Made by a program: the position numbers and the translations under genes. The notes below the pieces were generated by a model that saw only the letters and a program-made list of their open reading frames with translations, had not been told where the DNA came from and did no database searches. Below are positions 1 to 64,000 of a DNA stretch of 64,000 bases, in pieces. Positions within the stretch are counted from its first letter, which is position 1. Each line of letters starts with the position of its first letter. Source of the stretch: Phycisphaerae bacterium (GTDB taxonomy: Bacteria > Planctomycetota > Phycisphaerae > UBA1845); assembly GCA_963666835.2 (NCBI GenBank), contig CAXXGO010000001.1, positions 1,152,001-1,216,000 of the forward strand. Direction: 5' to 3'.

Positions 1-14
1 GCGCGGGTCCGCGC

Positions 15-620
15 TCATTTGAAACGATCCCAAACAACGACCTCTTCCAAGGGCAATTGCCCGGGCTTCGGCCAGGCGGGCTTTGTGGCTTTGCCAACGG
101 CGATCAGGTTGCCGATTACGTGGTCGTCGGGCATGCCGATCAACTCGGCGACTTTGTCCGGGTCAAAGCCGATCATTGGGCAGGAGTCGTAGCCCATCGC
201 CTTGGCCGCGAGCATGATGGTCTGCGACGCGATGCCAATTGACCGCATCACCTCATCCCGCTGGAGCCATTCGCGGCCCTCGTGAAACGGCCCCATCCAG
301 CCCACTATCATCTTCGCCACATCCGGCGGCGCATCGCGCCAATAGCGCTGCGGGTCCTTCTTCCAGGCCTGCACGTAGCCGGTCATCACGATCAACACGG
401 ACGCGTCGGTGATTTGCGCCTGGTCGTTTCCTGCTTTGCGGATCTGCTGTCGCAGCGTTTTGTCACGCACGACTACGAACCGCCAATGTTGGATATTGAA
501 ACTCGTCGGGGATTGCACGGCGGCCTCGAGTAGCTTCTGAAGGTCCTGCTCAGGCATACTATGTTCGGGGTCGAAGTGCTTTACGGAACGACGCTTGTAG
601 ATGGCCTCGAATGTGTCCAC
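15..620 (-). CDS. Nitroreductase family protein (about 201 aa)
   Basis: AIYKRRSVKHF, SPTSFNIQHWRFVVV and GYDSCPMIGFD motifs. Start moved to GTG at 620, which has GAGGAG upstream. Confidence 0.9.
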   Translation of the reverse strand: MDTFEAIYKRRSVKHFDPEHSMPEQDLQKLLEAAVQSPTSFNIQHWRFVVVRDKTLRQQIRKAGNDQAQITDASVLIVMTGYVQAWKKDPQRYWRDAPPDVAKMIVGWMGPFHEGREWLQRDEVMRSIGIASQTIMLAAKAMGYDSCPMIGFDPDKVAELIGMPDDHVIGNLIAVGKATKPAWPKPGQLPLEEVVVWDRFK

Positions 621-772
621 TCTCTGGAACTCCTCTGTTCGTGTTGCGAATGTTGCAGTTGCCTCTACCCGGGTTCGCAGTGGATGATAGCCATCCGACC
701 GTAAGCCGACCACCGTGGTCCGGCCCGTCCTCTTGAGCCGTAAAGCCAGTTGGGGACTATGCTTATGATTAC

Positions 773-846
773 TCGGGGCGACTGGATTCGAACCAGCGGC
801 CTCCTGCTCCCAAAGCAGGCGCGCTACCAGGCTGCGCTACGCCCCG
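773..846 (-). tRNA. tRNA-Pro(UGG), CCA not encoded
   Basis: Reverse complement reads CGGGGCGTAGCGCAGCCTGGTAGCGCG-CCTGC-TT-TGG-GA-GCAGG-AGGCCGCTGGTTCGAATCCAGTCGCCCCGA, a canonical cloverleaf. Confidence 0.97.
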
Positions 847-2238
847 TGCCCTCGCATTGCGGGGGGCGGTGTCGAGTCGTTTGTCGAGGTGCCGACGCTC
901 GACCCGAGGTGATCCGACCCACGAAAGTCGGGCCTTTCACCGATGCTGGCCATTCTATTGGCGGGAGGCCGCGGATACAACGAGTCGGCTCGGATTGTCT
1001 GACGCCGGGAGGGCGTCTCGTGGGCGCCGGTGGGGCTATCGACGCGGGCCGGTCGTGGGGAGAGGACGCTGTGTCGTGGTCGATTGGGCTGGAGGGGGCA
1101 CCTGGGTCACAGCGGCAGATGATTCCGCACCCGCCCGCCGTCGGCACGGTCGGAGTTCGAGCGTCTGCCGGGCAGTTTGTCCGCAGCGGTTGGGCGTGCG
1201 GATCGGGTGGGCTTCTTGCGTTGTTATCGGGCTGTGATGAACCTCGTTTTGCTGGTGGATCGCAGTTCCGCCATTGGTGCCTCGTGATCCGTGAAGGTCC
1301 GGGTTCAATCCACACTGTGCTCCGTCCCGGCGCTGCTCCATAAGCAGCGGCATGAGAAGCTGGATATTTCCCTCTGGGAGCGGTGCTCCAGCGCGGAATC
1401 TGTGCCTCGTGCCCTATAAGGCAAGAGGAGGAAGATACGAGGTGCGCGATCGATGGGCGTCAGGGCCGTCCCGCACCCGATAAGCGCGAGCAGCGCACAC
1501 TGGAACCGAGCGGCCCCTTTGACTATACTACTTAACCGTAGGAACGGGCTGAGAACCGGTGCGCCAATCAGGATGAGGACGGTGATCCGTTGTTTTCAAG
1601 CGGACGCCGGTGGTTGGTTAAGCCGTTTGCACATTCGGGGCATGGGAAGGGCGAGGCCGCGTGGCTACAGAGACGGTTTCCGAGAATGCTCGGGTCCGTG
1701 CCGGCCGGCGGGTACTATCGGAGGAGGAAGTGGCTTCTGCGCGTATGCCGACGCTAGGTGCGGGGTGTTATTCTCCGCGCGCCGGCCGCCGGCTGCTGAG
1801 AGTCGAACCAGGGGCACACTCTTCTCTCGTAATTGGTCTGCTTGGCGGGCTCATTGCCGGAGGGGTGGGGGTGCGTCCATTGCCGCAGCCGTTGGCCGCG
1901 GTGAGTAACGGGCGGTTTCAGCTCAGTTGTCAGTGTGGCACAACCACTTCTCGGGTCTTCGTGGCCGCTAGTACCCGGACGGAATCCACAGAGCGGATGT
2001 TGCGGCACGGAGTGTCTGACGTGCGTCACCAATTGCTGTGGCGGGACTGAGGAGTAGCGCGGGCGAGCGTAGGAACACGGACTTGGCGGGGTTCTTGAGG
2101 GCGAGAGCTCGAAACGTGTCGCTTCGAACCGCGTCGAGCATCACGACAGGGGATATGGAAAGCCCGGGATGGTTGCCTTCGGAGGGTTGAAACGGCTTGA
2201 TAAAGGCGGCCACCATCGAAGATTGAAAAGGGGAGAGG

Positions 2239-5200
2239 ATGATGAGCTTCAACAGGTACTTTCCGATAGCAGTGTTCTTGTTGTTCGCAGGCACGTTCAC
2301 CGCGGCAGCCAATGCCTGCACCGTAGACGCCGATTGCGATGACTCGAACCCGTGTACGGTTGACACGTGCAACGTTGATGTGTGCGAGTACACCAACGCT
2401 GACTCGTCGACGCTGTGCCGAGACGCGGTCGGGTTATGCGACGTGGCCGAGTACTGCACGGGGAGTTCGCCCGATTGCCCCGCGGATGGCGTTGAGACTA
2501 TCGGCACCGAGTGCCGCGCCGCAGTTGATGACTGCGACGTTGCCGAAGTGTGCGACGGCTTGTCGACCGCTTGTCCTACGGATAGCGTAGCGGCCAGTGG
2601 TACGGAGTGCCGGGCTGCGGCCGGTGATTGCGATATCGCGGAAACTTGCGACGGGGTATCGACGGCCTGTCCGACGGATTCGTTTGAGTCTTCCGGCACG
2701 GTGTGCCGTGCTGCGGTCGATGACTGCGACGTTGCTGAGACCTGTGACGGCGTTTCCGCTGCGTGTCCTACGGATGAGGTGGCGACCAGCGGTACGGAAT
2801 GTCGGGCTTCGGCGGGTGATTGCGATATTGCGGAGACTTGTGACGGGGTGTCGACGGCCTGTCCGACGGATTCGTTTGAGTCTTCAGGTACCGTGTGTCG
2901 TGCGGCGGTCGATGACTGCGACGTTGCCGAGACCTGCGACGGCGTTTCCGCTGCATGTCCTACGGATGAGGTGGCGACCAGTGGCACGGAATGTCGGGCT
3001 TCGGCGGGTGATTGCGATATCGCGGAGACTTGCGACGGCGTATCGACGGCATGTCCGACGGATTCGTTTGAGTCTTCCGGCACGGTGTGCCGTGCGGCGG
3101 TCGATGACTGCGACGTTGCCGAGACGTGCGATGGTGTTTCCGCTGCATGTCCTACGGATGAGGTGGCGACCAGTGGCACGGAATGTCGGGCTTCGGCGGG
3201 TGATTGCGATATCGCGGAGACTTGCGACGGCGTATCGACGGCATGTCCGACGGATTCGTTTGAGTCTTCCGGCACGGTGTGCCGTGCGGCGGTCGATGAC
3301 TGCGACGTTGCCGAGACGTGCGATGGTGTTTCCGCTGCATGTCCTACGGACGATGTAGCGGCCAGTGGCACGGAATGTCGGGCTTCGGCGGGTGATTGCG
3401 ATGTCGCGGAGACTTGCGACGGGGTGTCGACGGCATGTCCGACGGATTCGTTTGAGTCTTCCGGCACGGTGTGCCGTGCGGCGGTCGATGATTGCGACGT
3501 TGCTGAGACCTGTGACGGCGTTTCCGCCGCTTGTCCTACGGATGAGGTGGCGACCAGCGGTACGGAATGTCGGGCTTCGGCGGGTGATTGCGATATTGCG
3601 GAGACTTGTGACGGGGTGTCGACGGCCTGTCCGACGGATTCGTTTGAGTCTTCAGGTACCGTGTGTCGTGCGGCGGTCGATGACTGCGACGTTGCCGAGA
3701 CCTGCGACGGCGTATCGGCCGCTTGTCCTACGGACGATGTGGCGGCCAGTGGTACGGAATGTCGAGCCTCGGCGGGTGATTGCGATATCGCGGAGACTTG
3801 CGACGGGGTGTCGACTGCCTGTCCGACGGATTCGTTTGAGTCTTCCGGCACGGTGTGCCGCGCTGCGGTCGATGACTGCGACGTTGCCGAGACCTGTGAC
3901 GGTGTATCGGCTGCATGTCCTACGGACGATGTAGCGGCCAGTGGTACGGAATGTCGAGCCTCGGCGGGTGATTGCGATATCGCGGAGACTTGCGACGGGG
4001 TATCGACTGCCTGTCCGACGGATTCGTTTGAATCTTCCGGCACGGTGTGCCGCGCAGCGGTTGATGATTGCGACGTTGCCGAGACGTGCGATGGTGTTTC
4101 CGCCGCATGTCCTACGGACGATGTAGCGGCCAGTGGTACGGAATGTCGAGCCTCGGCGGGTGATTGCGATATCGCGGAGACTTGCGACGGGGTGTCGACT
4201 GCCTGTCCGACGGATTCGTTTGAGTCTTCCGGGACGGTGTGCCGCGCCGCGGTTGATGATTGCGATGTTGCCGAAACGTGCGACGGTGTTTCCGCTGCTT
4301 GTCCTACGGACGATGTAGCGACCAGCGGTACGGAATGCCGGGCCTCGGCAGGTGATTGCGATGTCGCGGAGACTTGCGACGGGGTGTCGACTGCCTGTCC
4401 GACGGATTCGTTTGAGTCTTCCGGGACGGTGTGCCGCGCCGCGGTTGATGATTGCGATGTTGCCGAAACGTGCGACGGTGTTTCCGCTGCTTGTCCTACG
4501 GACGATGTAGCGACCAGCGGTACGGAATGCCGGGCCTCGGCAGGTGATTGCGATGTCGCGGAGACTTGCGACGGGGTGTCGACTGCCTGTCCGACGGATT
4601 CGTTTGAGTCTTCCGGGACGGTGTGCCGTGCTGCGGTCGATGACTGCGACGTTGCGGAGACTTGTGACGGCGTATCGGCCGCTTGTCCTACGGATGAGGT
4701 GGCGACCAGCGGGACGGAATGTCGGGCTTCGACGGGGGATTGTGACGCGGCCGAAGTGTGCGATGGTGTTTCGACGTCTTGCCCGACTGATGGCAACGAG
4801 CCGGACGGGACTGCCTGCACGGATGACGGTAACCCCTGCACGGACGATGAGTGTGACAGCGGGGTATGCACCCATCCGAATAACACGGACGACTGCAACG
4901 ATGGAGATCCATGTACCGAGAATGATGTGTGCTCCGGCGGTGTTTGTTCGGGAACGACGATCCCGGGTTGCCAGTCTTGTGAAGATGACGGTGATTGCGA
5001 CGATGGCAACGATTGCACGGACAACGTGTGCGACGTTGATGTATGCACCTATCCGAACTTGGCATCCGGTACGGCGTGTGGTGATACCAGTTCCTCAGAT
5101 TGCGACGATCCGGACACATGTGACGGGAACGGAGTGTGTCTGGCGAACTACAAAACTGCCGACACGGTTTGCCGGAGTAGTGCCGGCGATTGTGATGTCG

Positions 5201-8200
5201 TGGAGTATTGTACCGGGTCGGGGCCGGATTGCCCGGCGGACGACTACGTCACGTCCGGCACGGTGTGTCGTGCACCGGCCGGCGATTGCGACGTGGCGGA
5301 AGAGTGTGACGGCCTGTCGGCCGTGTGTCCGGCCGACGATGTGCAGGCGAGCGGGACGGAATGTCGGGCGGCGGTCGGCTTGTGCGACGTAGCCGAGGTC
5401 TGCGACGGTCTTTCGACGGATTGCCCCGCCGATGACGTAGAGGCTTACGGCACGGAATGTCGGGCGGCGGTCGGTCTGTGTGACGTAGCCGAGGTTTGTG
5501 ACGGTTCTTCGACGGATTGCCCGGTGGATGATGTTGCCGCCAGCGGTACGGAATGTCGGGCGGCGGTGGACGTGTGCGACGTAGCCGAGGTTTGTGACGG
5601 TTCTTCGACGACCTGTCCGGTGGATGATGTTGCCGCTAGCGGGACGGAATGTCGGGCGGTGGCCGGTCTGTGTGACGTGGCTGAGGTTTGCGACGGTTCT
5701 TCGACGGCTTGTCCGGTGGATGAGGTGGCTGCTTCCGGAGTTGAATGTCGAGCTGCTGCAGGTGATTGTGACCTGGCCGAAGTTTGCGATGGATCTTCAG
5801 CAACGTGTCCCACGGACGAAGTAGAGGCGTCCGGTACGGAATGTCGGGCGGCGGTGGATGTTTGTGACGTGGCTGAGGTCTGCGACGGTTCTTCGCCGGA
5901 GTGTCCTACGGATGAGGTGGAGCCGTACGGCACGGAATGTCGGGCTGTGGCGGATGATTGTGATGTGGCCGAGGTGTGTGACGGATCTTCCACGGCCTGT
6001 CCGGATGACGCTAGCGAGCCGGACGGAACGGCCTGCACGGACGACGGCAATGTCTGTACGGATGATGAGTGTGAAAGTGGGGTATGTATCCATCCGAACA
6101 ACACTGATACATGCGACGACGGAGATCCGTGTACTGAAGATGATGTGTGTTCCGAGGGGGTCTGCGCGGGGACGGTTATCCCCGGCTGCCAGGCATGCGA
6201 GGAGGATAGTGAGTGCGACGACGGCAATGATTGTACGGACAACGTCTGTGATAACGATGTTTGTACTTATCCGAATCTGGCAGCCGGGACGGCTTGTGGT
6301 GATTCCTCAGATACGGATTGCGATAACCCGGACACCTGTGACGGGGCCGGCGTGTGCCTCGTGAACTACGAGTCGGCGGGGGTGCTCTGCCGTCCGGCGG
6401 CTGCCGGGAGCTGTGATATTGCGGAGCTTTGCACCGGCACTTCTCCGGATTGCCCGGCGGATGAGTACGCCGAGGCCGGTACGGAATGTCGAGCTGCGGT
6501 CGGCGTTTGCGACGTTGCCGAGATATGCACCGGGTCCTCGTCCTCTTGCCCTGCTGACGCGGTCGCCGCCAACGGCACGGAGTGCCGCGCCGCGGCCGGT
6601 GACTGCGATGTTGCCGAAGTCTGCGACGGCGTAACGGTGGACTGCCCTTCGGATTCGCTGGTATCTGCGGGAACGGAGTGCCGCGCGTCTGCGGGAATCT
6701 GTGATATTGCGGAGGAATGCGACGGGGTATCCGTGGAATGTCCCGAAGATGTTCTGGTGGCAAGCGGGACTCAGTGCCGGGCCGCCAGTGGAGAATGCGA
6801 CGTTGCGGAGGCGTGCGACGGCTTGTTGCCGGATTGTCCGGCGAACGAGTACATGGCGGCGGACAGCCCCTGCGGCGATTCGACTGATGACGATTGTACC
6901 GATCCGGATACTTGTGACGGGGCCGGGACCTGTCTCGATAATCATGTGGCTTCCGGCGTCGGTTGTACGGACGACGGTAACGAATGCACGGATGATACGT
7001 GCGATGGCGCGGGAACGTGTGTACACCCGGATCTGGCGGAGGGTACGGTGTGTGGTGATCCGACCGATGACGACTGCACTAACGCGGATACCTGCGATGG
7101 TGCCGGCGTGTGTTTGGCGAATCACGAAGCGTCCGGCGTTGCCTGTACGGATGACGGTAATGATTGTACGGACGACACGTGCGATGGCGCGGGAACGTGT
7201 GTACATCCGGATCTGGCGGAGGGTACGGCCTGCGGTGATCCGACTGATGACGACTGCACCAACGCGGATACCTGCGATGGTGCCGGCGTGTGCTTGTCGA
7301 ATCACGAGGCGTCCGGCGTTGCCTGTACGGATGACGGCAACGATTGTACGGGCGACACGTGCGATGGCGCGGGAACGTGTGTCCATCCGGCTCTGGCTGA
7401 GGGTACGGCCTGCGGCGATCCGACTGATGACGACTGCACCAACGCGGATACCTGCGATGGCGCCGGTGTGTGCTTGGCGAATCACGAAGCGTCCGGCTTT
7501 GCCTGTACGGATGACGGCAACGAGTGTACGGGCGACACTTGCGACGGTGCGGGAACTTGCGCGCATCCGAATCTGGCGGAGGGTGCGGCCTGCGGCGATC
7601 CGACTGATGACGACTGCACCAACGCGGATACCTGCGATGGCTCGGGAGTGTGTCTGGATAATCACGAGGCTGCCGGATTTGGTTGCACGGATGACGGGAA
7701 CGATTGCACCGGCGACGCCTGCAATGGCTTGGGGGTATGTGAGCATCCTAATTTCGCGGCGGGCACCGGATGTGGTGATCCGACTGACGATGACTGTACC
7801 AACCCCGACACGTGCAATGGAAGTGGGGTGTGCTTATCGAATCACGAAGCGTCCGGCTTCGCCTGTACGGATGACGGCAATGCATGCACGCGCGATGTCT
7901 GCAACGGGTCGGGAGTCTGCGGGCACACGAACCAGCCCGCAGGTGCTCCTTGCGGCGATTCGACTGACACGGTTTGCGATAATCCGGACACCTGCGATGG
8001 TGCGGGGGTTTGTCTTTCGAACTATGAACCAAGTACGATCGTGTGTCGCGCTTCGACGGACGTGTGTGATCCGGAAGAGACCTGCACCGGTAGCTCAGCG
8101 GAATGTCCCGCGGATTCGTTGCTCCCGGATGGCACGGTTTGCACGGACGACGGAGACGATTGCACGGACGACGAGTGCGATAGTGGGTTATGTCTGCATG

Positions 8201-10959
8201 TTATGATGTGTGGCGCCTGTTGCCTGGGAGGAGAGAATTGCTCTGATGCCACCCGGGTCGAGGACTGTAGCGGTTCCTGGCCGGGGATCGGGTCGATCTG
8301 CCTGACGGACATCACCGGAAACGGTAATGATGACGCCTGTGAGCCGATCGGCTACGCACCGTGCGAAACGCAGAGGATCGAAGCAACGTTGCCCGCCGAG
8401 AACGACTCGTTCGGTTCGGCTGTGGCCGTGGAGGGGGCTCGGGTAGTGATCGGGGCTCCAATGGACGACGCCGCGGCCAGCAATGGTGGTGCCGTGTATG
8501 TATCCGAAAGATCCGGTTCGACGTGGGGCGCTGTGGAGAGAATCACGGCCGGTGACGCGGAGACGAACGACCAGTTCGGGTCGGCGGTGGCTTTGAGCGG
8601 CGATCGCATCGCGGTTGGGGCACCGCTGGAGAACTCGGCCGGGGCGCGTTCCGGTTCCGTCTATGTCTTTGAGTTACAGGGCGAGGACTGGGTAACCGAC
8701 GGCAAGCTCTTTGCGGACGACGGGGCGGTCGACGATCGGTTAGGCACGTCGGTAGCGATGAGCGGCGACGTAATCGTTATCGGTGCTCCTCTGGCCGACG
8801 TTTCCGCAAGCGCCTCTGGGGCGGCTTACGTCTTCAGGCGCGGGGCGCTCAGTTGGGTCCAGGAGGCCAAGCTGACCATCGCCGCTGGTGTTGCGGGGGA
8901 CCAGTTTGGAGCATCGGTTGCGATTGAGGACGGCATAATCGTCGTCGGGGCTCCCGCGGGCGGGAGCGGCACAGGGCAGGCCTATGTGTTCGAATGGAAT
9001 GGTACCGATTGGGGTAGTGGGGAGCTGCTGGTTTCCGCCGACGTGGAGACGGATGATCGATTCGGTTCGGCGGTGTCCATAAGCGGAGATCGCATTCTGA
9101 TCGGTTGTAGGCGCGATGACGACCAGGGTTTCAATGCCGGAGCGGCCTACCTGTTCCACCTGGTGCGGTATTCGTGGGTCGAGGAGGTCAAGCTGACCGC
9201 GTCGGTTGGCGGTGCGAACGACGAGTTCGGCTCGGCCGTGTCTCTGAACGGTTTCGTGGCGGTCGTGGGGGCTCAGCAGAGCAGTAGCAGCTCCGGCGCG
9301 GCGTATGCCTACCATTGGGATGGGTCGTCGTGGGGTGACGAACTGAAACTGACAGCGTTCGGGGGCGAGAGCGGTGACTCCTTCGGCTGTGCCGTTTCGG
9401 TGAGCGGCGTAATCACTATGATCGGAAGCGTGAATGGTGATGGCACTGTTGCTGACTCAGGTTTGGCTCATGCGTTTGACGTTGCAGGCGAGGATTCCGA
9501 TTCCGACGGAGTGCTTGACTGCTGTGATGCGTGCCCTGGTTTTGACGATGCCCTTGACGACGATGGCGATGGGGTTCCGGATGACTGTGATGTGTGTCCG
9601 TGGGGCGACGATAATATAGACTGCCAGAACAACGGCACGCCGGACGCCTGTGATTTGCATGAAGGGACCAGTGCGGACTGTAATACCAACGAGATTCCAG
9701 ACGAGTGCGAAGTTCCGCCGATCGATCCGGACGGAGCGGACTGCAACGGAAACCTGGTGCCGGACGAGTGCGATATAGCCGGACCGACTAGTGAGGACTG
9801 CCAGCCAAACGGCATCCCGGACGAGTGCGACATTGCGTCGGGCACTTCTGTTGACAGCAATGGTAACGGCACTCCGGACGAGTGCGAGTCGTTCTGCGAT
9901 GCGCCGGACGTGGAAGCGATCGGCTCGCGGTATCTGGCGATCACCCCGGCTGACGGGGTCGACCCGGTGGCGTTCCGGGTTACTTCACCGGACTGGCCTT
10001 GTTTGGAGAAGTACGTGGGTGGCGTTCTGGAGTGTGGTGAGACCGGGGTCGCGTGCATGACGGACGCGGACTGCAATCATTGCGACGGGTTCTACGGCGG
10101 GCCGTGTTTGACTGACGCAGACTGCAAAACGTGCGACGACTTGGGGCATACGCCCTGCCAGACCATCGACGATTGTCCGACGGGCAGTACGTGCATCCAG
10201 GAGGAGTCGTGCGTTGTCACCGGCGCGGTGTGCGAGCCGCATCTGCCGCTCGAGGGAATCGACCTGAACGCGGATGGGGTCGAGGACGCCGTTATTGCGG
10301 CGTTGGTGGACGCGGCGGATGCGGCGTATCTGACTCCGGAAGAGTGGGGACGATCACGGCGGACCTGTTCTGTAACCCTGGCTTCCTGCGAGACGAATGA
10401 CGATTGCGATGTGGGAACGTGCAGTCTGACGGGGTCGGTTTGCAGTCTGTCGACACCCAATTCGTGCAACAATGCGTGTACGTTGTCGGGGTATGAATGC
10501 GAGAACGACGAGCAATGTATTGGCGGACCGGACGATCTATGCCTGAATCCGCAAACGTGCGAGCCGTTTGAAACCTGTACCGACGGACGCGTGATAGTCG
10601 TTGGTCCGGAGTTGGTGCCGAGCGCAGGTGACGACGCGATGACGTACGCTGTCCGCGCGGAATGCGGGACCGCAACCGAAGATCGTAGCGCGGACATGTG
10701 GCGGTGGTGTGACGCGAACAACGATACGCTGGTTAACATCGGTGACATCCAACTGACATTGCTGGGGTTCCGGGCCCAGTATGCGGTGGCGATACCGCCG
10801 AGAACCCTGGCCGCGGTGGACTTCGTGGGCAGCGTGCCGTGCGTTACCAACCAGACCGTGAGTTTCTCGGATGTCCAGCAGGCGATCCTGGCGTTCAAGG
10901 GAGGTACATACCTCGACGCGATTTCGGGCTCCGACGACTGTAACTTGCCGTGCCCGTAG
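2239..10959 (+). CDS. Giant secreted Cys/Asp-rich repeat protein (2906 aa) with disintegrin-like, CDDGNxCTxDxC, 7 FG-GAP and DCNxNGxPDECD repeats and a dockerin/EF-hand-like C-terminus
   Basis: N-terminal signal peptide, purine-rich RBS (GGGGAGAGG), repeats read directly in the translation. Confidence 0.9.
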   Translation: MMSFNRYFPIAVFLLFAGTFTAAANACTVDADCDDSNPCTVDTCNVDVCEYTNADSSTLCRDAVGLCDVAEYCTGSSPDCPADGVETIGTECRAAVDDCDVAEVCDGLSTACPTDSVAASGTECRAAAGDCDIAETCDGVSTACPTDSFESSGTVCRAAVDDCDVAETCDGVSAACPTDEVATSGTECRASAGDCDIAETCDGVSTACPTDSFESSGTVCRAAVDDCDVAETCDGVSAACPTDEVATSGTECRASAGDCDIAETCDGVSTACPTDSFESSGTVCRAAVDDCDVAETCDGVSAACPTDEVATSGTECRASAGDCDIAETCDGVSTACPTDSFESSGTVCRAAVDDCDVAETCDGVSAACPTDDVAASGTECRASAGDCDVAETCDGVSTACPTDSFESSGTVCRAAVDDCDVAETCDGVSAACPTDEVATSGTECRASAGDCDIAETCDGVSTACPTDSFESSGTVCRAAVDDCDVAETCDGVSAACPTDDVAASGTECRASAGDCDIAETCDGVSTACPTDSFESSGTVCRAAVDDCDVAETCDGVSAACPTDDVAASGTECRASAGDCDIAETCDGVSTACPTDSFESSGTVCRAAVDDCDVAETCDGVSAACPTDDVAASGTECRASAGDCDIAETCDGVSTACPTDSFESSGTVCRAAVDDCDVAETCDGVSAACPTDDVATSGTECRASAGDCDVAETCDGVSTACPTDSFESSGTVCRAAVDDCDVAETCDGVSAACPTDDVATSGTECRASAGDCDVAETCDGVSTACPTDSFESSGTVCRAAVDDCDVAETCDGVSAACPTDEVATSGTECRASTGDCDAAEVCDGVSTSCPTDGNEPDGTACTDDGNPCTDDECDSGVCTHPNNTDDCNDGDPCTENDVCSGGVCSGTTIPGCQSCEDDGDCDDGNDCTDNVCDVDVCTYPNLASGTACGDTSSSDCDDPDTCDGNGVCLANYKTADTVCRSSAGDCDVVEYCTGSGPDCPADDYVTSGTVCRAPAGDCDVAEECDGLSAVCPADDVQASGTECRAAVGLCDVAEVCDGLSTDCPADDVEAYGTECRAAVGLCDVAEVCDGSSTDCPVDDVAASGTECRAAVDVCDVAEVCDGSSTTCPVDDVAASGTECRAVAGLCDVAEVCDGSSTACPVDEVAASGVECRAAAGDCDLAEVCDGSSATCPTDEVEASGTECRAAVDVCDVAEVCDGSSPECPTDEVEPYGTECRAVADDCDVAEVCDGSSTACPDDASEPDGTACTDDGNVCTDDECESGVCIHPNNTDTCDDGDPCTEDDVCSEGVCAGTVIPGCQACEEDSECDDGNDCTDNVCDNDVCTYPNLAAGTACGDSSDTDCDNPDTCDGAGVCLVNYESAGVLCRPAAAGSCDIAELCTGTSPDCPADEYAEAGTECRAAVGVCDVAEICTGSSSSCPADAVAANGTECRAAAGDCDVAEVCDGVTVDCPSDSLVSAGTECRASAGICDIAEECDGVSVECPEDVLVASGTQCRAASGECDVAEACDGLLPDCPANEYMAADSPCGDSTDDDCTDPDTCDGAGTCLDNHVASGVGCTDDGNECTDDTCDGAGTCVHPDLAEGTVCGDPTDDDCTNADTCDGAGVCLANHEASGVACTDDGNDCTDDTCDGAGTCVHPDLAEGTACGDPTDDDCTNADTCDGAGVCLSNHEASGVACTDDGNDCTGDTCDGAGTCVHPALAEGTACGDPTDDDCTNADTCDGAGVCLANHEASGFACTDDGNECTGDTCDGAGTCAHPNLAEGAACGDPTDDDCTNADTCDGSGVCLDNHEAAGFGCTDDGNDCTGDACNGLGVCEHPNFAAGTGCGDPTDDDCTNPDTCNGSGVCLSNHEASGFACTDDGNACTRDVCNGSGVCGHTNQPAGAPCGDSTDTVCDNPDTCDGAGVCLSNYEPSTIVCRASTDVCDPEETCTGSSAECPADSLLPDGTVCTDDGDDCTDDECDSGLCLHVMMCGACCLGGENCSDATRVEDCSGSWPGIGSICLTDITGNGNDDACEPIGYAPCETQRIEATLPAENDSFGSAVAVEGARVVIGAPMDDAAASNGGAVYVSERSGSTWGAVERITAGDAETNDQFGSAVALSGDRIAVGAPLENSAGARSGSVYVFELQGEDWVTDGKLFADDGAVDDRLGTSVAMSGDVIVIGAPLADVSASASGAAYVFRRGALSWVQEAKLTIAAGVAGDQFGASVAIEDGIIVVGAPAGGSGTGQAYVFEWNGTDWGSGELLVSADVETDDRFGSAVSISGDRILIGCRRDDDQGFNAGAAYLFHLVRYSWVEEVKLTASVGGANDEFGSAVSLNGFVAVVGAQQSSSSSGAAYAYHWDGSSWGDELKLTAFGGESGDSFGCAVSVSGVITMIGSVNGDGTVADSGLAHAFDVAGEDSDSDGVLDCCDACPGFDDALDDDGDGVPDDCDVCPWGDDNIDCQNNGTPDACDLHEGTSADCNTNEIPDECEVPPIDPDGADCNGNLVPDECDIAGPTSEDCQPNGIPDECDIASGTSVDSNGNGTPDECESFCDAPDVEAIGSRYLAITPADGVDPVAFRVTSPDWPCLEKYVGGVLECGETGVACMTDADCNHCDGFYGGPCLTDADCKTCDDLGHTPCQTIDDCPTGSTCIQEESCVVTGAVCEPHLPLEGIDLNADGVEDAVIAALVDAADAAYLTPEEWGRSRRTCSVTLASCETNDDCDVGTCSLTGSVCSLSTPNSCNNACTLSGYECENDEQCIGGPDDLCLNPQTCEPFETCTDGRVIVVGPELVPSAGDDAMTYAVRAECGTATEDRSADMWRWCDANNDTLVNIGDIQLTLLGFRAQYAVAIPPRTLAAVDFVGSVPCVTNQTVSFSDVQQAILAFKGGTYLDAISGSDDCNLPCP
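2407..4795 (+). repeat. Intragenic tandem repeat, 25 x 96 bp, mostly arranged as near-identical 192-bp dimers
   Basis: Alternating GTECRASAGDCDIAETCDGVSTACPTDSFESS / GTVCRAAVDDCDVAETCDGVSAACPTDEVATS units. Confidence 0.92.
6870..8030 (+). repeat. Intragenic tandem repeat, about 6 x 180 bp (60 aa)
   Basis: CGDPTDDDCTNADTCDGAGVCLANHEASGxACTDDGNxCTxDTCDGAGTCVHPxLAEG units. Confidence 0.85.
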
Positions 10960-11154
10960 GGCGCTTGGCCGGTGCATGAACGCTTTCGCCGATCCGTACA
11001 TGTTGCGGCCGGATGCGGCTCGGACTGTGGTGACGGGCAAGGTGTACAGCCAGCTTGTCCGTTGCCATGGCAGGCCGGGAGGGGGCCTTTCAGTCGGGCC
11101 CGGCATACGTGCAAACGAACCTCGGCTTGCCGGTGATTCCGAGCGTGAACCGCG

Positions 11155-11673
11155 CTAGCCCAGTCGAGTGAGCAGAGTCTTGAGGAACCCCATAGCGACG
11201 GGCGCCGGGACGCCTTCGATTGGCGGAGCAAGTTCGTCCAGGGCGAGCCCTTCGACGTAGTCACGTGCCCGGGTTCCGGCCTGTTTCAGCTCGGCTACCG
11301 CCGCGTCGGCCTCGTCGAGTCTGGAATCGCGCATGGCGAAGAGGAACGCCTCGACTTCTTGCTCCAGGTCCACCACGGTGCTCGAAGACGCAGGCCGGCG
11401 AGACCCTTCGGCGCCGGGCTCTTCGTCCGGGATCGGCGCATCGTCGTGTCCGACAGAGGCGATGAATGCGGTTGATTCCTCTCGAAGCTGTTTAGCGCGA
11501 AGTTCTTCCTCCGCATCCAGCGGCGCTAGCCGGAGTTCCTCCTCCTCGTCGCCGGCCGGAGTGGGAATGTACACGCTGCCCTTGCAGTAGGGGCAGCGCC
11601 CCTGTTTGCCACCGGCGTCGTCTGGGGCGCGAATCAACTTGGTACATGCCGGACAATGAAGTTCAATGCTCAT
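11155..11673 (-). CDS. Hypothetical protein with N-terminal zinc ribbon
   Basis: CPAC...CPYC at the N-terminus; downstream of der on the same strand. Confidence 0.8.
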   Translation of the reverse strand: MSIELHCPACTKLIRAPDDAGGKQGRCPYCKGSVYIPTPAGDEEEELRLAPLDAEEELRAKQLREESTAFIASVGHDDAPIPDEEPGAEGSRRPASSSTVVDLEQEVEAFLFAMRDSRLDEADAAVAELKQAGTRARDYVEGLALDELAPPIEGVPAPVAMGFLKTLLTRLG

Positions 11674-11744
11674 GTGGAAACCTCGTTGCCGAAACTCCAG
11701 ACCGGGCTTAAGGTCTCACGCGGACATCGTCTCCCGGTCGGATC

Positions 11745-13076
11745 CTACGGGGCTGTGGCGCTCCCACGCCGCGCTCTGAATATCAATCGTATCGGGATTT
11801 CCGCAAACGGCAAACTCTCGCGAAAACGGTTGAGCAGGAATCGTTGGTAGGTTTGAGTGACGAGGCTCGGGCTGTTTACGAACACGACTATCGTCGGAGG
11901 GAGCACCGACACCTGGGTCGCAAAGAAGAACTTCGGTACCCTTCGCCCTCTCTTGGGGCGGGGTGCGTTCGTTTGCATGGCCTCGTGCAACACCTGATTG
12001 AGCTGGCCGGTGCCGACCCGCATGTTGGACTGTTTGAACAGCTCCGCCGCCAGGTCGATCGTCGAGTCCAGGTTCTTTCCGGTTATTGCGGAGGTGAACG
12101 CTACCGGTGCGAAATCCACTCCCGGGAGGACTTTGCTAAGATAGTCGCCGTACTCCTCGGTCGACGTTCGTCCCTTCGCCAGGTCCCACTTGTTCACCAC
12201 AAGGATGCAGGGTCGGTACTCCTCCGAGATCATCTGGGCCAGCCGTTTGTCCACTTGTCCGATTGGCTCGGTCGAGTCGATAAGCAGAAGGACGACGTCA
12301 GCGCGCTGGACCGATGAAGTTGCCCTGGAATAGGCGTAGAACTCGATATCATCGGCGATTCTGCTCTTTTTTCGCACCCCGGCCGTGTCGATCGCCACCA
12401 GGGTGCGGCCGTCTTTTTCGAAGCGGATGTCAATGGCGTCCCGGGTAGTACCGGGCACTTCGCTGACGATGACGCGTTCCTCCCCGGCGAGGGCGTTGAT
12501 GAATGTGCTCTTGCCGGCATTACGTTTGCCGACCAGGGCGATCTTCATTACCGGGTTGGCAGGGATTTCATCACTTGCTCCGGCGACCGCCTCCCGGATG
12601 ATCTGTAAGACGTCTTCACGCCCGTAGCCCTTAGCCGCGCTGATCGGCAACGGCTCGCCGAAGCCCAGCCGGGCGAACTCGCCGATCCCGTCTCCCAGAT
12701 GAGGCTCGTCGACCTTGTTGGCCAGGATTCTGACCCGTTGCGTATAGCGTCTGAGGAGCTCGGCCGTGTTGCGATCCAAGGCGGTCAACCCGTCCCGGGC
12801 GTCCACGACGAAGAGGATCAGCCGGGCCTGCTGCACGGCGAACCGGATCTGCCGTTCAACGTGTTCACCTAGATCGTCGCGGTCGACGACTCCGTGGCCG
12901 CCGGTATCGACCAGCTCGAAGAACACATCATCGACTTCGTGTATGGCGCTGATCCGGTCGCGAGTGACCCCGGCCGTCGGCTCGACGATGGCGGTTCGGC
13001 GACGCGTGATGGTGTTGAAGAGGCTGCTCTTACCGACATTGGGGCGGCCGACGATGGCAACTACCGGAAGTGGCAT
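11745..13076 (-). CDS. der: Ribosome biogenesis GTPase Der (EngA)
   Basis: Two GTPase domains: GRPNVGKS/DTGG/NKVD and GKRNAGKS/DTAG/NKWD. Confidence 0.97.
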   Translation of the reverse strand: MPLPVVAIVGRPNVGKSSLFNTITRRRTAIVEPTAGVTRDRISAIHEVDDVFFELVDTGGHGVVDRDDLGEHVERQIRFAVQQARLILFVVDARDGLTALDRNTAELLRRYTQRVRILANKVDEPHLGDGIGEFARLGFGEPLPISAAKGYGREDVLQIIREAVAGASDEIPANPVMKIALVGKRNAGKSTFINALAGEERVIVSEVPGTTRDAIDIRFEKDGRTLVAIDTAGVRKKSRIADDIEFYAYSRATSSVQRADVVLLLIDSTEPIGQVDKRLAQMISEEYRPCILVVNKWDLAKGRTSTEEYGDYLSKVLPGVDFAPVAFTSAITGKNLDSTIDLAAELFKQSNMRVGTGQLNQVLHEAMQTNAPRPKRGRRVPKFFFATQVSVLPPTIVVFVNSPSLVTQTYQRFLLNRFRESLPFAEIPIRLIFRARRGSATAP

Positions 13077-13419
13077 AAGATCAACGCTTGTTTGAGTTTA
13101 CGGTCGGCAACCTCCGCGGCTAAGCGGAACTTGGCGCCAGGGGCGAAGCCAGATTAACGGCCTCACGGGCAACCGTCCACATCAGATCGAAGTCGACCTT
13201 ATTCATCTGCAGTTGTCAATACGGCACGCGATTGAGGGCCTTGGCGGGGATCGCCGGCGGAGATGGCAGTCGGGACTCGACACGCGGAGGATCGATGGGA
13301 CAATGGCCTCTGTTGGCAATGTGGGGCGTTTGATTTCGGGGCGCTTCCCGTGAGGACGTAGCGCGCACCGAGGCAAACACCTTTGGGCGGGCGAATCACA
13401 GAAAGGGAACCTGGCTGAT

Positions 13420-14781
13420 ATGAAGACCATCATCGAACCATTCCGCATCAAGACCGTCGAACCGATCCGCATGACCACGCGGGAGCAGCGCGAGAGGATT
13501 CTCCGCGAGGCCGGCATGAACGTCTTTCTGATAAAGGCGGAGAACGTGCTCATCGATCTCTTGACGGATAGCGGTACGGGGGCGATGAGCAGCGAGCAGT
13601 GGGCCGGGATTATGCGAGGCGATGAGTCCTATGCGGGGGCCACCAGCTTCCATCGCTTTTACGAGCAGGTGTTCAGCACGACCGGGTTTGAGCACATTCT
13701 GCCGACGCACCAAGGGCGGGCCAGCGAACGGATTCTGTTCGAGGTGGCCGCCGGACCGGGTATGGTTGTGCCGAATAACAGCCACTTCGACACCACACGG
13801 GCCAACGTCGAGCACTCCGGGGCGAAGGCTGTGGATCTGGTCATACCAGAGGGGCACGATGTGAAATCGCGGCACCCGTTCAAAGGAAACATGGACATTG
13901 GGAGGCTGGAGAGCCTGTTCAAGGAAGTCGGGGCGGAGCGGATTCCGCTGGTAATGGTGACCATCACGAACAACAGCGGTGGTGGCCAGCCGGTGAGCCT
14001 GGAGAATCTCCGGGCCGTACGCAAGGTCTGCGATACTTACTCCACGCCGTTCTTCCTCGATGCGTGCCGGTTCGCGGAGAACGCTTATCTGATCAAGCAA
14101 CGCGAACCGGGCCAGGACGGCAAGACGGTGGCGCAGATCGTTCGCGAGATGTTCGACTTGGCTGACGGGGCGACGATCAGTGCCAAGAAAGACGGCTTAG
14201 TCAACATTGGCGGGCTTCTCCTGCTTCGTGACGGCGAGACCGCCCGGAAGGCCCGTAATCTGCTGATCCTGACGGAGGGGTTCCCGACCTACGGTGGCTT
14301 GGCCGGACGCGATTTGGAGGCTATCGCCCAGGGGTTCGTCGAGGTTGTCCAAGAGGACTACCTGCAGTATCGCATTCGTAGCGTGGAGTACTTTGGGGAG
14401 AGGCTGTTGGCGGGGGGGGTTCAGATCATCGAGCCGCCGGGCGGGCACGCGATATACATCGACGCTTCGTCCTTCTGTCCGCACATCAAGGCGGAGAACT
14501 TCCCGGGGCAGGCCCTGGTATGTGCGCTGTATCGTCATGCCGGGATTCGTGGCGTTGAGATTGGCAGCTTGATGTTCGGCGGCGGGGGGCAGGCGCCGGA
14601 TATGGAGCTGGTGCGATTGGCGATGCCGAGGCGAGTCTATACGCAGAGCCATGTTGATTATGTAATCGAGGCGATCTTGGAGCTTAAGGCGGAGCGCGAT
14701 CTTATGAAGCCGCTCGAGATTGTGGAGGCGGCTCCGCAGCTTCGGCATTTTACCGCGAGACTCCGCGAGCTGGACAACTGA
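13420..14781 (+). CDS. tnaA: Tryptophanase (PLP-dependent beta-eliminating lyase)
   Basis: EPFRIK, IDLLTDSGTGAMS, GDESYAG, SAKKDG (PLP lysine). C-terminal LRHFTARL has His, as in TnaA, rather than the FF of tyrosine phenol-lyase. Confidence 0.88.
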   Translation: MKTIIEPFRIKTVEPIRMTTREQRERILREAGMNVFLIKAENVLIDLLTDSGTGAMSSEQWAGIMRGDESYAGATSFHRFYEQVFSTTGFEHILPTHQGRASERILFEVAAGPGMVVPNNSHFDTTRANVEHSGAKAVDLVIPEGHDVKSRHPFKGNMDIGRLESLFKEVGAERIPLVMVTITNNSGGGQPVSLENLRAVRKVCDTYSTPFFLDACRFAENAYLIKQREPGQDGKTVAQIVREMFDLADGATISAKKDGLVNIGGLLLLRDGETARKARNLLILTEGFPTYGGLAGRDLEAIAQGFVEVVQEDYLQYRIRSVEYFGERLLAGGVQIIEPPGGHAIYIDASSFCPHIKAENFPGQALVCALYRHAGIRGVEIGSLMFGGGGQAPDMELVRLAMPRRVYTQSHVDYVIEAILELKAERDLMKPLEIVEAAPQLRHFTARLRELDN

Positions 14782-14808
14782 CGTCGCCCGTGTCTTGGAG
14801 GTGCGCAG

Positions 14809-15381
14809 ATGCCGTCGGTGCCCCGGATTGACTCGTTGGAGCAACGTCGCGAACTCCTGAGGGTGGCCCGGGCGAACGCAACGCGGGCAAGTGGGGGTGC
14901 CGACGAGGTTACGAGCAAGATACGGGTCCCCGGCGTGTTTGGCGGGGCCTTTGTGACTTTCTGGGGGAAAGGCAAGAAGCTGCGCGGGTGTGTCGGCAGC
15001 TTCGGGCGTACCAGCGACATCGTGGAGACGATCCGAGAGGTGACGACTATGTCGATGACGGATTCGCGGTTTGCCGCGGACCCTATCTCGGCCACCGAGC
15101 TGCCGGAGCTGGATATTGAGGTCTCCATACTGTCCGATCTAGAGCTTACCGACGATCCGGCGAGCCTGACTCCCGGAGTTCACGGGATTGTCGTGCGGAG
15201 GGGCTCGCGGTCGGGGTGCTTTCTTCCCAAAGTGGCCGCGGAGCGAGGTTGGTCGGCCGAGCAGTTTCTGTCGGCATGTTGCACCATGAAGGCCGGACTT
15301 CCGGCGGACGCGTGGCGTGATTCGGGTGTGGAGGTGTTGCTGTTCACGGCACAGGTGTTCTCGGAGTCGAGCCCGGCGTGA
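14809..15381 (+). CDS. AMMECR1-domain protein (AmmeMemoRadiSam protein A-like)
   Basis: GAFVTF, LRGCVG, DSRF, IEVSILS, GCFLPKVA and KAGLP motifs. Confidence 0.9.
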   Translation: MPSVPRIDSLEQRRELLRVARANATRASGGADEVTSKIRVPGVFGGAFVTFWGKGKKLRGCVGSFGRTSDIVETIREVTTMSMTDSRFAADPISATELPELDIEVSILSDLELTDDPASLTPGVHGIVVRRGSRSGCFLPKVAAERGWSAEQFLSACCTMKAGLPADAWRDSGVEVLLFTAQVFSESSPA

Positions 15382-15442
15382 CGGCTTGAGGTTCGTGCCT
15401 TGTCCGGGGACATCTGGAGCATCGCAGGGTGGCCGGTTGAGA

Positions 15443-15823
15443 ATGGGTTGGAGCCGGATTCGCGCTATCGATCGGGTGCGTTTGGAAGCCTCTCCGGAGG
15501 TAGTGGACGGACTTCGCTGGTTCTACGGTGAGGTTGCCGGTTTGGAGGCCGACTTGGCGTCCTCTCCGGGCCGGTTGTGTTTCAAATCGGGGCGGATTGA
15601 GCTAACGATCAACCTCGTGGACCGGCCGAAGATCGAGCGAATCGCCCGCGTTGCCACCATCTCGGTGCGTTCTCTGGCGGAGGTGGGGGAGATGTTGGAC
15701 GAGGCCGGGGTGCCTTACGATCGAAGTAGGGGGCTGAGCTACACGGATCGGAGGATCTGGGTACACGATCCCGCGGGTAACAGGGTTGAGTTGAAGCAGG
15801 AATGGCCTGTCGTGTCGCTCTGA
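15443..15823 (+). CDS. VOC/glyoxalase-like protein
   Basis: RWFYGEVAGL and C-terminal WVHDPAGNRVEL. Start chosen at ATG 15443. Confidence 0.75.
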   Translation: MGWSRIRAIDRVRLEASPEVVDGLRWFYGEVAGLEADLASSPGRLCFKSGRIELTINLVDRPKIERIARVATISVRSLAEVGEMLDEAGVPYDRSRGLSYTDRRIWVHDPAGNRVELKQEWPVVSL

Positions 15824-16771
15824 CGGCAGGTAGGGGTCGGGTTGGCGAAAAACTGTCGGGAAAATCCGGAAAGTGGGATGACAGAGACCGTGGGGTCTTG
15901 TATATTGCTCAGGTCCTGCAGCGTTGAGCGTCCTGTCGTAGTCGCCACTCCGATCTGTTGGCTCCGTTTTCTATGTTCGACAGGCCTTGAGGGAAGCGGT
16001 CGTTAGATCGGCCTTGCCCGGACGCTGGCGTGGGGCGTTCTCCCCGGTGGCGTTTCACCCCCGAGTTGCGGGTTGGGAGTCGAGAGCCTGCCGACGAAGG
16101 TCGGGGGTCTCCGGGGCGACGTCCGTCGGCGGCGCGAGCCCAGTGCCGTGGTGGAGTCGTTGAGTTTGGCCCGGCGCGGGTTGACGCGGAACGCGCCGAG
16201 CCGCTTCTTTGGCTCAGACGATGGAGTTGGTTTTCGCAAGTCCATCGGTCGCCGTTGTTTAGCGGCGTATTGGGGTAGTGCTCGATAAAACGAGCCGGTT
16301 TTTCGGAATCGTTCGATCTAGCTGGGATACTCCACGCATAGGTCGAACGGTTATTAGTGGATGGTCCTGTCGCCGCTGAGGCAGCGTCGGATCATGCTGG
16401 AATCCCCCTACGATTCGGGGCAGTTGGATGGAATCTGGGATGCAGTAGCACTGGTGGACAGGGGTCGGTCGGCTTGCCCGTGGTGCGTGGTAAGTTGGCT
16501 GGGATCTTGCGAAGGCGGGAAAATCTGCCGAAACCACTGGACGTTAAGCGGGTATATGCCGATCATTTATTGGTAAACCACCCCAGCATCGCCGCATTGC
16601 GTCCTGAGATTGAGCGATTTATTCTTCGGTGCTGGCAGCTTTTTCCGACTAGCGTTGGAAGCGGTTCTGCCTTTTGAAGCGTTCTCTAAGACCTTAAGTT
16701 CCAGACCTGATAGACAAGCCAGATACGGATCTACGGATCTGAGGCATATCTCGATTGAGGAGGATTGTTTG

Positions 16772-18217
16772 ATGGCGAAAGCCACGACCAACAAGACGCG
16801 TACTTCCCGCAAGAAGGCCACCGGTTCCGCACGCTCTTCCAAGGCGGAGCCCCCGACATCCGAATCCGAGCCGGTGGAAGACACCGCGGAGGAGTTCGGT
16901 GAGGATTTGGACGGGCCGATCGACGCCGAGACCCACGCGAAGTACGAGGAGATCAAGCGGGGTGAGATTCACATCACCGAACTCCAGCGTATGACGGTGC
17001 AGGAGCTTCACGAAGTCGCCAAGACGGAAGGCCTTGACGAATACACCGGGCTGAAGAAGCAGGACCTGGTTTTCAAGATCCTCAAAGAGCGGATCAACCG
17101 CGACGGCTTGATGTATGGCGAGGGGGTGTTGGAGATCCTGCCCGACGGATTCGGGTTCTTGCGTAGCCCGGAGTACAACTACCTGCCGTGTCCGGACGAC
17201 ATTTACATCAGCCCGTCGCAGATTCGCCGGTTCGGCTTGCGGAACGGGCACATCGTCGCCGGCCAGATCAGACCGCCGAAGGAGTCCGAGCGCTATTTCG
17301 CGCTGTTGCGCGTGGAGGCGATCAACTTCGAGGATCCGAATGTCGTTACCGAGAAGACCAACTTCGAAGACCTGACGGTTCTGCACCCCGAAGAGCGGTA
17401 CATTCTCGAAACCACTCCGGACGAGATCAACATGCGGATTGTCGACCTGGTGACACCCATCGGGAAGGGGCAGAGGATGTTGATCGTGGCTCCGCCGCGG
17501 ACGGGTAAGACCGTCCTTCTTCGGAAGATGGCCAACGCCATTGCCGCTAACCAGCCGGACACGTACGTATTCGTCCTACTGATTGATGAGCGTCCGGAGG
17601 AAGTCACCGAGATGATCCGCTGCACCACGGCCGAAGTGGTCAGTTCGACGTTCGATGAGCCGGCTTCGCGGCACGTACAGGTTGCGGAAATGGTGATCGA
17701 GAAGGCCAAGCGTCTGGTCGAATTCGGGCGGGACGTGGTGATTTTGCTCGATTCGATTACGCGATTGGCCCGGGCGTACAACACCGAAGTACCCCATTCC
17801 GGCAAGATTCTCTCCGGTGGTATTGATGCCAACGCATTGCAGAAGCCGAAGCGCTTTTTCGGAGCGGCCCGTAACATGGAAGAGGGCGGTTCGCTGACGA
17901 TCATCGGGACCGCGCTGGTTGATACCGGCTCGAAGATGGATGAAGTTATCTTCGAGGAGTTCAAGGGCACGGGTAATAGCGAGCTGCACCTTGATCGGCG
18001 GCTGGTGGATCGGCGGGTGTGGCCGGCTATCGATGTGGCCGGTTCCGGTTCGCGCAAGGAAGAGCTGTTGATGGACCCGAAGGAGCTGGAGCTGGTCTAT
18101 CGGCTGCGGCGCGTGCTGACTGATATGAATGTCGTCGAGGCTATTGAGCTTCTGCGCGGCCAACTGCAGAAGTGTCGAACGAACGCCGAGTTCCTGATGA
18201 CCATGAACCTGGCGTAA
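16772..18217 (+). CDS. rho: Transcription termination factor Rho
   Basis: [53 protein letters not shown] upstream of ATG 16772. Confidence 0.98.
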
Positions 18218-18288
18218 GGCCATGGTAATGGTGGCGACCCCATAGTGACGTATATCTGCCACTCAGCGGCAAGGGAGATTCTTCGGTC

Positions 18289-18516
18289 ATGGATATAAGC
18301 ATTACGTACTGCGGGGAGTGAAACTACTACCCCACGGCCGCCGGTCTGGCGCGGGCGATAGACGCGGAGTTGAACGTCAAGGCGAGTCTGGTTACGGGAG
18401 GAGGCGGAGTCTTCGACGTGGTGGTCGACGGCACGAAAGTCTGGAGCAAGCATCAGTCCGGGCGGTTTCCGGAGCATGCGGAAGTGTTGGCCAAGATCGC
18501 GGCGTTGAACGGGTAG
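18289..18516 (+). CDS. Rdx/SelW-SelT-SelH family selenoprotein (75 aa, CxxU); TGA at 18319-18321 read as Sec
   Basis: MDISITYCGE-U-NYYPTAAGLARAIDAELNVKASLVTGGGGVFDVVVDGTKVWSKHQSGRFPEHAEVLAKIAALNG. GGGAG upstream. Not in the ORF track. Confidence 0.9.
18339..18351 (+). promoter_or_regulatory. Putative bacterial SECIS apical hairpin
   Basis: CGCC-GGTCT-GGCG with the loop 21 nt after the in-frame UGA; resembles the GGUC(U) loop of the E. coli fdhF SECIS. Confidence 0.65.
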
Positions 18517-18655
18517 GGCTGTTTCACAACCAGGTTCTCGGCTGTGCCATTGCTCTTGGGCAGTGCCGGGACCAGGCACGGTGCGGATTGTCGCAGGCTA
18601 GTTGTTACGGGCGAGCCGGCTGGTGCGGGCCGCTCGCTAACTGGGAGGTCATCTC

Positions 18656-19381
18656 GTGAGTGCTTCGATCACATGGTGCGGACATGCCACCTTCAGGCTC
18701 GAGTTACCGGACGGTCGGGTGCTGATGATCGACCCGTGGCTGACCGGGAACCCCGCATGTCCCAAGGAATTGCAGAACCCAGCGCGGTGTGATTTGATTG
18801 TTCTGACGCACGGTCACGCCGATCATGTCGGCGATGTGCCGCGGCTGGTGGAACGGTTCGACCCCGTTGTAGTCGGGAACTTCGATCTGTGTGCCGCGCT
18901 GGAGCAGCAGGTAGGCAAAGGACGCTTCTCCGGAATGAACACCGGCGGCACGCAGGTGGTTGACGGCGTGCGGGTCTCGCTTACTCAGGCGTTTCACTCT
19001 TCCGCGCTGGGTACGCCGCAAGGGCCGGCGTACGCCGGAATGCCGAACGGTGCGGTGGTGGCCGCCGAAGGCGTAGCCACCGTGTACCATGCGGGTGACA
19101 CCGACGTGTTCGGAGACATGAAGCTGATCCGGCAGCTTCTTGCGCCTCGGGTGTGTCTGCTACCCATCGGAGACTACTTCACAATGGGGGCGGCGGGGGC
19201 GGCTCTGGCTACGGAGATGCTCGATCCGGAAGTGGTCATTCCCTGCCACTACCGGACGTTTCCCATTCTTGCTCAAACTGCTGATAAGTTCCGCGCGGCG
19301 CTTCCGGAGGCCCTCAAGAGCCGGTTGGTAGTCGCGGAGGTGGGCCGGAGCTTGGCCTGGACGGCGACCGGGGTAGGCTAG
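18656..19381 (+). CDS. Metal-dependent hydrolase, metallo-beta-lactamase fold (UPF0173-like)
   Basis: WCGHATF, IDPWL, THGHADH, YHAGDT, LPIGDYFTMG, IPCHY. Confidence 0.92.
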   Translation: MSASITWCGHATFRLELPDGRVLMIDPWLTGNPACPKELQNPARCDLIVLTHGHADHVGDVPRLVERFDPVVVGNFDLCAALEQQVGKGRFSGMNTGGTQVVDGVRVSLTQAFHSSALGTPQGPAYAGMPNGAVVAAEGVATVYHAGDTDVFGDMKLIRQLLAPRVCLLPIGDYFTMGAAGAALATEMLDPEVVIPCHYRTFPILAQTADKFRAALPEALKSRLVVAEVGRSLAWTATGVG

Positions 19382-19502
19382 CCCGAGGTCTTGCCGATGG
19401 CGCGTCGGCCGGGAAAGGCCGACAGTCGTGCAGCGCGTTTTGAGGCAGGAGTTGCTCGCATCACGACGCGGTCAGGTTGCTTGCTCCATTCGGGCAGTCC
19501 AC

Positions 19503-20345
19503 ATGGAACCAACGCTTCGGACATTTACCGACGACGATCTCGGCTTCGCGCTTGCGCAAACGGCGCGCGAAGGGTGGAATACGACCGAGACCACGTTCCG
19601 AATGTGTTTGGCGCATGATCCCGGCGGCTGCTTCGTTGCGGAGGTGGACGGCGCTGCGGTGGGGATGATCACCGCAACGCAGTACGCGCAGACCGGTTGG
19701 GTCGGTAACCTGATCGTGGTTCCTACGCAAAGGCGGTGCGGGATCGGAGCCCGCCTGATGACCGAAGCCCTAGCCTACCTGGCCGCGCGGAACGTGCGAG
19801 CCGTTCGGCTCGAGGCCGACCCGATGGGGATCGGCGTATACCGCCGTTTGGGTTTCGAGGACCAATTCGAGTCGCTCAGGTTCTTCAGGACCGGGGCGGC
19901 ACCAGCCGGGGAGGTTCGCGATTCCATCGTCGAGCCTGCGGACCTGTCGGCAGTGGCGGCATTCGACCGGGAGTGTTTCGGAGATGATCGAGGTCGTCTG
20001 CTGAAGCTGTTGGCCGGGGTGTCCGACGCCACTTATTGGTTCGATGGTGAAGGCGGATCTCACGGTTATGCCATGGTGCTTACTTCGACATCCGGTGTGT
20101 CATTGGGACCATGGGGAGCAAGCGATGAGGCTGCGGCGTGCGGTCTGGTCGACGCGGCGATCCGAGATTACGGGGCGGGCCCGATAGTCGTGGGCGTTCC
20201 CGAAGTGAACCCCGCAGCGGTGGAAGTCCTCACGTCGCGCGGTTTCCGCCAAGTGGCGTCCTGTCTGAGGATGGTCCGGGGAGAGCAGGCCGGCGAAGCG
20301 AGTGCGGAGAGACTCTTCGGTATTGCGAACGGCGCTCTGGGCTGA
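19503..20345 (+). CDS. GNAT family N-acetyltransferase (two-domain)
   Basis: QRRCGIGARL and VYRRLGF motifs. Start chosen at ATG 19503. Confidence 0.85.
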   Translation: MEPTLRTFTDDDLGFALAQTAREGWNTTETTFRMCLAHDPGGCFVAEVDGAAVGMITATQYAQTGWVGNLIVVPTQRRCGIGARLMTEALAYLAARNVRAVRLEADPMGIGVYRRLGFEDQFESLRFFRTGAAPAGEVRDSIVEPADLSAVAAFDRECFGDDRGRLLKLLAGVSDATYWFDGEGGSHGYAMVLTSTSGVSLGPWGASDEAAACGLVDAAIRDYGAGPIVVGVPEVNPAAVEVLTSRGFRQVASCLRMVRGEQAGEASAERLFGIANGALG

Positions 20346-20468
20346 CCGGTTGCCCCAGGCCGTCTTACGCAGGGTCTGCGAGTCTCGCCCCCTCCACGGC
20401 AATCGCTCCGACGCCGGACAAGCCCTCTCCCGCCCGGTCACCATCCATCAACCCGACTTTGGTTCAGG

Positions 20469-21119
20469 TCATTGCTTCCGCGTGTAGGTTATCTCCATAA
20501 CCAGGGTCTCTTCGCCGGTGCGCAAATCGAACATCTCGAAGACGTGATGATCGTGATCTATGACGCGTGTTACGTATTTCGCCATATACCCGTGAACTCC
20601 GAGAACGGGCTCGTCCATCTGCCCGAAGAACGTGAGGGTATCGCCTTTGTCATTCCAGCTTCCCGTGGACGTGAAGAGCTGAGTGCTCATGTTGTCCACC
20701 CAAGCGCTGACGTACATCTTCCGGAAGTTGTCGTACCCGGTGAAACCAATACCGTTGAAAGGAACCTTCTCCATGTTCCCGTCCGGTCCGGGCATCAGGA
20801 AGTAGCTGCTGGTTTCGTCCATGATATACCGGCCGCCGAGCACCCACTTGACGGAAGCCGTTCCTTTAGTCTCCGCCGCAGGAGTACCGGGGCCACCCAT
20901 CCAAGTGCGAATCGCCAGATCCCACTCGCCGACGAACCGGTCCAGCTTCTTGTGGTGTTCGGCCGGCGTCGCGACAGCCTGCCAGATGGCCATCATCTCC
21001 GCCATCTCAGCCGCGCTCGGTTGTCCCGAGTGTCCGGGGTCTTCGGATAGGGCCTTGGGAGATCCCGCAATCGCTACGGCGACGAGCGCCGCCAAAGCCA
21101 ATGATATGCTTCGTTTCAT
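20469..21119 (-). CDS. Secreted DUF1579-like protein
   Basis: Signal peptide; TPAEHHKKLDRFVGEW, LGGRYI, GIGFTGYDN, WVDNMST. Confidence 0.8.
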   Translation of the reverse strand: MKRSISLALAALVAVAIAGSPKALSEDPGHSGQPSAAEMAEMMAIWQAVATPAEHHKKLDRFVGEWDLAIRTWMGGPGTPAAETKGTASVKWVLGGRYIMDETSSYFLMPGPDGNMEKVPFNGIGFTGYDNFRKMYVSAWVDNMSTQLFTSTGSWNDKGDTLTFFGQMDEPVLGVHGYMAKYVTRVIDHDHHVFEMFDLRTGEETLVMEITYTRKQ

Positions 21120-21236
21120 TGTATTGTCCCTCGAATCTACAGTGAACTGGAGCCACGCTAACGTCGCGGCTTACACCCGCATAGCCCCGCGAACGGACGG
21201 CCGTTCGCGAAACAAGTGCCTCAAACCGATCCGGGG

Positions 21237-21265
21237 AACCTAACAAGAACCGAACACCGTGTCAA
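21237..21265 (-). promoter_or_regulatory. Putative sigma70 promoter for the DUF1579-like gene
   Basis: TTGACA-17 nt-TAGGTT with TGn extension on the minus strand. Confidence 0.55.
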
Positions 21266-21405
21266 GGGGGGCGTAAAGGAAATTGTGCTAGCGGCGGGAC
21301 GCGGGCGAGGCTGTGGCGGTTTCGGACAGATGGCGTCTTGTCGTAGCGTGGTGCGGTAGGTCGGTAGTGACGGTGGCGGATACCCGCTTCGGTTACCGAC
21401 GCGGC

Positions 21406-24400
21406 CTACGCATGGTGGTTAGTATGGTCCTGCCGGGTCGGGGACTGGTTCGGTTCGTGCGGACCGTGAGGCGACTTCCACGGCAACGTATTCGTGTCAC
21501 AATTCCGACGACCTGACGGGCATCGTCCGAACGCCGTCTTGCCGGCAACGGCCAGAAGTAAGGCCAGGACGAGCAGTCCCCAGGTAGAGGTTGCCGGGAT
21601 CAACGAGGCGCAGTCCGGTATACCATCGCCGTCCGCGTCAATCGTATCGTCCATGGTCGGGCAAAGGTCGATACAATCGGGAACCGTGTCGCCGTCCGAA
21701 TCGGTCTCCGGGACACCGCAACCGCATTGTCCCGGCACCAGCTTGTCCGGATCGCGTGGACATTCATCGCAGTCGTCGATCGCGCCGTCTCCGTCCGTGT
21801 CGGTTTCACAGTCGTCCGGCACGACGTTGCCGTTGCAGTCTTGCTCGGTGGCCGCCGGGTAGCCCAAGCGGACAAGTAGCTGGGATCCGAACTGACAGGC
21901 TGCGGAATCTACTGCAGTGCTGGGGATGATCTCGAGCGTAGCTTGGCAATCGTTCAGAAGGGCGTTGTACTGCTCGGCCGGTAGGACTAATTCCGCGGAG
22001 TCGAATGTGAACGGGCACTCACGGGCGCCGAACTCGAACATCCGACCGATCTCGCTACCGTTGATGAAAACCGACAAGTATTGGTTTGATCCGGCAAGGT
22101 CGCCGTGGGCGTAGAACAGCAGGGTGACGTCTCCGGTGGCCGGGGGCATCCAGAGCATGTCATACGACAGAGGGTTGTCAGCTCCGAGCGGCGAAAACGC
22201 GGAAGGACGGCGGTAGCTGATGGTGGTCACTTCGCATCCGTCCGGCACGGCATTGAGATTGCAGTCCGGGCAATCTCCTGAGCTGATGTCGCATTCATCG
22301 GGGACCCAATTGCCGTTGCAGTCTTCGCTGGTTTGGTAGGCCAGATCGCAACGATCGGCGATGCCGTTGTAGTTGCAGTCGGGTTCGCATTCGTCGGGGA
22401 TTCCGTTTCGAAGGCAATCGACGCTGGTACCTTCTGCAAGGTCGCAGGCGTCGGCGATTCCATTTGCGTTGCAGTCCGGGTCGCACTCGTCGGGTACTAG
22501 ATTCTCGTCGCAGTCCTCGGTCAGACCGCCGCCGGTTTCGCATGCGTCGGGTAGCCCGTTGGCATTGCAGTCGGCGTATTGCGTGGATTCCTCAAGTCCC
22601 AGATCCACTCGGCAATGACGGATGCGATCGCCACCGGTGAAGTCGTAGGCGGGCAAGTGTGCGGCGGTCTCGGTGCCGGCATCTATGCAGGGCGAGCCCG
22701 CCGCCAACCGTACGTCGTCATCAGCGGTTCCGATGACGTCGTCGGCTCCGTCTGCGTCGACAAACAGTGGATCATGAGAGATGTTGCCGTATCCGATTTC
22801 GTAACGCGACAACTCCTCGACGCAACTGTACCTCAGTTGGACGAAGTCGGCGGTAAGTTGGGCGTTGTGTCCGGTGGACAGGCCGTACTGGGCAACATTG
22901 CCGTACAGAATGCTGTTCTCAACGCCCATGAAGGGTGGCACCGTTCGAGCATCACCAGGCGGTACGGATGTGCCGCTGAGCACTCCGCCGGCGGAACCCC
23001 CGGCCAGGTTGCCGTACACCACACAGTTGGTAAGCCACGGATGGCCTTGCACGTGCCGGAGGGCACCACCGCCCCCCTCGGAGAAGTTGCCGCTGAACAG
23101 GCAGTTGGTGAACGTTGGGTTGCCCTTGGGGCTGTACACGGCGCCGCCGTCGGCGATCGCGTGGTTCCCCACGAACCGGCAGTTGTTGTACAGGGCACTT
23201 CCGGATTCGTTGAGCAGCGCTCCGCCCTTTGCAGCGGTTCCCACGCCGTCGGCATTGCCGGCGGTAACGACGAACCCGTCAACGACAGTCGAACTTCGGG
23301 CGGAGCTACCCACGATCACATGATACGAGTTGTCGTCGATATTGCAGAATCTCCATTCATCATCGCCGTTCAGATCGCCGGACAGGATCGTCGGGTTCGC
23401 AAGCGGGTCGCGTTCATCGAACTGTTCCTCGCGGCCCGCGAACCCGCCGTATAGCGATACGCCGCGGACCAGCTCGAATGATATACTCCGGTCGCCTCCC
23501 GGACCGGCCGGAGTGTAGACTCCACCGGCAACCCACACCTGCGCGCCGGTTCCGCAGGTTTCGTCGGCCGCGCTAAGACCATCCTGCAGGTCGACGAAGG
23601 CATCGTCCCATCCGGTTCCGGTTCCGGCACCTGTGGCTTGGGCGTCTACGAAGAACACGTCGCATTCGTCCAGGGTGCCGTTCCCGTTGCAATCGTAGCT
23701 GGTGCCGCCGGCGAGGTCGCAGATGTCCTGAATACCGTTGTGGTTACAGTCGGTATCGGGTTCGCATTCGTCCGGGATCGCGTTGTCATTGCAGTCGGCG
23801 CTGGCTCCCGTGGCGAGGTCGCACTCGTCCGGGACGCCGTTTTCATTGCAGTCCAAGCTTATCGCGTCGGCGATGTCGCATTCGTCGGGGCGATCGTTAC
23901 GATTGCAGTCCGCGCTGGTGCCCTCGACAATATCGCAGACATCCCACAGACCGTTGCCGTTGCAGTCGGGAGTTCCCGTGCAATCCGTGATCGGGACGTG
24001 GATGGTGACGCACTCGAAAGCCATCGGGGCCACCTGGTAGGGGTCGGGGCACTCCAGCAGGAAGCTGTGGTTCACGATGTCTTCACTAAGGCACACGGTG
24101 AACGTGCCTGCGGCCGTGTCGGACACGTCCAGCACTAAAGTGCCCAGGTAGGCAGTGTCTCCTTCGTCTTGGGCACATTCGTCCATGAACACGACCATGG
24201 CGCCGTATTGGTAGAACTCGATCTCGTCGTTCCAGACGATGGAGAAGTTGGTTCTGTCGAAGAACAGATAATCCGGGCGCTCTTCCATGATGAAGGCCCC
24301 GGCGGAAGGGTCGGGGAGGACGACGGGAGTGAGCGCCCCGGTGAGTTCATTAGTGTAGGTTTCGTGGTCGATCAGGATGTTGTAGGCGGAGAGTTTTCGC

Positions 24401-26436
24401 GGAGCCCAGCGCCGCAGGAACACCTCGATAGTAACCCGGCTCTCCGGAGTGACGGTGACCTCATCCACCGGGCCGCCGGGAATAGGAACAGAGTTCAGCG
24501 CCGACGCCTTCAGCGAGAATACCGGGGCGCAGCTCGGGTCCGTGCTGGGCAATCCGGCGCACTCTCCGTCCGTGCACGTATCTTCGTCGGTACACGAGTT
24601 ACCGTCGTCGCACGCTGCGGTGTTGTCGAGCCAGTGGCACAAGCCGTCCGAGCAAGTTTCGTCGGTACATTCACTCCCGTCCGCGCAGTCGTCGGGAGTG
24701 ACACAGGTTTCGCACTCGTCCGGGACGGCGGTGTTGTTGACGTCGCTGCTGACGCTCTCGGCGAGATCGCATTCGTCCGGACGATCGTTGGCGTTGCAGT
24801 CCTCGGACGCAAAGGTCCGCAAGTCGCATTCATCGGGGATGTCGTTCGCGTTGCAATCTGCGCTAACTGAACTTGAGATGTCGCATTGATCGGCGACGCC
24901 GTTGGCGTTGCAGTCGGGTTCGCATTCGTCCAGGATGTCGTTGTTGTTACAGTCGGTAGCCGTGCCGGCAAGGAGCTCGTCTTCGTCCGCAGTACCGTTG
25001 ACATTACAGTCTCCCAGAGCGGCGGCGGCGTTCAGGAAACCCCCGGTAGCGGTCCGCCCGGTTAGCGTAGATAGCGGTTGCGTGGTATTGAGAATCCGAT
25101 CGCGTACCTGGAGCCAGGTTAGGTCCGGGCGTCGGCCCATGATAAGGGCCACCGTCCCGGTGACATGCGGAGTGGCCATGGAGCATCCCGTGCTGTAACC
25201 ATAGTCCCCATTGGGGATGGTGCTCAGGATGTTCACGCCGGGAGCGGCGAGATCGACCGAGACGGTCCCGACAACCGAGAGGGCGGAAAGAAGGCCGTCG
25301 TTGTCAATGGAGGCCACGGTGATCATGTTGGGCAGGTCGAAGCTGGCCGGGATCACCGGGTTGATGTCGATGTCTCTTCCAAAGAAGTTGCCGGCGGCGG
25401 CTACGAAGAGGTGGCCGATGCTTTGGGTCTGGGCGATGGCGTCGTAGAGGGCTTGGTCGAACGGGGCGATTGTTCCCCAACTGTTGTTGGATACTCTGAT
25501 GCCGTTGTCGATCACGTATTCGAGTCCCTCGACGGCGTCGGAAACGTATCCGTTACCGTCCGGGCCGAGGATCTTCACGGCGACGATGCGGCATTGCCAG
25601 TTGACCCCCGCTACGCCCAACCCGTTGTCACCCACCGCGCCGATAGTCCCGGCCACGTGCGTTCCGTGGTAGTTGTCATCCATTGGATCGCTGTCGTCGT
25701 TGCAGGTGTCGTAGCCGTGGACATCGTCGACCCAACCGTTGCCGTCGTCGTCGAGTCCGTTGTTCGGGACCTCGCCGGGGTTCGTCCAGATGTTGGCAAC
25801 GAGGTCCGGGTGGTTGTAGTCCACCCCGGTGTCGAGAACGGCGATCCGCAAGTCCGGACCGCCCGTCCAAAGATCCCAGGCATTTATTGCGTGAATATCC
25901 ACCCCGTTTGTGCCCGGGTCCGGAGGAGCACTACTAATAGTCTGACCGTGATTGTACATCCCCCACAGCTCTTCGAGGAGCGGGTCGTTTGGCGTGGCAG
26001 AGGTTTGGAGGACGTAGTCCGGTTGGGCATAGCGGACGGACGGGCTGAGACGCAGAGCGGATATGGCGTCCGTGAGCTCGTCGGGCTCAACTTCCGCAAG
26101 GAACAGCCCGTCGACGACACGGAACTCCTTCAGAACGTTACTGACACCGGCGGCGGTGAACACCGCCTGGCGGTCCGAACGCGTCGACTTGGGTTCCAGG
26201 CGAATGAGCAGGCGCCTCGGATGGAACCCCGCGTCTTGTAGTGACTCTGATATGTCACCACCGGCATCCTGCCGCTGATGGGCAAATGCGATGATTGTGT
26301 CCGATTCGTCGGCGGATTCAGCGCCTCCGGCATTCGCCCAAGGGACGACGGCCAGCAGCATAGGTAGGACTCTCGTAAAGATGAGACAAAACGGCCTCGG
26401 TCCGGACGTTCGCAGATGGACTACACGTTGGGGCAT
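21406..26436 (-). CDS. Secreted S8 subtilisin-like protease with Cys-rich repeats, a beta-helix domain, TSP3-like repeats and IPTL-CTERM (1676 aa)
   Basis: Catalytic triad in AVLDTG, HGTHVAG, GCSMATPHV; AAAGN; many DCNxNGxPDECD repeats; C-terminal IPATSTWGLLVLALLLAVAG. Confidence 0.92.
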   Translation of the reverse strand: MPQRVVHLRTSGPRPFCLIFTRVLPMLLAVVPWANAGGAESADESDTIIAFAHQRQDAGGDISESLQDAGFHPRRLLIRLEPKSTRSDRQAVFTAAGVSNVLKEFRVVDGLFLAEVEPDELTDAISALRLSPSVRYAQPDYVLQTSATPNDPLLEELWGMYNHGQTISSAPPDPGTNGVDIHAINAWDLWTGGPDLRIAVLDTGVDYNHPDLVANIWTNPGEVPNNGLDDDGNGWVDDVHGYDTCNDDSDPMDDNYHGTHVAGTIGAVGDNGLGVAGVNWQCRIVAVKILGPDGNGYVSDAVEGLEYVIDNGIRVSNNSWGTIAPFDQALYDAIAQTQSIGHLFVAAAGNFFGRDIDINPVIPASFDLPNMITVASIDNDGLLSALSVVGTVSVDLAAPGVNILSTIPNGDYGYSTGCSMATPHVTGTVALIMGRRPDLTWLQVRDRILNTTQPLSTLTGRTATGGFLNAAAALGDCNVNGTADEDELLAGTATDCNNNDILDECEPDCNANGVADQCDISSSVSADCNANDIPDECDLRTFASEDCNANDRPDECDLAESVSSDVNNTAVPDECETCVTPDDCADGSECTDETCSDGLCHWLDNTAACDDGNSCTDEDTCTDGECAGLPSTDPSCAPVFSLKASALNSVPIPGGPVDEVTVTPESRVTIEVFLRRWAPRKLSAYNILIDHETYTNELTGALTPVVLPDPSAGAFIMEERPDYLFFDRTNFSIVWNDEIEFYQYGAMVVFMDECAQDEGDTAYLGTLVLDVSDTAAGTFTVCLSEDIVNHSFLLECPDPYQVAPMAFECVTIHVPITDCTGTPDCNGNGLWDVCDIVEGTSADCNRNDRPDECDIADAISLDCNENGVPDECDLATGASADCNDNAIPDECEPDTDCNHNGIQDICDLAGGTSYDCNGNGTLDECDVFFVDAQATGAGTGTGWDDAFVDLQDGLSAADETCGTGAQVWVAGGVYTPAGPGGDRSISFELVRGVSLYGGFAGREEQFDERDPLANPTILSGDLNGDDEWRFCNIDDNSYHVIVGSSARSSTVVDGFVVTAGNADGVGTAAKGGALLNESGSALYNNCRFVGNHAIADGGAVYSPKGNPTFTNCLFSGNFSEGGGGALRHVQGHPWLTNCVVYGNLAGGSAGGVLSGTSVPPGDARTVPPFMGVENSILYGNVAQYGLSTGHNAQLTADFVQLRYSCVEELSRYEIGYGNISHDPLFVDADGADDVIGTADDDVRLAAGSPCIDAGTETAAHLPAYDFTGGDRIRHCRVDLGLEESTQYADCNANGLPDACETGGGLTEDCDENLVPDECDPDCNANGIADACDLAEGTSVDCLRNGIPDECEPDCNYNGIADRCDLAYQTSEDCNGNWVPDECDISSGDCPDCNLNAVPDGCEVTTISYRRPSAFSPLGADNPLSYDMLWMPPATGDVTLLFYAHGDLAGSNQYLSVFINGSEIGRMFEFGARECPFTFDSAELVLPAEQYNALLNDCQATLEIIPSTAVDSAACQFGSQLLVRLGYPAATEQDCNGNVVPDDCETDTDGDGAIDDCDECPRDPDKLVPGQCGCGVPETDSDGDTVPDCIDLCPTMDDTIDADGDGIPDCASLIPATSTWGLLVLALLLAVAGKTAFGRCPSGRRNCDTNTLPWKSPHGPHEPNQSPTRQDHTNHHA

Positions 26437-26789
26437 GGTTCACTTGCCTCGCACTTCCCGGGGTGTTTCCCGTTTAGGGGAGCCGAGTGCTGCTCACCTG
26501 CCGGTTGAATGCACCGAGCCACCCCAGAACTGCGCGTAGCGCGCGAAACCGGCCCGGCCACCCCTTCATTTAACATATCGTTCTGCGGTCTGCCGGACAA
26601 GAAAATACCGGAGGCGCGCCGCGCGCCCGGATGGTGGAGTGGCTTCACGTTCGAAGGCCGACGGCAGTTCGTATCCGACCGCTGTGCCGGGCAAGTGCCG
26701 TTTTCATGTAGGCAACGGCAATCTCAGTTGTGTCATTGTTGCTTGAGCGGTGGTACACGAGAATCCGGATCTACTTTGCTGGAAGCGGC

Positions 26790-27281
26790 CTAGTAGAATA
26801 GCGTCATGATGAGGTTGGGCTCGGTGTGCTTGCCCTCGAACATACCGATTGTGGCGGTGCTGAACTTGATCTCGATATTGTGATTCCGGTCCAGCCAGTC
26901 GTTGATTTGCTTATCCATGAAGTCGATAGCGCCCTGGCTGAGCTTCGAGTGGAAGGTTCGGCAGCGGCAAGCCCCAGAGCTGCGCGGGTCTACCGGCCTT
27001 TTGTATTGCGATTCGTCGTGCGCCCCGCCCTTACCCAGCGTGTCCTCGGTTGTCATGATCCGAGTACCCGACATGTCGATCTTGGTGCTCGCGTTATCGT
27101 CGGACTCGAACGAGATCGGCTCGAGGATATCGGTGGCGTCGGCGACGGCCTGTTGCTTCTCCTTGACGCAGTGGGGGCAGAGCAGCCGGCCGTTTATCTG
27201 CTTGGCTATGCCGGACTCAATGTGCTCGGGATAAATGGTCGCTCCGCAACCCTTGCAACTCTTCGTATCTTCTGACGCCAT
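26790..27281 (-). CDS. Hypothetical protein with N-terminal Zn-binding motif
   Basis: CKGC...CPHC; AAGGAG RBS; upstream TTGACG-18-TAGAAT at 27316-27345. Confidence 0.8.
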   Translation of the reverse strand: MASEDTKSCKGCGATIYPEHIESGIAKQINGRLLCPHCVKEKQQAVADATDILEPISFESDDNASTKIDMSGTRIMTTEDTLGKGGAHDESQYKRPVDPRSSGACRCRTFHSKLSQGAIDFMDKQINDWLDRNHNIEIKFSTATIGMFEGKHTEPNLIMTLFY

Positions 27282-27356
27282 AGGGGAATACTCCTTCCGA
27301 TAATGGTACAGAGGTATTCTAGCGGCTGCGGTGTAGGGGCGTCAAGGACTCGCGGT

Positions 27357-28049
27357 TCAGGCTTCCTTGATGATCGCCACTCCTGCGGAAGTGCCCAGGC
27401 GTTCCGCTCCCGCCGCCAGCATAGCACGCGCTTGCGCGGCCGTTCGGATGCCCCCTGAAGCCTTGACCTTGAGCGGGGCGGCTGCGCGGCATAGCAAGCG
27501 GACCTGCTCTTCGGTGGCACCTCCGGATGGGTGGAACCCCGTCGAGGTCTTTACGAAATCTGCGCCGGCTTCGACGCAGCAGCGGCAGCCGAGGATCGTC
27601 TGCTCCGTTGTAAGGGCTCCCGCCTCCAAGATGACTTTGAGGATCCGCCCGTTGCCGCTTTCGTGGACTACCCGGGCCACGGCTTCGATGTCCCGGCCGA
27701 CGGCTACGCAGTCTTCTTCGATAAGGGAACCGACGGATATTACCATGTCAATCTCACCGGCGCCGTCGTCGAGAGCCCGACGAGCCTGGTCGACCTTCGT
27801 AGCGGTGCAGTCCGCTCCGAGAGGGAAGCCGGCGACTGAAGTGACCGTCGGTTGGGGTTGTCCGTCGGCCGGGCTGCCGTTTGCGAGGCGGCTGGCGGCC
27901 CGCCGGACGTGAATCGGGTTCACGCATGCCGTGGCGAAACCGTATTCCAGCACCTCGTCGCAGAGGGCGTCGATCTGGTCGGTAGTTACTTCCGGCTTGA
28001 GGAGGGTGTGGTCAATCCGGCGGGCCAGTTCCGTATCAACATTGTTCAT
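27357..28049 (-). CDS. deoC: Deoxyribose-phosphate aldolase
   Basis: IDHTLLKP, GFPLGA, EIDMV, KVILE, DFVKTSTGF, KASGGIR, RLGTS. Confidence 0.97.
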   Translation of the reverse strand: MNNVDTELARRIDHTLLKPEVTTDQIDALCDEVLEYGFATACVNPIHVRRAASRLANGSPADGQPQPTVTSVAGFPLGADCTATKVDQARRALDDGAGEIDMVISVGSLIEEDCVAVGRDIEAVARVVHESGNGRILKVILEAGALTTEQTILGCRCCVEAGADFVKTSTGFHPSGGATEEQVRLLCRAAAPLKVKASGGIRTAAQARAMLAAGAERLGTSAGVAIIKEA

Positions 28050-29329
28050 ATCTCGATTCCCAGCGGAGCGTATTCGTTAATGAGGCGGGCGATCCCGTCA
28101 TTATCTCCAAGGTACCTTACCCGCATTCGTTCGGCGGTGGTACCTAACGAAGGCAGCCTGGTGGCGGCCCGATCTACGATTCCCAGAGCGGCGGCAAAAT
28201 CTTCAAACGATGTCGAGCTCCGGCCGGCCGCGACGGCAATGTAGCGCGTCAACCAGCCCGAGGCCGCTATGGCGAGCCACAGCGCGGTCAGTCCGCTGAA
28301 TACCGGCCAGCCGTAGAAGCCCTCGCCGAACACCGATCGCCCGGCGATGCGGGCGGTCAGATAGCGGTTAACCAGGTCCCGAGTCGGGATGAGTGCGTCT
28401 GCGGAGGTTACAGTCGCCTCTATTTCAGCGAACTGAACGGCAGCTTGGTACCCCGGTAAGGGAGGCACGGTGCCGGTGCCGCGCAGGAAGCTGCCGGCCT
28501 TGCGGACTTGCCGGAACCGTTTAGCGAACCGCGCTCCGAACCATGAGCGAAGCTCAGCTAAGGTAAGGTGTTCGGAATGGGCGAACGCCAACTGTCGAAG
28601 CATGCCGCGTTGCCTATCCGTCGGGGGCTCGGGCGTCTCGCAAAGCGCGGCCCGCAGAGACTGGAACAGCAGATTGAGCAACTCTGTGAAACGGGGACCG
28701 CGGACGTTCTTCAAGGTGGCTTGCTGCAACGTCGTTGTCACTCGGGCCGCGCCGATCAGTCGGTTCATCAGCGGGATATCTTGGCGCTTGAGCCAGCGAG
28801 TGTACCGGTTCAGTACGGCGTCGGTTTCTTCGGGCGCAGCTCGTAGACCTCGTTGCAGGTTATCCGACTCGTCGCGGACCGGGGGGCGGTGTTCGATATG
28901 CGTTACTAACTCGCTGAGCCACGCGTGGTATTGACCAATCGGCCGGCCTTCTGACGAGGCGGAGTTAGGGCAATCGAATCTGAGCGAGGCCTGCCACCCG
29001 AGAGGAATCGGGCGGACCGAAAACGGGAATACGCGGCACGCGAACGGCTTGCCCTCTTCGCCGAACTCTGCGTGGATACGACAGCGGCCGTCGTCGTCGA
29101 GGAACACGCAACTTCCGTCGGGGTGTTTGTTGATTACGTGGCCGCGGCCGGCGCGGACATAGGGCCGGACGTCCAGTCGTTCCTTCCAACCCTGGCTATC
29201 GAGCCGTGCTCGGTCTTCCGCGAACAGGTGGGCGACGAGGACCCGACAGCATTGCCCGCACGCGCTGCACGACCAACACTGTCCCGGCACGACGGGAATA
29301 GCCACCGGCATTGACCGAGACGCGCTCAT
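28046..29329 (-). CDS. YkgJ/FliB-like cysteine-cluster protein
   Basis: CSACGQCC...CVFL...CRIH...KPFACRVFPF. ATGA overlap with deoC. Confidence 0.8.
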   Translation of the reverse strand: MSASRSMPVAIPVVPGQCWSCSACGQCCRVLVAHLFAEDRARLDSQGWKERLDVRPYVRAGRGHVINKHPDGSCVFLDDDGRCRIHAEFGEEGKPFACRVFPFSVRPIPLGWQASLRFDCPNSASSEGRPIGQYHAWLSELVTHIEHRPPVRDESDNLQRGLRAAPEETDAVLNRYTRWLKRQDIPLMNRLIGAARVTTTLQQATLKNVRGPRFTELLNLLFQSLRAALCETPEPPTDRQRGMLRQLAFAHSEHLTLAELRSWFGARFAKRFRQVRKAGSFLRGTGTVPPLPGYQAAVQFAEIEATVTSADALIPTRDLVNRYLTARIAGRSVFGEGFYGWPVFSGLTALWLAIAASGWLTRYIAVAAGRSSTSFEDFAAALGIVDRAATRLPSLGTTAERMRVRYLGDNDGIARLINEYAPLGIEI

Positions 29330-29370
29330 TCACAGGATTGTCCGACGAACTCCACGCCAACGCAACCAAA

Positions 29371-30143
29371 AAAAGGGGTCGGGAGTCTTTGTTGACATGC
29401 CCGAGGGGGTGTGGTAGGAACCGAGCATGCCAAGACGACCTCGAATGGCGATGGGTGGACTGGCGTATCACGTTCTGAACCGGGCGGTGGGGCGTGGTTC
29501 GCTCTTCGACAAGGCGGCCGACTACGAAGCGTTCGAGCAAGTGCTGGATCAGGCTTGGAGGCGGGTGCCGACACGGATCGCGTGCTACTGCCTTATGCCA
29601 AACCACTGGCACATGGTCCTGTGGCCGCGAGAGGACGGGGAGCTGTCGGAGTTCATGCGCTGGCTCACCGTGACGCACGCCCAGCGATGGCACGCCCACC
29701 ATGGCACGGCCGGGCGGGGTCCGATCTACCAAGGGCGGTTCAAGTCGTTCCCCATCCAGCAGGATGACCACTTTCTCAACGTGTGCCGTTATGTCGAGCA
29801 GAACGCCTTGCGGGCGAGTCTGACCGATAGGGCGGAGGACTGGAGATGGGGCAGCTTGTGGCGACGCCGCAACGTCAAGGCCGAGGGGCGGGCGTTTTTG
29901 CTATCGCCGTTGGACTGGCCGGTGCCTCCGCCGCGGAACTGGCTGGCGTTGGTGAACCGGTCCCAAACTGCGGGGGAGGTCGATGCGGTGCAGCGGTCGG
30001 TGCTGCGTGGGGCTCCGTTCGGCGACGAAGGATGGCAGAGGCGGACGGCCGCGCGGCTCGGATTGGACTCGACCTTACGACCACGAGGTCGCCCGAAGAT
30101 CGTCAAGCCCGAGCGTGGCCAATAAAGACTCCCGACCCCTTTT
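29371..30143 (+). mobile_element. Y1 transposase element with 20-bp perfect terminal inverted repeats
   Basis: AAAAGGGGTCGGGAGTCTTT (29371-29390) and AAAGACTCCCGACCCCTTTT (30124-30143) enclose only the transposase gene. Confidence 0.8.
29427..30125 (+). CDS. REP-associated-type (RAYT/IS200-like) HUH Y1 tyrosine transposase
   Basis: MPRRPR, YHVLNR, YCLMPNHWH (HUH), QGRFKS, RYVEQN (catalytic Tyr), WRWGS. Confidence 0.92.
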   Translation: MPRRPRMAMGGLAYHVLNRAVGRGSLFDKAADYEAFEQVLDQAWRRVPTRIACYCLMPNHWHMVLWPREDGELSEFMRWLTVTHAQRWHAHHGTAGRGPIYQGRFKSFPIQQDDHFLNVCRYVEQNALRASLTDRAEDWRWGSLWRRRNVKAEGRAFLLSPLDWPVPPPRNWLALVNRSQTAGEVDAVQRSVLRGAPFGDEGWQRRTAARLGLDSTLRPRGRPKIVKPERGQ

Positions 30144-30159
30144 CTGGAGGAACGGATCG

Positions 30160-30780
30160 ATGGCTGAGGTGCTGGTTTCGGGATGGAATGGTGGTAATCG
30201 ATTCACCGTGTGGCTGCTGATTGCCGCGGTCGGATTCTGTGCGATGGGCGGGGGATGCGACACCAAGAACATCGGGCCAGGTCTCCTGCCGATCGGGGTA
30301 ACTGTCAGCTTCTCCTACCTTCCGGACGAGCCGACCGCCGGCGAGGAGGTGACGTTCTATGCCACCGCCACGACGGCCTCCGGGGTGATAACCGAGTACC
30401 AATGGAACTTCGGCGACAATGGATCCGACAGAGGGGATACGTCGACCACGACACATGTATACGCCGGCGCGGGGACGTATACGATTACGCTTACCGTGTT
30501 GGACGATAATGGGACTCCCGGCACTGCGACCAAGGTGATTACCATCGCCGAGGCGGATGGCGAGGAGACCACGTGCGAAGATTACGTAACTTACGTCAGC
30601 GACTTGCCGTGCAGCACCGAAGAGACCACCGAGGGTTTCGGTTGCCATGATAATCTGAGCGATTTCTGCACCGGGGTCGGACCGTTCTACCAGTGCCGGA
30701 TCGATAACACCTACTGCGACGACGACGGCAATCTGGTTATGGACATCGAACAGTGCGACGCGATCTTGGACTGTTCATAG
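30160..30780 (+). CDS. Exported PKD-domain protein, possible lipoprotein
   Basis: GGAGG RBS; hydrophobic N-terminus ending GGGC; YQWNFGD...HVYAGAGTYTITLTV; Cys-rich tail. Confidence 0.82.
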   Translation: MAEVLVSGWNGGNRFTVWLLIAAVGFCAMGGGCDTKNIGPGLLPIGVTVSFSYLPDEPTAGEEVTFYATATTASGVITEYQWNFGDNGSDRGDTSTTTHVYAGAGTYTITLTVLDDNGTPGTATKVITIAEADGEETTCEDYVTYVSDLPCSTEETTEGFGCHDNLSDFCTGVGPFYQCRIDNTYCDDDGNLVMDIEQCDAILDCS

Positions 30781-31047
30781 GAGATAAGATTGATAGTCTC
30801 GGCTCAGCCGTTTACCGGCGGTGGAGACCTTCGGTCACGCTGCGAAAACGTCTCGCGAGACCCGGGGCGAAAGAACTGGAAAATCCTCGGAAGACGCGCA
30901 GAGGCCCGAATTGCTGATATCGGCGAGCACGCCATCCTCGGCCCCCTACGCTTGCAGGCTCTTACGGTATACCTCCCAGACCGCACGTCGGAAGTCGCGT
31001 GGTCTGTTGCGCTGGTTGGTCGGTATGTCTGATCGCGGTCTGTAAAC

Positions 31048-34000
31048 CTACTCGCACGCTACGGGTCTGTTGCGCCCGCTAAAACGGCCGAGGAAAAGGC
31101 CGTAATCGTGGAGATCGACGTCACTGTCCCCGCCGAAGTCCGCCACGTCGCATTCAGTCCCGGAGGGTGGGTTGCCCGGTCCGCTGTAACAACCCAGGAA
31201 GACTCCGAAGTCCGACAGGTCCACGTCTCCGTCCCGATCGAAATCGCCATCCACGTCTCCGTCCCGATCGAAATCGCCATCCACTAACGGGGGACACCCT
31301 GTCTCATCCACATGCGCTCCTGGGATAGTGTTCGGGCATGCGTCGCAGCCGTCGCCGACGTTATCCGCATCGCCGTCGGCCTGTGCTTCGTTGGGGAGAT
31401 ACGGGCAATTGTCGCACACGTCGCCAACGCCATCGCCGTCGAAGTCGAATTGCCAGGGATTGGAATCAACCGGGCAGTTGTCGCACGCGTCAGCGACCTG
31501 ATCCCCGTCGGTGTCCGCTTGGTCGGGATTCGGTTCAAACGGACAATTATCGCAGGCATTGCCGACATTGTCGCCGTCATAGTCCAACTGATGCAAGTTG
31601 TAGTCGTCGGGGCAGTTGTCACAGGCATCCGGCGTATTGTCTCCATCGCCATCGATATTGTCGTCGCCCAACGGACACACGTCGCAGGCGTCGGGCACGC
31701 CGTCTCCGTCGCCATCCAGGTTGTCGTCGAATCCCTCGCAGACGTCGCACGGGTCCCCGTGACCGTCACCGTCCCAATCGCTCTGGTCGGGATTAGCCAC
31801 CAGCGGGCAGTTGTCGCACCCGTCAGGCGCGAGGTCGCCATCAAAATCGACACTGTCATCAAAGCCGGGGCATCGGTCGCAAGCATCTCCCACGCCATCC
31901 GTGTCGTCGTCTTCCTGATTCGGGTTGGCGTCGTCGGGGCAGTTGTCGCAGGCATCCGGAGTATTATCTTCATCGCCGTCGACGTTATCGTCGCCCAGCA
32001 GGCATACGTCGCAGCCGTTGGGCACGCCGTCCGCGTCATCGTCAATATTGTCGTCGAAGCCCGGGCAGAGGTCGCACGCATCGCCAACGCCGTCCGCATC
32101 GGTATCATTCTGCAACGGATTCGAGTCGTCTGGGCAGTTATCGCAGGCATCGCCGTGGCCGTCGTCATCCCCGTCCTCCTGCCCCTGATTGGCCGTGAGA
32201 GGACAGTTGTCATCGAGGTTCGCTGCGCCATCTCCGTCATAGTCGCCGAAGGGATCGTACTCATACGCGCCCATGTCCACGATGAACGGATAGTCCGGCA
32301 GGTCGGGCGCGCCGGTGTCTGCTGTGTCTGGATCATCAATGAACCGCTGTGCCCCCTGCAAGTCGAGCGGAGTCCTCTCCGCGCTGTCGTCATCGTCGTC
32401 GAGGTCAGCCGCATCCGCCGGAACGTCGCCGCTGCTACCTGAGTCGATACACGGGGATTCCCACGTTAGCCGCACATCCCCGTAGTCATCGTCGTCGGTT
32501 GACCACGTTCCGTCCGGACCGGCGTCGGGGAGCCGGACGAAGATGGGGTCGTTCGAGATGTTACCCTGCGTCCCGGTTGGATCACCCACGCCGGAGTAAT
32601 CGTATTCCGTGTTTCCGAATACGCAATCGTATTGTAGGAACGCCGTTCCCGGACCGTACTTGAAGATTCCTGACGAGTTAAATGCCACAATCGTGTTGAC
32701 GATTACGGGCGACGCGTCGCGGAGGTAGATCCCCGCCCCTTCATCGGCAGTGTTTGACGCGATCGTGTTGTTTGCGAATACCGGACTGCTCTCTCGGCAG
32801 TAGACGCCGCCTCCCTGGCCTCGGCAGCGGTTGCCCACGATCGAATTGTTGCAGACCGTCGCCGCCGAGCGGTACAGGTAGATCCCACCCCCGTAATCGT
32901 TGACCCGGTTACCCGTGATTATGTTGCTACAGATCACGGGGGAGCCCCCACGACAACTGATACCGCAACCGTTGTTGTCCGCACCGTTTTGCGTGATCGT
33001 GTTATGTACGATCAGGGGTGAACCGTCCTGTACGAAAATACCTCCGCCATCATCACCGGCCCCGTTCTCCGTGATGACGTTGTTTGAGATCCGCGGAGCA
33101 GACCGGTAGCAGTAAATGCCCGCGCCGTCTCCTCCATAAGCTTCCCCGTTGCGGATGGTGAATCCATCGATCGTACACGGCTGAAGCCTCAGATTACTCG
33201 CTGTTACGACTTTGCCGTGGTGGCCGTCCAGGATTGTCTCGTTCGCAACGGGGATTACTCGCTGTTACGACTTTGCCGTGGTGGCCGTCCAGGATTGTCT
33301 CGTTCGCGCTGGGCCAGTAACGTTTCTGTGCCGTCGAATCCGCCAAACACATGGGCGTATCCCTTCAAGGCGATGCGCTCCATGTAAGTGCCGGCCTCAA
33401 CCCAGACCTCGCCCCCTTCTACCGACGCTGCCGTGGCCGCGTCGATTCCGGCCTGCACTGTAAGCTTGGCTTGGCTCCAGGAAGAACCGTCATTAAGGTC
33501 GCTGCCGCTCGTACTGACCCGCACGATACTGCCGGTAGTGTCCGGCCAGACCGTCCCGTCGGATTCATCTGCGCCTATGTCCACTACTCCGTCATGGATG
33601 CGCTTTTGTTTATCGCGGTCAGTCCAATCGGCCTGGACAATATCGTTGGTACCGGCGTTTACACAGGGCGAGTCCGCCTGAATATGAAGGTCGCCGAACG
33701 CGGCACCGGCAATCCGGGGGTCAGCAGAGAAGTTGCCATCGGTTCCTATCGGATCCAGCAGGCCGGAAACAGCGTACTCCGAGTTGGCATATAGGCAGTT
33801 GTGACGCAACGTTGTTGTGCCGACCCCCTCATGGAAGATGCCCGAGGAGTTGAAAGCGACGATCGTGTTGGCAATGAGCGGTGACGCCTCGTTGCAGCCG
33901 ATGCCGCCCCCGTCTTCGATAGCTTCATTTCGAGTAATGGTATTGTTCACCAGCGTCGGAGAAGACGAACTGCAGTAGATCCCGCCGCCATCTGTCGCTG

Positions 34001-34799
34001 CCTGGTTTCCCGTGATCACATTGGAGACGATGATCGCGTCCGACTGGTGACAGTAAATGCCCCCGCCGAAACCGGCCGACACGTTCCCGACAATCAGATT
34101 GGCCATGATGAGCGGTGCTGACCCGGACAGGCAAGCGATTCCGCCACCGTGCTCTCCGCCCCCGCTTCGATTCGACGTAATCGTGTTCCCCACGATGGTC
34201 GGAGACGACTCGAAGCAACAGATGGCGCCCCCGTAGTTGCCGCCACCGTTGTCGAAGAGCAGATTGTTCGTAATCACGGCGGAGGATTGGTAGCAGAAGA
34301 TCCCACCACCGTGGTCGCCTGCGTCGCTGTCTCGGATGATGTTGTTGGCTATCGTCGGCGACGAGTTGTAACAGTAGATACCGGCGCCGTTTCCTCCGTA
34401 AGCCTCCCCGTTGTGTATGGTGAACCCATCGATGCGTGTTGCGGGCGTTGCTCCTGCGGGAGAAGTCACGACTTTTCCGCGGTCGCCGTTCAGGACTGTT
34501 TCATACTGCGTCCAGTCCCGCTGGTCGCGCGCAGATTCCGTCCCGACGAAGCCGCCGTAGAGCGCAACACCGGTCTTGAGTGTAATTCGTTCGACGTAGA
34601 TACCCGCGGCGACCCATACTTCGTCTCCTTCGGACGCGCCATCGAGCCCGGCTTGCACCGTCTGCCTGGCCGTTGTCCATGACAAGCCGTCGCCGCCTGG
34701 GGATGCATTGTCATCAACGTACCAAATGGTCTGACCGTTAGCGATGCCGGCCAGCAGGCAGAATCCCCATACCGTCAAGTGCAGATTAAGACGGGCCAT
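31048..34799 (-). pseudogene. Secreted protein with two right-handed beta-helix modules, TSP3 repeats and a dockerin-like tail (1233 aa if repaired); frameshifted near 33250-33305
   Basis: ORFs 33255-34799 and 31048-~33250 are collinear. Removing a 50-bp duplicated insert gives 3702 bp and restores [13 protein letters not shown]. Confidence 0.82.
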
Positions 34800-35472
34800 C
34801 TTCCTACCCCTTCCGTTGGTTCCCGCAACCTGCCGTGCTGGGCGGATGCGAGTGGTTGCTGATCGATAGATTACCGCGGTGCGCCGGGGAGGATAGACGG
34901 ATTCGGCCCTCCTGACCGCCGCCCGTTTCGTCCCCGATATGACCGCCATCTTAACAGTTGGACGCCAGCAAGGCAAGGGGGGGTGGAATTTTCGGTGGCG
35001 ATCGATTGCGGCAGCCCCTGGCGACGTCCCGGGCGTTCGCACCGGCGCCGGATGCGGCGACTGGGTATCGGACTGGGGTCCGCCTGCCCGTAGCCTCGGT
35101 TGTTGAATCCTCCCATCCTGGCGAACTTGTAGCTTCGATGGAACGTGGCCGCGGCCCGGACGTTGTGCCGCCCTCGCGCGTGTCGTCTGGTCTGGCGACC
35201 CTGGTCAGCAGCGGCGATCAAGCGACGCGATGCCATCCGGGGCACGAATGGTCACTCGGCACGGTTCCCTCCAGGGGCCCGTGGGGAGCTGGGATCGAAT
35301 CACCTCAACGGGCCGGAGCCACGCCGGATCCGTTCCGCCTGCGGGGTACTATTCGTCCCACCCTCGCCGCGCCTGGACGGGCCACCAGCGCGCAGTCCTT
35401 GGGGAAAGCGTTGGGGCGTCTGCGCCCAAGCGACCGGTGAGCGGCGCACCGTGGCACGATGCGCGTCGTTGC

Positions 35473-36480
35473 GGCAGGTCTCGTAGCTCGACCGTGCCCT
35501 ACGAGGGATGCCAACTTGGTGTCATGGGTCAACTTGTTGACCGGTGGGGCGTGATGCGCTCTGTGGAGCGGACCCTATTCGCTCGCGAATACGCCGGTGT
35601 TACGTCCTGTAGCCCAGGGTTGCCGCGAAGCGGCTACCCTGGTATAGCGGTTACATCAAAGATCAACCCCGACTGGGTTACGGCGTTGTTCAACCCACTT
35701 CGGGGTTGATGCAGAAGGGGGCTCTGTGACCCAGGGTGGCACTGCGCGGCTGCGCCGCTCCGTTTACCCTGGGCTTTGCTGTGAAACGCCTTCGGCGTAA
35801 GTTCGGAAGATGCACGTGGTACAGACAACACGGTACGTCTCGTGCCTCGACCGTGCCCTACGAGGTTCTCTCGCGATGCGCGGACTCTGCGGCAGGTCTC
35901 GTGCCTCGACCTGCCCTACAGGAGTTGGGCCTTTGCGGCAAGTCTCGTGCCTCGACCGTGCCCTACGCATGATGCCAACTTGGTGGCATGAAGCAACTTG
36001 TTGACCTGTGACGTGACAGATTCGTGTCCCTAGTTGGCAAGACCATGCACCAAGCAGTGGGGCGGAGTCGAGCCCCTTGGGGCGACAGGTCCCGTAGCCC
36101 CACGGCGTAAGCCTGGGGAAACTGTGCGGCCGCTTCACGCCAAGCCCCTTGCGGGCGGCAGAGGACATCGAGGTTTGGATCAGGCACCGGTGATTCAACA
36201 TCATAAGGGGAGCACGTTGGCGACCGCCGGGACCTCTTCGACCATCGAAGTGCCGCCCCCCGGGGGGGGCTTGGGTTGACGTGCGACTCGATCCCGCGGC
36301 TCACGCCGCGGGCTGGGCAGAGCTGCCGCCCTGGGCTCGCGAACGACGCTGGTGGCACATATTCGTGCGACTCGGGCCATTGCGGCCTTGATGGCAGGTC
36401 TCGTGCCTCGACCGTGCCCTACGAGGTTTTCGGGCGATGCGCGGTCTCTACGGCAGGTCTCGTGCCTCGAGCTGCCGTGC
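35473..36480 (-). repeat. Cluster of six GTAG-type REP-like repeats plus other hairpin repeats
   Basis: GTAGGGCACGGTCGAGGCACGAGACCTGCC variants starting at + coordinates 35473, 35832, 35891, 35937, 36393 and 36452. Confidence 0.85.
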
Positions 36481-36736
36481 AGGAGTTGAGCGTGTGGCAC
36501 GAATCGACAAGCTTGGGGGGCAAGGGTTGGCGCGCCGGGGGATTGGCCGCCCGGGCTCTGAGCGGCGACGGGGCGAGCGTGAGATTCGCGGTTTGAGCGT
36601 CGATCCGCGGGTCCTTTCGGTCGATCCTGACGATGGGGAAGCGAGTTTGCGAAAGCCCTCGCGGCTGAATAGACTCTGTGAATTCTCTATTGTCCCTCGT
36701 GTGGATGGCGCCAAGAAGAGGCGGTGGTAAGACTAA

Positions 36737-39700
36737 ATGGCCGGAACACAACAAACTGAGAGGCGGGGTCGTTACGACTTCACGGCTATCGAGGCCAAGT
36801 GGCAGCGGTATTGGGAGGAGCATCAGTCCTTCCGGACGCTCAACCCGGGTGATCCGGGAGCGGATACGAACAAACCGAAATTCTACGTCCTTGATATGTT
36901 CCCGTACCCCAGCGGAGCGGGGCTGCACGTCGGGCACCCCCTGGGCTACTGTGCGACAGATATTGTCTCGCGGTACAAAAGGATGCGTGGGTTTAATGTC
37001 CTGCACCCGATGGGGTTCGACTCGTTCGGGCTGCCGGCCGAGCAGTATGCGATCAAGACCGGCGTACACCCGGCCGTGACGACCGGGAAGAACGTCGACG
37101 TCTATCGCCGCCAGCTCAAGATGTTCGGGTTCAGCTACGATTGGGATCGCGAGGTCAAGACGTCAGACTCTTCGTACTACAAGTTCACGCAGTGGATGTT
37201 CGCTCGGATGTTCGAGAGCTGGTACGACGAGAAGTGGCGTTGGGTGGGCGCTGAGGGGGAGGACACCGTCGGGCGCGCCCGGCCGATCAGTACGCTGACC
37301 GCCGAGCTGGAGGCGGGGCGCTGGGGCGTGGATTCGTCCATGCAACCGGTGCGCGCCAAGGATGATCCCGATCGCAAGGAGTGGGCGGATCTGTCCCCGG
37401 AGCAACGCCGCCGGGTTATCAGCAATCAGCGCCTGGCTTTTGTGGACGAGGTGTCGGTGAATTGGTGCCCGGCGCTTGGCACTGTGCTGGCCAACGAAGA
37501 GGTCGACTCCGACGGGCGCAGCGCGATCGGCAAGCACCCGGTCTTTCGCCGTCCGCTGCACCAGTGGATGTTGCGGATCACCAAATATGCCGAGAGACTG
37601 CTGGATGACATCGAAGGAGTCGACTGGCCCGAGCCCATCAAGCTGATGCAGCGCAACTGGGTCGGCAAGAGCACCGGGGCGGAGGTCGTGTTCCCGCTGG
37701 CGGACAAGTGGTCCGTCCAGGGTGGCGCGTGGAAGTGCCTAGACGACGACACTAAGATCGAGGGCCCGTTGTCGTACACGAACTTCCCCCACGCGATTCG
37801 CGTTTACACCACCCGGCCCGACACGTTGTTCGGGGCGACGTATATGGTTCTGGCGCCGGAGCACGAACTGGTCGAGCAGATTACCGAGCCCGCGCAATAC
37901 GACGCCGTAAGTGAGTACGTCGCGGCGGCGCGGAATCGGTCCGATCTGGAGCGTACGGCCGATACCAAGGACAAGACCGGCGTGTTCACCGGGGCTTATG
38001 CGATCAACCCGGTTAACGGGCAGTCGATTCCGATCTGGGTAGCTGACTACGTTCTGATGGGCTACGGCACCGGGGCGATCATGGCCGTGCCGGGTCACGA
38101 CACTCGGGACTTCGAGTTTGCCAAGACCTTTGGCATACCGATCATCGCCGTGGTAATGCCGGGCGACGATTGGTTCGAAAGCGTGCTGACGGCCGCAGAC
38201 GTCCGCGGATGGCCTGAAGGAGAAGAGGACCGCGAGAAGATCCGGGCGGCGTTCCGTGAGGATCCGGGCACCCTGCCGGAGTCGTTTGTGGGCGATGGAA
38301 CCTCGATTAACTCGCCGGGCGGCGGCAAGGTGGAAGTGCCCGGCATCGCGTGCCCGCTCGATGGCCTGCCCACTGGCGAAGCGAAGGCGAGGATTACTGA
38401 CTGGTTGGCCGCCGGCGGCGTGGGGCGCGGGGCGGTCAACTATAGGTTGCGCGACTGGATCTTCAGCCGGCAGAAGTACTGGGGTGAGCCGTTCCCTATT
38501 CTGCACGGCGACGACGGTGAGATGATCGCCGTGCCGGACGATGAGCTGCCGGTCGAACTACCGTCGATGGAAGATTTCAAGCCGACTCCGCGGGATGAGG
38601 ACGACGTCGATTCCATGCCCGAGCCACCCCTGGGCCGGGCGAAGGAGTGGGTTACCTGTCAGCGCGACGGACGCACCTATCGGCACGATCTGAACACGAT
38701 GCCGCAGTGGGCGGGATCGTGTTGGTATTATCTGCGTTTCCTGGATCCGACCAACCCGGACAAGTTCTGCGATCCGGAGGCGGAGCGCTATTGGATGCCG
38801 GTGGATCTGTACGTGGGCGGGGCGGAGCATGCGGTTCTGCATCTGCTCTATGCCAGGTTCTGGCACAAGTTCCTGTACGATTTGGGCCACGTATCCACGC
38901 GCGAGCCGTTCAAGAAGCTATACAACCAGGGGATGATTCAGGGGTTCGCGTATCGAACGAAGAGCAGCGTGGTGGTCGGACCGGACGAAGTCGAGCAGCG
39001 CGGCGAAGACGACTACGTGCTCAAGTCGTCCGGTGAGCCGGTGACGCGGGTCATCGCCAAGATGAGCAAGTCTCTGCATAACGTGGTCAATCCGGACGAG
39101 ATCATTGCGCAGTACGGGGCGGATACTTTCAGGCTCTACGAAATGTATATGGGCCCGCTGGACGCGGCTAAGCCGTGGAACACGCGTGATGTTCCCGGGT
39201 TGTTCAAGCTCTGCCAGCGTATCTGGCGGTTGGTAGTCGACCCGGAAACCGGCGAGCTAAGCTCTGCACATACTGAAGATACGCCGGACGAGGCGACGTT
39301 GCGCGTTTTGCACAAGACGATCAAGCGGGTGGGTGAGGAGCTCGAACAGCTCAAGATCAACACGGCGATCGCGGCCATCTTCGACTTCGTCAACTTCATG
39401 ACGCCGCGGAAGAAGAGACCCCGAGCGGCGCTGGAGCCGTTCGTCTTGTTGTTGTCCCCGTTTGTGCCTCATTTGGCCGAAGAACTCTGGCAGCGTCTGG
39501 GGCACGAGGCGAGTGTCGGCGAGCAGACCTGGCCGGAGTATGACAAGAAGCTGGCTCGAGACGAGGAAGTCGAGGTTGCGGTCCAGGTTTGCGGGAAGAT
39601 CAAGGCTCGCGTGACGGTTTCGGCCGATGCTGACGAAGAGAGTTTGAAATCGGCGGCGCTGGCCGACGAGAGCGTAGCCAAAGCGATCGAGGGCAAGACG

Positions 39701-39754
39701 ATCCGCAAGGTGATTGTGGTCAAAGGCCGGCTGGTGAACATCGTGGCGACGTAA
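36737..39754 (+). CDS. leuS: Leucine--tRNA ligase
   Basis: MFPYPSGAGLHVGH, TTRPDT, GYGTGAIMAVPGHD, GGAEHAVLHLLYARF, KMSKS. Confidence 0.98.
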   Translation: MAGTQQTERRGRYDFTAIEAKWQRYWEEHQSFRTLNPGDPGADTNKPKFYVLDMFPYPSGAGLHVGHPLGYCATDIVSRYKRMRGFNVLHPMGFDSFGLPAEQYAIKTGVHPAVTTGKNVDVYRRQLKMFGFSYDWDREVKTSDSSYYKFTQWMFARMFESWYDEKWRWVGAEGEDTVGRARPISTLTAELEAGRWGVDSSMQPVRAKDDPDRKEWADLSPEQRRRVISNQRLAFVDEVSVNWCPALGTVLANEEVDSDGRSAIGKHPVFRRPLHQWMLRITKYAERLLDDIEGVDWPEPIKLMQRNWVGKSTGAEVVFPLADKWSVQGGAWKCLDDDTKIEGPLSYTNFPHAIRVYTTRPDTLFGATYMVLAPEHELVEQITEPAQYDAVSEYVAAARNRSDLERTADTKDKTGVFTGAYAINPVNGQSIPIWVADYVLMGYGTGAIMAVPGHDTRDFEFAKTFGIPIIAVVMPGDDWFESVLTAADVRGWPEGEEDREKIRAAFREDPGTLPESFVGDGTSINSPGGGKVEVPGIACPLDGLPTGEAKARITDWLAAGGVGRGAVNYRLRDWIFSRQKYWGEPFPILHGDDGEMIAVPDDELPVELPSMEDFKPTPRDEDDVDSMPEPPLGRAKEWVTCQRDGRTYRHDLNTMPQWAGSCWYYLRFLDPTNPDKFCDPEAERYWMPVDLYVGGAEHAVLHLLYARFWHKFLYDLGHVSTREPFKKLYNQGMIQGFAYRTKSSVVVGPDEVEQRGEDDYVLKSSGEPVTRVIAKMSKSLHNVVNPDEIIAQYGADTFRLYEMYMGPLDAAKPWNTRDVPGLFKLCQRIWRLVVDPETGELSSAHTEDTPDEATLRVLHKTIKRVGEELEQLKINTAIAAIFDFVNFMTPRKKRPRAALEPFVLLLSPFVPHLAEELWQRLGHEASVGEQTWPEYDKKLARDEEVEVAVQVCGKIKARVTVSADADEESLKSAALADESVAKAIEGKTIRKVIVVKGRLVNIVAT

Positions 39755-39758
39755 CGGC

Positions 39759-40325
39759 ATGCCTCTGGAGATTGAGATAAAACTTCAGGTGGATGCGCAC
39801 GAGCCGGTACGCGAGAAACTGGTTGCGCTCGGGGCGACGCGCGGTGATCGCGTCGTCGAGACCAACGAGATATTCGACCGGCCGGACGGGTCGTTGCGGG
39901 GGCAGGGGTGTGGTTTGCGCGTCCGGGCCCTGGCGCCTGAGGACGGGGGCTCGCGCCTTGCCACGTTGACCTTCAAAGGTCCGCGGCTGCCGGGCCCCAT
40001 GAAATCTCGCGAGGAGCTGGAGGTAGAGGTCAGCGATTCTGAAACCACCGCGGGCATGCTGGCCATGTTGGGATTCGTCCGGATCCTGCGTTACGAGAAA
40101 CGCCGCGAGAGTTGGCAATGGCGCGGCTGCTGCATAGAGCTGGACACGCCGCCGCACATCGGTCTGTTCATCGAGATTGAAGGCCCTAGCGAGGACGTGA
40201 TCCGCCAGGTTCAGGCGGAACTGGGCCTGGCAGAAGTGCCGCACGTCAAGCCGTCCTATGTCCGCATGCTGTCGGAGTACTGCAGCCGGAACGGGATCGT
40301 CGAACGCGATTTGGCGTTGTCCTGA
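39759..40325 (+). CDS. CYTH-domain protein (class IV adenylate cyclase-like)
   Basis: EIEIK, LRVR, LTFKGP, SREELE, YEKRRE, FIEIEG. Confidence 0.9.
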   Translation: MPLEIEIKLQVDAHEPVREKLVALGATRGDRVVETNEIFDRPDGSLRGQGCGLRVRALAPEDGGSRLATLTFKGPRLPGPMKSREELEVEVSDSETTAGMLAMLGFVRILRYEKRRESWQWRGCCIELDTPPHIGLFIEIEGPSEDVIRQVQAELGLAEVPHVKPSYVRMLSEYCSRNGIVERDLALS

Positions 40326-40358
40326 CCGGCCGGAATATCCCTCAGGCCTGTGAAGTGT

Positions 40359-40387
40359 TTGACAGGCCTCGCCGTCGGTACCATAAT
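40359..40387 (+). promoter_or_regulatory. Putative sigma70 promoter overlapped by an inverted repeat
   Basis: TTGACA-17 nt-CATAAT; AGGCCTGTGAA-gtgt-TTGACAGGCCT dyad at 40344-40369. Confidence 0.65.
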
Positions 40388-40445
40388 CGCGCCCGCCTAA
40401 CGGAGTGTTCGGCAACAGAAAGCAGACGGCAAGGAGAAGGAGCTC

Positions 40446-40874
40446 ATGGCCGGTAGAGCAGCTCTTACGCTTATCCTATTGGCGGGGTGCGGGTGGTGTT
40501 TGACGCTGGTGGCGCGCGCGGAAAACGCCCTTTCGAGTCAACCCGAGGCCGCGGCTGAGTCGACGGAGTCGGTGCGTCTGCTAATGCGCGAACAGGATCG
40601 GCATCGCCGGTTGATCGCGGAACTGGTTATGGATGACCGGGATCCCGACGGCATGAAGCGGATCGTCTTCGAGGCAGAACGCCTGGCCGAGGTTGCCGGT
40701 TCACTCGTCACGCGTGTGGACGGTTCCGGGCGGGAAGAACTGGTGCGCGACCTGGCGATCAGGGTGATGGCTGAGGTCCGCGGAAGCGTTGCGTCCGGCG
40801 GTTCCGTGTGTACTCGGGTCTTTTCCGAACGACTCGACACCGCCTGCCAAGCCTGTCACGATCTGCCCCGGTAA
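40446..40874 (+). CDS. Exported c-type cytochrome, cytochrome c'-like
   Basis: Signal peptide, helical body, single C-terminal CQACH; AAGGAG RBS. Confidence 0.7.
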   Translation: MAGRAALTLILLAGCGWCLTLVARAENALSSQPEAAAESTESVRLLMREQDRHRRLIAELVMDDRDPDGMKRIVFEAERLAEVAGSLVTRVDGSGREELVRDLAIRVMAEVRGSVASGGSVCTRVFSERLDTACQACHDLPR

Positions 40875-40899
40875 CCGTGCGCCGGCGCGCGAGGGCTGT

Positions 40900-41169
40900 G
40901 GCAGGTCTCGTTCCTCGACCGTGCCCTACGGCGCTTTGGGGGCTGGGCCGATTGCTTCGATTGAGGTTTGACGGGTTCTGCAAGGCGGACGGTGTTGTTC
41001 AACCCACTTCGGGGTTGGTGTGGGAGGGGGCGTCGTGACCCAGGGTGGCACTCCGCGGCTGCGCCGCTTCGTTTACCCTGGCTTTGTTGTTGAACGCCTT
41101 CGGTGTACATTCAGAATGGTCGCGTTGCGCAAAGACCACGGCAGGTCTCGTTCCTCGACCGTGCCCTAC
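40900..41169 (-). repeat. REP / 115-bp hairpin element / REP composite
   Basis: REPs at 40900-40929 and 41140-41169; 40994-41107 is similar to 35685-35799. Confidence 0.8.
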
Positions 41170-41214
41170 CTGCTTCTCGTCGAACGCATCGAGATTGTAC
41201 TCCCCGAAGAGCCG

Positions 41215-43851
41215 TTAGGGCGTCGGGCCGTGAAACTCGAGCAGGAACAGGGCGAAATCGATAAGGTCGACGTCGCCGTCGTTGTCCAGGTCGGCGCTTG
41301 CCAATCCGCCGAGCATGATCGACCTGTAAGCCTCAACAACATGACTGCTGGAGCCGCAATCCAGCACCGCCGCGTCCGAGGCCTGCAGCCTGATCGTGTA
41401 GGCGCATGCCGGCAGACCGGCAGTGTCCCAGGTGGCCAGAAGCCCGGAGGCGTTCAGCATCGTTGGTCCCGCGATGACGTGCCAATCGTCATACGGCCCG
41501 CCGGTCACGGCCAGCGTCCAAGTGTCGAGGTTGTTGTCGAAGACTTCACCGTGAATCTCGATACTCGCTCCCGGCGCGAAGACCTCGCAGTTCTCTGGAG
41601 CGGTGAGGCGGGCAACTGGAGCGGTGTTGTCTACGGTGACTGTCAAGCTCGTGGTAGCTGCATTTCCGCACTCGGTTTCTCCGACTACCCGCAGTTCGTA
41701 TTCTCCGTCTGCAAGCCCCATCTCAACCGTACTCCAGGAGGCCAACCTGCCCTCGATTATCGGGGACGTATAGACGGCCGTGTGCGGATCGACCGGCCAC
41801 CAGGTTCCGCCGCCCGCCGGCCGGTAGCTGACGGTGTAGTCGGCGAAGCAGGACTGCGTCCAGGCGGTGCCATGGAAACACACCCAACCACCGTACACCC
41901 TGCCGTTCTCCGGCGTGCTGACTTTCAGGCTGTCGAATTCGGTGGGGTTGTAGACCAGGGTCGAGTCGCTTTCGCTCAGGCCACACTCGTTCTCGGCGAC
42001 GATGCGGACGTCGTAAAAGTCCTGCGTGAGGAGGCTTGTATCCCAGTTGTACAGCACTCCGGATCGTGCCCCGAAAGCCGTAGCTACGTCGACCCAGCTT
42101 GAAGTGCCGCTACGTCGGGTTTCGAGCCGATCGCGCACGTACGTTCCGTCCGGGTCATCGACCGAGCCGGTGATATCAATCGAACCGCACGCGCACTCGA
42201 GGGCGGCGGGCGAGTCGATGCTCACCACCGGCGGTGTGGTGTCGCCGCAAGAAGCCCCCGCGGAGCCCGGGCGGTCAAAGTAGATTGTGCGGAAGTCGGG
42301 ATCGAGGCTGAGGTACATCGCGCCGTGGCTGAAGAGCTCACCGGCCAGCGGCGGAAGATAGCCGATTGCGGTGTCACTACCGGTGTACACGTCGTAGTCG
42401 TTGAAGATGGTCGGGTCGCTCCAAGCGCCGGGAGCGAAGCCGGCGCGTGTGCGGTAATACATCGGATCGAACTCGCCGGCTTCAGCCTGGTAGATGATGG
42501 CGGTACCCGCGCCGTTGCGTGCATCGACATCCGGTTCGAAGTAGCCGAATACACTAGAACCATCCGGAACGGCGAGTGTGCCGGGACTCCACGAGGCGCC
42601 GCAGTCGTAGCTGATCCCGTAGCGGATCCCGGTGCCATTGCTATACGGATACTCAAAGGCACACATAATAGCGTCCTCATAGGCTGAGATAGCCGTGGTT
42701 CGGAAACTGCCGGCTCCGGTCTCGATCGTCCAGTCGGTCCAACCGGTTTCACTGTGCCCCAAGACGTGGATGTTGCCGTCATTGCCCGTGTACGATACGT
42801 AGATAAACTCTGCGCAATTATCACGGTTGTTGTCCCAGGTCATATCCAGCCCGAACTCGGGGTTGCTGCCGGCGGGGGAATCCTCGACGAAAGTAGTGCC
42901 GTCGTCGGCTGCATCGTAAGCCCAGCGCAACACGTCGTTGTCCTGGATGATCGCGTAGTAGATGCGATTGTCGAAGTCGTCGGCGTTGGAAGCTAGCGCC
43001 ACCTCTTCAACCGCATTCGCGCCGGCATCGAAAACCAATTGATATCCGTAGCTGCCGTCGATTCCACCGGTGCTCACCAGGCAGCGCCGAATCCGCGCCT
43101 CGTCAGTAGTGTTGCCGGCAACATAGGCGACGTAGACGTAGTCGTCACTAACGGCGCAATCCACATCGATCATGCCGACTGAGCTCGAAAACGAGTACGA
43201 CTCGGACCACGTTAGGCCGGAGTCGACAGAGATACTAATGCTCCAAGCGCTGTCCCCCGTTGTCGATCCCCAACGGACGGCGGTAAACAGGTTGCCGCTC
43301 TCGGCATCGTAGTCGAGGTTCATCGTCTGGGCCTTATCACGTGTCCCGCCGATACGGCGGTCGAGTCCGCGCGAGCCCGACAACGCCCGCGGGACTTTCC
43401 AAGCAATCCCCAACCCCAGGGGTGCTGCGGCTTCCTCCAGCTTGCGTAACTGCGCGAGCGCAAGCTCGTAGTTTCCGCGGTTCCACAGGGCGGCGATACT
43501 CGTAGCCGCCTCGTGATCGGCGTTGCTTGCCGCGCTGCCCAGCTCCAGCTCGATGTGTGCGTTGGCGCGTTCGTCGAGCGTCAGATTGGCCAGTTGCTCC
43601 CACAGCGCCAGGGGCGTATCGACAGGCTCCCGCTCCGCGGCGGTATCGCGCACGTCAACCAGGTCTGAACCGGGACGGGCTCCCACGTCGATCGGGTACA
43701 ACGCGTCGTCCAATCCCGACGATTCGATCGCTAATCCTGCACTGGCGCCGGACTGATCCTCCTGGGCGACAGCGAGGCCGCCGGCTCCCGCCAGCAGAAG
43801 TAAAACCACGGAAGAGGCACAGACTCTCCCCGTCGACAGGGCGGTTAACAT
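41215..43851 (-). CDS. Large secreted protein (878 aa): propeller-like region, about three Ig-like repeats and a dockerin-like tail
   Basis: Signal peptide, AAAGGAG RBS, SVDSGLTW and SYDCGASW Asp-box-like motifs, repeated WDT..L..G.Y..R modules, ADLDNDGDVDLIDF. Confidence 0.8.
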   Translation of the reverse strand: MLTALSTGRVCASSVVLLLLAGAGGLAVAQEDQSGASAGLAIESSGLDDALYPIDVGARPGSDLVDVRDTAAEREPVDTPLALWEQLANLTLDERANAHIELELGSAASNADHEAATSIAALWNRGNYELALAQLRKLEEAAAPLGLGIAWKVPRALSGSRGLDRRIGGTRDKAQTMNLDYDAESGNLFTAVRWGSTTGDSAWSISISVDSGLTWSESYSFSSSVGMIDVDCAVSDDYVYVAYVAGNTTDEARIRRCLVSTGGIDGSYGYQLVFDAGANAVEEVALASNADDFDNRIYYAIIQDNDVLRWAYDAADDGTTFVEDSPAGSNPEFGLDMTWDNNRDNCAEFIYVSYTGNDGNIHVLGHSETGWTDWTIETGAGSFRTTAISAYEDAIMCAFEYPYSNGTGIRYGISYDCGASWSPGTLAVPDGSSVFGYFEPDVDARNGAGTAIIYQAEAGEFDPMYYRTRAGFAPGAWSDPTIFNDYDVYTGSDTAIGYLPPLAGELFSHGAMYLSLDPDFRTIYFDRPGSAGASCGDTTPPVVSIDSPAALECACGSIDITGSVDDPDGTYVRDRLETRRSGTSSWVDVATAFGARSGVLYNWDTSLLTQDFYDVRIVAENECGLSESDSTLVYNPTEFDSLKVSTPENGRVYGGWVCFHGTAWTQSCFADYTVSYRPAGGGTWWPVDPHTAVYTSPIIEGRLASWSTVEMGLADGEYELRVVGETECGNAATTSLTVTVDNTAPVARLTAPENCEVFAPGASIEIHGEVFDNNLDTWTLAVTGGPYDDWHVIAGPTMLNASGLLATWDTAGLPACAYTIRLQASDAAVLDCGSSSHVVEAYRSIMLGGLASADLDNDGDVDLIDFALFLLEFHGPTP

Positions 43852-44395
43852 AGCAGTTGCTCCTTTCGCATCACTTTCCGGCAGGTATCAAAATGACCTA
43901 CCAAGTGCTGTTTTCCAAGAAAGCGGTCGAGTTTCTCCCTCCCCACCTCTTACGAAGGTTGAAGATCCCGGCGGGCCGAGAAGGGGCCGGAAGAGAATCC
44001 TCCACGGCGGGACTCGCTTCCTATCTTCATGCCCCTCTGGTAAGGAGGGAAGAATCTTGACCGGTTCTTCTGGAAACAGCACCAGAGCCCTCACGACTCC
44101 AGAATATCGCGTTCCGGGCGCTTTGTACAAGTCAAATCGCGGATTCCAGTAGGAATTGTCTTCCGGACAGGAAAGGCCTTGGTGCCGGTACCGCTTTCCG
44201 AGATATTGGGAAGCAGGCTCTCCAGCGATACTGCTCTGTGAACAACGTTGGGCTCTCTGGGCCCCGGTCAAGGCCCGCGCGGCCGCGGCGCCCACGAGGA
44301 GAGTACTGTTATGGGACGCGCACGGAACGCACGCCGGTTGAACCAGCACGGCCGGCCGATCCTGAGGTCCAGCCTTTTGCAGCGTAGGCCCGGCG

Positions 44396-45727
44396 TTACT
44401 GCTGGGCTGGGCGCGCAAAGAGAACCTTGCCGGCGACCAACAGCAACAGGGCAAGGACGGCCAGACCCCATTCGGATACCGTAGGGATTGCGTCGCCGCA
44501 TCCCGGGGCGAAGAGGTCATCGTCCGCGCCGGGGCAGACATCCACGCAATTGGCGACGCCGTCACCATCGTCGTCGGCATCCGACACGCCGCATCCGCAG
44601 ATACCGGGGACTTCCTTGTTCGCGTCCTGTGGACACTCATCGCCGCAAACGCCGTCCAAGCCGTCGCCGTCCTGGTCGCGCTCGCATGATAAGCCCACAC
44701 TGCTCGCGGTCCCCCCCAATGCCAGGCACGGACCCTCATCCAGTAGGGCGCAAGTGCCATCTGGAAGACAGCAGGGGGCTCGCAGGTCCAGGGCAATGCC
44801 GATCGGACTGCCGCCTGGCGAAGTGAGGACTACCTCAACGTTCGAGCCGTCAAGATCCGCCCGCTGGATCGTGCCCAGCTCGGAATCGGTCCAGTACATC
44901 TTGCCGGCCGCGGCATCCAATGCAATCTGCCGCGGCTCGGGCGTCCCGGCGGTAACGAGATCTTCCATGTTCGAGCCGTCCAAGTCAGCCCGGCGGATTC
45001 TGCCGGGCTGACTGCCCGCGCTCTCCACCCAATAGACCTTGCCGGCCGCCTGGTCGAGGGCGATCCCCTCGGGATACCAAAGGTCGCCGCTGTAAATGAT
45101 GTCCTCGTAATCCAACCCATCCGGGCTTGTGCGATATAGCGATGCGTGCATGGGAGCCGGCCCGCCGCCGCCCCAATCGGTTCCGTAAAACTTGCCGCTC
45201 GTCGAATCGAAAGCAATGCCACGCGGGTTCAGACCCAAGTATGTGGCTAACGCGACGTCCGATCCATCGAGGTTGGCCGAACCGAGGTGGGGGGCCGAAA
45301 TGAAGAAACACCCGGCAATCCACCCGCCGCTCCAATACAACCTTCCACCATCAGAGTCGACGACTATGCCCCACAATGGACGCCGTGCACACGAAAAAAA
45401 GTCGGGGCAGATCACAGGCGAGAAACCTATGGCCTCCGAGCCGTCCAGATTCGCCCGATAAATGTCATGGACGCCGGAGTCGTCGTACTGTGACTGGTTG
45501 TTCACCCAATACAGCTTGTTCGCCACCATATCGAGAGCGACACTCGTGGGGTTGAACGCTTCGGAGTCTGTGACGACCTGCTCAATGATGCTGCCATTCA
45601 ATCCAGCGCGATAGATGGCGTTGCTGGCGCCGTCGGTCCAATACAACCTCTGCCCGTGGGCAACTGGTGAACAGACGCCAATCACGAACAGACACCCGAC
45701 CATGCAGCAGACGTTTCGCGTATTCAT
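44396..45727 (-). CDS. Secreted YWTD (LDL-receptor class B-like) beta-propeller protein with IPTL-CTERM
   Basis: LYWTD/VYWVE/MYWTD...RADLDGS repeats; IPTVSEWGLAVLALLLLVAG; AGGAGG RBS; TTGACT-17-CACAAT at 45790-45818. Confidence 0.88.
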   Translation of the reverse strand: MNTRNVCCMVGCLFVIGVCSPVAHGQRLYWTDGASNAIYRAGLNGSIIEQVVTDSEAFNPTSVALDMVANKLYWVNNQSQYDDSGVHDIYRANLDGSEAIGFSPVICPDFFSCARRPLWGIVVDSDGGRLYWSGGWIAGCFFISAPHLGSANLDGSDVALATYLGLNPRGIAFDSTSGKFYGTDWGGGGPAPMHASLYRTSPDGLDYEDIIYSGDLWYPEGIALDQAAGKVYWVESAGSQPGRIRRADLDGSNMEDLVTAGTPEPRQIALDAAAGKMYWTDSELGTIQRADLDGSNVEVVLTSPGGSPIGIALDLRAPCCLPDGTCALLDEGPCLALGGTASSVGLSCERDQDGDGLDGVCGDECPQDANKEVPGICGCGVSDADDDGDGVANCVDVCPGADDDLFAPGCGDAIPTVSEWGLAVLALLLLVAGKVLFARPAQQ

Positions 45728-45938
45728 CTGACCCCTCCTGAAGAGAATACCGTCACGATACCGAACCTCGAATGTACAGCAGTACACACATTGTGGCATC
45801 CTGGCATCTGGAAGTCAACGTTTTCCCGTATCGGGCGGACAGATGCCCGTTTCTGAACGGAAACCGCGTTTTTCGGACCATTAGGGCGGATCCGTCGGAC
45901 GGGGCGGTAGAAGACCGCAGCTCCGGCTGAGGACCATT

Positions 45939-46139
45939 GCGACACGTTCCCGTCGGCCCCGCGGACGCCGTTTTGCCGCTTCAACCGCTCAAACAACTCC
46001 ACCGCCGACGGTCGACCGGCGGATAGAGAGCCTGAAACGCCTTGGTTTGGAGTGCCGAAGCCTGGGTAGGATCCGCTCCGCGGACCGTTCGGTGCGACGT
46101 TCTGTCCCGGGGTGGTCCGCACAGCGGACCCTGCCCCAA
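45939..46139. repeat. 201-bp direct repeat, copy 1
   Basis: Matches 48085-48285 with two mismatches by manual alignment; contains an inverted GTAG-type REP pair. Confidence 0.92.
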
Positions 46140-46216
46140 CTCGGCGCGCAGGCGCTCCGTTGCGATCGACCGTCAGGAGTTTTGGTTGCCCCGCGAGATC
46201 GCTGTTGCCGTCTGAC

Positions 46217-46906
46217 CTACAGGATGATGTTCAACTCCAAGAGCTTCTCCCGCGCGGCTTCGAGGCCCGTGGTGTCACAGGCAGTGCGCTCGAGAACACG
46301 CCTATCCTCTTCGCTTAGCGTGATCGGTGCATGTGCGTTGTCCATTCTCCGGACGAACAGACGCTGGATCAACTCGATTTCATCATCAACCAGATCGAGT
46401 TCCTCGGTCCAACACTCGATCGCCTCCTTCGGCTCCAAGATATGGTTCCGAATCAACGCGCCACCATGCGCGATCACCGAATCCCAATCGTCAGCGGATT
46501 CAACTGGTCCATTTGTGCGATCGGCCCAGAAAGCCGTCGTGATGACCGGGATGGGCTTACCGTGGTATTCCTCGATCATGTACTGAAGCGCTTGACCGTA
46601 GGCCAATGACTGCAGGTTTGATGGCATGCCTTCGAAGTAGCGGTCAACATCATAGTGTATGTGTCTACGGAACGGACTGCGCTCGCTGTTGGTCTCAAAG
46701 AAGACCGCAACCAGTGCGGTCTCGGAGAACGCGATCGTCCCGTTCATACTCTGCCCATTCCTGACGCAGTAGTTCGTCCCGTCCATGGTCTGTTCGTGCC
46801 GAAAATCTGGAAATCGCGCAGTGCTAATACTGTGCGTGAGCATGGCAAGCATGGTACCGCGCCACAGCGTCGGATAATCGGGCAGCCTGTCAATGTTCCT
46901 GGCCAT
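46217..46906 (-). CDS. Probable immunity protein for the upstream HNH toxin
   Basis: 229 aa, no signal peptide, 76 bp downstream of the toxin on the same strand. Function inferred from position. Confidence 0.65.
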   Translation of the reverse strand: MARNIDRLPDYPTLWRGTMLAMLTHSISTARFPDFRHEQTMDGTNYCVRNGQSMNGTIAFSETALVAVFFETNSERSPFRRHIHYDVDRYFEGMPSNLQSLAYGQALQYMIEEYHGKPIPVITTAFWADRTNGPVESADDWDSVIAHGGALIRNHILEPKEAIECWTEELDLVDDEIELIQRLFVRRMDNAHAPITLSEEDRRVLERTACDTTGLEAAREKLLELNIIL

Positions 46907-46982
46907 GATCTGTCCTTATTCTCGCTTTACCAAGGTCTGTTTGTGCGCTTGGTGGAATCGGAGACGACCTCGTGCAGACTTG

Positions 46983-47981
46983 CTAGTGGTCGGATTTCAC
47001 CGTGTTCTCGGCACGAGATAGTACCTGTGCATTCGTGTAGCTATTCGTTCCGCCCTTGCTCTTCGGTACTACGTGGTCTACTGCCCACTCATTCGGTTCA
47101 TGCGTGCTTCCTGGCCTGCACGGAGTCGGCTGTGTCAGTTCGGCGCCTGACTTATCAGATCTGACGACTCCTCGGTTCCGTGATCTATTGGATGCTATGA
47201 TCTCCGCTCTCTGTGCGCGTGTAAAGTCCTTGCCCGCGGCAACGCCCGGTGGATCGGTTAGGTGACCGTAGAGGCCGCGCCTGGCCCAAAGGGCTGCCGC
47301 ACGAAGGCCGAGGCCAGATCCGATGACTCCGATACCCGCCGTAAAGGTGTCAAACACGCCGAGAGAGAGTTCATGATAATCCTGTGCATCTTGAATCTCC
47401 GCCTGCCCGTAGGCAAAGCCCACCGCGCTTGTTCCCAGACCCAGAGCTGCGAACAAAGCTGCCCCGGCCGGCCCGGATGCGACAATCGGAGCGCCGATGA
47501 GCACCGCTGCGAGACCTGTGAGACCCGTCAGGCCCGCATTCCTTGAGATCAAGATAGCGATTTCTGTGGCCGTGAGATCGTGTTTGTCGCGACTTCCGAT
47601 CAGGTCGATGGCGGTTCGGGTCGCGCCGATCATTGATCCGGAAACATACGCTCCGATGCTGACGGTAGCCAGAATCTCCCCCTTCGACCACAACCCACTC
47701 GGGTCCGTGCCGTTGCCGGGGTTGCTTTGCAGGTATTCGTAGAAGTTCATGCCGTCGGCGAATTGGAGTTCGTAGGCGGCGGAGACGGTGACTACGGGGT
47801 TGCGGGCCTGGTAGGACAGGGCCTGCTGGAGTACGATCCCGACGCCGTTGGGGTCGCGTTGCAGGAACCTGCCGGTTTCCGGATCGAAAACCGCCGACGC
47901 CGGGGTGACACTCCCGCCGAGCAGGATCGCCAGCAGCGTTACGATCGAGAGAAACCGCCGATTACGATGCATGAATCTCAT
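46983..47981 (-). CDS. Signal-peptide mini-Rhs polymorphic toxin with C-terminal HNH nuclease
   Basis: Signal peptide ending ASA|V; FDPETGRFLQRDP...GMNFYEYLQSNP...DPSGL Rhs core; DHVVPKSKGGTNSYTNAQVLSRAEN HNH motif. Confidence 0.88.
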   Translation of the reverse strand: MRFMHRNRRFLSIVTLLAILLGGSVTPASAVFDPETGRFLQRDPNGVGIVLQQALSYQARNPVVTVSAAYELQFADGMNFYEYLQSNPGNGTDPSGLWSKGEILATVSIGAYVSGSMIGATRTAIDLIGSRDKHDLTATEIAILISRNAGLTGLTGLAAVLIGAPIVASGPAGAALFAALGLGTSAVGFAYGQAEIQDAQDYHELSLGVFDTFTAGIGVIGSGLGLRAAALWARRGLYGHLTDPPGVAAGKDFTRAQRAEIIASNRSRNRGVVRSDKSGAELTQPTPCRPGSTHEPNEWAVDHVVPKSKGGTNSYTNAQVLSRAENTVKSDH

Positions 47982-49609
47982 TGTCTTGCTCCTTGTCGGG
48001 GGAATGACGGATGCGGTACGGTCGGGACGCTGTATGCGTTATACGGCGACCATTGGGCGTTCGAGCCGATGGGAGGCTCCGGCCGCGACACGTTCCCGTC
48101 GGGCCCGCGGACGCCGTTTTGCCGCTTCATCCGCTCAAACAACTCCACCGCCGACGGTCGACCGGCGGATAGAGAGCCTGAAACGCCTTGGTTTGGAGTG
48201 CCGAAGCCTGGGTAGGATCCGCTCCGCGGACCGTTCGGTGCGACGTTCTGTCCCGGGGTGGTCCGCACAGCGGACCCTGCCCCAATTGATTGCAGATGCC
48301 ACTGGGCGTTTGGCGCAACCGGGAAGTTGGACACCTGCGGGGGCGAACTCTGTTGCGTCTCGTCCCGCTTCTTCGGATATAGAATCGCCCGTGCGTAGCG
48401 TGCCAACGCCTCGTTACGCCGGTTCGTTTCCTCGAGCCAGGCGTTCATTGATGTGGGTGACCGGTTGTCGACGTCAAGGAAGTCGAACGCACTCGATGAT
48501 TGCGGAACGGGATACCCCGGTACCGCGAACGCACCGGTGGAAGTCGGCGGCCCGAATCCGGATTGCCGGCTACTGGCCGCATACGCCGTCGGCACGACCG
48601 GCATACCGGGCACCATCAGCCGCGGATCGGTCCAGCGCCGCCGCTCGTGCCTCTGATACGCATCCTCTACTTCCTGCGCGAGTCTCTCGGCCCGGCGCTG
48701 GGCCTCCAGGTTGGCAATCACTTGCGAGGTGTGGCGATATTGAAAGTTCGCCGCGTAGTTTCTGGGTGACAACTTTATGGCAGTTTCGTAGCAGTGCAGC
48801 GCATCGTGAAGCCGGCCGGAGAAGAAGAGGTTGTCGCCCCGCGTGGTCATGAAGACGGCCAGCTCCCCGCGCGGCGAGAGGGACTTCAGGAAGTTACTGC
48901 TGTCTCGCTCGGCGGCGTTCCACTCCCGCGGCCAGGTTCTGTAGGATTCGTCCGAGTAGCTGCCGTACCCGCGGCTTGTCCCTTCGATGTTGAATCGCTC
49001 GCCGGTCTCGGGGTCGTCCCAACGCAGAAAGCTGTGCTCGGCCGTGGTGACCAGCTTGAGCGGATACCCCAGTCGCCGCCCGATGGCGATATACAGCACC
49101 GGCATCGACGTACACGTCCCGCCGGTTCCTTCGAGCAAGCCGTTGATGAACAGGTCTTGAGACCGGGTGAAGTCGAAGCGATTGGGGTCGTCCTCCGGTG
49201 GGATCTGGTCCGGGTTGTAGCGGACGCCAAGGTCCTGCTGGAGGGTCATGGCCATCATGAGCATGGCGAACTCGCCCCAGGAGTGGTTGTACTCCTCCGG
49301 ATTCTGCTCGAAACGGTAGCGGTGCCGGTTCGTCTCGTAGGCGACGTATGCCGCCCAGGCGTCGAGTTTGGCGAGCAGGGCCTTGCGGTCGATGCGCTCG
49401 GAGCCGGGGAGTCCCTCGGTGCAGATGAGGTTCATCGTGGCGATGTCGACCTTGGCCAGGTCACGCTCGGGCAGGTTGATGAGTTCCTCGAGCGTCAGCG
49501 ACTCCTCGGGTATCTCCGCATCCGCCCGGGTCGTGCCAGGCTGGATCGCGGCCGCGAGGGCCAACACAAGGACGCCCGCTCGGTACGTTCTGACACACAT
49601 TATCCCCAT
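47978..49609 (-). CDS. Secreted transglutaminase-like (SirB1/Transglut_core2-related) protein with a TPR-like segment and low-complexity tail
   Basis: Signal peptide; GTCTSMPVLYIAIGRRLGYPL...HSFLRWD...FNIE; ALHCYETAIKLSP. ATGA overlap with the toxin gene. Confidence 0.8.
   Translation of the reverse strand: MGIMCVRTYRAGVLVLALAAAIQPGTTRADAEIPEESLTLEELINLPERDLAKVDIATMNLICTEGLPGSERIDRKALLAKLDAWAAYVAYETNRHRYRFEQNPEEYNHSWGEFAMLMMAMTLQQDLGVRYNPDQIPPEDDPNRFDFTRSQDLFINGLLEGTGGTCTSMPVLYIAIGRRLGYPLKLVTTAEHSFLRWDDPETGERFNIEGTSRGYGSYSDESYRTWPREWNAAERDSSNFLKSLSPRGELAVFMTTRGDNLFFSGRLHDALHCYETAIKLSPRNYAANFQYRHTSQVIANLEAQRRAERLAQEVEDAYQRHERRRWTDPRLMVPGMPVVPTAYAASSRQSGFGPPTSTGAFAVPGYPVPQSSSAFDFLDVDNRSPTSMNAWLEETNRRNEALARYARAILYPKKRDETQQSSPPQVSNFPVAPNAQWHLQSIGAGSAVRTTPGQNVAPNGPRSGSYPGFGTPNQGVSGSLSAGRPSAVELFERMKRQNGVRGPDGNVSRPEPPIGSNAQWSPYNAYSVPTVPHPSFPRQGARQ
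48085..48285. repeat. 201-bp direct repeat, copy 2, inside the 3' part of the transglutaminase-like ORF
   Basis: Matches 45939-46139. Confidence 0.92.
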
Positions 49610-49979
49610 GATTCACCTCAATAGTTGACAAGAACTGCGATGCGTCTTTAATATTCAAGCCATCGGCGTGGTTCCTGCGCGGCTTTAGATAGGCGAGATT
49701 TTCGTCAATCGAGGTTGGATTGGCCGGACCCATGGAGATGTCGGTCCGCACGGTGGCGGAGGCGGAGTGAGGGAGCCTCCAACCGCCCGCGGGCCGGGTT
49801 CAGCCTTTTGTCACGTGGGGGATTCGCTATCGTGCTTTGATCGTTGCGATCACGATTAAGAAGGTGTCCGCCGCGCGGACTATCTAGTGCGACGTCCAGT
49901 CTCTGGTCCGCACAGCAGACCCTACCACGTAAGCCGGGGCCAGCCTTTTGTCGCGCGGGGGATTCCCTATCATGCCTTC

Positions 49980-51893
49980 ATGGCCGCGATCACGATTCAG
50001 GGAGTTACGAAACAGTTCGGGACCCAGGTGGTTCTTGAGAACGTTACCTTGGAGCTGCATCCGCGCGAGGTGGCGGGGCTCGTCGGGGCGAATGGGGCCG
50101 GCAAGACGACGCTATTCAAGGTGATCGCCGGCGAAGAAGTGCCGGATATGGGCACGGCGACGACCTCGCGCGGGCTCGATGTCGGATACCTCCGCCAAGA
50201 GCCGGAAATCTCGCTGGATCGCACGCTGCGCGAAGAGGTCGGCAGCGTGTTCGCAGAGCTGCTCGCCCTGGAGGAGCGTCTCCACAAGGTGGCGGACGAG
50301 ATGGCCGCCAAGGCCCACGACCCGAACCTCGCCGAGCTGATGGAGACCTACGACCGGATCAACAGCCGGTTCCTGGCCGCGGGTGGGCATACGTTCGAGA
50401 CGAGACTCAACGAGATTCTCGGGGGACTGGGGTTCTCGCAGGCCGACCACGTTTTGCCCATGTCGAGCCTGTCCGGAGGGCAGAAGTGCCGGGCGGCGCT
50501 GGCTAAGCTGCTGTTGGCCGATCGGCGGTATTTGCTGCTGGATGAGCCGACGAACCATCTCGATATCGACGCCGTGCGGTGGCTGGAGAAATTCCTGGCC
50601 GGTCATCATGGCGGAGCGGTAATCATCTCTCACGATCGCTATCTGTTGGATCGGCTCTGCGACCGGGTAATCGAACTGGACCGGCGGCGGGTGTACAGCT
50701 TCCCGGGCAACTATACGAACTATGCCCAGACCCGGGAGATCCGGATACTCACCCAGCAACGTCAATACGAGAAAGACCAGGAGTTCATCGAGAAGGAGCG
50801 GGCCTTCATCGACAAGCATCTGTCGGGGCAACGCACGAAGGAGGCCCAGGGTCGGCGGACGCGTTTGGAGCGGCGATTGAAGGCCGGAGAGTTCGTAACC
50901 GAGGCTCCCCAGGCTCGCCTGACGTCTCGTTTCAAGTTCACGCCCTCGGACCGAGAGATGACGACCGTTCTGCGCTGCGATGAGTTGGGCATGCGCTACG
51001 GCGACAACGTTCTGTTTACCGACTTGAGCTTTCAGGTGCGAACGGGGGACCGGTTCGGCATCACCGGCCCGAACGGTACGGGCAAAACCACTCTTCTGAA
51101 GATCATCCGCGGCGAGGTGAAGGCGGTATCGGGGGAGTTCACGCTCGACCCGAAGTTCCGCGTCGGATACTACGCGCAGGAAGGCGCTCTGGTGGATCCG
51201 AATCGAACGGTGTTGGATGAAGTCCGCGCAGCCCGGGACGGGTTCGGAGAGCAAGCCGCGCGGGACTACATTGCTCGCTTCATGTTCACCGGAGATTCCG
51301 TCTTCAAGCCGCTGGGGCTGCTTTCCGGGGGTGAACAATCGCGGGTGCGGCTGGCCACGTTGATCCTGACCGAGCCGGATCTGCTGATCCTGGACGAGCC
51401 CACGAACCACCTAGATATTCCAACGTGTGAGACTCTTGAGGAATCACTGGCGGCGTATCCCGGCACGATCATCACGGTCAGCCACGATCGTTACTTCCTG
51501 GACCGAATTGTCGGGCGTCTTTTGGTGATTCGACGCGAAGGGCACACGGTGTGCGCGGGCAACTACTCGGATTACATCGCTCAGGTGGAGCAGGACCGGG
51601 CCGCGACCGCCGCGCCGGCTCCCGCTTCGCCGAAGAAGCCCAAAGAAAGTCGGCCGGAACCCACCCGGCCGGCCGTCAATACCTCCAAATACGACCGACT
51701 CTCCGTTGATGAAATCGAGCTGATTGTGATCGACAAGGAGGCGGAGCTGGCCGCTCTACAGGAGCGGTTTGCCGACCCGGCCGTGTTGCGCGACCCGATC
51801 GCCCGCGAGGATCTCGAGGACAAGATCGCCGAGGTCGAGGAGGAACTGGCGATTGTCGACGCCGCCTGGCAAGAACGCGCCGATTCCGAATAA
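49980..51893 (+). CDS. ABC-F family ATP-binding protein (Uup/YheS-like)
   Basis: Two ABC cassettes (GANGAGKT, LSGGQ, LDEPTNHLD; GPNGTGKT, LSGGE), no TM segments, C-terminal coiled coil. Confidence 0.93.
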   Translation: MAAITIQGVTKQFGTQVVLENVTLELHPREVAGLVGANGAGKTTLFKVIAGEEVPDMGTATTSRGLDVGYLRQEPEISLDRTLREEVGSVFAELLALEERLHKVADEMAAKAHDPNLAELMETYDRINSRFLAAGGHTFETRLNEILGGLGFSQADHVLPMSSLSGGQKCRAALAKLLLADRRYLLLDEPTNHLDIDAVRWLEKFLAGHHGGAVIISHDRYLLDRLCDRVIELDRRRVYSFPGNYTNYAQTREIRILTQQRQYEKDQEFIEKERAFIDKHLSGQRTKEAQGRRTRLERRLKAGEFVTEAPQARLTSRFKFTPSDREMTTVLRCDELGMRYGDNVLFTDLSFQVRTGDRFGITGPNGTGKTTLLKIIRGEVKAVSGEFTLDPKFRVGYYAQEGALVDPNRTVLDEVRAARDGFGEQAARDYIARFMFTGDSVFKPLGLLSGGEQSRVRLATLILTEPDLLILDEPTNHLDIPTCETLEESLAAYPGTIITVSHDRYFLDRIVGRLLVIRREGHTVCAGNYSDYIAQVEQDRAATAAPAPASPKKPKESRPEPTRPAVNTSKYDRLSVDEIELIVIDKEAELAALQERFADPAVLRDPIAREDLEDKIAEVEEELAIVDAAWQERADSE

Positions 51894-51908
51894 CTGCACG
51901 TTGAAAGA

Positions 51909-52622
51909 ATGCCTGGGATGACTGACGGTTTGACTATCGACGCGTTCAGGAACATCCGTGACGTGTTCGCGATCACTGGGGACGACATGCGTGTTCACAA
52001 AGGCCGCAGCGTTGTGATGGTGACGGTTGATGGGAAAACCCATTATCTGAAACGGTTCTGGCTCTCGCCCTCGCAACTGTTCAAACGACACGTTGCGCGT
52101 GGTTTCCACGAGATGGGGATGATCGATTGGCTGAACGGCAACGGCTTCGCCGGCCCGCGGATAGTGCGGCGGGGTTGGGCGGGGATCGGCCCACTGCGCC
52201 TGAGACTGTTCTTTCTGATGGAAGAGATGCCCGACGAGATGCCTTTGGAGGCCTGTTGGCGACGGTATCCGCAGGAGCGGGACGGGTTGATGGCGGATCT
52301 CGCCTCGTTTGCTGCTCGACTGCACGATGCGGGGTTCGTACACACCGATTTCTCCGAGCGGCATATTCTGGTGGGCCGCGGTGACCACGGCTGGACGTTC
52401 CGACTTATCGACGTGGAGCGGGCCGACGTGGGCCGCGTGACGGATGCCCGGGTGGCGAACGACCTGGCCACGCTGGCGGCGAGTGTAATGGACGAAGCTC
52501 TGCGCGAGTGCGTGAATGGGGCGTTTCTCGATGCATATATCGCTCGACGTGCGTCGCTGGGCGGCGGGGCTGGGTTTCGGGCGTTGCTTGCCAAGGCGAC
52601 TCCGACGAAATCGTTCTACTGA
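51909..52622 (+). CDS. Lipopolysaccharide kinase, WaaP/Kdo family
   Basis: YLKR, LHDAGFVHTDFSERHILV, LIDVER, DLATL. Confidence 0.8.
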   Translation: MPGMTDGLTIDAFRNIRDVFAITGDDMRVHKGRSVVMVTVDGKTHYLKRFWLSPSQLFKRHVARGFHEMGMIDWLNGNGFAGPRIVRRGWAGIGPLRLRLFFLMEEMPDEMPLEACWRRYPQERDGLMADLASFAARLHDAGFVHTDFSERHILVGRGDHGWTFRLIDVERADVGRVTDARVANDLATLAASVMDEALRECVNGAFLDAYIARRASLGGGAGFRALLAKATPTKSFY

Positions 52623-52652
52623 TTCTCTCGGAAACGCCGACAAGGCGACCCG

Positions 52653-53609
52653 ATGCGCGGAGCAGAGATGCGGGGGCACGAACTGGGGACGGGAATGAGA
52701 GTCCAGACGGAGACTGTCGAGCTTGTTGACGGCTGGTCCGCGTCGGTGGTGACGCGGATCGATGGGACGTTTGCAGATGCCGGAGCACTTGTCCAACTGC
52801 CCTCGGCCGAACAGTGGCGTTCCCTTCTGACCGAGCTTGTTCGTTCGCCGGCGGATCTGCCAGAGTACAGTGTGCTGAAGTACTCGGAAGGGGCGGAGGT
52901 GTTTCGGGCTCGGCTGAAATGGGCCGAAGGCGCTATTGAGGTTGTGTGCAAACACACGGACATAGATGGGGGGCTGCGCGGGCTGCTCGGCAGATGGCGG
53001 GTGCCGCGAGAGAAGCGGGATTTCGACCGCGGTCTGGAATTGATGAATGCGGGGATTGGGACGGCACAACCGCTGGCGTTATTGGAGAGCGGCGGCAGGA
53101 GGCGCGAGACGCGGGTGGTGACGGCGTTCCTGGCGGACGCCGTCGACCTCGATCAGGTTGCCCTGACTTTGATGTCCCGGCTGGAGCCAGGGCGTCGGCG
53201 GGCGGTGAAAGACGAACTCATTGCACGGGTTGCGGACTTGTTTGCGCGCCTTTGGGCTCGCGGGTATTACCATCGCGACCTGAAGGCCTCGAACATCCTC
53301 GTGACGGATTGGGACGAATCGCCGCGTGTGTGGGTCGTTGATTTAGAGGGGCTACGGCACCGAAGGGTGCCGGATCGCCGGCAACAACGGCAGCCGTTGG
53401 TCCGGCTGGCCGCGAGCCTGCAAGGCTACGCCGCCGTAACGCGGACGGATCGAGCCCGATTCCTGCGGGCGTACCTGGACCTCGCTCAGAACGCCGGAGT
53501 GATGTGGAAGGAACAGTATCGCGAGCTTGGAAGACAGGCCACTGACTACGTCCGCCGAGCTCGCGGCAGAAAAACTCACAAGCTGGATGGGTTTGCCGAC
53601 GGAGCGTAG
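52653..53609 (+). CDS. Lipopolysaccharide kinase, InaA/Kdo family (start uncertain)
   Basis: GIGTAQPLA, GYYHRDLKASNILV, VVDLEG, TRTDRARFLRAY. Confidence 0.82.
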   Translation: MRGAEMRGHELGTGMRVQTETVELVDGWSASVVTRIDGTFADAGALVQLPSAEQWRSLLTELVRSPADLPEYSVLKYSEGAEVFRARLKWAEGAIEVVCKHTDIDGGLRGLLGRWRVPREKRDFDRGLELMNAGIGTAQPLALLESGGRRRETRVVTAFLADAVDLDQVALTLMSRLEPGRRRAVKDELIARVADLFARLWARGYYHRDLKASNILVTDWDESPRVWVVDLEGLRHRRVPDRRQQRQPLVRLAASLQGYAAVTRTDRARFLRAYLDLAQNAGVMWKEQYRELGRQATDYVRRARGRKTHKLDGFADGA

Positions 53610-53990
53610 ATGGGAGAGCTGTGTCGGATGACCACGATCCTCCCTGCCTTGCCCTCGTTGTTCTACACCTCATTCGATGCATCCACCAACTGCGGCCGTT
53701 GGGCTTGCGATCTGGTTCTCCCAGCCCGAAGGGCTTGGATGAAGTAGCCGTGGGCAAGCGCAGCGCCGCCCACGGACCGCGGTTTGCTACATTCCATTCG
53801 ACCGCGAAACGTGTCGCACCGGATGCTGGGTGCCATGGTCCACGCTTGCGTGGCCATGAATGTCGCGGGTGGCCCATGGCTTTAGCCGTGGGGGACGCCA
53901 TCACGTAGCGTAGGCATCCTGTAGCATGTCGCGCAACGCGCCGAACGACGCCGTTCCCCGGGCATGGCTTTGGACAATGCGCGCCGTGGC

Positions 53991-54102
53991 GGCAGGTCTC
54001 GTTCCTCGACCGTGCCCTACGCAAGAACCGCGGCAGGTCTCGTTCCTCGACCGTGCCCTACGCGAGAACCGCGGTAGGTCTCGTTCCTCGACCGTGCCCT
54101 AC
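53991..54102 (-). repeat. Three tandem GTAG-type REPs, 41-bp period
   Basis: GG(C/T)AGGTCTCGTTCCTCGACCGTGCCCTAC at 53991, 54032 and 54073. Confidence 0.9.
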
Positions 54103-54278
54103 CTGACTCGAACGCTGACACCCTCGCGTCACTATCGAGAACTCACGCGGATCATCGGCTCCCCCACGTCCGGACAATACAGCATCGCGCGATTCTCGGC
54201 GGATTGTAAGATACGCACGAATCAAGAGGACGTGGTCCACCCGCCGGGGTCCGTTCCACCTTGCCAGCGGTGGCTGCG

Positions 54279-56399
54279 TTAACCGGATGGTGAGTTCGGC
54301 GTCGAGTTGCCCGCCGCGGCTGCGGTGCTGGTGACGGCATTGCCGGGCGTCAGGACGCGGTAGATTCGGGTGGCGGCGGTGGTCGAGAGTGCCCGGTCTT
54401 CGGTGTCGTCGAAGATGCGCTCGACGGGAAGATCGGCGGGCCAATCCGTTGGCCAGGGAGCCCGGACGTACACGTACTCGATCTCGTTATCCCACAGTGC
54501 TTGAGCGGAGATGGTTTTGCCGTTCAAGAGCACTGCCCATTCCGGGCCGGAGACCACATCGTTCGATAGATTCCGTCCGAAAAGCGGGTAGGTCATCGGG
54601 GGCTGACCGAGATTCAGCACGCGTGTTCCCGGGGGGAGATTGTCTATTAGCGAAGGGGTCTGATAGAAGGCCGCGCGGTCCCACGCGCCGTCCTTGAGTC
54701 GCCCGAGGAAAGAACGCAGCGGAGTCAGCGAAGCGATTGAGGCCGTAGCCAGAAGCGATGCGGTAAGGAGTGTGACCGTGGTTCGCGGATGGTGCCTCAT
54801 AAGCCCGTCCGCCAGGACTGCCGCGAGCGGCACGGCCACGAGGATCTGCGGAAGAACGTAACGCGGGACCTCGTGGAACACGGTTAACAGCAGAACGACT
54901 CCGGACAGGGCGAGGAGGAGATACGTAAGCCGCCATCGATCTTCCGGGCGGCGCACTTTCGTCCTGAGCACTGCTACAATGGCGGCGAGAATACCGACAG
55001 GAACAAATGTGGCATATGCCGCTCCGAGGGCGTTGTTGGTGCTGTAGGTCTCGCCGGTTCCGGAGCTCTTCACTTCCGTCCAGGGGTAGTTCCACCAGCG
55101 TCGGATTTTGGTGCTCATCGAGCGGGGGGGGAAGTAGTCGGCTCCGGTGAAGCCGGGGAGCACTTCGTGCCCGGCGACTTTCACGCCGAGCGGGTAGATC
55201 GGGTTGTTGGCCTGAACGGTCCCGCGGACGAACCAGAAGCCTGAACAGGCCAGGCTCGCCAAGCCGAACAGGATGACGTTGCGCAGTGCGATGCCCAGCC
55301 GGGGGCGTGCGGTTAGCGGGCGGATCCACTCCAGGGCGATGACGACCAGGCCGAGCAGAGGCACGAGGACTAAGAACACCGTTTTGCACCCCAGGGCCAC
55401 GCCGGCCGACAGGCCGGCAAGCAGCACAAGCCCGCGGGGTCCGTTCGTCTGCTGTGGAAGAGACGTTTCACCGTCCGGAGTCTGGTCCTCGGGTCCACAC
55501 GCGAGGTTGCGGTCGGGGCTACCCACCCTTTCTGACGCGATTCCCGGTGTCCGGGACGCCCAAGTTAGCGCCAGCAAGGCCAACAGCCAGGACACGGCCG
55601 CGTAGAGATCGATATAGCCGGAGAAGCTCTGGAAGGTGACGATGGGAATGCTTAATGCGAGGCAGCCGGCCATCAGGGCGGCGGGGCGGCTCACGCCGAG
55701 CGCGTGTGCCAGGGCATAGATTGTAGCTGACATTATTATGGCATTAGGAACGTTGAAGATGGCGATAAGTCGTTCGAGCCCGGCGAACGCGAGCAGAAGT
55801 GGAGCCAGCATGGCGTTTTCAGGCTCCGCGCGATGCAGGTAACCGTGGATCAGGTCGATCGATTGGGTTTGCATCGCCTCTACGGCCATCGGGAGATGAT
55901 AGTGCCGGCCATCGTATCCGGTCGGGTATCCGGTAAGGGCGTCCAACAGGAACAAGGCGTACATGCCGATGACGATGAACATCGGTACCCAGATAAGCTT
56001 GGTTTCATCGCCGTTTCCGAGAAGGTAGTCGCGTCTATTCTTCCCCTCCTTACCGAGGTGAGGCTGGGCGAGATCCCTCCCCGGGGGAACGGCCCCCCCT
56101 CGATCCCCCCTTGGCAAGGGGTGAAGGTCCTGAACGAAGCGACCGGCTGCGAGAGTCAGCAGGACGAAGATCGCCGCTACGGCTTCGGGCGTGACGAAAC
56201 CGCGATCTAGAAAGAGCGAGACGAGCGCGGGAGTTTGTACGGAGATTATCAACCCGGCAGTTGCGGGGATTGTGCCGAGAGCTGCTGCCGCGGCGCGCTC
56301 TCGAACGCCCCAGGCGCATACGCACCGATACCCGATCCGCCAGGCGCCGAGCCAGGTGACTGCGATAACCGTCAGGGATGCCAGATGGAGCCAGAACAC
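54279..56399 (-). CDS. Polytopic membrane protein, possible GT-C glycosyltransferase
   Basis: More than 10 hydrophobic segments; YDGRHYHLP, YIDL, ALGCK, WFVRG...NPIYP and PRY motifs. Confidence 0.7.
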   Translation of the reverse strand: MFWLHLASLTVIAVTWLGAWRIGYRCVCAWGVRERAAAAALGTIPATAGLIISVQTPALVSLFLDRGFVTPEAVAAIFVLLTLAAGRFVQDLHPLPRGDRGGAVPPGRDLAQPHLGKEGKNRRDYLLGNGDETKLIWVPMFIVIGMYALFLLDALTGYPTGYDGRHYHLPMAVEAMQTQSIDLIHGYLHRAEPENAMLAPLLLAFAGLERLIAIFNVPNAIIMSATIYALAHALGVSRPAALMAGCLALSIPIVTFQSFSGYIDLYAAVSWLLALLALTWASRTPGIASERVGSPDRNLACGPEDQTPDGETSLPQQTNGPRGLVLLAGLSAGVALGCKTVFLVLVPLLGLVVIALEWIRPLTARPRLGIALRNVILFGLASLACSGFWFVRGTVQANNPIYPLGVKVAGHEVLPGFTGADYFPPRSMSTKIRRWWNYPWTEVKSSGTGETYSTNNALGAAYATFVPVGILAAIVAVLRTKVRRPEDRWRLTYLLLALSGVVLLLTVFHEVPRYVLPQILVAVPLAAVLADGLMRHHPRTTVTLLTASLLATASIASLTPLRSFLGRLKDGAWDRAAFYQTPSLIDNLPPGTRVLNLGQPPMTYPLFGRNLSNDVVSGPEWAVLLNGKTISAQALWDNEIEYVYVRAPWPTDWPADLPVERIFDDTEDRALSTTAATRIYRVLTPGNAVTSTAAAAGNSTPNSPSG

Positions 56400-56536
56400 G
56401 TCGAAATCTCAGAGTTTTCCGATCAGGCGGACTACTTCCCGAGCGAATCCGTATACTGCCTGAGAGAACAGCAGATACGCCAGAAGGCTGGCAGTACATA
56501 GGCTAAGCCACAGACGGTCGGACGGGAGATCACATC

Positions 56537-57316
56537 TCATTGATTAATCATCCGTTCTGCGGTACAGGATGCTTGGACGAAGACGGCAGGACGTTGCGCG
56601 GAGATCAGCAAGGAGCCTGCAATTTCGCGAACCAGCGGCATCTGCTCCAGCACGCTACCCACGCCTTTGACAAACGACACCAGCGGTCCGGGCACGGCCG
56701 GGTGGACGAAGTCATGCGGAGTCACGCTCACGTTATCGAATCCGGCCTGTTCCAGTTGGGCTGCCAGGGGTCGACGGAAGAACGCGGTCTCTTCGGGGCT
56801 AACTCCCATTCTCCGGCGGATGGCCGGAGTGCTTCGCTCGAAGATGACGTGCGGGTTCATCATGTTCGGTTCGGCGAAGGCCAAATGCCCCTGCGGTCTG
56901 AGAACGCGATGGATCTCCGAGAGCGCCACGTCGACATCGAGATGGTGGAGAATGCTAGACCCCACGACGGCGTCGAACTCCTCGTTGTCGAAGGACATCT
57001 GCTCGGCATCCTCGACGCGGAAGGTGATATCTCCGGTGAGAGCCTTGGCTAAAGCCAGATCCAGTAGCACGGCCGACAGATCAACCGCCACGATCTGAGC
57101 GCCGGTTCGGGCGAATGCGGCCGTGAAGATCCCGGTTCCGCACCCCAGCTCCAGAACGCGCGTGTTCGGTCCAATGTGACCGGCTTCGATGAGTAACCGT
57201 GCGCGGCGGGTGGCGCGCTGCTGGCCGGCCGGCGTGCTCCAGTGCCAGGTTTGCTCACCGCGTTCGGCGATGACCTCTGCGTGTTGGATTTCGCCCGGTT
57301 GGGCCATGCTCTTCAC
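56537..57316 (-). CDS. Class I SAM-dependent methyltransferase
   Basis: VLELGCGTG, AVDLS, EDAE, FDAV, LHHL, RVLRPQG. Confidence 0.92.
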   Translation of the reverse strand: MKSMAQPGEIQHAEVIAERGEQTWHWSTPAGQQRATRRARLLIEAGHIGPNTRVLELGCGTGIFTAAFARTGAQIVAVDLSAVLLDLALAKALTGDITFRVEDAEQMSFDNEEFDAVVGSSILHHLDVDVALSEIHRVLRPQGHLAFAEPNMMNPHVIFERSTPAIRRRMGVSPEETAFFRRPLAAQLEQAGFDNVSVTPHDFVHPAVPGPLVSFVKGVGSVLEQMPLVREIAGSLLISAQRPAVFVQASCTAERMINQ

Positions 57317-57888
57317 CTTTGTCGCAATGTACTGCTATTCGGACGCCGTTCTCCGCGGGGACCGGCGTCTCGCACGCGACGTCATTCGTCGTCATACGCA
57401 CTTCCGGCCGCGCGACGCGGCGCGCACAGTCTCCGAGGTTGTTATCGGTCGATGGGGGTCGCAACCGGAGCACAAAGGGTGGGTAATCCCGCTAACAGGA
57501 TACTCCCCACGATGCGGGACCCCGGTATACGCGGGCAGACCTGGTTCGGATTTCACAACCAACGGACAGGCTTGGCGGTTGCAGGGCCTCGGCTGACCGG
57601 CATGACAGCGTCGGCGCCGCATCCCTGATGGTAGTGGCGCACGTGAGTCTCCATCTACCTTTCCGGCCGCGGCATTAGTTGCGTAGAACTTCCTCCTTCC
57701 AGCGCTTACGGCGTAACGGCTGTTGATGCCAGGGACTCGTTCAAGTCCGCCACGGGATTGGAGTTGTCGGTCGACTCAAGGTCGGGTTTCTCCTTGGCAG
57801 TCCGCCGAAAAAGGCACAGACACCTCGCCCAAGACGACTGTTGATACCGTAATCAGGGATCTGCTCGGGGCCAATCCCCTTTCTCACA

Positions 57889-59553
57889 TTACCTGCCAGC
57901 GATTATCGCCTCGATATCTTCTTGGACCGTGCCAATGGGTCTCAGGTTGAACTTCTCCACCAGGGCACCGGCCACCGTCGGGGAAAGGAAACCCGGAAGG
58001 GTGGGACCGAGCCGAATACTCTTGACTCCGAGGTGAAGGAGCGCCAACAGGACCGCGACCGCCTTCTGTTCATACCAGGCGATATCATACGAGATCGGCA
58101 ACTCGTTGATATCTTCCAGGCCGAGAATCTCCTTCAGTTTCAGCGCGATCACCGCCAGTGAATAGGAATCGTTGCACTGGCCCGCGTCCAGCACGCGAGG
58201 TATGCCGCTGATGTCACCGAGGTCGAGTTTGTTGTAGCGGTATTTGGCGCACCCGGCCGTGAGGATGACCGTGTCTTTGGGGAGGTTCCGAGCCACGTCC
58301 GTGAAGTAGTCCCTGGTCTTGTGGCGTCCGTCGCACCCTGCCATAACGACAAACCGTTTGATCGCTCCAGATTCGACCGCCGCAACGACCTTGTCGGCCA
58401 GGGCGAGGACCTGATGGTGGGCGAATCCGCCGACGATCTTGCCGGTTTCGATTTCAGTTGGCGGCACGCATTTCTTGGCCAGCTCGATCAGTCCGGTGAA
58501 GTCTTTGGCTCCATTGTCGGGCCGGTCGGGAATGTGCTTGGCGCCGGCATAACCGGCCGGGCCGGTTGTGAAGAGCCGGTCCAGATAGGTGTTGCTTTTC
58601 TTCAACGGGACCAGGCAGTTCGTAGTCAGAAGAACCGGACCGTTGAAGGACTCGAACTCCGTGTTTTGTTGCCACCAGGATCCGCCATAGTTGCCGACAA
58701 GATGGTCGTACTTCTTGAAGGCCGGATAGAAGTGGGCCGGGAGCATCTCGCCGTGCGTGTACACATCCACGCCGGTACCTTGGGTTTGCTTGAGCAGCTC
58801 TTCCATGTCCTTTAGATCATGGCCGCTGATCAGTATGCCTGGATTCGCGCGGACTCCGATATTGACTTCAGTCATTTCGGGATGACCGTACGCCGAGGTG
58901 TGGGCCTCGTCCAGCAGGGCCATGGTCGTGACTGCGGTTTCACCGGCTTTCATGACCAGACCGATCATCTCGTCCACTGACAGTTCCTTCGTCGTTGATG
59001 CCAGAGCCTCCATCATGAAATCGTAGATTTCCTCTTTCTCCGCACCCAGGACTGCGGCGTGGTCCGCATAGGCGGCGACTCCCTTCAGCCCGATGATCAG
59101 CAGCTCTCGCAGGGAGCGGACATCTTCGTTATCAGTGGCGAGGATACCGACGGACTTGGCCTTATCCGCGAACACGGCGTCGTTGTCGGGAGACCAAGTA
59201 GCGGCATCCGGCAATGGTGCGGAGAACTCCCGGCCGTTCTTCTCTTTGTAGGCCGCCACGAACCGGTCCCGCAGCTCGTCTCGGTGTTTCAGCGCGTTTC
59301 TGATCAGGGTGGCGAAGCGGTTGTCATCCCAGTTGGCGTTTGTAATCGTCGCAAACAAGCCCTGGCCGACGAGTTGACCGGTCTTTCTGTCGGTCCACCC
59401 GAGATGCTTGAGGTGCTCGGCATAGACTGCGGTACCTTTCAGCACATGGATCAGAAGGTCTTGGAGATTAGCGGTTTCTTCTGGCTTGCCGCACACGCCC
59501 TTGGCGGTGCATCCGGTATTCTTGGCGGTCTCTTGGCATTGGTAACAGAACAT
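57889..59553 (-). CDS. hcp: Hybrid cluster protein (hydroxylamine reductase)
   Basis: MFCYQCQET...GCT...[45 protein letters not shown]. Confidence 0.98.
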
Positions 59554-59556
59554 GCG

Positions 59557-60387
59557 TTAACTCCTTGTGTTTAGGCAACAGGTCGCATGACCGTTGCTTG
59601 AAGCCTTCGATTCGACGGGAATCCAGCGCGTCTCCAGTATTTCACCACGAACGCTTATCAGTACGTCGTGGACCGGCACATCGGATTCGGCGAGTTGACG
59701 CGCCTGAAGCACCATCTGGAGAATCCCGCCGCAGCAGGGAACTTCCATGCGTGCCACGGTTATCTCAGCGAAATCGTTGTGTTGGATCATCTCGGTCAAC
59801 TTCTCGACGTATCCGGTCAAATCGTCGAGTTTGGGGCACGCTACGGCTACCGCATGGTCGCGCAACAGTTCGGTGTGGAAGCCGGCGTAGGCTACCGGCA
59901 CGCAATCTGCAGCGAGGAGCAGACGTGCTCCACGCAAGACGGGCGCGGTTGCGGGTAGAAGCCGGAGCTGGACCGGCCAATGAATGAGGGCGGAGTCCGC
60001 CACCACGGTGCCCGAGTCGTGACCGGAATCAGCACAGAGGCCGGCGACGCCCGGTGGAGGATCGAATTGGGCGAACCGGCTCGACGGACATGCTGGGGGA
60101 GCCACCGGTTGTGGGGGGCTCGGTTCAGAGTGATTGCTGACGTGGAGGGCGGCCTCTTGTTGTCGCCGCACGGTCGCCTCGTCGAAGCTCTGCGCCTCGC
60201 GGCGTTCGATCTTGATTGCTCCTTGGGGGCAGTGTCCCAGGCACGCCCCGAGGCCGTCGCAGAGTTTGTCGGAGATGAGCTTGGCTTTACCGTTGACGAT
60301 CCTGATCGCCCCTTCGGCACAGGCCGGAACGCATTCCCCACAGCCGTTGCAGAGATCTTCGTCTATCGAGACAATCTCGCGGTACAT
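59557..60387 (-). CDS. 4Fe-4S dicluster protein of the type found next to hcp
   Basis: CNGCGECVPAC, CDGLGACLGHCP, WPVQL, AADC, ACPKLD, MEVPCC. Confidence 0.9.
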   Translation of the reverse strand: MYREIVSIDEDLCNGCGECVPACAEGAIRIVNGKAKLISDKLCDGLGACLGHCPQGAIKIERREAQSFDEATVRRQQEAALHVSNHSEPSPPQPVAPPACPSSRFAQFDPPPGVAGLCADSGHDSGTVVADSALIHWPVQLRLLPATAPVLRGARLLLAADCVPVAYAGFHTELLRDHAVAVACPKLDDLTGYVEKLTEMIQHNDFAEITVARMEVPCCGGILQMVLQARQLAESDVPVHDVLISVRGEILETRWIPVESKASSNGHATCCLNTRS

Positions 60388-60478
60388 TCCCGATGCCCTC
60401 CCCGCTTCACGTTAGGAACTTGCTTGCGCGGCGCACAAGCGGCATACTGGATAATCGAATATCCCGGCTCTTGACGCC

Positions 60479-60492
60479 TTGAGGTGGATCAA
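60479..60492. promoter_or_regulatory. Putative Fnr/Dnr-type operator
   Basis: TTGAG-GTGG-ATCAA, one mismatch to TTGAT-N4-ATCAA, between the divergent hcp operon and the regulator. Confidence 0.65.
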
Positions 60493-60528
60493 GCCACGAG
60501 CCGATTTTTGTTTTCTTGAGAGGCCGAT

Positions 60529-61224
60529 ATGGCAAATGCATCGGTCGGGATCATCCGGGATTGCAGTCTCTTCTGCGGACTAAGTGAGACATCGCTCGAC
60601 AAGTTGGTGAGCATTGCGCGCACGGTCCGATTCAAGAAGGGAGAGCTGATCTTCCGCGAGGGGGATCCGTGTCCGGGCATCTTCGTGGTGGGCGAGGGGG
60701 CGGTCCGCGTGTTCAAGCTCGCCCCCGGAGGCAAGGAGCACGTCCTGCACTTCGCCTACGCTGGGGCGACTTTTGCCGAGGTGGCGGCGATCGGAAAGTT
60801 CGACTGTCCGGCCTTTGCCGATGCCACCGAGGACGCGGTCTGCGCCTTGATTCCGGAGCGAGAGTTCAGGCGGATCGTGACCGCCGACCATGGTTTCTGC
60901 ATCGAGATGATGACCGGCATGGCCAAGTGGGTCCATTCCCTCGTGGGTTTGTTGGAGGATCTGGTCCTTCGCGACGCGACGGGGCGGGTGGCCCGCCATC
61001 TCATCCAGTCGGACGAGACCGGGGGGCAAGGGGAGTTCTCTCTGCCGATGCGGAAGAAGGACTTGGCCAGCCACCTGAACCTGACCAGCGAGACCCTCTC
61101 GCGCACGTTGCATCGCCTGGCGGAGTGCGGCCTGATCGAGACCAAGGAGCGTAAGATCCGGATTCGTGAGTTGGCCAAGCTCCAAGACGTAGCGGACGGG
61201 CTCGCGCCGGCGGAGTTCGCCTGA
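60529..61224 (+). CDS. Crp/Fnr family regulator (HcpR/Dnr-like)
   Basis: FKKGELIFREGD, GKE...FAE, recognition helix LTSETLSR; divergent from the hcp operon. Confidence 0.92.
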   Translation: MANASVGIIRDCSLFCGLSETSLDKLVSIARTVRFKKGELIFREGDPCPGIFVVGEGAVRVFKLAPGGKEHVLHFAYAGATFAEVAAIGKFDCPAFADATEDAVCALIPEREFRRIVTADHGFCIEMMTGMAKWVHSLVGLLEDLVLRDATGRVARHLIQSDETGGQGEFSLPMRKKDLASHLNLTSETLSRTLHRLAECGLIETKERKIRIRELAKLQDVADGLAPAEFA

Positions 61225-61462
61225 CAGCACTTCGGGCTGGACCACAACGTCCTTGCCAAAGAGGAGTGTTGGGGGGCGGAGAGTTGCCCGAAGGAAGCTG
61301 CAATCACTGCCACTCTAACCCGTCTCCCGCGGTCGACCGGCAGGTTCTGATGGATCCCTTCGATGCCGACGGGCAACCGATCTACCGGACGGTTCGGGAG
61401 ATGACCGGCATAAACCCGTCTTGACCGAGCCGGGTGATCAAGTGCCGGGAATGTCCTGAGTA

Positions 61463-63418
61463 TCAGCCAACTGAGGCACAGACCGTGCCCACTGCGGAGA
61501 GTCCCGCGTCCGTTTCGACGCCTTGCGCGGGCGCGAGAGTGAAAAGAAACGTCGTGCCGTTTTCGGATTCGGGGTCGATCCAGATTCGGCCGCCGTGCCG
61601 CTCGACCACCTTGTGGCAAATGGCCAGACCTATTCCCGAACCTTCGTATTCACTGCGTCCGTGGAGGCGCGTGAAGGCCCTGAACACACTCTCTCGATGT
61701 TCCGGTTCGATTCCGATACCGTTATCCCGGACGCTCAACACCAGCGTTCTGTCGGCCTCTTTGGCTTCCAGGTGGATTGTCGGTTGCTGCCCGGGCGCGA
61801 CGAATTTCAGTGCGTTGCCGATCAGATTCTGATAGAGCTGCGTGAGCAACGTGGCGTCGCCCTTGATGTCGGGCAGGTCATCGACGATCTTGATCTCGGC
61901 CCGTGTTTCGGCGATTCGCTCCGCCAGGGCTTCGATGGCCCGATTGGCACAGTCCGCCAGCGACACGGTTTCGGTCTTCATGGCCGCTCGCCCGGCGCGC
62001 GACAGGGCGAGCAGGCTTTGGATGAGCTTGTGCATCCGGGTGGCAGCATCGGTTATGAAGTCCAGGTCTTTGGCAGCACGTTGCGGGAGGTTCCCCCCGG
62101 CGTCCGTTCGGAGCAACTTGCTGAAAGAGACTAACTTGCGGAGCGGCTCTTGGAGGTCGTGGCTTGCTATGTGTACGAAGTCGTTGAGTTCGGCGTTCTT
62201 GTATTCGAGGGCTTCTGCGTATTCTCGTAGCTTCTGCTCGGCCCGTTTGCGCTCACTGACGTCTCGAAGGACTTCGAGCTTACGCATGCGGCCGTCGGAA
62301 CTGTTGTTGAGCGTGGTATCGAGTACTTCGTAGGTGTTGCCGTTCTTGGTGGAGTGCCACTCCCATCGGCCGGTCTCTTCTGGTTTCTCTTTGTTGAGCC
62401 AGCAATTTGGGCAGGCTTCTGTGCGGTTGTCGAGGTACTCGTAACACTTGCGACCCTCAAACGGCCCGAGGAGCTTGGTGAGCGCCGGATTAGCGTACTC
62501 GATGTTGAAGTCCTCATCCGCCACGTAGGCCCCGTCTTCCATGGACTCCAGCATGCTGAGGAAGTTGTCCCTCTCGCGGCGGAGAAGGCGGTTGACCTCG
62601 ACGAGTTCGTTCGACCGCTGCTCAACGAGCTCCTCGAGATGCAGTTGATAGTCAGCCAGCTCTTGCTCGGCTTGATCGCGCTCTCGAAGTCGCCGCGCGG
62701 CATATCGACATCCGATGAAGATCCCGGTGATTCCCAGAACCCAGATGAGCCCGTGTCCCAGAATCATGGAAGCCATGCTTGTGCTCGCCATGGCGTTGTA
62801 GGGGGCCATCGGAACCGATACGCTGATGCCTCCGCGGACTTCACCGAGTTTGTATCCCTGATGTGCATGGCATTTGAGGCATGAGCGCTCAGTTATCATC
62901 GCGTGCATGAGGCGCAGGTACGGCTGACCATCCATCGTTTCTATCGAGCTGATCTCGGTTTCGCCGTGCTCGAATGCCAGCAAGGCCTCGGTCTCCCACG
63001 GATCTGCGGCGTTCTCGGGTCTGAGCGGGTTGAGACTGGTGATGTGCCCGCGGTGGCCGTACTGATCCCGGCCCAACTCGTGGACCTGCCGGGTCATGTA
63101 AGCCGGGTTGACTAGGGTGAGCTGCTTGCCAGTAGGGGTTGTGATATCACGCTCGTCGACGTAGCTGAGATATGGGTTCGGCGGAGTCAGCTCGGTCTTT
63201 GGGACATAGACGCCACCGTGCCGCGATGCCCATCGTCGGTAGATCAGGTCTTTGTTATAAGAACCCCGCGCCTCGGCCCGGGCGAAGTCGACGATGGCCC
63301 TGCGGGTCTGCCCGCCGTTCCAGGTGAGCGATGCGGCGACGATGATCGTCCAGAGCAGGATCAGGCGGATAAGCTGGCGATTCGGATCGCGTGATCTGGC
63401 GCCGGCCGGTCTGTCCAT
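61463..63418 (-). CDS. Sensor histidine kinase with a periplasmic DUF3365/Tll0287-like heme c domain, PAS, HisKA and HATPase
   Basis: Two TM segments; SLNPLRPENAADPWE...CLKCH...GEVRGGISV; ASHDLQEPL; QNLIGNALKF; DNGIGI; GSGIGL. Start chosen at 63418. Confidence 0.9.
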   Translation of the reverse strand: MDRPAGARSRDPNRQLIRLILLWTIIVAASLTWNGGQTRRAIVDFARAEARGSYNKDLIYRRWASRHGGVYVPKTELTPPNPYLSYVDERDITTPTGKQLTLVNPAYMTRQVHELGRDQYGHRGHITSLNPLRPENAADPWETEALLAFEHGETEISSIETMDGQPYLRLMHAMITERSCLKCHAHQGYKLGEVRGGISVSVPMAPYNAMASTSMASMILGHGLIWVLGITGIFIGCRYAARRLRERDQAEQELADYQLHLEELVEQRSNELVEVNRLLRRERDNFLSMLESMEDGAYVADEDFNIEYANPALTKLLGPFEGRKCYEYLDNRTEACPNCWLNKEKPEETGRWEWHSTKNGNTYEVLDTTLNNSSDGRMRKLEVLRDVSERKRAEQKLREYAEALEYKNAELNDFVHIASHDLQEPLRKLVSFSKLLRTDAGGNLPQRAAKDLDFITDAATRMHKLIQSLLALSRAGRAAMKTETVSLADCANRAIEALAERIAETRAEIKIVDDLPDIKGDATLLTQLYQNLIGNALKFVAPGQQPTIHLEAKEADRTLVLSVRDNGIGIEPEHRESVFRAFTRLHGRSEYEGSGIGLAICHKVVERHGGRIWIDPESENGTTFLFTLAPAQGVETDAGLSAVGTVCASVG

Positions 63419-64000
63419 ACCATGTCCTTCCAGGGCATCTGGGTGTTTTCGGATTCCGTGAAGACCGGGGCTCGCCATCGGACAGAAGGCGAGCCGACCG
63501 CCGCGAAGCTCGATCCGACAAGACACGCGACTGGGCTCAGGGGATCCGGAGTTGTCGTACTCGCAACGGTCATATCGGTATTGCGGAGGCTCTGATCGAA
63601 TCTGCCGTCCGAACACCGGACGTTGCGAAGAGGGCTGCTCCGGAGTTCTTGCACGAGTTAAGAGTGCCACACCGTTTGCGCAGAACGCTAGGGAACGCCC
63701 TAGTGGTCTTGTCGGTGGTAAGTATCCCCGAATGCCACAGCCGCGTTGCCGATGTCGGCGGAGGTGCGACGGTCTAAGTCATCAAGCTTCGCAGGGGTTT
63801 CCCTTGGTTGATAAGGGGCAAGCCTGTTCCTTCGAGCGGCATTCTACTGCCGCCTTTGAAGCGATTCGGGTGTTGCCGTTCGTCGGTTCAATGGCGACGG
63901 TGTTATGGTTGATCGGCTCCTCACGACGGGCCGTGTTGTTCTTGCGTTTTCGCTTGCGGCCCGGAACACACCGTGCCGTCGGAGCCAACGAGATCTTGGA

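Follow-up and report, generated by a model that had tools for sequence, protein, structure and literature searches.

Gene arrangement at the locus

The sequence analysed here (hereafter the window) is a stretch of 64,000 nt from Phycisphaerae bacterium GCA_963666835.2 (contig CAXXGO010000001.1, positions 1,152,001–1,216,000, forward strand), and feature coordinates are counted from its first letter. It contains a unit of three minus-strand genes. The first (47978..49609) encodes a transglutaminase-like and TPR protein of 543 aa that is predicted to be exported and is termed here the partner; the second (46983..47981) encodes a 332-aa candidate toxin; and the third (46217..46906) encodes a cytoplasmic protein of 229 aa, free of any export signal, which represents the candidate immunity protein. 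The coordinates of these reading frames in the original prediction were correct, as were the cytoplasmic character of the third product and the overlap of the first two genes: the TGA of the partner and the ATG of the toxin share the letters ATGA, and GGAG is located 8–11 nt 5′ of this ATG.

The toxin has the four-part layout that had been predicted. Its signal peptide (aa 1–30, 47892..47981, minus strand) is a heuristic reading of hydropathy: a basic n-region, hydrophobicity across aa 7–34 with a Kyte–Doolittle 19-residue peak of 1.97, and the end ASA|V are suggestive of Sec export. It is joined directly to an Rhs-associated core (aa 31–97, 47691..47891), which ends with DPSGL (aa 93–97). A Gly/Ala-rich linker follows (aa 98–233, 47283..47690; Gly or Ala at 46 of 136 residues), in which hydropathy shows four moderately hydrophobic segments. 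The C-terminus is formed by a putative HNH (beta-beta-alpha-metal) nuclease domain (aa 234–332, 46986..47282).

The Rhs core without repeats

The current picture of Rhs toxins is that of cargo inside a YD-repeat shell; in the known members, the cage is plugged by the core. Short Rhs genes are mostly written off as silent spares. The TIGR03696 profile, proposed at the outset as a check of the core, matched it with 35.8 bits when aa 29–125 were taken alone, over the cut-off of 32.5 bits, and with 31.5 bits (E 1.9e-7), slightly below it, in the whole protein. All 55 aligned homologous cores match this profile, and Asp43, Asp93, and Gly96 are invariant in their alignment. The toxin core is also similar to those of the large Rhs proteins encoded in the genome itself (E down to 8.8e-13, identity 36–44%). 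These large proteins match RHS_repeat, unlike the toxin, for which no RHS_repeat, PAAR, VgrG, LXG, or CdiA match was obtained in Pfam at E ≤ 0.1, as had been claimed from the letters. Since the toxin has no YD repeats, it has no shell.

Cleavage after DPxGL is described for Rhs and Tc proteins in a preprint (bioRxiv 10.1101/2024.02.26.582050). The core, the DPxGL junction, and the two conserved Asp residues are shared by the toxin with the Rhs/YD-repeat toxins (T6SS Rhs effectors, TcB–TcC, and the Sec-dependent WapA). It differs from them in that the signal peptide is separated from the cleavage motif by only 67 residues, none of them in YD repeats, and in that a PAAR, VgrG, or TcA link is absent, its place being taken by a dedicated transglutaminase-like/TPR partner gene.

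Conservation of the partner–core pairing

Among 78 loci taken from other genomes, an Rhs-core gene is the next gene after the partner homologue (start at −30 to +700 nt from the partner stop) in 63; the contig ends too soon in eight, and seven lack such a gene. All these loci come from related genomes and are non-independent samples (L039 and L040 duplicate G085 and G047). The pairing, a check on which had been planned beforehand, is therefore conserved. In the window's own family it occurs in 7 of 11 partner-holding genomes, with two at a contig end. The partner and the mini-Rhs protein are the only families shared across the 78 loci: no rhs, PAAR, or VgrG genes recur in them, and no conserved third (immunity) family was found. 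The shared module starts with the gene of a membrane-anchored or exported transglutaminase-like/TPR protein; directly after it, a single short protein or several are encoded, composed in each case of a signal peptide, a lone Rhs core, and a freely exchangeable C-terminal domain.

By a hydrophobicity threshold, a signal-peptide-like stretch lies directly before the core in 54 of the 63 partner-adjacent core genes. Together with the match of every aligned core to TIGR03696, this rules out that the gene is the broken end of a full-length rhs, a possibility named in advance in the original prediction. Among 59 loci compared for hydrophobic N-termini, both proteins have one in 49, neither in five, and the two are discordant in five. 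Mini-Rhs and partner both occur without export signals in about seven loci, so Sec export is not universal. Moreover, natural fusions that lack YD repeats are found: partner and Rhs core form one chain in eight of the 150 best partner relatives, seven of these without a signal peptide between the parts, and in locus L074 as well. A weak search for long fused partner relatives (952–2715 aa) returned none. The pairing, the co-varying export signals, and the fusions indirectly support the suggestion that the partner may replace the cage or the delivery apparatus.

These data bear on the reading of the toxin gene as an unexpressed orphan rhs tip, kept as a recombination store for the large rhs genes and lying beside the partner by chance. 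The genome does carry four rhs arrays with orphans, and orphan rhs-CT cassettes resemble the toxin gene in being short, in keeping the end of the Rhs core, and in forming a repeat-flanked cassette with an immunity gene; short Rhs proteins have been read in this way in the literature (bioRxiv 10.1101/2024.02.26.582050). However, the toxin gene has its own ATG and upstream GGAG, is coupled to the stop of the partner, and encodes a predicted signal peptide fused exactly to the core, an architecture kept in most of the 63 loci and across phyla. All other Rhs cores in the genome are preceded by at least 160 aa; the toxin core is the sole exception, and it is 90% identical to that of P0005, a protein of the same short layout, against the 36–44% shared with the genome's rhs cores. 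The natural fusions with the partner also speak against an orphan, and we regard this explanation as hardly tenable.

Secretion context

The absence of T6SS genes, which had been claimed for the window, holds for the 22 ORFs scanned at 28–64 kb. No link to PAAR, VgrG, Hcp, or an adaptor was found in the toxin or among these ORFs, and the scanned part is likewise free of type II secretion genes. Elsewhere in the genome, TssC-like and PAAR genes are present on other contigs or far from the window, and there are two giant Rhs proteins. In principle, the core-only toxin could be loaded in trans into such a full-length YD-repeat cage, or be passed to the distant T6SS, with the partner acting merely as a chaperone; the plugging of the cage by the core in known Rhs proteins would fit this scheme. 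Against it, the predicted Sec signal peptide would direct the toxin to the periplasm, but the loading of T6SS cargo takes place in the cytoplasm; the giant Rhs proteins hold their own cores and tips; and neither rhs nor PAAR nor VgrG recurs in the 78 loci. Loading in trans is thus quite improbable. Secretin and/or GspE homologues adjoin the module in only 4 of about 89 loci (L033, L034, L071, and L093).

Exchange of the C-terminal tip

The HNH assignment is based on sub-cut-off profile matches and an invariant motif. The PF01844 score is 19.9 bits (E 8.4e-4), short of the 21.4 required; further matches are to HNH_4 and to a Cas9d HNH region, with Pfam and NCBIfam HNH scores below their cut-offs, and a weak similarity to the HNH domains of Cas9 is seen. 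The D-H...N...N motif is invariant among eight aligned relatives. Like the HNH tips of colicins E7/E9 and Tox-HNH, the toxin carries this motif in a C-terminal domain of about 100 aa with a gene for a cytoplasmic protector adjacent; unlike them, it scores below the Pfam cut-offs, has a Gly/Ala linker ahead of the nuclease, and is accompanied by a presumed immunity protein of no described family. Homologues of the HNH domain are also located behind PAAR, YD-repeat Rhs, and other N-termini.

The swapping of the tip, suggested by the original prediction, is supported by several comparisons. A conserved N-terminal part combined with a variable C-terminal tip is seen among the relatives P0005, P0002, P0006, and P0007; P0005 keeps its 90% identity over the first third of the toxin and then differs. 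The linker occurs with different tips, namely NucA/NucB in P0002–P0004 and HNH in P0008. In the alignment of the 55 family cores, conservation is wholly lost past DPxGL, and contigs of a related strain (organism B) match the window down to position 47688, the last base of codon 98, after which 2247 different letters follow. The fall in GC content after DPSGL that had been noticed by eye is borne out at third codon positions, with a GC3 of 0.816 over aa 1–98, 0.622 over the linker, and 0.586 over the HNH domain; the partner has a value of 0.786 and the immunity gene one of 0.694.

The cassette is bracketed by a 201-nt direct repeat of the partner 3′ end, the two copies being 99% identical. The original prediction had noticed neither this repeat nor the T6SS genes outside the window. 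Copy A (48085..48285) lies within the 3′ part of the partner, and copy B (45939..46139), 78 nt past the immunity gene, is a displaced relic of the partner 3′ end with sharp borders. Copy A is the original one, because the tail after it is homologous to the tail of the G085 partner. A longer duplicate is found at the site of copy B in a relative, and repeats of the partner 3′ end follow the cassettes in five other loci (L049, L072, L100, L114, and L115). We suppose that new tips are gained by homologous recombination in the partner 3′ end and the core, which would leave stacked repeats behind. The locus and the Rhs/YD-repeat toxins have in common that the C-terminal toxin varies and precedes an immunity gene, and that tips are exchanged by recombination with displaced relics; the difference is that the recombination homology here includes the partner 3′ end.

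The candidate immunity protein

Of 80 metagenome loci with homologues of the HNH domain, 49 encode a homologue of the 229-aa protein directly after it; five loci stop at a contig end and 26 have none. This association holds behind several kinds of N-terminus. Because of it, the protein is likely the cognate immunity protein, in line with the downstream immunity gene that had been proposed. It has no match in Pfam or NCBIfam, and its AF2 model (pLDDT 93.8) has no PDB match by Foldseek.

Among the C-termini of the 63 partner-adjacent mini-Rhs proteins, a Pfam match was obtained in seven only (including three phospholipases A2, Ntox44, TGL, and VWA7_N), so the family may include effectors other than antibacterial toxins. 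An alternative is a general exoenzyme secretion or pro-domain system, in which the Rhs core would serve at the N-terminus as a tag that removes itself and is recognised by the partner, interbacterial warfare would not be the specific purpose, and the HNH member would be a special case. Phospholipase A2 and TGL-type transglutaminase among the C-termini, the 56 of 63 without a Pfam match, the secretin and/or GspE genes adjoining four loci, and the lack of a third family common to the loci are all in its favour. At the window locus, however, a nuclease tip, an associated cytoplasmic protein, and strain-to-strain tip swapping are the marks of a toxin–immunity pair, and polymorphic immunity would itself predict variable downstream genes. 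We therefore consider a general exoenzyme system rather unlikely and prefer the three-gene toxin unit of the original prediction, which is supported by the conserved pairing, the swapped tip, and the immunity association.

The partner protein

The partner scores 27.5 bits with PF13369 (Transglut_core2), whose cut-off is 23.5, and it also matches TPR; its C-terminal part of about 200 aa is of low complexity. Cys166 and His192 are invariant in 73 aligned sequences from several phyla, which have a mean column identity of 36%; the Cys is kept in 78 of 78 sequences, and N207, E209, and D220 are nearly invariant. The AF2 model (pLDDT 96.5) aligns best with menin (3re2_A: Z 15.2, rmsd 4.2, 225 of 270 residues, 12% identity; the next match has Z 10.7), and menin is among the top Foldseek matches. 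By its model match and Cys–His pair, the partner belongs to the transglutaminase-like superfamily, with catalysis being putative. The partner family has no name and is large, with 1364 cluster representatives collected by profile at E ≤ 1e-30, and the closest protein-atlas clusters are labelled hypothetical protein.

Menin, a eukaryotic protein, has the same fold and is a nuclear, non-catalytic scaffold, so the fold alone is no argument for enzyme activity of the partner; the central pocket of menin binds short peptide motifs. Both combine a transglutaminase-like domain with TPR, which forms the palm in menin; at 12% identity no homology is claimed, and the partner, unlike menin, is predicted to be exported and keeps the Cys–His pair. 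It is possible, if less probable than not, that the partner has no catalytic role and is purely a scaffold or anchor (in place of the cage, or as a surface tether) that holds the core peptide in its menin-like pocket, the Cys and His serving binding or structure only. Besides the fold, this is suggested by the two Asp that the core keeps, so that a second protease is not needed, and by the peptide-binding anchoring which Zhang et al. 2012 (PMC3482391) propose for RHS-fused transglutaminase domains. Arguments against it are the invariance of Cys166 and His192 across several phyla at 36% mean column identity and the loss of such residues in the fused domains of Zhang et al.

The fused "inactive transglutaminase"–RHS architecture is the nearest precedent in what we consulted of that paper (PMC3482391). 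[quoted passage not shown] No description of the pairing between the partner and a core-only Rhs protein was found by a full-text literature search, and it appears to be previously undescribed.

Proposed mechanism and significance

Taken from sequence and models, the three genes of the locus probably form a polymorphic toxin unit that belongs to a widespread, unnamed type, with the partner–core mechanism proposed below. Partner and toxin would cross the inner membrane via Sec, the mature toxin beginning exactly at the Rhs core. The periplasmic menin-like domain of the partner may dock the core as a tag, substituting for the missing YD-repeat shell, and the two invariant aspartates of the core would then cleave after DPSGL. 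Whether the Cys–His pair of the partner also catalyses a step (cleavage or transfer) beyond binding is, in our estimate, evenly balanced. The released linker–HNH fragment would exit the cell, possibly via a type II secretion system, pass the target's inner membrane aided by the Gly/Ala-rich linker, and cut DNA; the 229-aa cytoplasmic protein would protect sister cells.

By analogy, we tentatively put forward a bolder and rather doubtful idea: the Rhs core could have been re-used as a short N-terminal tag for both sorting and processing, and the menin-like partner could be its dedicated membrane-bound enzyme, following the tag-and-enzyme logic of sortase and exosortase. If this is true, such a system, occurring in Planctomycetota, Verrucomicrobiota, and other phyla, would both mature and release a large and freely exchangeable repertoire of toxins and exoenzymes, would possibly feed a type II secretion system, and would imply that the Rhs autoprotease is able to work without its shell.

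The locus represents a conserved, apparently expressed form of Rhs that has lost its shell and whose core is accompanied by a separate protein, and it is a compact setting in which the requirements of the Rhs core for cleavage could be studied. Since 56 of the 63 attached C-terminal domains are unknown to Pfam, the module also marks a reservoir of candidate effector domains. One of its carriers, Planctomycetota bacterium ZRK32 (locus L098), is listed as a strain whose chromosome is complete and not as a MAG; if available, this strain would make experiments feasible.

Organisation of the gene unit

Reading of the ORFs in the window revealed three genes arranged head to tail on the minus strand, with products of 543 aa (the partner, 47978-49609), 332 aa (the toxin, 46983-47981) and 229 aa (46217-46906). 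The toxin ATG overlaps the partner TGA as ATGA, as had been noted from the sequence, and GGAG lies 8-11 nt upstream; scans for sigma-70 promoters and terminators gave nothing exceeding shuffles. The partner has a hydrophobic N-terminus and matches Pfam Transglut_core2 (27.5 bits, cut-off 23.5) and TPR models. At its N-terminus the toxin has a signal-peptide-like stretch, with basic residues, a hydropathy peak of 1.97 and putative cleavage between ASA and V. The Rhs-associated core comes immediately afterwards; the TIGR03696 model (cut-off 32.5) gave 31.5 bits for the full-length protein and 35.8 bits for aa 29-125 by themselves. After DPSGL (aa 93-97) there are a 136-aa Gly/Ala-rich linker with four moderately hydrophobic segments and an HNH-type domain, whose Pfam scores are just under the cut-offs and whose D-H...N...N residues are invariant across 8 aligned relatives. 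No RHS repeat, PAAR, VgrG, LXG or CdiA domain was found in the toxin by domain search (E<=0.1), and the ORF and domain scans confirm the original observation of a core-only protein lacking YD repeats. For the 229-aa protein, Pfam and NCBIfam searches gave no family, and a PDB sequence search with the partner and toxin returned only TPR and Cas9-HNH noise. Comparison gives good support to reading the genes as a three-gene polymorphic toxin unit that has its own dedicated partner; how the partner acts, that the toxin is cleaved, by which route it is exported and that it is toxic are inferences.

The toxin gene might instead be the broken end of a full-length rhs, and the genome does possess about twenty Rhs-core ORFs in four classical rhs arrays on contigs C5 (41.9-54.2 kb and 127-136 kb) and C6 (366-391 kb and 1059-1077 kb). 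Two giant genes in these arrays encode Rhs proteins 3291 and 3531 aa long and have orphan genes behind them, and the arrays contain many orphan tips. In contrast to the toxin gene, which is the sole exception, every other Rhs-core ORF of the genome has at least 160 residues ahead of the core. Moreover, a word-indexed protein search recovered short proteins of the same layout (signal peptide, core, DPxGL) with other C-termini, represented by NucA/NucB in P0002 and P0004, HINT in P0007 and an unknown domain in P0006, and P0005 shares 90% identity with the toxin across the query's first third, being unrelated beyond. The recurrence of this short layout, together with the contrast to the other rhs ORFs of the genome, rules out the broken-end explanation. 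HINT and Tox-REase-5 domains occur in one giant Rhs protein, and the large Rhs proteins of the genome gave no transglutaminase Pfam match. An intermediate form of 316 aa, with a signal peptide, about two YD repeats, a core and the same HNH tip, is encoded at locus L184 (2338-3285).

Distribution of the partner and mini-Rhs genes

The pairing of the partner with a short protein made of a signal peptide, the core alone and an exchangeable C-terminus ("mini-Rhs") is conserved in other genomes. Within the window's own family, a partner homologue is present in 11 of 100 other genomes. The next gene encodes a signal peptide and Rhs core in seven of these 11, the contig ends in two, and no such gene follows in the remaining two, one having a mobile element downstream and the other a fragmented partner. 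A wider scan of one genome per species gave 194 stretches encoding a partner relative, from which 78 loci were kept (L039 and L040 duplicate two family genomes); their record titles name Phycisphaerae, Planctomycetia, Verrucomicrobiota and a few other phyla; the labelling of MAGs may be inexact. Of the 78 loci, 63 have an Rhs-core ORF whose start falls between -30 and +700 nt relative to the partner stop; eight partner loci end at a contig edge and seven have no downstream core, five of the latter carrying core ORFs elsewhere in the locus. A strongly hydrophobic stretch lies inside the 50 residues ahead of the core in 54 of the 63, and the signal peptide of the mini-Rhs sequences closes with a small-x-small site immediately ahead of the first core motif. 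Several loci have two to five mini-Rhs genes. All-against-all clustering revealed only two families common to the loci, the partner family and the mini-Rhs family (118 ORFs from 65 loci), and no third conserved gene family was found across the 78. Some mini-Rhs proteins have Cys-rich tips (L033 2201-2803 and 4937-5437, L034 5390-6139, L068, L084 and L103), and those of L068, L084 and L103 match phospholipase A2 models.

The partner Cys is present in all 78 loci; the 73 aligned partner sequences show no variation at Cys166 and His192 and almost none at Asn207, Glu209 and Asp220. In 55 aligned cores (the window and 54 of the 63, after dropping four very short matches and five with long insertions), all of which match TIGR03696, Asp43, Asp93 and Gly96 are invariant, and conservation stops at DPxG[L]. 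We dropped the conserved Gln of the first core motif as a transglutaminase substrate, the position varying between S, N and Q.

AlphaFold2 modelled partner aa 31-300 with high confidence (pLDDT 96.5). Foldseek gave only weak matches to menin (best E 7.9e-3), and an independent aligner also placed menin first (3re2_A, Z 15.2, rmsd 4.2, 225 residues aligned), followed by TPR proteins at Z 10.7 and lower. Menin is a transglutaminase-like-plus-TPR scaffold which binds short peptides; the likeness of the modelled partner to it is one of fold only.

Several observations bear on joint working of the partner and the core. In 62 of 73 scored partners, the domain comes after basic residues, a single long hydrophobic helix and a linker rich in Pro, Ser and Thr, and most partners are therefore predicted to be inner-membrane-anchored with the domain on the periplasmic side; in the window's partner the hydrophobic stretch is shorter and looks cleavable. 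At 59 loci the hydrophobic N-termini co-vary, being present in both proteins at 49, in neither at five, where a mini-Rhs without signal peptide accompanies a partner without hydrophobic N-terminus, and discordant at five (Fisher's test, p = 2e-4, a value that overstates the case because related genomes are not independent). A partner profile search over 1.84 billion representatives gave 6144 relatives at a threshold of E<=1e-3, of which 3174 reach E<=1e-10 and 1364 reach E<=1e-30. Eight of the best 150 carry the partner and Rhs core in a single chain, seven of them without a signal peptide between the parts, and their C-termini past DPxGL differ; locus L074 encodes a partner-core fusion as well. 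No long fused relatives of the partner (952-2715 aa) were found, which is weak evidence. The partner domain occurs in two tandem copies in P0015, P0016 and P0076, and P0060 has YD-repeat sequence ahead of a TM helix and the partner domain.

Proposed exchange of the toxin tip

The lower GC content noticed by eye after DPSGL is borne out by GC3, which falls from 0.816 in aa 1-98 to 0.622 in the linker and 0.586 in the HNH domain, the values for the partner and the immunity gene being 0.786 and 0.694. Public contigs of the same organism (run X1) agree with the window. A related organism, about 95% identical, is represented by runs X4 and X5, which come from a single sample; for the stretch 46218-47609 we used only the contig that joins across it and did not rely on contigs lacking cover there by themselves. 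The contigs of this organism match the window from 48114 down to 47688, the last base of codon 98, right behind DPSGLW. Past this point they run through 2247 other letters and then re-enter at 48085-48596. The relative therefore keeps the partner tail, signal peptide and core with a different tip, and has a partial duplicate of the partner 3' part behind its cassette.

In the window, the partner tail, toxin and immunity gene are bracketed by a 201-nt direct repeat with sharp borders (copy A, 48085-48285; copy B, 45939-46139; 99% identity), which occurs only twice in the whole genome. Since the tail behind copy A is homologous to the partner tail of genome G085, copy B represents a displaced relic. 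The two copies are closer to each other than either is to the related strain, and ongoing conversion between them is suggested. Direct repeats of the partner 3' end also lie behind cassettes at L049, L072, L100, L114 and L115. We suppose that tips are exchanged by homologous recombination in the partner 3' end and the core, a process that is the counterpart of C-terminal displacement at rhs loci.

A palindrome, GGTCCGC-N(2-5)-GCGGACC, is present 37 times across the 6 Mb of the genome, where chance would give far fewer than one copy, and looks like a REP-type element. It occurs in the window at 46113-46135, 48259-48281 and 49904-49926, with a copy at the upstream edge of each 201-nt repeat, within partner coding sequence.

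Putative immunity gene

Scanning metagenome contigs with an HNH-domain alignment (the window and 7 relatives) gave 106 relatives, of which 80 loci were kept. A homologue of the 229-aa protein is encoded right behind the HNH ORF in 49 of the 80, 45 found by script and four more (L121, L122, L146 and L188) where the frames overlap or run on; the contig ends in five and there is none in 26. The N-termini in the loci with such a homologue vary: some are Rhs cores, repeat-bearing or repeat-free, and some are of other kinds. No partner homologue was found within 3 kb upstream of any of the 80, so other delivery types use the HNH tip too, and these loci are uninformative on pairing. Given the varied N-termini and the missing partner, the 229-aa homologue associates with the nuclease tip itself, as its immunity protein would be expected to do.

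The model of the 229-aa protein is confident (pLDDT 93.8), and Foldseek against the PDB gave no match (best E 0.11). Among 400 sampled genomes of the phylum there was a single homologue (G143, L118 1459-2169, 31% identity). It is an orphan next to a transposase of IS type, and no toxin gene is visible there.

Secretion and related systems

For the putatively Sec-exported toxin there is a hint, and no more, of type II secretion. Secretin and/or GspE ATPase homologues lie beside the module at L033, L034, L071 and L093; at L033 the module sits between the secretin gene and gspE, and at L034 behind the secretin gene. None was found among the window ORFs scanned (28-64 kb). A secretin/GspE pair is located about 10 kb away from the rhs array at C6:366-391 kb. 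TssC-like genes occur at two sites in the genome, along with a PAAR gene (C6:2117224-2131545 and C1:2068354), and the genome therefore has at least one contractile secretion system besides the module.

The nearest precedent is given by the inactive transglutaminase domains of RHS toxins, for which Zhang et al. 2012 (PMC3482391) proposed anchoring via peptide binding; unlike the partner, those domains are fused, have lost the catalytic residues and carry repeats. A 2024 preprint (10.1101/2024.02.26.582050) reports cleavage after DPxGL and interprets 43 short Rhs proteins (2-16 repeats) as material for recombination that is not expressed. A search of an incomplete full-text library returned no description of a signal-peptide, core-only Rhs with a transglutaminase/TPR partner.

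Around the unit, a 68-nt direct repeat (49793-49860 and 49933-50000, 82% identity) has one copy immediately ahead of an ABC-F ATPase gene (49887-51893) and the other at the beginning of that gene, and may be a leader or regulatory element. Downstream, two exported surface-type proteins are encoded at 44396-45799 and 41215-43851, one carrying LDL-receptor class B repeats together with an IPTL-CTERM sorting signal, and the other, 878 aa long, having bacterial Ig domains and an end that resembles a dockerin. The gene at 29427-30125 encodes an IS200-like (Y1) transposase.
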